Shown here: one piece after another, positions 1 through 32,000 of the stretch
Layout of the letters: each line of letters begins with the position of its first letter
Position numbering within the stretch: the first letter of the stretch is position 1
Source: Wallemia ichthyophaga EXF-994
Taxonomy: Eukaryota; Fungi; Basidiomycota
Assembly: GCF_000400465.1 (NCBI RefSeq)
Contig: NW_008806293.1
Span: forward strand, 92,601 to 124,600
Direction: 5' to 3'
Length of the DNA stretch: 32,000 nt
Position numbers and translations under genes: made by a program
Notes under the pieces: generated by a model
Told to the model about the DNA's origin: nothing
Seen by the model: the letters and a program-made list of their open reading frames with translations, nothing else
The model's database searches: none

Positions 1-2
1 AG

Positions 3-234
3 GATGCGCGTAGAGAGATGGATCAACTGGTGGGGAACATCAAGGAAATGGAAGCAGAGGAGGAAGCAGGTGAGAGTGAGAAGAGAGAGCTGGAAAGGTT
101 GTTGGGTGTGGTGAGTGCGTGGTTTCGTGCGTGCTACAAGTCTAACACACGCTACACAGGTCGATAGCAGCACACAGAATATCCCTATAGATGAAATGCG
201 GGTTGTTCAAGCAGAAACAGAGCTTATGTTGTAA
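3..234 (+). CDS. 3' end of a gene entering from the left edge; acidic, coiled-coil-like C-terminus (...DARREMDQLVGNIKEMEAEEEAGESEKRELERLLGV/VDSSTQNIPIDEMRVVQAETELML*)
   Basis: Open frame 3-110, then a 49-nt intron 111-159 (GTGAGT...CTAAC...CAG, phase 0), then exon 160-234 ending TAA. Product not recognised. Confidence 0.7.
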
Positions 235-270
235 AATACATGTATTATTCCTCTATCCCATACCATCATC

Positions 271-2394
271 ATGCTTGATATCTGTGAAATAGTTCATAAG
301 GGTGGGTGAATGATATTAAGATATTACAATGCTTATCACTACCCAATTTTACAGGTGGTACTGTGCTCTGGTCACGCACTTACACTCCAGAAGCTGCACA
401 CGACGCAGAAAGCGCGCACTCACCGACAAACACGCTCATCAAAGAGGGAGTTATTGAAGGACGTTTAACCAGCTCACCGCACGACATAAACCAATACAGA
501 GTACACTGGGGATTGGAGAACAAGACCGATCTTATCTTTGTGATTGCATACTCGAAGATTATTCAACTGGGATGGGTGGATGAGCTACTCGAGACAGCCA
601 AAGCTCTATTCGTCAGTCTATTCAAACCCGTGATTGAGCATATCATTGCTGCTCTAAGCGGTGCTACTCCCGATGACGCTGTTAATCTCGACTTACCCGC
701 CATGTTCAAAGGCTGGGATGAGGTATTCGATCAGCTGGTAAATGATATCGATGTGCGTTGTTCTTCGTTGGCTGTACTTACACCCTCTCACAACTGCTCT
801 CACCAGAAAAAGAAGAATATTCGAGGAAAGTCTAGCAACGCTGGTGCGGCTACAAGAAACGCAACTTCAAATCAGAACAAATCAGGTATGCATATTCTAC
901 CATCACAGCCCAACTCTTCACTCACACAACCAAGCACCCACGCGTGACGAGCCTAAGGCCATTGATGCAGAGGAGATTTCCAAAAATGTCGAAGCAATGA
1001 AAAACAGAATCAAGTCTAAGAAGGCGCGTGGTGGAAAGAAGGTGGTGAAAGGTGAGACAATCAATGATACACCAGTCGATACAAAGAAGGGTAAAAAAGA
1101 AATGCGTTCATGGGGCGATAAAATATCTTCAAAACAGATGTCAGAATTAGATTATAGTAGTGGTGGTGCGGATGACGGGCTGGACGATAAACATGTCCAA
1201 ACACTCGTCTCAGATTCCTCCAAGGGTAGCCATGATGGTGAGGTGTACACGTTGGCAGAATATGCAAATGAGAAAGGCAGTGATGAAGATGACGATTTGT
1301 TAGATATTGAAATACCAGCACTCTCAGACACACCACAGAAAGGTACATCTTGGGGAATATTCTCATCACTCCCCTCTCTCAATGTGTTAAAAGGGAAGAA
1401 ACTCGACAAAAATACACTACAGCCAGTACTCAGCTCCATGTCGAGCTTACTGATGAAGAAAAATGTAGCATCAAGCGTTTCTGAACAGATATGCGATTCA
1501 GTCGAGCAACAGTTGGTCGGACGCACAATATCATCATTCAGTAGTATAAAAGGGGCAGTAAAGTCAGCGCTGACTACATCAATTACACGCGTACTCACAC
1601 CCAAGACATCCACCGATATACTCTACGAAATATCACAAAAGAAGAAGACGACGACTTCAAATGGGAAAACGACACCTTACAGTGTAGTATTTTGTGGTGT
1701 GAATGGAGTTGGGAAGTCAACAAATCTCTCCAAAGTTACGTATTGGTTATTAGAAAACAGGTACAAGGTGTTGATAGCGGCATGTGATACATTCCGTAGC
1801 GGGGCAGTTGAGCAACTACGTACGCACGTGTCTAATCTTAACAAGCTGAAACTGGGTAGTGGGGTAACTGCTCAAGTAGAGCTTTATGAGCGTGGCTATG
1901 GAAAAGATGCGAGTGGAATTGCACGTGATGCTTTGGGATATGGTGCGCAAAATGGATTCGATGTGGTATTGATAGATACTGCGGGAAGAATGCAAGATAA
2001 TGAACCACTTATGCGCGCACTGGCTAAACTCACCACCGTTAACGAGCCTGACAAGATAATTTTTGTAGGTGAGGCGTTGGTCGGGAATGAGGCGACGGAT
2101 CAGCTTGTTAAATTTGATCGTGCTCTTAAAGATCTCTCTAGCGGTGGTGGTAGTGGTGGTAGTGGCAGGGGAATTGATGGGATGTTACTCACCAAGTTTG
2201 ACACGATCGATGATAAAGTTGGCGCGGCTTTGAGTATGACATATATAACAGGCCAACCGATACTATTTGTGGGATGTGGACAAGTGGGTGAAGTGTATTA
2301 AAAAGACGCCAACTAACACCACATATAAAAGACATATACGGATCTAAGACAATTACGAGTGCAGCATATAGTAGATTCACTATTGAAGGCCTAG
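271..2394 (+). CDS. SRP101: Signal recognition particle receptor alpha subunit (longin-like SRX domain + NG GTPase), 5 exons
   Basis: Spliced model: 271-301, 355-752, 807-885, 935-2283, 2332-2394. It begins MLDICEIVHKGGTVLWSR and contains the SRP-GTPase motifs GVNGVGKST, ACDTFRSGAVEQL, DTAGRMQ, TKFDTIDDKVGA and GCGQTYTDLR. Confidence 0.95.
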
Positions 2395-2410
2395 GTTTAG
2401 GCCTAGGTTT
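2387..2410 (+). repeat. Perfect 12-bp tandem duplication (AGGCCTAGGTTT x2) spanning the SRP receptor stop codon
   Basis: Read directly: 2387-2398 and 2399-2410 are identical. The TAG stop at 2392-2394 lies in the first copy. Confidence 0.9.
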
Positions 2411-2482
2411 ATGCGCAGAGGAATTTTGTTAAGGATAATAAATTAGTACATGTCTATGTTGATAAGATAAAGAAGAAGCTAA

Positions 2483-3556
2483 CTAAGCAACTTTACGTTG
2501 ACCAGTATAACCGATACCAACGCAGCTAGCGATAACCTCATTTGATTGTTCTAGCTGTTTAATTTTGAAAGCTACGCCCATGGATTGATGTAAATCGCGT
2601 AAGAATTGGATGGAATGTGGAGTGAGAGATCCCATTCTACATCTACCAACGTCCTCACTACCTAAGGACATTAAAAGGAGAACCAACCACTGATGAGATG
2701 AGTCAATAGCGCCTTTGTTGGCGATTTCTTCCAAGAGAGCAGAAGAAGCACGTGTAGCGACATCTTCAGGGGTGGTACCAGGTAGGGAGACGGCTTCAGC
2801 GGAGTGTAAAGCACCAGTTGTAGATTCAGCTACAAGGGTCAGAGCGTAACCAGGAGATTTACCAGCTTCATCGCCTCTATAAATGTCAGTGTAGAGGTAG
2901 ATATCGGGGATGTATCTATTGAGTAAACCTCTACTAGCGTCAACCATTCTATTGGCGAGCTGAGGAGAGACTCTAACAGAGTGAGCAATACCGCGTATAC
3001 GTTTAATTTTACCTGGATCGAGGAAATTGAGGGATTTAATTTGACGGAGAGTGGGACATTTAAAGATGACAGTACCACCACCTAGAGGAGGAGAACCGCG
3101 CTTTTTAATGTTAAGTTCAAGGCCATCAGAGATGCCGAATAGGGAGAGATGCGGGAGGGAGACAGTGCGGAGAGAGTCAACGGAGATGTCGTTGGGATCA
3201 GAGGTTATACCGTGTAAAGTGAGATTTAAAGGGTGTTTAAGAAAAGGAGCTAAAACGAGGATAAATTCTAAGAACCAGCCAACAGACTTTGAAGAGCAGG
3301 AGTGGGATATGTTACCACCGGTGAGAGAACCAGGTTGATAGAGGATTGAAGTGCCTGTGTAGGATATTTCAACTTTTGAACCATTTGTTAGTTTTTCAAG
3401 GAGTCTTAAGAAACCAGCTTCGTAGTCAGTGATACCTGGATTAGAGTGGTTGCTACGAATGGAATCAATTCTAATTGGTTTAGAAAGGAGTGTAGAGATT
3501 ATTAGACGCTGCCTTAAGTGTATGTGAGAGTGAAAATTGATTAAATTATTTGGCAT
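2483..3556 (-). CDS. RCL1: RNA 3'-terminal phosphate cyclase-like protein (18S rRNA processing), single exon, 357 aa
   Basis: Recognisable Rcl1 segments: LRQRLIISTLLSKPIRIDSIR, ISYTGTSILYQPG, KKRGSPPLGGG, GKSPGYALTLVAES, PEDVA, GSEDVGR. Confidence 0.95.
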   Translation of the reverse strand: MPNNLINFHSHIHLRQRLIISTLLSKPIRIDSIRSNHSNPGITDYEAGFLRLLEKLTNGSKVEISYTGTSILYQPGSLTGGNISHSCSSKSVGWFLEFILVLAPFLKHPLNLTLHGITSDPNDISVDSLRTVSLPHLSLFGISDGLELNIKKRGSPPLGGGTVIFKCPTLRQIKSLNFLDPGKIKRIRGIAHSVRVSPQLANRMVDASRGLLNRYIPDIYLYTDIYRGDEAGKSPGYALTLVAESTTGALHSAEAVSLPGTTPEDVATRASSALLEEIANKGAIDSSHQWLVLLLMSLGSEDVGRCRMGSLTPHSIQFLRDLHQSMGVAFKIKQLEQSNEVIASCVGIGYTGQRKVA

Positions 3557-3593
3557 TTATTGTTGAGTGTTGACGGTGAGGATTATAAGGGGA

Positions 3594-4196
3594 ATGATAA
3601 ATAATTCAGATATAAATACAAATCAAGTAAAGGAATTAGTGGAATTGATTGGGAGGTTATCAGTGGAACTAAGTAATAATAGGCAATTATCTAAATCATT
3701 GGAATCCCAAGTTGATCAATTGAAAGACCAAGTTGTACACACAGTTAGTGGATTCACCCTTAGAAGATATAACACAGATATTTCAACTGAACAATTCGAG
3801 TTCGAGTGTGAAAAGTTTAACGCTGAATTGATTAAGGAGAACCAATTATTACAACTGGATAACAAGCAATTAACAAGCCTTGTCAAGGAATTTGAACAAG
3901 TTATTCATATCATTATGGATAAATTTAGACAAGAATCCTATTCAACTCAAGTACATGAACTTAACTTGATTAAACACTTCGAAACCATTATAGGTGAAAA
4001 TTTTGACAATTTTAGTAAAAATGAGATTAACAAGGAGATTGACTATAATAATCTATTCAATAAACTCAGTAATTTACTAATTAACTCAATTAGATCACTT
4101 GATGATGTTGAATTGTCTGATAAAGATGTTCAGATTATTCAATTAGAGAATGAGAATAAATTGTTGAGAGACCTATTAGGACTTGGTTTATCCTGA
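3594..4196 (+). CDS. Conserved-looking fungal coiled-coil protein, possibly SIKE/FGFR1OP2/Far3-like; intronless and very AT-rich
   Basis: The first ATG is at 3594 (the ORF-track start at 3567 is TTG). Heptad-rich 200-aa ORF containing LRRYNTDISTEQFEFECEKFNAELIKENQLLQLDNKQLTSLVKEFEQ. Family assignment is from memory of similar basidiomycete proteins. Confidence 0.6.
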   Translation: MINNSDINTNQVKELVELIGRLSVELSNNRQLSKSLESQVDQLKDQVVHTVSGFTLRRYNTDISTEQFEFECEKFNAELIKENQLLQLDNKQLTSLVKEFEQVIHIIMDKFRQESYSTQVHELNLIKHFETIIGENFDNFSKNEINKEIDYNNLFNKLSNLLINSIRSLDDVELSDKDVQIIQLENENKLLRDLLGLGLS

Positions 4197-4249
4197 GCAT
4201 TTTGTATTTAACAGTAACATACCCCTTATCCCTTTACGACCATCATCTA

Positions 4250-7200
4250 ATGTCTAAATTCAAAGTACCTGATACTCCTCTATCTTCCACTGCGACCAAT
4301 AGGTTAGCTGATTATAGGAGGAAGAGACAAGGTGGCTTACACCACCAACAACAACCAACGGCATCCACTTCAAACTCATTCAACGAATTCAAGAAACGCG
4401 CTAATAGAGATGATAACGATAATTATTCTAGGAAATATTCAAAGCCATCTTATACACCCAGTCGTACACCACTCCCTTCTTACTCTTGGGATTCAACACC
4501 TAGCCACTTCGCTCACTCAAAAGAATATCAAGAAGAGCAACTGAGATTGGATAGAGATTGGTATTCTCATTTGGGTGAAGAAGGTGGCGTCACTGGCGAC
4601 TCTGAACACAATCCCTTCTCTCAATACGACGATCTAGACACCTCCACTCAAACTACCCGCAAACAACGTTTATCCGCTAAACAGCACCAATTCAACAAAG
4701 ACAACGACGCTTGGGAGACTAACAGATTGGTTCAGTCTGGCTTACAATCTCGTCCTGACCTCGATTTCGACTTTGATGATGAAAATCAATCAAAAGTACA
4801 CGTCCTCGTACACGACCTCAAACCTCCCTTCTTAGACGGTAGAATGGTGTTTACTAAACAGTTAGACCCTATAAACCCTCTCAAAGATCCATCCTCCGAT
4901 TTAGCAGTCTTTGCACGCAAAGGTAGTTCTCTCGTACGCCAGAAACGCGCTCAAGCTGAAAGACAGCGTGTGAGTTTTCTAATTCAATTCATAATTCCTC
5001 CTAACTCCCAACCAGGCTGCTGCTGAAGTTGCTCAAGTCGGCGGCACTCAACTCGGTAACATCATCGGTGTCAAGTCTGACTCTGAAAAAGAACAAGAAG
5101 AGAAAGCAAATGACGATAGTAAAGATAAAAACACCTCGCAGTTTGCCGATCACATCAAATCTCAATCCTCCTTCAGCGGCAGTAAATCTATCTCCCAACA
5201 ACGCCAATATCTCCCTTCTTTTGCTTGCAGAGAGGAACTTATGAACACTATCCGCGAAAATCAGATCACTATCGTCATTGGTGAAACTGGTAGTGGTAAG
5301 ACTACCCAGCTGACGCAATTTCTAATGGAAGATGGCTACGGTGGTGATGGTTTGATTGGTTGTACCCAGCCACGTCGTGTAGCCGCGATGAGTGTCGCCA
5401 AGAGAGTTAGTGAGGAAGTCGGCTGTGAGCTGGGTGATAAGGTCGGATATGCTATTCGTTTTGAAGATTGCACTTCTCCTGGTACACAGATCAAGTACAT
5501 GACAGACGGTGTTCTCCTCAGGGAGAGTTTGAATGAGGGTGATTTAGACAAATATAGCGTAATTATTTTGGATGAGGCTCACGAGCGTAGTTTGTCCACT
5601 GACATATTGATGGGTTTACTTCGCAAGATTGTCACCAGAAGGAGGGATCTCAAGCTCATAGTCACCTCCGCCACCATGAACGCAATTAAATTTTCTTCCT
5701 TTTACGGCGACGCTCCATGCTATACCATTCCGGGACGTACTTTCCCCGTCGAGACCTTTTTTTCCAAGACGCCTATAGATGATTACGTCGATGGCGCCGT
5801 CAAGCAAGCGCTGCAGATCCATCTGACTCTCCCACCCGGTGACATACTAATTTTCATGACGGGTCAGGAGGATATCGAGACGACGTGCGCGGTGATTACT
5901 GAGCGTCTCGCCCAGCTAGACAACCCCGATCCACTGCTAGTGTTGCCAATATATTCGCAGATGCCAGCAGACCTACAGTCAAAGATATTCGAGCGGGCGA
6001 ATGAACGTAAGTGCATTGTCGCTACCAACATTGCCGAGACCTCTCTCACCGTCGATGGGATCATGTATGTCGTTGACAGCGGATACTCCAAGTTGAAAGT
6101 TTATAATCCGCGCGTAGGTATGGATGCGTTGCAGATAACGCCCGTTTCGCAAGCCAATGCAAATCAGCGCATGGGGAGAGCTGGTCGCACAGGGTCTGGG
6201 TACTGCTACAGACTGTATACCGAGTCAGCCTTCCGCAACGAGATGTTCGATAGCGCTATACCCGAGATTCAGCGCACTAACCTTAGCAACACCGTTCTTC
6301 TTCTTAAGTCGCTTGGCGTCGCCAGTCTGCTTGACTTCGATTTCATGGATCCGCCACCTCAGGAGAACTTGATACAGAGTGGGTGAAGTTGTTAGTAGTA
6401 CACTATGCAAATCTAACTAGAATTGAAATACAGGTCAGTATGAATTGTGGACGCTCAGCGCACTGGACAACACTGGACAGCTCACTCCACTCGGACGTAA
6501 GCTATCCGACTTCCCAATGTCGCCATCGCTCGCCAAGATACTAGTGATTAGCGTCGAGTATGGGTGTTCACAAGAGGTGCTTACGATAGTGTCAATGTTG
6601 TCCGTCCCTAGTGTTTTCTACCGCCCAAAGGAGCGTGCGGAAGAGAGTGACGGAGCGCGCGAGAAGTTTTTCGTTCCCGAATCTGACCATCTCACACTCC
6701 TACACGTGTATGCGCAATGGGTAGCTAACGGACACAGCGATGCGTGGAGTACGCGTCACTGGCTACACGGGCGCATACTCAAGAAAGCACAGGAAGTGCG
6801 TGCGCAGTTAGAGGACATCATGAAGACGCAGCGTTTACCCATTGTGTCGTGCGGGGTAGACTGGGATGTGATACGCAAGTGCATCACCGCTGGCTACTTC
6901 CATCAGGCCGTTCGGGTTAAAGGCATAGGTGAATATCAGAATATTCGCTCAGCTATGCCGTGTCACCTCCATCCCACCAGTGCGCTATACGGTCTCGGTT
7001 ATACTCCCGACTACTGCATCTACCATGAACTAGTACAGACTAGCAAGAGTTACATGCAGTGCGTTTCCGCTGTCGACCCTTACTGGCTCGCTGAACTCGG
7101 TGGTGTTTTCTATAGCGTCAAGGAGAAAGACGCGGCAGGTGGTAGTTCGAGTGGGACTATGGGTGACGATAAGAGAGTCACCAATAGAGAGTTCTCCCGC

Positions 7201-7368
7201 AAGGCTGAACTTGAGCTGCAGATGTCCGTCGATAGATCTAGAAGCGAAAAGGCGAAGACTGAAAAGAGAACTGTTGCGGCTACCCCTAGATCCTCCATCG
7301 CTACCCCTGGTTCAAGTAGTAGGCGCGGTTTCGGCAAGACACCCAGACAAAAAGGTAGACTTGTATAG
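4250..7368 (+). CDS. PRP16: Pre-mRNA splicing DEAH-box helicase Prp16/DHX38, 3 exons, about 1005 aa
   Basis: Exons 4250-4969, 5016-6378 and 6434-7368 total 3018 nt, in frame. Motifs [34 protein letters not shown] and QRMGRAGR. N-terminal LDRDWY and [10 protein letters not shown] segments are typical of Prp16. Confidence 0.93.
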
Positions 7369-8599
7369 CCTCCGCGTCAGCGTCACAATTATTTATTCGT
7401 CTTGCATTGCTCTTGTATTTCATAAATAGATCTAACACTCTTGTAGTTAGCAGTTATTCAATGTGCATTCCACACTAGAACGATCAACAGCTGAAAATTA
7501 TTAGAATAACATGCATGATAATATTCAAAATTAATCCATGTCTTCAAAATACTATTAAACGCTCGATTAAGATTATCTGAAGACCTAAGCAGATCTGGTT
7601 TGCAATGTACGCGTTCCGTTGTCCGTCTAGACTGCATGTTGAGTGAGTGGTAAAGACAAGTGCGGCATACCCCGCAACAACCTTGAAGCAGAGACATATT
7701 GCATCGTTTTGTAGCTGTTAGTTATGTGAGAAGGATGCAATCATCTTTATCGTGAATAACGCAGTGATGTGCTATGTACTTTTGCAGATAGATGTAAAAT
7801 GTTTCAAAGAGAATTGGTATTTTTTATAAAAAAAATTCCAATTGTAATGCCTTCTACGATTTCAACGCAACCCTAACCACTTTCACATCCTCTTTTCGAG
7901 ATCTCGAAATGCACCTGATTGAGTCAAAACCCCCGTTTTCAGAGTTGAGCTGACCCCTTTTTTTCTTTAAATGAGTTGTATTCATTAGGCTTGCAACTAT
8001 TTGTAATGTCAATACTTTTTTCCTGGTGCAAGCCTTGAGTCCTGCGGAAACTTGGTGTTGGAAAATATAAATCGCGATTATAGAGCCGACTAATTGACAA
8101 CTTAGGTGCTTCTGGCCTCCAACAGCTGCTTATGTCTATATATGTGTCGATAAAGCCCGTATAATTCTCCAATATTTATCCTATAGCGTGCTAGAAAGCA
8201 AAGTAGGATTGCAACCTCCGAACAGCCTACAGGGCGCAATATGATTCTCAGGGATATAATGCTGGTGAGATATCGTAGAGCTCCTTCTGGACTATTTATG
8301 AAGCTATTCTATTTAGAGATTATCAAAACTCGTAAATTAGCCATCAAAGATGAGATACGTGGTGGCCGAGAAATGTAACTCGGTGGATATTAAGCGAGTG
8401 GATGAGGTGGGGATGCATTTAAAGTCCTGAAGATGCTATGAAAAGATGGTGTTGCTAAATGTTCAACTTGTCAGTGAATGATATCTCTGCGTTAGTCTTC
8501 TCCCTTACGTGGTAATTTGCATAGTGATTTGAGCACGGTTGATTTAATTATTTGATTCATAAAGCTGTGAAATACAAAAAAAAATTTCAGTAAGCTATT

Positions 8600-11139
8600 T
8601 CAAAGCTTGGCAGACTTGTCGTTCGCGTCATATAGAGCATCAATTGTGGTTTTGTACTTGCTAGCCACTTCATTGCGCTTGACTTTAAGAGTAGGTGTGA
8701 GCAAGCCGTTATCGATGGTAAACTGGTCATTAGTTATGTGAACAGCCTTGATACGTTCGAAGCTGGAGGAGGTTAGTTAGGTCAGCATACAACACCTTCA
8801 CTCACCCTTTCAGCCCAGCATGGTTAGATGCTTTGTCGATCTCCGCCATAATCATACCACGCACTTTCTCGCTTGCAATTGCTGTGTCAAGAGCTTGGCG
8901 ATCGTTAGCGTCACAGCCTACCACAGAACCAAGTTCGAGAGGATCTGGGACGACCACGGCGACGAGATAAGATCTGAGGCTATCTGCGTGGATGCTGTGA
9001 CGCGTTAGCAAATTTCATAATCAAACACAATCTACCCACTAAAGCTGCATGACAGTCGGACACAACGCAAAAACACCCTCCAGCTTCTCAATGGCAATAT
9101 ATTCGCCCTGCGCCAGCTTAAATATGTTCTTTTTTCTGTCAATAAGCTTGAGACGGCCGTGGTTGTCGATTTGGCCAATGTCACCACTGATGAAGAAGCC
9201 ATCGTCGGTGAATGATTCTTTTGTCTTGTCAGAATCCTTGTAATACTCTCTCATCGAGCTCTTAGATCTGATGCAAATTTCCCCGCGTGGATATGGCCTA
9301 TCAGTTGAGAAGTAATTCATTTCGGGAACATCTACCAGCTTGATCTCGAAGCCTGGGTTCATATTTCCAACATATCCAGACGACAGAGGATCACTAGGAA
9401 TCGTTCTCGTGCAGATACACGTTTCAGTGAGACCGTAGCCTTCAATAATCGGGATGCACAGGCTGACTTTAAGCACGTCGAGCACTCGAGGACTGATTGG
9501 TGCCGAACCTGTAATTATCAACCTAATCTTGCCACCCAAAACTTGTCGAATCTTTAGTACGGGTTAGAGTTAAGCACAATGGACAATTATCACCCACCTT
9601 GTTAAATATGAGTTTGTCCCAGAGTAGATGGGTAGTGTCGGATGTTTTGTGCATCTTGTCGATCTTGGCAGCGACGGCGCGGGTGAGAAGAGACCCTTTT
9701 ACACCTGGAGTGTCCATTTGGTGCTTGATGCCGGCGTAGATTCTGCATTTGGATATTAGATGATCATGAAAGTGGTTGGTAGAAACAATGCTCACCTATT
9801 CAGAACTCTTGGTACGGTGACCATAAGTTCAGGCTGCATAATCTGCAAATCTTCCATCAAGCGGAGTATGTCGCCGGTAGTGTAAGCGATGGGCGCCAAC
9901 AACACCATGGCTATGAACTCGAGTGCTCTTTGCAGAACATGTGCGAGTGGCATGTAGCTTGCGAGCAGATGACCAACATATTCATCCATGCCTGTAGTCA
10001 AAGAAAGGATATTGTTGCACATGCTGCTATGTGTATGAACTGCGCCTTTTGGCCCTGTAAGGTGTTAGCTGTGGTATTAGAGCATCCAACCAAAACGCAC
10101 AACCCGTTGTTCCACTTCAAATGTGTCAGAATGATACACAACACTAGCGGGGTCACTCACGAAGTATACGAGATTGTTAAAACATCGGTAGGTTTTGGAG
10201 GAATGTGAGGGTGTTGGTGGATAGCTCCAAGCTCTTCAACTGGATCGTGTGTAAGATGAGCTATGCTTGTTCGCATTAGCACACACCTTGGGCCAGGCTA
10301 TAAAGTCTGACATTCAAATTCTTCGCCCAGAGTTTGAGCACGTCAGCGCGGCTGAGCTGGCCTGGTACGCGTGCGCCATCCTGGGGAGCACCCGGTTCGT
10401 CGAGACCATCGAGGACGATGACGGCTTCGACAGACGGGCAGTTGTGGAGAATCTTGTAAAGCTGAGGAAGATGGGAAGATGAAGTGAAAATGAGCCTATT
10501 TTCGCTGTGGTTGATGACATATTCAACGCTGTCATTGCCGAGGGTATCGTAGAGAGGAACAGAAATGCGCGAAAAAGCGTGTAAGCTGAGATCAGCGATT
10601 TGCCATTCTGGACAATTTTTGGACCACGTGCCAGCCGTCCAGCCAGAGAAGCAAGAGTCACCCAAATCGCCCTGCTTAACGAGCTGTGAGATGCCAGAGC
10701 CGAGATTTGTGCGGCGCTGGGCTATTTCATTGTATGATTGGTACTCGTAGTAGCGTTCAAAGCGTTGCTTATTAGGATTGTATGGTCGATGACCTAAGAA
10801 ATTCTTATCGCCAGCGTGTGCAGCTGAGTGCTGGAATAGATCGTAGATAGTCTCAACACCAAATTCTGGGCGTGGTTTCTCTCCCCAGATCGCTGGTGGC
10901 GGTTGATTAGCTGTGTGAATTGCTGGATCGGCGACGCTCACCGTCTTTGTAGATTGCTGTAGAATTTGCTGTAGCTGAACCAGGCGTAGGCTAGGATGTA
11001 TGAGCCCTGTGGTTTTTCTCACGACGCAGCGCTTACCGTTGCTTGGTGATTGACGTCTACTCTGCTGTAATACACGCTCAGCAAAGCAAATCAAAATCCT
11101 CTGCGGCACTCACAGCGGATATGATGTTGCCAGTGTCAT
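8600..11139 (-). CDS. Long-chain fatty acyl-CoA synthetase (AMP-binding, ACSL/Faa2-like), probably peroxisomal (C-terminal -SAKL), 11 exons
   Basis: ATG at 11139; ten introns of about 46-53 nt; stop at 8602-8600. Motifs YTSGTTGxPKG (split over three exons), SYMPLAHVLQR, TGSAP, IEGYGLTET, SGDIG, IDRKKNIFKLAQGEYIA and LLTPTLKVKR. Ends DKSAKL*, a PTS1-type tripeptide. Confidence 0.93.
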
Positions 11140-11227
11140 TTCCTATTTCTTTCTTGAATGCGCTTATTCAACGTTTAAGTTATCCGGTCTTTGTGGGGAA
11201 GCCGGCCGGTCCAAAATTATAATATTT

Positions 11228-14200
11228 TCACAGCTTTATTTTGTACAATGTTTCATCGACGTAGCTTCTTTCCTTATAGCACTTTTCCACCCACTCAATA
11301 CCCACAAGCTTCCGGTATTTGGGCCTAGCCGCGTAATCAGCACACTCACTCCCGCAACGCCTCACTCACCGCTTTGTCCGCTCAAACAGCTCCTCCACTC
11401 TTCTCTTGTCGTTCTCATCAATTACTATATGCGTTAGCCTGCTGTCGTCCACCTCCGCTACCATTCCGCCAAGCCTTGTTATCTTGTCTCGGATACCGGT
11501 CCAACTATAGCCGTGTAAGTAGGTAGGCTTGTTTACCCTAATCACCCACTCTGTCTTGCTCATTATTGATGGACGCGGGAACAGGTCGTTCGTGATTGCG
11601 TTCTCATAATCGTCAACATACACAGCGCTGCGTTTTCTTAGTTCTCTTTATTGTAATCATTCACCCACTCACACATTCAACAGCGGTTTATCTAGATCAT
11701 CACTGGTAATCACTACTGCTTCTTCAACTACTTCTGGCTCACGTGGATGATCAGCTGACAAATCAACATCGGCAGCATTAAGTGATTCATGCTGTTTAGA
11801 TGCTTTTGATGTCTCACCAAGTTCATGCTCGTGCATCTCCTCGCTATCACCTTCCTGCTTTATTTTCTTGCTCTTCTTGGCGGATGCATCCTCCACATCA
11901 ATCTCGCTATTAGTTTTATAATCACTGTCAAACGCAACCACTCTACTACGTCTTCTGCCCTTATCAACCTTATCATGCATCTCCTGCTGATTGAGTACTA
12001 GTGTTCCTGTGGTACCTGATGTCTTGACATTCTCTTCTTCCTCGAGCGTCGCAACGGCGTCTTCTTCCAAGGTCCTATCGGGATCTGCATCGTCTCGTAT
12101 AATCGACGGCTGCTCCTTCTGCACATCCTCCCGATTTTCCTGATGAGGCGACTGTGGATTCGTCGTCGGTGAGAAAAGCTGAGTCGCTTCTTTCTTGATC
12201 TTCACACTATCATCACCCTCATCAGAGCTATCATCGAAATTATTAGACGTGCTACCTTTTTGTCTGGTCACTGTGCGAGTTGAGGATGTCTGTGTATAAG
12301 TCAGTTGAGATGGTCCTAACCGTGGTGAAGGTGATTTCTGGGCTGTAAAAGCGCCTTCTTGTATAGTCTCATCGCCATCGTCGCCACTCTCTCCCAGACT
12401 TTCTTTCTCTGTCTCACTATCTTCCTCCTCAGGCACAATCGTGGCCACCTTCTCCTCTACCTGCAACGCTGGCTCTTGTGTGAATCTCAGTTCATTAATT
12501 TCACCGACGGCCTCTAAATCGAGCTGACCGTGGGCAAGACGTTCTGCTTGTTCGTGTGGAATATGATCTGGGGTGATGAAGAAAGGACGGAGGGTATCCA
12601 AAATAAGTTGACTATCGACGTCACACTGATAGACCCAATACGCACCACTCCCAGCGCCCTCTAGTGGCACGATACAGTTATATTGAACGCACTCGAGCAG
12701 CCACTGTGCACTCAGGATAGATCTTCTTTGCAACTTGACGAGCTGGGAGACCTGCACAGCTGTATTGAGTAAAAAGCGAGCAGTGAGTAAATAGCTGTTC
12801 AATTGCACCTCTACTCACCTGTAGCTTTACCTGCAATGACGAGCAGCGGTTCAGGGCAGTCTTCGTCTCTGGGTATGTGCGACAGTGCCATCCCCTTTCT
12901 TTCGGCGATGAGCACCGCAAGGTCTTTCACTTCGAGCTCGTTCGTCCCGTTCAGTATTCCTGAGTGTCGTCAACGCTGTCTGGAGCGTGAAGGTGTTACT
13001 AACGGAATGCACAGCCTTCGAAGAGCGTGTTGCGATAGTTGCGTGTATCAGCTCTCACGCTGGCCACAGCACGCGAGCTGATAACCTGTTTTTTCTGCGG
13101 CGATGTGTTGTAAGTTATGGGTGTTTGATAACTCAAACTCTCATTCTCACACTCGCCCTCGTCGGCTTGGCTTGCTTTTCTTTAACTTTAGCTTCAGCTT
13201 GATGAGAGCGCGAAGCCTTTATACCTTTGATCATGCTGTCCATCTCTGCATTGCGTCAGCATGCATACCACCTAAACACACAAAGCTCAACCCACCCGTC
13301 CACTTGAACAGACTGTCTGGATCGAAGGGGCTCTTATCCCCGCTGCCCTTGTCCAATCTGAGGCGCTTGAAGCGGGGAAAGCGGTAGGTGCACCCGGTGG
13401 GATATTGCGCTGAGATAGAATGATCAGATACGTTACGCAGCACTATTACTACCACGCACTCGATGGATTGATATCGCTTGCCTTGATCTCGACTACGAAA
13501 GATCTGCGCACACGTCAACAGCACTATCTCACTCGACTCCCACCTCACTCACTGCTGAGGGTTGATGACTACATCCGGTGTCTCGTTGCCTATTTTGACA
13601 CCAGGGTATACAGATGCAGGAGTGTACTTGCGCGTGTCTGCTTTAGCGAATAGCTCATTAATAATGACGAGATCCTGCGCCGAGTAGCCTGTTCCAGCAC
13701 GCGCGAAGAGTATGTATCTGTGATGTAGTTAGCGCGGCGTCGTGCAACTTGCTTTGCCTGTGAACAAGCCAACGGAGCTACGCACTGAGGATCCGCTGCT
13801 ATGTTCTCCTCCCTGTCATCCACTAGTGCGCAGAAGAGGGTGGAAATCACTCCATTGCGACTGTTAGACCAGTTGCCTCCGATTACTAGCAGATCGGCGG
13901 TCTCTGACATTTCATCAAAGTAGTCAGGTTTCAGCTGTGTGGGTTGTTACTTCGGTGCAAATGCAAATGCAAATGCAGATTCAGTCTTCCACCGCAACTA
14001 CACACCTTGATCCACCGATCTGATCGACCGCCATATTCGTATGTTGATAGGGGCGACTTAACCACCAGCCCTTCGCCTTTTTGGAGGATAATACGCTCAA
14101 GCGATCCCTTTAGCTCTACCACATCGCCCACAGTCCAGCGTGAAACATGCTCGAAGCGTGTAGGTAGCTCTGTGAATATGGAGCGGAGAACTTTCTGGCG

Positions 14201-15650
14201 CTCTTTAAATGGATATGCAGAGATATCTTTCCCATTTACCCAGAGCACATCGAATACCTTAACTGAGGGGGGCACCATGAGCAATGAAGATGGAGCATGT
14301 GAGCAAGCACCCACATATCGGATGTGTACCAATATCGCCTTTTGCGGCTTTTTTAAGAGTGCCAAAAGGGAGTACGGCGTCAATTGCGCCTGAATACGCC
14401 AGCATTTCTCCATCAAGCACGACTTCATCGACGCGAGAATCGAATGTGGTGTGAATAAACGGTGTAAGGCTGCCATCGGTTGGGGATTTCCCATATAAAT
14501 AGGTATAATCCTTAGCTTTCCTAGGAGGAGAGCATGGCAAATGAGAAAAACAAAACAAAGCAAAAAAAAAAACACAAACCCACCTACTCCAATACTTATA
14601 CCTGTCGCCCTTTCTATGTAGCTGTATGCGCTCGCCGTCCATCTTCTCCTCGACAACCCAGCGGCCGTGCGGCATCTTCTTGTGGACATCGGGGATGGTA
14701 TTGCGCTTGCACAACATCGGCTGGAATACTTGGAAGAGGTGAACGGAGCTATCAGCATCGCGCAGCCGCATACTCGGGTCGTACAGCCTGTAGGCAACTG
14801 TGCGCAAATCTGTCGTCACTTCAAACAGCGCGTATGCATCTGGATGGAATTGAGACAGGATGCTTCTCTCGCGGATGCTAATTTTAAGATTCTTTAGTAA
14901 GATACGCACGAGCCAGAATTGCTCTTCTGTATCGCAACGTTTTGCGAATTCTTTCATGATGTCTTTCTTTCGCTGGCTGTGAATGTGTAAAAGTGTGAGC
15001 ATGATGACATCGTAGTGGGAAAACTACCGACACTCACAAAGACTTGGCGCGCGAGAGCTGGTCAAGCTTGTGATTCACCTCGTCGATGGTAAACGATGAC
15101 TTTGAATCGTAGCTGACGCGGTTTTTCATTACGTCTACCAGCACGCTGGGGAAGTCACCACTGACTGTATGTGCAGCGGTGGGAGCTTTCCAGGAGAGTA
15201 GACGGTGACCATCATTGTGCTTAGGGGAGAGACCGAGTAGCTCAACGTATATCTTTGCGAGGACAGTCTCTTTGATGCCGAACATACTGCGCTCTCTCTC
15301 TCGCTCTGGGATCATCAAGCGGAGTAGATTGTAGAAATCATTGCCGTAATGCTCCCGGTGATACTGCGATAAGACCGATAAGGATGATGACGATAGGCAG
15401 GAGTAACAAGGCCACATACGTCAAACAGCTTCGCCAACTTTAAAGAGCGCATTGAAACATTTTTCTCGTTTGTGATGTTGTCAAAGAATGAGACTAGCTG
15501 GGCGTATTTCATTGATCCAGTATTGGAAACGCCAGCAGGACGCTCAATTGGGTGATATTCAGCGTAAGCAGTGGAGTCCTTTTCTATCCTGATATCACCC
15601 TGTTTACTCGCCGCTGCCTGCTTAATTTCATCTCTGCTGGGCGAGGACAT
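11228..15650 (-). CDS. LIG4: DNA ligase IV (NHEJ): DNA-binding, adenylation and OB domains plus two BRCT domains, about 15 exons
   Basis: Motif I EEKMDGERIQLH, LDGEM, KVFDVLW, EGLVVK, RWIKLKPDY, RFPR. BRCT1 contains LSAQWLLECV; BRCT2 contains VGIEWVEKCY. Starts MSSPSRDE at 15650 and ends YKIKL* at 11230-11228. Confidence 0.93.
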
Positions 15651-15674
15651 GGATGTTGATCACTAACGTTGATT

Positions 15675-16868
15675 ATGTCAACGAGCAAGAGATCTCTCGA
15701 GGAAATAGACGCACAGCCGAAGAAGGCGAGATTTGCAGAGAAAGATAAGCCAGAGAAGAATAATCCAGACAGAGATTTGGACACCACGCAGGATCTGGAG
15801 TACAAGAAGGGGCGCCGCGGGGCTATCAAAACAGAGGGTTATGATTCAGACAGCTCAAATGAGGGCGGCGAGTCAGTCGTGCGGTCGCGTCACAAACCCG
15901 CTGACAACGACGACGATGATATGTTTGGCGATGGTGCGGACAAGCCACAACAGCCCAGCGAAACGGAGAAAGCTAAACCACTCTCGCTCGGTGATATAGA
16001 GGGTCAGGAATTTGGCGGGTACGGTGATAAGAATACGGCAGAGAATAGCGACGGTTACAGCTCTCAAGAAGGCGAGGAGGATGAGATGGGTGGCGAGCTC
16101 AGCGCTTTCAATATGAAGTCTGAAATGCAGGAAGGTGATTTTGTCGACGATGGTACGTATGTCGAGAAACAGCGCGATCCACACGCCATGCATGACGCCT
16201 GGCTTGATAATTCCGATAAGCAGGCACGTAAGAGAGTGCGCGATGCACATAAGGAGAGGTTGAAAAAGGAGCGGGAGGAGTATGAGCGTGTAGAGGCGCA
16301 GAACGCACAAGGAGGAAGGAAAGAGGAGACGATGATGGCGCTGGCAGAGTTCACACAGCGTGGAGAGACTGTTCTCGAGGCACTCCAACGACTAGGCAAG
16401 GATAGGGAAAAATCTAAGAAAAACGGAGCTCAAGAGCTGAAGAAGGCGAGTACTCAAGTGGAGAAGTTCACAGAACTCGTCAACATAATGGTGTCAATTG
16501 GGGTGAATGAGGTGTATGATTGGGAGCACGAGCAATTTGTGAGAGGAGTTCGGAAGTCAGGCTATGTCAACGAGAATTGGGTGCCTAGTCACTATCAACA
16601 GAAGAAGACAGAGACAGTGGATGACGATAGCACCAATGATAGCACCAATAACACAAACGAAACACTATGGGAATACAAACAGTCACCTAATTATATAGCC
16701 ACGCTGCCGCCCGCTCAACGACCGGTAGAGGTACAGGTATTTGGGCCATTCAAACAAACAGAACTGCTTAATTGGGTTCATGGAGGACATCTTGGACCCG
16801 AAGGATCATTCATCAAAGTGCGAAAGGCAGGGGAGACAGCATGGGTCGATTGCAACGAGATATTCTAA
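15675..16868 (+). CDS. LIN1: U5 snRNP 52K / CD2BP2-like GYF-domain protein, single exon
   Basis: First ATG at 15675 (15669 is TTG). Acidic N-terminal half, AFNMKSEMQEGDFVDDGTYV and DAWLD segments, and a C-terminal GYF-like domain (WEYK...QVFGPFKQTELLNWVHGGHLG). Confidence 0.85.
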   Translation: MSTSKRSLEEIDAQPKKARFAEKDKPEKNNPDRDLDTTQDLEYKKGRRGAIKTEGYDSDSSNEGGESVVRSRHKPADNDDDDMFGDGADKPQQPSETEKAKPLSLGDIEGQEFGGYGDKNTAENSDGYSSQEGEEDEMGGELSAFNMKSEMQEGDFVDDGTYVEKQRDPHAMHDAWLDNSDKQARKRVRDAHKERLKKEREEYERVEAQNAQGGRKEETMMALAEFTQRGETVLEALQRLGKDREKSKKNGAQELKKASTQVEKFTELVNIMVSIGVNEVYDWEHEQFVRGVRKSGYVNENWVPSHYQQKKTETVDDDSTNDSTNNTNETLWEYKQSPNYIATLPPAQRPVEVQVFGPFKQTELLNWVHGGHLGPEGSFIKVRKAGETAWVDCNEIF

Positions 16869-16896
16869 TGAAATAACTCGATATATAGTGAAACTA

Positions 16897-17377
16897 CTAA
16901 TGCAGCCATTGTAATCTATCAAAGGGGTATACTATAGCAATGCCTTTACCGATAATAGTACCGAGGCTGATCTGGCCATACTGTCTGCTATCAATTGAGT
17001 GAAAAGTCTCGTCTCCTTGGACATAGCAATGGCCGCGATCGACGTAAGAGTCGTTGATGGTATCGCCATAAAGACCAATGATACGCTTGATAGCCAGTTT
17101 GTTTGGGTTATCTGGAGGACTGAGAGAAGAGTGAGGGAGTAAGAGACCAAAGAAAAGGGACAAACCGTAAAGCGATGATGTCACCGTGCTTGAAATGAGA
17201 AAAAGGGAGCCATTTATTGAGAATTAAGATATCGCTGCTTAGTTTATTTGTATCAGGATTCAGTGAGGGCTGCATTGAACGACCTTTGATTGAAACCAGC
17301 GAGTAGCAGTTGTGGACAAAGTAGTAGGAAACTGATAACAAACCCAGAAACCTTAGTGGCTTGACTGACTGCTTCAT
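16897..17377 (-). CDS. IMP2: Mitochondrial inner membrane peptidase subunit (S26, Imp2-like), 2 exons
   Basis: N-terminal hydrophobic segment followed by GRSMQPSLNP (catalytic Ser), one intron at 17165-17120, then AIKRIIGLYGD (catalytic Lys) and GHCYVQGDETFHSIDSR. Imp2 over Imp1 is judged from the GHC..GDE.FHS pattern. Confidence 0.85.
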
Positions 17378-18036
17378 GATATCGATCGAGATTTAAAGTT
17401 GAGTGTGCAAGACGGAGAGAGGCTGGCGACTTGATATTTGTGGGCGTGTAAGAAGGATTTACAGCTTTCAAAGTCAAATCGCAGAATTTCAATCAATTTC
17501 GTAATTGGTAGCTTGAGATAAGCCTTAGAAATTATTCTGAAGCCAAGGATTCTAAATTTGCTAGTAAGAGACTGTAAAAATAGAAGCTGATAACCAATAG
17601 ACTGGTCTAATAATTTAAAGTATTTGAAATAGTTGCAGTCTAACAAACACCGCTGAATCTGCCTGACTAGATTTGTCGATGGATTCGTTATTTTTAAATC
17701 CTGAGAGAGCAAGTGGAGTTGATAAAGCTCCTTATAAAATTCTGCACCAGTTATTTCAGCTAACCTGCTCAAAACGACTCTAATCTCGTCTTGGTTGCTG
17801 GCTCTTATCGCTGCGTCGAGTGATGACTTGTACACGCCTACTGCAAATTCGTCGATTCTATTTACTGCTATCAATCCTTGTCTGAGCTTTCTAAATCCAA
17901 GTACAACGTTATCTGATTGATTGTCTGATTTATCCCCGATCCCACAGAGATAACGATAATAATCCTCTTGAAATGACTCCTCCTTAAACTCAATCTGGTT
18001 AGATCTCGTCAAACTCCCCAATTTACTAAAGTCCAT
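17374..18036 (-). CDS. Intronless helical protein, probably PCI-fold (CSN8/PSMD8/eIF3k or SAC3/GANP-like)
   Basis: 220-aa ORF with FRKLRQGLIAVNRIDEFAVGVYKSS and a C-terminal NYFKYFKL...IISKAYLKLPITKL segment resembling PCI winged-helix regions. Family call is from recall only. Confidence 0.6.
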   Translation of the reverse strand: MDFSKLGSLTRSNQIEFKEESFQEDYYRYLCGIGDKSDNQSDNVVLGFRKLRQGLIAVNRIDEFAVGVYKSSLDAAIRASNQDEIRVVLSRLAEITGAEFYKELYQLHLLSQDLKITNPSTNLVRQIQRCLLDCNYFKYFKLLDQSIGYQLLFLQSLTSKFRILGFRIISKAYLKLPITKLIEILRFDFESCKSFLHAHKYQVASLSPSCTLNFKSRSIS

Positions 18037-18038
18037 GG

Positions 18039-21000
18039 ATGTTGCGGTGGTTGATCACTTACGTCCAAGTCGGTTGCCGTAAAATTAGAAAAACTTGGAT
18101 ATTTACTGATATTTCACACCACAGTGAACTGGGAATGGCTCAGATTACCTCAGATACCCAACATCTCTCTTCTCCCGTTTGAAATTTCAAAATCCGTGTT
18201 GAGCTATCTCCTTAGATGGATACTGAGAAGGTACATAAACGTAGATACATTTCCAGACAACATCGATGACGCCATTGTCCTCGAAAACAAGTCTCTAAAT
18301 TCCCGAGTTCGTCACGCTCTCTTCTCACCCCCACTCATCTTACATAATCACAGCCAATCAATCAACACCTGTCAAGCTCACCAATTGACGTCATTTCTGC
18401 TAAATTCAATAGGCTATCTATACGCATTCCATGGTCTAACCCGCTCAGCCAATCAATTTCCATTGATTTGGATGGCTTGGACGTGTTTTTGGCACCTTGC
18501 ACAGCAAGAGAAGAAGAACCACACCCACAGCTAAACGTTGACTCCCTCGCTCAACAGTATCTCGACAACAACAATGATTATCCAATCCCTGGATCATTCG
18601 ATGTACACTCTCACTCCGCCACTTCGGCCACCTCAGCTACCTCACAGAGATCTCTGCTTAAATCACTTATAAATGCTATTTTAGCTAAAATCAATGTTAC
18701 ACTCACAAACACCCAAATCACTCTATCAAATAGCGATAGCTCTATTCAATGTAAAATGGCGTCATTAGAGTTCGGTGACGTCGATTTAAGCGCAAATCAG
18801 CGAACTTTCTCTTTAAATGGTGTTGAGCTGTTTACCCACACCACACAGCAGCCACAGCAGCCACAAAGCTCTCAGATGTTCATGAGCGCACAAGAGAGTC
18901 TCCACCAAACTCCATCCACACATCGAATCCTAAACTTGACCAATAAAATCACCCTCACTCTCCAAAATGATTTAAATGACTCAATACCTACGATAAATAT
19001 GGATATTGGTGGTGTAGTTTTGCTTCTCTACCCATCCACCGTTTCCTGCCTTCTCCATCTCATTCAGTCGTTCCCTGTTGCTTCCAAGACAAATGCACAC
19101 ACAGAGTCACGGACAGATGCTCCTTTCATCTTCGGTATCCTCCTACGCCATCTGCGCGTCTTCATTCTCTTGGACGAATTAGACTACATTATCAACGAGG
19201 ATGATCTGTGGAAGGGCACCACCTCTAATTTCCACATACCAGGCTATTATGTCGAGGCTAGCATCACAGATATTGATATCACAGCTCCTCAATGGTCAAT
19301 GACGGTGGGCGACGCCAGCGTAATGGCGAGTGACTCTGTTCGTACATTCCCACTGCTCATTTTCGACGACGCTGTATCAAACGCAGTGTCTAGTGCAGCG
19401 CCCACAATGTCCGACTGGCTGTCAGAGGAAGAAGAGGGCGGAGATGAGCGTATTTACGACAACATGACGTGGAAGCTGCTCAGCACAGACGCAAATGGAG
19501 CAGCTAGTACGCCTCCAAAAAACAAATCTATCATCAAAATGACTGGGAGAGATGTATGCATCTCCTCCACTCACCTATTCGCTGATTTGGCTGTTGTCGA
19601 GCGGTTTTTCGGCAGCGATCTCTTCCAAGCATTGAATGTGAACGTGGCTGCGACTCACGACAGCATTGTCAACTCACTTTTACAAGAGGCAGATAAAAGC
19701 ATTTCACCTGCATCTGCATCTGCTTCCGAAATACTATCACCCCTCCAATCCATCCCTTTCACGCTTACGCTAGATGCTATCAGAGTGTCTTTGCGCTGTC
19801 CACCCCCCTCTCCACACCATCAATTGCGTTCGGGAATTCTGACGATAGATGTGCGCCAGCTTAGTCTCACTCCACTTTCAAACACTCGAACAACCGACGT
19901 TAGCATGGAGTATTCAAATGTATACTGGCTTGATGCGCGTCATCATCATGTATGTAGCGGACCAAAGCGTATTACGAAAGTGGACGCACCGAAGCTAGCA
20001 ATCAAGACGCGCACACACGCTCACTCAACACCTAAACTCACACTGGCTATCCCATACATAGAGTTCGAATTTAGGAGGCGTGAGCTGGTCGGGCTGCAGT
20101 ATCTCGCCGACGACGTGGCTTTGCTAAGCGAGCGTATCAAGGCGAGTAGAGGGAAGGTTGGAGAGAATGTTAATGTGATGCAGTCGGTCGTGGAGCTCGT
20201 CAAGAGTCGGTTAGTGGTTGATGAGATGGCCGCGGATGTGAGTGGTAGCAGCCATGTTCACACTCAAACTCAAGATGGATCTATGCACGACTTCTTCGAG
20301 GCTGAGAATGCTGAGAAAGAAGAAAATCATGGTGACACTGAAGCTGATCTTGATGTGCATTTAGATGCAGGTAAATACATGATAGATGTCCCCACTATCA
20401 ACTTGAGCACGGGGAAGGAGACGGGCGAGTGTTCGCTGGTGGTTGCCGACGTACGCGACATAGACGTTTCGGCAAGATTTCCACAAGATGCACGCAAAAC
20501 GAGCAAAAGTAAGAAGGTTTGAAAATAGTACTGGTGTGTCGACGACGGCTGACGTGCTGCAGGATAGCAAGACAAGTTTCAAAGTGACACTTCTATCGAT
20601 CATAGTGAGAGAGGGCGACAACGACCCACTGGTAGAATCACATCGCCACATGGAGAACCCAGCCATTTATCTCTTTTTCAATGCTTCTGTGTCTAGGAAA
20701 GGTGTGAAGACGTCAGCAGCAGAGATAGTGCTCCACTCGGTGATCTTCAACAGTGACCTCAACACAGATCTCTTGCGTGATATTGCTTTCTTGCTCCAAC
20801 CACCACCAGGGGTGTGTTGCTTTAATATTAGTGGTGGCTACGTCTAACGCACATCTCGGCAGGTCTTCGAGAACGCCGTTCCCTCCGATATCACGACTCT
20901 GGGAGTGCGCCTGAAAGATGTATCGGCGCGCATTTGTCCCCTCACCTCGCAACGTCGTCTCGTCGTCCATTTCGGCAATACCTACATACATTTGACACTG

Positions 21001-23553
21001 CGAGCTGAGAGTGAAGTGAAAGATGTGAAGAATGTCGCTGGTAATGTATCGCTCTTCCTCGTCGACAACGAGGCGGAGGCGCTGCAGAGACGTAAGGGGA
21101 ACATGGAGCAGCGCGACGTGTTTAGAGGGAGTTTAAGGGATCATTGGAAGGTTAGTAAACAGAGGCATTACAACACCACACTAACCCATCTACTCCACCA
21201 GTCCGCTGGATATGTGCAGATTGCAGAGCTCGTCAAAGTGACCAGCAAGTTCAAAGTTAATCTCAAGTCAACAGACACTGCCAAAGTGATAGCTGAGATA
21301 ATGTACGCAGATGGTCGAGTGGGGGTATGTGCCGATTCGCTGAGTACAATAAAGCAATTCCTGTCCGACCTGTCACCCACTTCGCCATCTTCAACGAGCG
21401 ACCGAACTGTACACTCGCACTCCTCGCCAGCCGAGGACACGAACGCATACACGAACCTGCTCGCCTCGCTCGACGAGACGGCCTTTGCGCAGCTTCCGGA
21501 GACATACACGACCATGAGCGCGGACATGTTGGACGACGATATTCCCACCAACCTCGAGTATGCCGAGAGTGGTGCGCACCAATCGCACTATATGGAGCGA
21601 GGGTTAGAATTTGATGCGTACCGTGAAGGGCTTTCGCCTTCGTCTTCGGACGTGGTGCACGACGAGTTGGACGACTATGTCATGCCCGCGGCCTCGCAGC
21701 CTGCAGAGAAAGCAGAGGTGATAGTGCCTGGTGCAATGATGCGCGAGGGCTTCGTAGAGCTGCTGCGGGAGAGATACGCCGAGGATCAATATGCTGCACA
21801 GACGCAGAGGCGCCTGTCGTTGGTTGACGTCACGCTGCACCGTGCTGATGTTTCGCTGCAGCTCTTCGACGGGTGCGACTGGGTGCGTACGCGCGCTAAA
21901 ATAGAGCAGGAGTATCGCAAATTGAGGAGAAAGCTCGTGCGCATACGCCAGCTGCTTTCTACAGGTCAGCAGGTGGACACCACCGACGAGCTTTCGTGCG
22001 ATGTGTACGGAGCTTACAGTGTCGGCCTCAGCAGTAGTAGCGCGGGAAGCACTGATTCTCACATCGACACCTCTGAAGATTTCCTCAAAGCTATAGACGA
22101 GGAATTGGGTGTGGCGGGCGAGGAGAGTGACAGCGAGTGGCAGAATCTAAGCACACCTTCTCAGTCACACAGAACGAAAGAATCTGTCCCAGCACCAGAT
22201 CACACTCATACTCACACGTCAGACTTCAAGAAATCGCTACAGAGATCCTCCGCTCCGTTCGTTGAAGTCACAGCGCGTGACGTGCACTCTTCCTACACGA
22301 AGTTCGCTGAGGGAGACAAGGCATCTGCTACCAAGCTATCGATTAAAGATATGGAGGTCTTGGATGGGGTGACGCAGAAGAGCAAATGGAGGAAATTCAT
22401 GACAGCGTTACAGAAAGACCTTAGAGGAAATATGCGCGAGTCTAACTCGAATATGGTAGAAGTGACACTCAATAATTTGCTCACTGATGCTAATGAGGAG
22501 GAGATTTCACTGCTGTGTCGCATCCTGCCCATCAAGCTCAACATGGACCAGGATGCACTCGACTTCCTCAAGCGTTTCATCGCCTTTAAAGATGAAGGGG
22601 AGAGTGCTATTGGCAGGCCAAGTGGACCTTATATCCGTGTGTTGGGCCAATTGCAAGACGAATTTGACTAACTCACAATTTAGGTCAAGCTATTATTGAG
22701 CCGGTCGAGATCAAGATGGACTACAAACCGAAGCATGTCAACTACGCGGCTCTGCGACAGGGAAAGACGATGGAAATGATGAATTTCTTTCATTTCGATG
22801 GATCTGAGATCATACTGCGCAGGATCATGATATCGGGGGTGGGTTCAGCACTTGGAAATTGGAACAGGAGGAAGATCTAACACTAGATCGATCAGATCGT
22901 CGGCTGGCCGCGCTTGTTTGATCTACTGCAGGACACATGGACACCCGACGTCAAGGCAAACCAGCTGTCGGATGTGATCTCGGGAGTTGCGCCAGTTCGT
23001 TCACTAGTGAACGTTGGCAGTGGTGTAGCCGATCTCGTACTGCTGCCTATTGAGCAATACAGACACGACAAGCGCATCATAAGAGGGCTCCAGAAAGGCG
23101 GAACTTCTTTCGCGCGGAATGCAGGCATGGAAGCAGTGCGACTAGGAGCAAAGCTCATCAACGGTACGCAAGTGGTGTTAGAGCATGCAGAAAGTATTCT
23201 CGCCAACAGGCCATCGCAGGATAAGGTGACGATGGAGGCGGTTGAAGAAGAGACACAGCCGACGACATTGAAACAGGGAATGGAGAGTGCATATAGATCG
23301 TTGAACAGTAATTTGAATGATGCAGCACAGACTATATTGGCTGGTGGGTGCTATACATATGATAGCTACCTGGCTTCCTCGCTAATGCACACATATAGTT
23401 CCAATGGAGGTGTTTGAGAAGGGCGATAAGAATAAACCGATCATACGAGCTGTTCCGATTGCGATATTGAAACCACTGATCGGGTTGACAAGTGCGGCTG
23501 CCAAGATCCAGCAAGGCTTTTTGAATAAATATGACGAACAACGAAGAGAATGA
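18039..23553 (+). CDS. ATG2: Autophagy lipid-transfer protein Atg2, about 9 exons; first exon uncertain
   Basis: Chorein-like N-terminus (IRIPWSNPLSQSISIDLDGLDV), LPIKLNMDQDALDFLKRF, EIKMDYKPKHVNYAALRQGKTMEMMNFFHFDGSEI, WTPDVKANQLSDVISGVAPVRSLVNVGSGVADLVLLPIEQY and RAVPIAILKP. The GTG at 18124 follows a branch point and CAG. The best-fitting first exon is 18039-18078 with a 46-nt intron. Confidence 0.9.
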
Positions 23554-23596
23554 GTGTGTTGTAAAATAGGAATTCTAATGAATGATGTATGTTGTA

Positions 23597-24306
23597 CTAT
23601 GCTTTCGTTGATGTACTTCTCCGATCGCGCAGGTACATCACCAAGGAGAAGATGTAGATACTGGCGAGAATATAGGCGAAGTACTTGGGCAAACCGTCGT
23701 GCTGTCTGGCGATGGTGGATGCGTAGAAGAAAGCGGTAACTACGAGGATAAACTTCACGAGTAGGACGATTGAGTTGTTGGTCGAGATGTTTATACTGTC
23801 AGTGAAGTGGGACAAGTCCTTCATTGCACCGCGATATAACAGACTGGTTTCAAACAAGTTGACTCCGCAGCTCCGAGGAGAATAAAATCTAAATTGTACA
23901 AATGTAAAATGGTGGTATGGATAGGGTGAATGTAATGGAATGTGCGCTGTTTTCATCTGCTACACAGCCTGCATTTCATATAGTACTCCAGGTTTAGGAC
24001 GACGTTGACGAGCAAGAATCCGATTGAGGATGATTCGATAAGGCTGTTGAGCGTCTGCGGCAGCTGGCAGCTTGTGCAGCTTTGATATACGTGGAATATC
24101 GAACTGGCTGATATGAGAATATACGAGCCCATCCACAGGTATCTCCTCCGTCTTATCTGCGCAATAGCTTCGTGGTGTGTCGTCAAACCGCCTTGGTGAT
24201 CTTCGTGGTGCTCTTCGTAGTGGTAGTAGCGCATTGGTATGCCTGTTGCTAAGCTTTGTTACTTTTGGTTAATGACAGCGCCTCGAAGCGAACTATATTC
24301 ATCCAT
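23597..24306 (-). CDS. Small hypothetical membrane protein (about 4 hydrophobic segments, His-rich N-terminus), 3 exons
   Basis: Putative exon 1 at 24306-24294 (MDEY) and a 51-nt intron at 24293-24243 join in frame to ORF 23953-24234. A second intron of about 77 nt joins it to ORF 23597-23956. Hydrophobic stretches: YLWMGSYILISASSIFHVY, IGFLLVNVVLNL, IVLLVKFILVVTAFFYAS, YFAYILASIYIFSLVMYL. Confidence 0.6.
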
Positions 24307-25259
24307 GCAAGGCACAAGCCAGGCACTACCTTATTAAACCCCTGAACAGTTCATAAGAACGAAACGTGACATAGCGGCGTTCTGTATAAATCGGCCATTA
24401 ACAATCTCCGCACTGTTTCTCCTTGTTAACTTTTCCGAAGAAAGGGGGCAAATCTCCATGCTTCTCAACTGCAAATATATCTTAAATTTAAGTTAAACTG
24501 GCTTGAAAGATTAAGGCCCCATCCAAACGCGTGTAGAAGATGTGTCGTGGGTTGCCGAACGAGTCTAAATTAGGCAATTGGGTTAATCAGTTACAAATTA
24601 AACAAGTCAAGTCACCGAATCAGATTTTAGGGTGGTGAAGGTGGCAGAGATGGTAGTTTGGGATATTCTGTTAACTTTCACAGTAGCTCGGAGTTGTACC
24701 GCTTTTTTCGGAAATTGACGATTGATAGGGTACATTTGTGAGTGAGACGGCAACTGTGACTATCAAATTGCGCTTTTGTGAGACTTCGCGTGTACTTCTA
24801 CCTATTTCCTATTCCGCTCTATTTGCTCCTCATCCCCATCATCCCATAAAATACTAGACGAAATAGAACATCCCAAGTTGAGAATGACATATACGGAAAA
24901 ATGATGAGCTATTCTACTCTTCTGGCATTTTCTTAAACTTTCCGGCTTCATGAATGTATCCTCAGTGCTAGCAGCGACCACAACCCGGTGATGTCATTTT
25001 GTTTGAAATGTAAAGCAGGTATTTCTTAATATAGAAATTAGTGAACCATAATCATCATGTTTTGTTCAAATACACTCCTCCAAAATCTACTCCTACTTAC
25101 AAATTTCAAAATTATCAAGAATGTTGATTCAACTTCTACATACCGCGCCTCGTTCATCAAGCAAGCGTGTTTATTTTCCAACCAAAACCTCTTTTTCAAA
25201 TCAAATAGATAATTAGCTCGGGAAGAGCTACACGAATACCATTGAGATAGATCCACACT

Positions 25260-27305
25260 ATGACCCAACAGCTTTTGCGTGAGTTGCAGGTTTTGCTGGA
25301 GATTTTGAGGACTTCTCTCTGACTAGCTCCCAGCAGACTGGCTATCGTACTCTCGTATAGCAGGACAGAATGCCTATACTATTGTACAGCAGCCGCAGAC
25401 TTACTACGGACCGTCTATTCCGCTGGGCGGTGGATGGGACTACGGTGGTCTAACTTCGCCCACGTCTTCAGAAGGAAGCAGCACAGCTAGCAGTAGCAGC
25501 TCTGGTAGCTCTAGCCAGACTAGTAGCGCGTCAGACGCGTCCAGTACGTCGAGTACGTCTGGTATATCAAACACGTCAAGCACGTCGAGCAACTCAAGTA
25601 GCCAAACTAGTAGCTCTAGTAGCTCTAGTAGACCATCAACTACCTCCAGTTCATCTACCACATCTACCACATCTACCACATCTAGCTCGTCCACCACCTC
25701 CAGCATATCCTCCAGTACCACAAATCCACCAATCACCTCATCCACTACTACACCTCTGCCTTCTTCAAGCACAAGTAGCGGCGTAGGCCCGGCAGCTGGT
25801 GATACAGTTGAGGCAAGTGAGACAAGTGACACTGGCAAAGTGAGTATTTGAACATGCAACTTCGTAGGTCAGAAACTCACACCAAAAAGATACTAGCGAT
25901 AGTGCTGCCTGTCATACTCGGACCACTACTCCTTCTACTGCTACTGTTACTGCTGCGATGTGTATACAAGCGTAAGATGAACAAAGACATAGAGCGGCGC
26001 CAGTTTGAAGTTACACCTTTCCTAGCAACCCATCAAACACGTCCTTCGGATGCAGATGCAGCGCTGTACAACACTGCACCCAAACCGACGCAAACGCAAA
26101 CGCAAGCGCAATCTCAATCATGTCCTAGTACCTGGTTTGCCATGCTGGGAAGTAAGGCAAAGGCATGGAATGAGGAGAGAGATCGAGAGAAAAAATTCAC
26201 TTCGCTGCCGCCTCCACGCAGCCGCGGATTCAAGACAGATTTGTCAATTGAGGATAAAGTAACGCCAGTGCAGCGCCGCCAGAGCAATATGTTCAAGGTA
26301 TCGCCATTGCTAGGAACGTCATCGTCGAATGAGAAGCCATCGCAAAACAGGCCGATATCGCAGACGCAGTTCGGCGACAGTGACGGCTGGTCCGACAACC
26401 AGTCTGATAAGTACAGCTCACCTCTGGACAAGATCCGCCAGATGCGGCTTTCGATGCTGAGCAACCACACGGTAAACGATGACGACAACGAACACGATTA
26501 TCCCAGCACTAGCGCTGGGATGTGGGGATTGGCTACTAGCATGTTTCCTCGTCGCTCAATGAGGGCACAGCCACCACTCAGTGGCAGCGTTGGAAAGAGA
26601 GTTCGACCTTATAAACGGATAGATAACGACGCGTACTCGCTCGCTAACGATAGTAGCAGCAGCAGTGGGGATGCATATTTTCCAATCGTGCCCACTGCGC
26701 GCATTGATGATTTCTACGATAACAGTGCAAGTTCGAAAAACTCGAAAGAGAAGAGTAACTCAAGTGGAAGTATGTCATTCAAAACAAGCAGCCCGTCACC
26801 TATCCCACCGCCATTCGCGTTCAAAACGAACCAGGTATCGCCGTCGATGTCTAGTATGTCTCAGTTCACAAACCACTCCACGAATTCCAACTGGCTTAAT
26901 ACGGAAGAGCGGGAACGCAGAATTGGTACAGCTTCGACACGATCAGGGTCGTACGACACTGCTTCCGAGGGCTATGACAGCAGGTCTGATAGTCGCAACG
27001 CGAGCAGTAACTCTAAGGAGTCGACGCCCGTCTCTAGTTCATCGGATAGCAGTCGACGTCGTCCGCCTGTGTTTCCACGTACTAGCGATACTGTCTTTGG
27101 GCAGATGATAGCAGATAAGGAGAGCGCGTTTGACTTTGGACCTCCCCGAAATGATTATCAGCCTGTCATCGTGGAAGAGGATGAGGATGAGGATGAAAAT
27201 GATGGTGAGGAAGAGGATAGGAGGAGGGAGGAAGCTATGGCTGTCCCTAAGTCAAGGTGGAAAGAGAATGCACGTCCTTTCCGGGGTAGAGGGGGTAGCC
27301 GTTAA
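25260..27305 (+). CDS. Single-pass membrane protein with Ser/Thr-rich ectodomain and long Ser-rich cytoplasmic tail (Mid2/Wsc/Msb2-type architecture); 5' end unresolved
   Basis: The Ser/Thr-rich frame at about 25340-25839 joins through a 50-nt intron (25840-25889, GTGAGT...CTCAC...AAG) to the TM segment ILAIVLPVILGPLLLLLLLLLL followed by RCVYKRK. The start at 25260 assumes a further intron from 25279. Confidence 0.75.
25560..25770 (+). repeat. Low-complexity Ser/Thr codon repeats, including (TCTACCACA)x3
   Basis: Read directly: tctaccacatctaccacatctaccacatct at about 25655-25685, with AGCTCTAGT-type units nearby. Confidence 0.8.
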
Positions 27306-27457
27306 TGGCTGCAACTAAAGCGGACTTTACTTTTTTTTACTTTTATTCTTATCTTGTATCAGTTTTGTAACTTGTTCAGTTTATGCATAAAGTACTTTTC
27401 TTTTTTGAAAATTGGTGTATTCTGAAAAAAAAAAAGTGATATTCTTAACAAATCAAA

Positions 27458-28572
27458 TCAAATTTGGCCAAGTGAAGCTCTGGAGCATTCTTGAGCGCGT
27501 TTGTTGAATGCTTCTTGTGCACCCTTGAAGTCTTTTCTTGTCCACTTCTCCATCGCGTCACCTTGCAGACCCCTTCCAAAGCTGAAAGTGAGGGGCGGGA
27601 GTCTGATGTTTTCTTTCTTTGCATACTTGTTGACAGCGCTGAGGAAAGCCACGCTGTCGCCATCCGATAAGCCGCCAGAGAGGAAAACAACACCGGGCAT
27701 TGCCACGGGGACAGAACGAGAGAGAGCCAGGGCAGTAGCTTTGCCTACAGAGTCTGCGGTGAGATTCTTGCGTTCGCTGTTTAGTGAACCTGGCTGAACA
27801 AAGGAAGGTTTGAGCAGGGTGCCTTTGTGCGGTGTTAGTTGGGGTATTACAAAGACCGAAAGACAAACACACCTTCCAAGTAAACCCCATGAGCAGCTAG
27901 TTTCTCGTATATGTTTGCAATGACCTTGATGTGCACTTCGAGTGAGCGTTCGAGGGTTGCGTCACCAGAGAAATCAAGATCAGGTTCGACGACTGGAACG
28001 AGACCGACGGCTTGACTGACGGCAGCCATTCTAGCCAAAGAAGTCGCTTGAGCATCTATGGCAAGTTGAGAAGGCAGAGTGGATGAGTTGACGAGGATTG
28101 GTGCTCTCCATTTGGTGAATCTTGCGCCGTGTTTCTTGAAGAGCTCACAGCGAGCGGTGAGATCGTCTAAGCCTTGCGTGAACACCTCACCGTCACCGGC
28201 GCCTGGCAGTGGCTGGCCATCAGTGTCGATTCTCACGCCGGGCACGATACCTCGCTGAGACAAGACATTGGCGAGATTGAAATCGACAAGGGTTTCTTGG
28301 TAGAGGATGCAGCCTGAGATGTGGTCGGTGGGTAGAGACTCGTAGAGGCATTTGCGCCATTCGTAGCGTCTCTGTTTCTCTTCATCGGGATTGTACTGCT
28401 TGCTGTTGGGACCCTCAGCAGCAGCTAGCCTTGCAGATATAGCCTCAGTGGTCTCATCAGTAGCATAAATTCCCTTTCCATGCTCAACTAACGCCGTGGC
28501 TGTGTTTTTCAGCTGCGAGTTGAAATCTGATTTTGTGGATGATTTAGCGAATGAGTATCCTGTAGTAGACAT
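27458..28572 (-). CDS. Fructose-bisphosphate aldolase, class I (Schiff-base, animal/plant-type glycolytic family), 2 exons
   Basis: Exons 28572-27873 and 27822-27458. Class I motifs: GKGIYATDE, FTKWRA, VPVVEPD, EGTLLKPS (Schiff-base Lys), PGVVFLSGG and LTFSFGRGLQ. Confidence 0.93.
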
Positions 28573-28606
28573 TGATAGAATTGGTTAAGGATTAATTCCT
28601 CATAAT

Positions 28607-28617
28607 CCCCTTATATA
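28607..28617 (-). promoter_or_regulatory. Candidate TATA box (TATATAA) with an adjoining AGGGG, upstream of the aldolase
   Basis: The minus strand reads TATATAAGGGG about 39 bp upstream of the aldolase ATG. Motif match only. Confidence 0.35.
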
Positions 28618-28906
28618 CGCCCTATAGCCCCGAAGTTCCACATCATATGAACAAAGTGCCGGGTGGAATTTCGGTGTGAATATGTTTATGAATGTATTAC
28701 GCAGTTATTATTACACCGTAATCTAGCCTATTCACCGTCTATATCCCGCAGAGCAAAATATTGGTCATCACAGCCATCACAATCATCATAGCCATGAAAC
28801 CGATAAGACTTAACACACCGATATGCATGTTTTTAGAATGAATTAATAATTTCAAATTATCCAAATCAGTTGAGCCACAGTCAGTTCCTCTACTCAGTCA
28901 ACGTCG

Positions 28907-31227
28907 ATGGCCGAAACTCAACCAGAAGCAGCGTCGACGAGTGCTTTACCAAAACCAAGCTACTATTATCCCACAGATGATGACAGCCAGTATATCCCAG
29001 TACCCGCCAACGATAATCCCGACGATGAAGATTACGTATGCAGAGGTGTCCCTGTTTTTGAGCCAACTATGGACGAATTTGTTGATTTCTACGACTATGT
29101 CCAGAAGATTGATAGATACGGCATGAAAGCGGGCATCGTAAAGGTTATTCCACCAGTTGAGTGGCTCGAGACGCTACCAGAATACAACGCATCCAATCTC
29201 GATAAAATTAAAATCAGACAGCCAATAGCCCAGCATATGCTTGGTCGAAGTGGTTTGTACAAGCAAACGAACGTCGTTAAGAGGAATGTGATGGGAATCG
29301 ATCAGTGGGCTTCTTTGGCTGGCTGCGGCCACGATGTTAAGCTGCAGTTCCCCACCCCTACACCACATCAACCCGATGATGTTCTCAGCGACTCTAGCAG
29401 ATTCACTAGAGGCAGAGGCTCGTCATCTAAGCTTAAAGACCCTCCGAGGAGAAAAAGGAGGAGAACTACCGCTGACAATTCTCAGTTACTAGATGAAGTC
29501 AAGACTGAGGATGCTTCATTCGCTAAAGATGAACCGAGTGACGAGCGCATGATTGATTTTGCTTCTCAAACGCAACCTCCAACTCCTAGTCATCCTTTGA
29601 ACGACAACACATCTCATTCTCAAAGCTCTCTCCCATCTGCAGAACTGCAAAGTAAATTATCAACACAATCAGCTCAAGGAGAAGGCTCTGCAGCACCTCA
29701 AAAGCCACCTCCAGCTAGAGTAGGCTCAGAAATCAGTGAAAGCACTGCAAAACCATCAGCCAAGAAGAGACGAGAAGAACTAGCGAATGAGTTTTATGAG
29801 GGGCTCAATATTCACGATGTATGGCTGCCTGACGATGCCAAGCATGAGGATTACGATGTAAAAGGATGCAAGCAGCTTGAAAAGCAATACTGGCGGACTT
29901 TAGGATTAGGCGATAATGAGATTAGCTGGTACGGAGCTGATTTGTCAGGTGAGATGTGCACCATTAACTTAAATCTAACTCAATCTAACCACTATTCACA
30001 GGGTCGCTTTTCAATGACAAAACCAAAAGCTGGAATGTGGCAAACCTGCCGTCGTATCTCACCGAAATCCTTAAAGAAGCTGGTGTCGGTGCACAGCTAC
30101 CTGGAGTCAACACACCGTACTTATACTTTGGTGCATGGCGAGCAACTTTCGCGTGGCACGTCGAGGACATGGATCTATACAGTATAAATTATATTCATTT
30201 CGGTGCACCTAAATTCTGGTACACGATTCCGCAGAAGCAGAAATGGAAATTCGAGAGACTGATGGCAGGTCTGTTCCCTGGGGAGTCTAAGCAATGTCCG
30301 GAATGGCTGCGCCATAAATCGTATCTCGCTTCGCCACACGTGTTAGCGTCACAAAACATCAAGCCGTCAGTGCTAGTGCAAAAGCAGAACGAGTTTGTGA
30401 TTACATTCCCACATGGCTACCACTCGGGTTTCAATATGGGCTTTAACTGCGCAGAGTCTGTCAATTTCGCTACTGAAGGATGGACCAAGTATGGAAGGAA
30501 GGCGCGTGCATGTACCTGTGTTGGCGACAGTGTGAAGATAGACGTAGATCAGCTGCTCGAGCGGATCGAGTATAGGAAGAGGGAGATGGAAGCTGAGAAG
30601 AAGGGGGTGGTGATGAAGATGTCTTTGGATGAATATCTACAGTCGAAGCGCGTCAAAGAGACGGCTGATGAACAGATATCCCATATAAAGATACTTGACT
30701 ACCTCGTACCTACATTCGCACCGCCGCATGATCAGCAGATTGCGTGGATGAAGTGGGGCGCTACGCAGCCAATTGAGGTGCAGCATGTGATCATCCAAGT
30801 TCCGTGGATGCAGGAATGTGTGAAGAATACGCTGAAATCGACGAATGAGAAGAAAGATCAGGCACAGAAGCAGGCACAGACAAAAAAGCAAGAGGAAGTG
30901 GCGCAAGAGGAGACGAATTCTCAGCAGCAGCAGCAGCAAACAAACCCAAATATTAACCATTCATTCGCACAGTCATCTGACACCTCCCTTATGCCATCTT
31001 ACAACTCATCATTACCATCATACCAAGCACATCAGACACATCAGGGACTACCAAATCACTACAATCACATATCATCATTGGCTACCTCACAGCAGGCTCA
31101 GCAGCATTCAACAGCAACGCAAGCACAAGTAGCACCAGCACAAGCACCATCATCAGCACACCCATTAGCACAATCACATTTAGCAGCATCCCAAACACAT
31201 TCGTCGCATCTTCCTGGAGGTATTTGA
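28907..31227 (+). CDS. RPH1: JmjN/JmjC histone lysine demethylase, KDM4/Rph1 family, 2 exons, Gln-rich low-complexity tail
   Basis: JmjN: VPVFEPTMDEF...GIVKVIPP. Intron 29949-30001. JmjC: YGADLSGSLF, GVNTPYLYFG, FAWHVEDMDLYSINY (H-x-E), GYHSGFNMGFNCAESVNFA. The extreme C-terminus could be changed by an unrecognised last intron. Confidence 0.92.
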
Positions 31228-31664
31228 TCTCTTTTTGTGTTTGCATATATCTCACCTTGTATGAGTAGCACGTGTGTGTATGTTTGTGTGAAATGTGTTA
31301 ATTTTTAGACACTCGAATCGAAGTAAATGTTACATGTATAGGTAAACAACGTAAATAAAGTAAAAAGGATGGACAAAACTACGTAAAGTTGTATTGTTAT
31401 TGCTATTGCAGATAATGCAGGTAGCGTACAAGGAGAGTGTACAAGAGTACAGGATAAAGACATAGTGAAATTGATATTTCAATTGCGATTGCGAGTATGA
31501 GTGTGATTGAAGTCAAGATTGCGATTGCGTTTATGATTGCGAGTGTAAGTGAAAATTGTACATACAGGATGCGAACAAAGAACTGAGAACTAAACAAGAG
31601 TCGTGAGTGTTGAGAAAAAGTGCTGAGTAAAGTGGAGAGTAAGTGGAGGGTAAGTTGGAGAGTA

Positions 31665-32000
31665 TTAAACTCTATCTGCACTATGGTTGTTCATTATCCG
31701 ACAAAAGAGGGATGTGAAGAGATAGGGTGAAGCGGAGGTAGCTGGATGGTCTATATCGATGTTGTGGGTATTATTGCCTTGGTTGTTACTGTTGCTGATA
31801 TGACTATTGCTATTGCCGCTGTCAGCCTGGTTGTCAACGCGGTTGTCGCGGCTATCTGTGATGTCAGCTTCTTCAAAGTGCTCGCTGATAGGGTGGAGTT
31901 CGTGAGCAGATTGAGAATGAGTACAACGAGAAAGTCTGAGAGCGTTTCTGAACGACTGCAACGAAACATGACGTCTGCCTGGGAGATGAGCGGTAGAGCG
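31665..32000 (-). CDS. Possible 3' end of a gene entering from the right edge (Asn/Asp/Ser-rich low complexity)
   Basis: The frame is open from the window edge to TAA at 31667-31665 (RSTAHLPGRRHVSLQSFRNALRLSR...). No recognisable motif. Confidence 0.35.
   Translation of the reverse strand, partial: RSTAHLPGRRHVSLQSFRNALRLSRCTHSQSAHELHPISEHFEEADITDSRDNRVDNQADSGNSNSHISNSNNQGNNTHNIDIDHPATSASPYLFTSLFCRIMNNHSADRV

Follow-up and report, generated by a model that had tools for sequence, protein, structure and literature searches.

The PCI and IMP2 genes

The DNA that we analysed (the window) is a stretch of 32,000 nucleotides from Wallemia ichthyophaga EXF-994, and the analysis is one of genomic sequence. 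A first-pass annotation had assigned the window to a fungal chromosome, rightly so, as W. ichthyophaga is a salt-loving basidiomycete. On the minus strand a single-exon ORF of 220 aa (17374..18036) is followed directly by a gene of 481 nt that encodes a protein of 144 aa.

The downstream protein matches Pfam Peptidase_S26 (PF10502) with an E-value of 3e-16. Exon 1 (17166..17377, minus strand) encodes the anchor MKQSVKPLRFLGLLSVSYYFVHNCYSLV and the catalytic Ser34 in GRSMQP; the hydrophobic segment that precedes Ser34, LGxLSVSYYFVHNCYSLV, is predicted to be an N-terminal membrane anchor. Exon 2 (16897..17119) contributes Lys82 (in KRI), the motif GDETFHSIDSR and a TAG stop. The two exons are separated by an intron of 46 nt (17120..17165, GTTTGT...CAG), whose removal joins ALR to PPDNP. 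Only this intron, 17165..17120, gives both the sequence of the NCBI proteins (ALRPPDNP) and the model length of 481 nt and 144 aa. The resulting protein agrees with the NCBI model for W. ichthyophaga strain GCA_004918305.1, which begins at the same ATG. Ser34 and Lys82 are invariant in the five Wallemia sequences that we compared, and from the RPL motif on the N-terminus is conserved too. The gene probably encodes a subunit of the mitochondrial inner-membrane protease of the S26 family. Going by the yeast proteins, it is probably of the IMP2 rather than the IMP1 type, and we call it IMP2 below.

For the upstream ORF, Pfam gives CSN8_PSD8_EIF3K at 25.7 bits, above the cut-off of 23.7, and SAC3_GANP at 25.3 bits, just under the cut-off of 27; distant homologues carry SAC3_GANP. 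A sequence search of the PDB returned noise only (NatA TPR matches with E ~0.2). The best PDB fold match of its AlphaFold model (pLDDT 72) is LENG8 in TREX-2.1 (9dlv_A, E 6e-4), followed in order by Rpn12, Thp3 and Sac3, with TM-scores of only ~0.3-0.37 on a model of this pLDDT. The product is predicted to be a small protein with a PCI domain of the SAC3/GANP type, whose fold comes nearest to that of LENG8/Thp3, and we refer to the gene as PCI.

PCI has orthologues in the four other Wallemia sequences, and between lineages its proteins share ~35-60% identical residues (column-wise; 59% with the closest relative). Their C-terminus is kept right to the stop. The peptides that end at this shared stop, TLNFK[ST]R[ST][IV][ST] and SVNFRARSFTQ, form the last strands of a predicted winged-helix part (pLDDT 82-87). 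Strains differ by four SNPs in PCI, three of them at third codon positions. Because of the conserved PCI C-terminus, these third-position SNPs and the conservation of the IMP2 N-terminus, we take both ORFs to be translated. The Pfam matches and the conserved orthologues in Wallemia likewise bear out the earlier view that both genes are real, and both are under purifying selection.

A stop-start overlap conserved in Wallemia

At the junction the minus strand reads ...AAA TCT CGA TCG ATA TCA TGA AGC AGT..., and the ORF listing confirms what had been noticed at first reading: the TGA of PCI (17376-17374) overlaps the ATG of IMP2 (17377-17375), so that the stop and the start have three of the four bases of ATGA (17374..17377) in common. 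As had also been stated, no intergenic DNA is left between the genes. Nor can another codon take the place of this ATG. IMP2 has no further Met until M35 in GRSMQP, immediately C-terminal to the invariant Ser34, and an in-frame TAA five codons upstream of the ATG makes an N-terminal extension impossible without splicing.

The five Wallemia sequences that we retrieved represent four lineages, and all of them (W. ichthyophaga, L001, L003, W. hederae L005 and L006) have the same ATGA. Conservation of the overlap, which the first-pass annotation had proposed to check across basidiomycetes, is in this way established within Wallemia. The junction is the sole credible one of its kind in the window (an ORF of at least 100 aa joined through ATGA to an ORF of at least 60 codons). 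Since it is also kept in five sequences from four lineages, the overlap exceeds chance expectation. It goes back at least to the ancestor that the Wallemia species sampled here have in common. Its conservation requires no coupling of translation, because almost any base change within ATGA breaks either the start or the stop. We regard the locus as a well-supported candidate for a PCI-IMP2 stop-start pair.

Outside these sequences we found little to compare. A more distant Wallemia-like contig (L010) stops within IMP2 exon 1. Synteny with this locus was not found at the GYF orthologues of two Agaricomycetes, a Wallemia-specific DNA pattern had no match in JGI metagenomes, and a PCI relative was nearby in none of 30 metagenomic loci with IMP2-like proteins.

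Could the overlap be an artefact of the gene models? A hidden intron might shift the PCI stop or the first exon of IMP2, or the two ORFs might be spliced into a fusion. The NCBI model for W. hederae does join both ORFs into a protein of 326 aa, a hypothetical intron of 63 nt (GTCGCC...CAG) across the W. ichthyophaga junction would join the frames, and in other species both genes have introns at other places. However, the PCI C-terminal peptide is conserved to the same stop within the predicted winged-helix strands, and the IMP2 anchor is conserved and required upstream of Ser34. The donor GTCGCC is not conserved, and it lacks the G at +5 found in every real Wallemia intron that we observed. 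Finally, a second W. ichthyophaga annotation has the 144-aa IMP2 starting from this ATG. On the strength of the conserved PCI C-terminus, the IMP2 anchor and the poor donor we reject the fusion intron, and we consider an artefact of any of these kinds very improbable.

Public annotations err at this locus in three ways: PCI is missing (it is unannotated in the EXF-994 GenBank record, L004), IMP2 is truncated and lacks its catalytic serine, or the pair is fused. Three kinds of misannotation at a single locus suggest that gene sets of compact fungi may systematically lose overlapping genes.

An ATG-free stretch between the two starts

A new finding, which goes beyond the first-pass annotation, concerns the interior of PCI. 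Between the start codons of PCI and IMP2 the minus strand of W. ichthyophaga has no ATG in any frame for 656 nt (17378..18033). On neither strand of the window (64 kb of strand sequence in all) does a longer run without ATG occur, and two functional start codons bound this one exactly. The other 13 long ORFs of the window have 8-27 ATG per kb, and IMP2 itself has 6 internal ATGs in 481 nt. The stretch is retained in three strains of W. ichthyophaga.

The PCI ORF of W. ichthyophaga encodes no internal Met. Dinucleotide shuffles of the stretch give 7.8 +/- 2.2 ATG, with zero in 0/2000 and 0/3000 of them, and codon permutation gives 5.4-5.5 (P 0.0012-0.0017). Synonymous resampling, in which the Met-free protein is held fixed, still gives 4.1 (P 0.003). 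The absence of ATG rejects all three null models at P about 0.003 or less. The codons bear a matching signature. NAY codons before G are NAC in 5/5 cases, compared with 13 NAC and 17 NAT elsewhere (Fisher p 0.045), and no codon ending in A stands in front of any TGY codon. Synonymous codon choice in PCI of W. ichthyophaga avoids ATG.

The complete lack is confined to W. ichthyophaga, one of the four lineages. PCI has 5 internal ATGs in L001, 4 in W. hederae, 7 in L003 and 6 in L006, and those of L003 and L006 include in-frame Met codons. In L001 the last 364 nt of PCI before the IMP2 ATG are free of ATG; across the five sequences the ATG-free lengths upstream of the IMP2 ATG are 63, 86, 91, 364 and 656 nt.

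The stretch might be a coincidence of composition with no bearing on expression. It was spotted after the sequence had been inspected, it occurs in one species only, and the PCI protein is Met-free beyond its start in three of the four lineages. Set against this are the P of about 0.003 even when the Met-free protein sequence is fixed, the codon bias in the expected direction at dipeptides prone to ATG, and the exact bounding of the run by two functional starts. Taken together these make coincidence improbable in our opinion.

How IMP2 might be translated

The first-pass annotation had offered termination-reinitiation, leaky scanning and an internal promoter as ways of expressing IMP2. This is the right set of options, although the emphasis that was laid on reinitiation is not borne out. 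Under coupled termination-reinitiation, ribosomes finishing PCI would restart at the overlapping AUG, as they do on the RNAs of victoriviruses, caliciviruses and influenza B virus; victoriviruses and hypoviruses of fungi are among those that restart in this manner (review PMC3542737). Such a mechanism has its attractions. The ATGA is invariant in 5/5 sequences, although the lengths of the PCI C-terminus and the IMP2 N-terminus vary between species, and it stays constant while neighbouring spacers range from 11 to 70 nt. It would also be a single mechanism covering the species with in-frame AUGs inside PCI. Known cases of reinitiation, however, depend on an upstream element within ~32-90 nt, either UGGGA pairing with helix 26 of 18S rRNA or a specific RNA (PMC3542737), and nothing of this sort was detected. 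Neither UGGGA nor GGGA occurs within 120 nt upstream of the AUGA in any species, and no 6-mer is common to the four lineages in the same interval. RNA folding, which had been recommended as a check and was computed without explicit pseudoknots, gives a stretch of 120 nt spanning the junction no advantage over shuffles in four species (z +0.1 to +0.85), the RNA being if anything less structured than these controls, and the 66 nt preceding the IMP2 AUG have a folding energy of only -2.6 kcal/mol. On these z-scores and the motif search we reject a TURBS or other RNA structure upstream of the AUGA. Synonymous sites at the 3' end of PCI show no unusual conservation in the four lineages (a comparison of low power), and we see in them no sign of an embedded regulatory element.

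An 8-nt palindrome, TCGATCGA, had been pointed out just before the overlap. It is indeed present at 17382..17389 on the minus strand; its functional role is another matter, for it is missing from every other Wallemia sequence compared. We reject it as a functional element on this ground, and it is most likely without function. Reinitiation, moreover, gives no prediction of an ATG-free first ORF, and the invariance of a self-preserving ATGA does not call for it. With the required upstream element absent in all these respects, we consider coupled reinitiation very improbable here.

The reading that we prefer, tentatively and at something below even chances, is that IMP2 of W. ichthyophaga is made by ribosomes scanning through the AUG-cleared coding sequence of PCI on a bicistronic mRNA. 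We propose the following. In the very compact genome of Wallemia, two genes of unrelated function were left with no spacer DNA between them, and the pair became fixed in a 4-nt ATGA overlap. PCI transcripts would then have no place to end before the 3' end of IMP2 and would be structurally bicistronic. Small ribosomal subunits that slip past the PCI AUG (UCC AUG G) would find no other AUG in the next 656 nt and would initiate at that of IMP2 (AUC AUG A). If correct, this implies one mRNA with both ORFs, a leaky PCI AUG, and most IMP2 being produced by this route. As for the mRNA, IMP2 messages too would be cut short by a PCI poly(A) site lying within IMP2, so that read-through PCI-IMP2 transcripts would be the simplest outcome of the gene geometry. 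A look-up of the exact PCI, IMP2 and GYF proteins in public assemblies returned genomic contigs only.

Scanning gains support from the lack of AUG between the two starts in W. ichthyophaga (leaky scanning had been named earlier without this evidence), from the codon signature, and from a PCI start that looks weak beside an IMP2 start with A at -3. The PCI start codon lies in the context gcaacatccATGG (18034..18045, minus strand), with U and hence no purine at -3; the next ATG upstream on this strand is at 18164. The IMP2 start reads atcATGA, and A at -3 is found in all five sequences. Bicistronic loci of green algae are characterised by a weak start context of ORF 1 and by depletion of ATG ahead of ORF 2, and leaky scanning is supported by experiment in Auxenochlorella protothecoides (PMC11291117). 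In Cryptococcus, likewise a basidiomycete, the hallmark of the start context is a purine at -3, and weak AUGs are widely bypassed by leaky scanning (PMC7049704). We judged -3 contexts by this Cryptococcus hallmark, which may not be the Wallemia consensus. The ATG of the neighbouring DNA ligase gene has a context (caacatccATG) identical to that of PCI, so that in Wallemia U at -3 may be no weak context.

On the sequences compared, leaky scanning through the full length of PCI cannot be the mechanism of the entire genus. The -3 base of the PCI AUG is U in W. ichthyophaga, C in W. hederae and A in L001 and L006, and in all sequences but that of W. ichthyophaga PCI has internal ATGs.

A strong rival places a separate transcription start for IMP2 within the coding sequence of PCI. 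The IMP2 mRNA would then lack the PCI AUG and be functionally monocistronic, and the overlap would be just the end point of compaction. This start would have to be far upstream in W. ichthyophaga, leaving a long leader free of ATG, and within ~60-90 nt of the IMP2 AUG in the other species. The surroundings of the pair favour such an arrangement, as all spacers at the locus are tiny or absent. A convergent gene for a GYF-domain protein of the Lin1/CD2BP2 type (15675..16868, plus strand) has its stop 28 nt from that of IMP2, and the 3' ends of the two genes must overlap. Only 24 nt separate the divergent start codons of DNA ligase and GYF, and the PCI start overlaps the annotated ATG2 start head to head. 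With spacers like these, it must be routine here for promoters and leaders to lie inside adjacent genes. The genome as a whole is compact, 9.6 Mb and about three-quarters coding (PMC3849046).

More telling is a second ATG-free stretch, 536 nt long (15651..16186, minus strand), that lies upstream of the DNA ligase start (15650) and antisense to the GYF coding sequence. It has 0 ATG where 7.9 +/- 2.2 are expected, with zero in 0/3000 shuffles, and L001, W. hederae and L006 do not have it. At DNA ligase a bicistronic mRNA is out of the question, and only a start site inside the neighbouring gene can account for the stretch; long leaders that begin within a neighbour therefore occur in W. ichthyophaga. 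Being as strong as the stretch in PCI, it counts against a reading of the latter that is specific to leaky scanning. The internal promoter, which the first-pass annotation had listed with the others, draws its support from this stretch and from the other Wallemia species, whose PCI genes have no complete ATG-free stretch of this kind. ATG-free lengths of 63-656 nt would fit leaders of variable length, and one mechanism would do for the genus.

On the other hand, a separate IMP2 transcript leaves it unexplained why the ATG-free run reaches the PCI start, a weak objection with ~1 ATG expected per 85-160 nt. It also needs a promoter within a coding sequence, where no conserved nucleotide element is visible. 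Read-through PCI transcripts would in any case persist, and leaky scanning on them would still be allowed. The separate-mRNA reading is, in our estimate, quite conceivable while falling clearly short of an even chance. It differs from leaky scanning mainly in which mRNA gives most of the IMP2.

A bolder version of leaky scanning would make the PCI-IMP2 mRNA obligatorily bicistronic and have the fungus generally clear ATGs from leaders that run through neighbouring genes, on either strand, as an adaptation to its loss of intergenic DNA. We find this combination rather doubtful. If it is true, leader architecture could be read off the genome sequence from ATG-free stretches that run up to a start codon. 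If such stretches mark embedded leaders genome-wide, they could serve as an inexpensive cue in annotating compact eukaryotic genomes. The locus itself is small, conserved and sharply defined, consisting of a 660-nt ATG-free ORF 1, the ATGA, and an ORF 2 with an immovable start. Leaky scanning, reinitiation and an internal promoter differ here in easily testable predictions.

Comparison with known systems

Bacterial ATGA coupling uses the same motif, in consecutive genes that are as tightly packed. There, 70S or 30S ribosomes restart at a Shine-Dalgarno sequence, which is inapplicable to Wallemia, whose locus is eukaryotic and nuclear and has spliceosomal introns. Microsporidia and nucleomorphs have compacted genomes with overlapping transcription units that start or end inside neighbouring genes, and intergenic DNA has been lost there as it has here. 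We know of no description of ATG clearing of a neighbouring gene in these organisms. Wallemia differs from them in being a free-living basidiomycete, with a genome of 9.6 Mb (PMC3849046).

Viral reinitiation at AUGA or UAAUG also involves a four-base stop-start overlap, and the hosts of victoriviruses and hypoviruses are fungi. The viral systems are defined by the UGGGA motif of the TURBS or by at least 32 nt of specific upstream RNA (PMC3542737), and both are absent in Wallemia.

In Agaricomycetes (Plicaturopsis crispa and others) polycistronic read-through transcripts have been described, with the translation of the downstream ORF left unexplained (PMC4503453). Those loci resemble ours in being tandem genes of basidiomycetes, and co-transcription is documented for them. 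Their ORFs do not overlap, unlike the Wallemia pair, no leaky-scanning signature was reported, and Wallemia was not part of that study.

In the green-algal loci (Chlamydomonas, Auxenochlorella; PMC11291117) ORF 1 is shorter, with a median of about 290-360 nt, so that the 660-nt ORF 1 of PCI is ~2x the typical algal length. The algal ORFs are separated by a median of 40-183 nt, whereas the Wallemia pair overlaps by 4 nt. The algal mRNAs and their mechanism are supported by experiment, whereas those of the Wallemia pair are proposed from sequence, and ATG depletion is total in just one of its four lineages. In both systems conserved ORFs follow one another on the same strand without space for a second promoter, and ATG is depleted upstream of ORF 2; the non-optimal start of ORF 1 in the algae would have its counterpart in Wallemia if U at -3 is weak there.

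An overlap joining two genuine genes

The first-pass annotation had proposed that the stop codon of a 220-aa, ATG-initiated ORF (PCI, 18036-17374, minus strand) shares an ATGA with the start codon of IMP2, and both the strand reading and the ORF coordinates bear this out. On the minus strand, the sequence of the window is ...AAA TCT CGA TCG ATA TCA TGA AGC AGT CAG..., with the PCI stop TGA (17376-17374) overlapping the IMP2 start ATG (17377-17375). In its matches to PCI-type families, the upstream ORF lies above the curated cut-off for CSN8_PSD8_EIF3K and just below it for SAC3_GANP. IMP2 (17377-16897, minus strand; 144 aa, with one intron of 46 nt at 17165..17120) encodes an S26 signal-peptidase domain (Pfam PF10502, E 3e-16). 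Its second methionine, M35, comes directly after the invariant Ser34 in GRSMQP, and a TAA lies in frame five codons 5' of the ATG at 17377. Hence, barring a spliced upstream exon, this ATG is the sole possible IMP2 start, which agrees with the original claim that it cannot be replaced.

Both PCI and IMP2 are genuine genes. PCI orthologues were found in every Wallemia sequence recovered. Among the four lineages, most 20-codon windows show a column-wise amino acid identity of about 35-60%, against about 70% at the N-terminus; identity to the closest relative is 59%. Where two sequences share an amino acid, the codons are identical in only about 0.3-0.45 of pair comparisons. Of the four SNPs that distinguish W. 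ichthyophaga strains in PCI, three fall at third codon positions. An exhaustive profile search gave about 100 distant relatives, and seven of ten sampled match SAC3_GANP or CSN8_PSD8_EIF3K. AlphaFold predicts an all-helical protein that carries a terminal winged-helix part (pLDDT 72). The top PDB fold match is LENG8 from human TREX-2.1 (E 6e-4), followed in order by Rpn12, yeast Thp3 and Sac3, all with low TM-scores. The C-terminus is kept as far as the shared stop (TLNFK[ST]R[ST][IV][ST]; SVNFRARSFTQ in W. hederae), which speaks against an unrecognised intron shifting the stop elsewhere. Wallemia IMP2 proteins have 142-144 aa, are 60-84% identical to that of the window and keep Ser34 and Lys82 invariant.

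Gain or loss has changed the intron content of both genes within Wallemia. PCI has none in W. ichthyophaga or in the Wallemia locus L001, one in W. hederae, and two in the closely related pair L003 and L006, which also carry an extra IMP2 intron immediately 3' of the SMQ codons (L003 coordinates 94-136, 237-280 and 858-908).

Public annotations treat the pair in different ways. The EXF-994 record (scaffold KE007243.1), annotated ab initio with GeneMark-ES (PMC3849046), has no gene at the PCI ORF and starts IMP2 (J056_002381) at Met35, so that the catalytic serine is lost. A second W. ichthyophaga assembly (GCA_004918305.1) has IMP2 as 144 aa from the ATGA, and in W. hederae the two genes are merged in a single 326-aa model. 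From these three annotations, the gene finders used seem to lose or distort overlapping genes systematically. That the pair is itself a gene-model artefact or a fusion, as the merged model would have it, is highly improbable and comes last of the four explanations we ranked.

Conservation of the overlap, which the first reading had proposed to check across basidiomycetes, is complete in the Wallemia sequences recovered: the ATGA is invariant in five of five, although the numbers of flanking residues vary between species in alignments. The junction is TCATGAAG in three W. ichthyophaga strains, ACATGATA in L001 (a Logan assembly), CAATGAAC in W. hederae and ACATGAAC in L003 and L006. Neighbouring non-coding spacers, in contrast, vary between species from 11 to 70 nt. 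Nearly any substitution or indel in ATGA abolishes a start or a stop codon, so the motif preserves itself. That it is conserved is therefore evidence for the importance of both codons and not for coupled translation of PCI and IMP2.

A locus with little intergenic space

The W. ichthyophaga genome has 9.6 Mb, about three-quarters of it coding (PMC3849046), and the genes around PCI and IMP2 are very densely packed. As had been noticed at first, no intergenic space separates PCI from IMP2, whose junction is a 4-nt overlap (17374-17377, minus strand). The stops of IMP2 and the convergent GYF/Lin1 gene (15675-16868, plus strand) are 28 nt apart (16869-16896), so their 3' UTRs must overlap the partner's coding sequence in antisense; elsewhere in Wallemia this spacer is 20-70 nt. 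GYF and the divergent DNA ligase gene (start ATG at 15650, minus strand) have starts 24 nt apart (15650-15675), and the leader and promoter of each must lie inside the other gene. At its other end, the PCI start overlaps head-to-head, in the palindrome CCATGG (18034-18037), the annotated start of ATG2 (plus strand, 18035). The NCBI model of ATG2 enters the conserved N-terminal coding frame (W-LRLPQIPN...) only by way of a short predicted first exon followed by a predicted intron of about 57 nt (GTCGGT...CAG), which contains a branch-point-like TACTGAT.

PCI transcripts have no space to end before the 3' end of IMP2 without truncating IMP2 mRNAs. We infer that PCI-IMP2 transcripts are likely to be structurally bicistronic.

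How might IMP2 be translated?

One suggestion, emphasized in the first-pass annotation, is that ribosomes terminate at the PCI stop and reinitiate at the AUGA. The motif itself is there. The known cases of viral reinitiation depend on RNA that lies upstream, within about 32-90 nt: in the victorivirus HvV190S a specific sequence of at least 32 nt, and in TURBS a UGGGA that pairs with helix 26 of 18S rRNA (PMC3542737). None of the supporting elements was found. In four species, a 120-nt segment around the junction is no more stably folded than its dinucleotide-shuffled controls (z +0.14 to +0.85), and the stretch 17375-17440, singled out earlier for folding, reaches -2.6 kcal/mol. Within 120 nt there is no UGGGA or even GGGA in any species and no 6-mer common to the four lineages. 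The palindrome TCGATCGA, reported before the overlap, is present in W. ichthyophaga and absent from the other Wallemia sequences compared. The 3' end of PCI shows no raised synonymous-codon identity: values there are 0.28-0.36, if anything below the 0.42-0.48 of the 5' half. Reinitiation in W. ichthyophaga is thus quite improbable, and we rank it third.

Another suggestion concerns what PCI lacks. From its start codon to that of IMP2, the W. ichthyophaga sequence has no ATG in any frame for 656 nt, the longest such run on either strand of the window. Dinucleotide shuffles predict 7.8 +/- 2.2 ATGs and never reached zero (0/2000 and 0/3000); permuting PCI's own codons predicts 5.4-5.5 (P 0.0012-0.0017), and resampling synonymous codons with the Met-free protein fixed predicts 4.1 (P 0.003). 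Thirteen other long ORFs have 8-27 ATGs per kb, and IMP2 has six internal ATGs in 481 nt. Before a G-initial codon, all five Asn/Asp/His codons of PCI end in C, against 13 NAC and 17 NAT elsewhere (Fisher p 0.045). Cys codons are never preceded by an A-ending codon, and the sole A|TG of the gene is the IMP2 start. The stretch is retained in three W. ichthyophaga strains; that it arose by chance is unlikely.

An ATG-free stretch across the whole ORF is specific to the W. ichthyophaga lineage. In L001, PCI contains five internal ATGs, none of them in frame and none beyond the first 313 nt, so that 364 nt are free; there are four in W. hederae, seven in L003 and six in L006, with 91, 63 and 86 nt free before the IMP2 ATG, and in-frame Met codons occur in the L003/L006 set. 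In the other species, IMP2 is therefore expressed by some means other than scanning through a clean ORF from the PCI AUG.

At a distance of 2 kb there is another ATG-free stretch, similarly strong: 536 nt immediately before the DNA ligase ATG (15651-16186, minus strand) contain none against 7.9 +/- 2.2 expected (zero in 0/3000 shuffles). This stretch is antisense to the 5' half of the GYF coding sequence, and the ligase leader must start within that gene. The stretch is missing in L001, W. hederae and L006 (runs of 18-32 nt). Long ATG-free leaders embedded in neighbouring genes thus occur in W. ichthyophaga without a bicistronic mRNA. On the plus strand, a 417-nt run (25437-25853) extends to the first ATG of an ORF of 485 aa (25848-27305) and does not differ significantly from local shuffles (P 0.10).

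We place first, tentatively, leaky scanning in W. ichthyophaga: some ribosomes would bypass the PCI AUG on a bicistronic mRNA and would go on scanning through the ATG-free ORF to the IMP2 AUG. Ranked second, and possible, is a transcription start specific to IMP2 within the PCI gene, which would give a long leader here and short ones in other species; considered across the genus, it is the more economical mechanism. The two are not mutually exclusive.

Comparison with known systems

Polycistronic transcripts are already known in Agaricomycetes (PMC4503453). Searches of the Wallemia literature on polycistronic genes and genome compactness found no description of overlapping or bicistronic Wallemia genes; the titles and abstracts consulted on fungal polycistrons, AUGA reinitiation and compact-genome overlaps yielded no ATGA-overlapping nuclear gene pair in fungi. 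Judged from its sequence, the PCI-IMP2 pair is a clean, conserved and testable candidate.

In the basidiomycete Cryptococcus, start context is determined mainly by a purine at position -3, and leaky scanning occurs often (PMC7049704). In W. ichthyophaga, position -3 is U at the PCI AUG and A at the IMP2 AUG; at the PCI AUG of L001 and L006 it is A. The PCI and DNA ligase starts have the same context, caacatccATG, which makes us hesitate to regard U at -3 as a weak context in this genus. An 11-mer, CAACATCCATG, is common to both starts (18034-18044 and 15648-15658, minus strand) and not to the orthologous starts in other species; it could be a coincidence or a local initiation context. Nuclear bicistronic genes translated by leaky scanning are already known from green algae, where ATG depletion before ORF 2 accompanies a weak ORF 1 context and the mechanism is backed by mutagenesis (PMC11291117).
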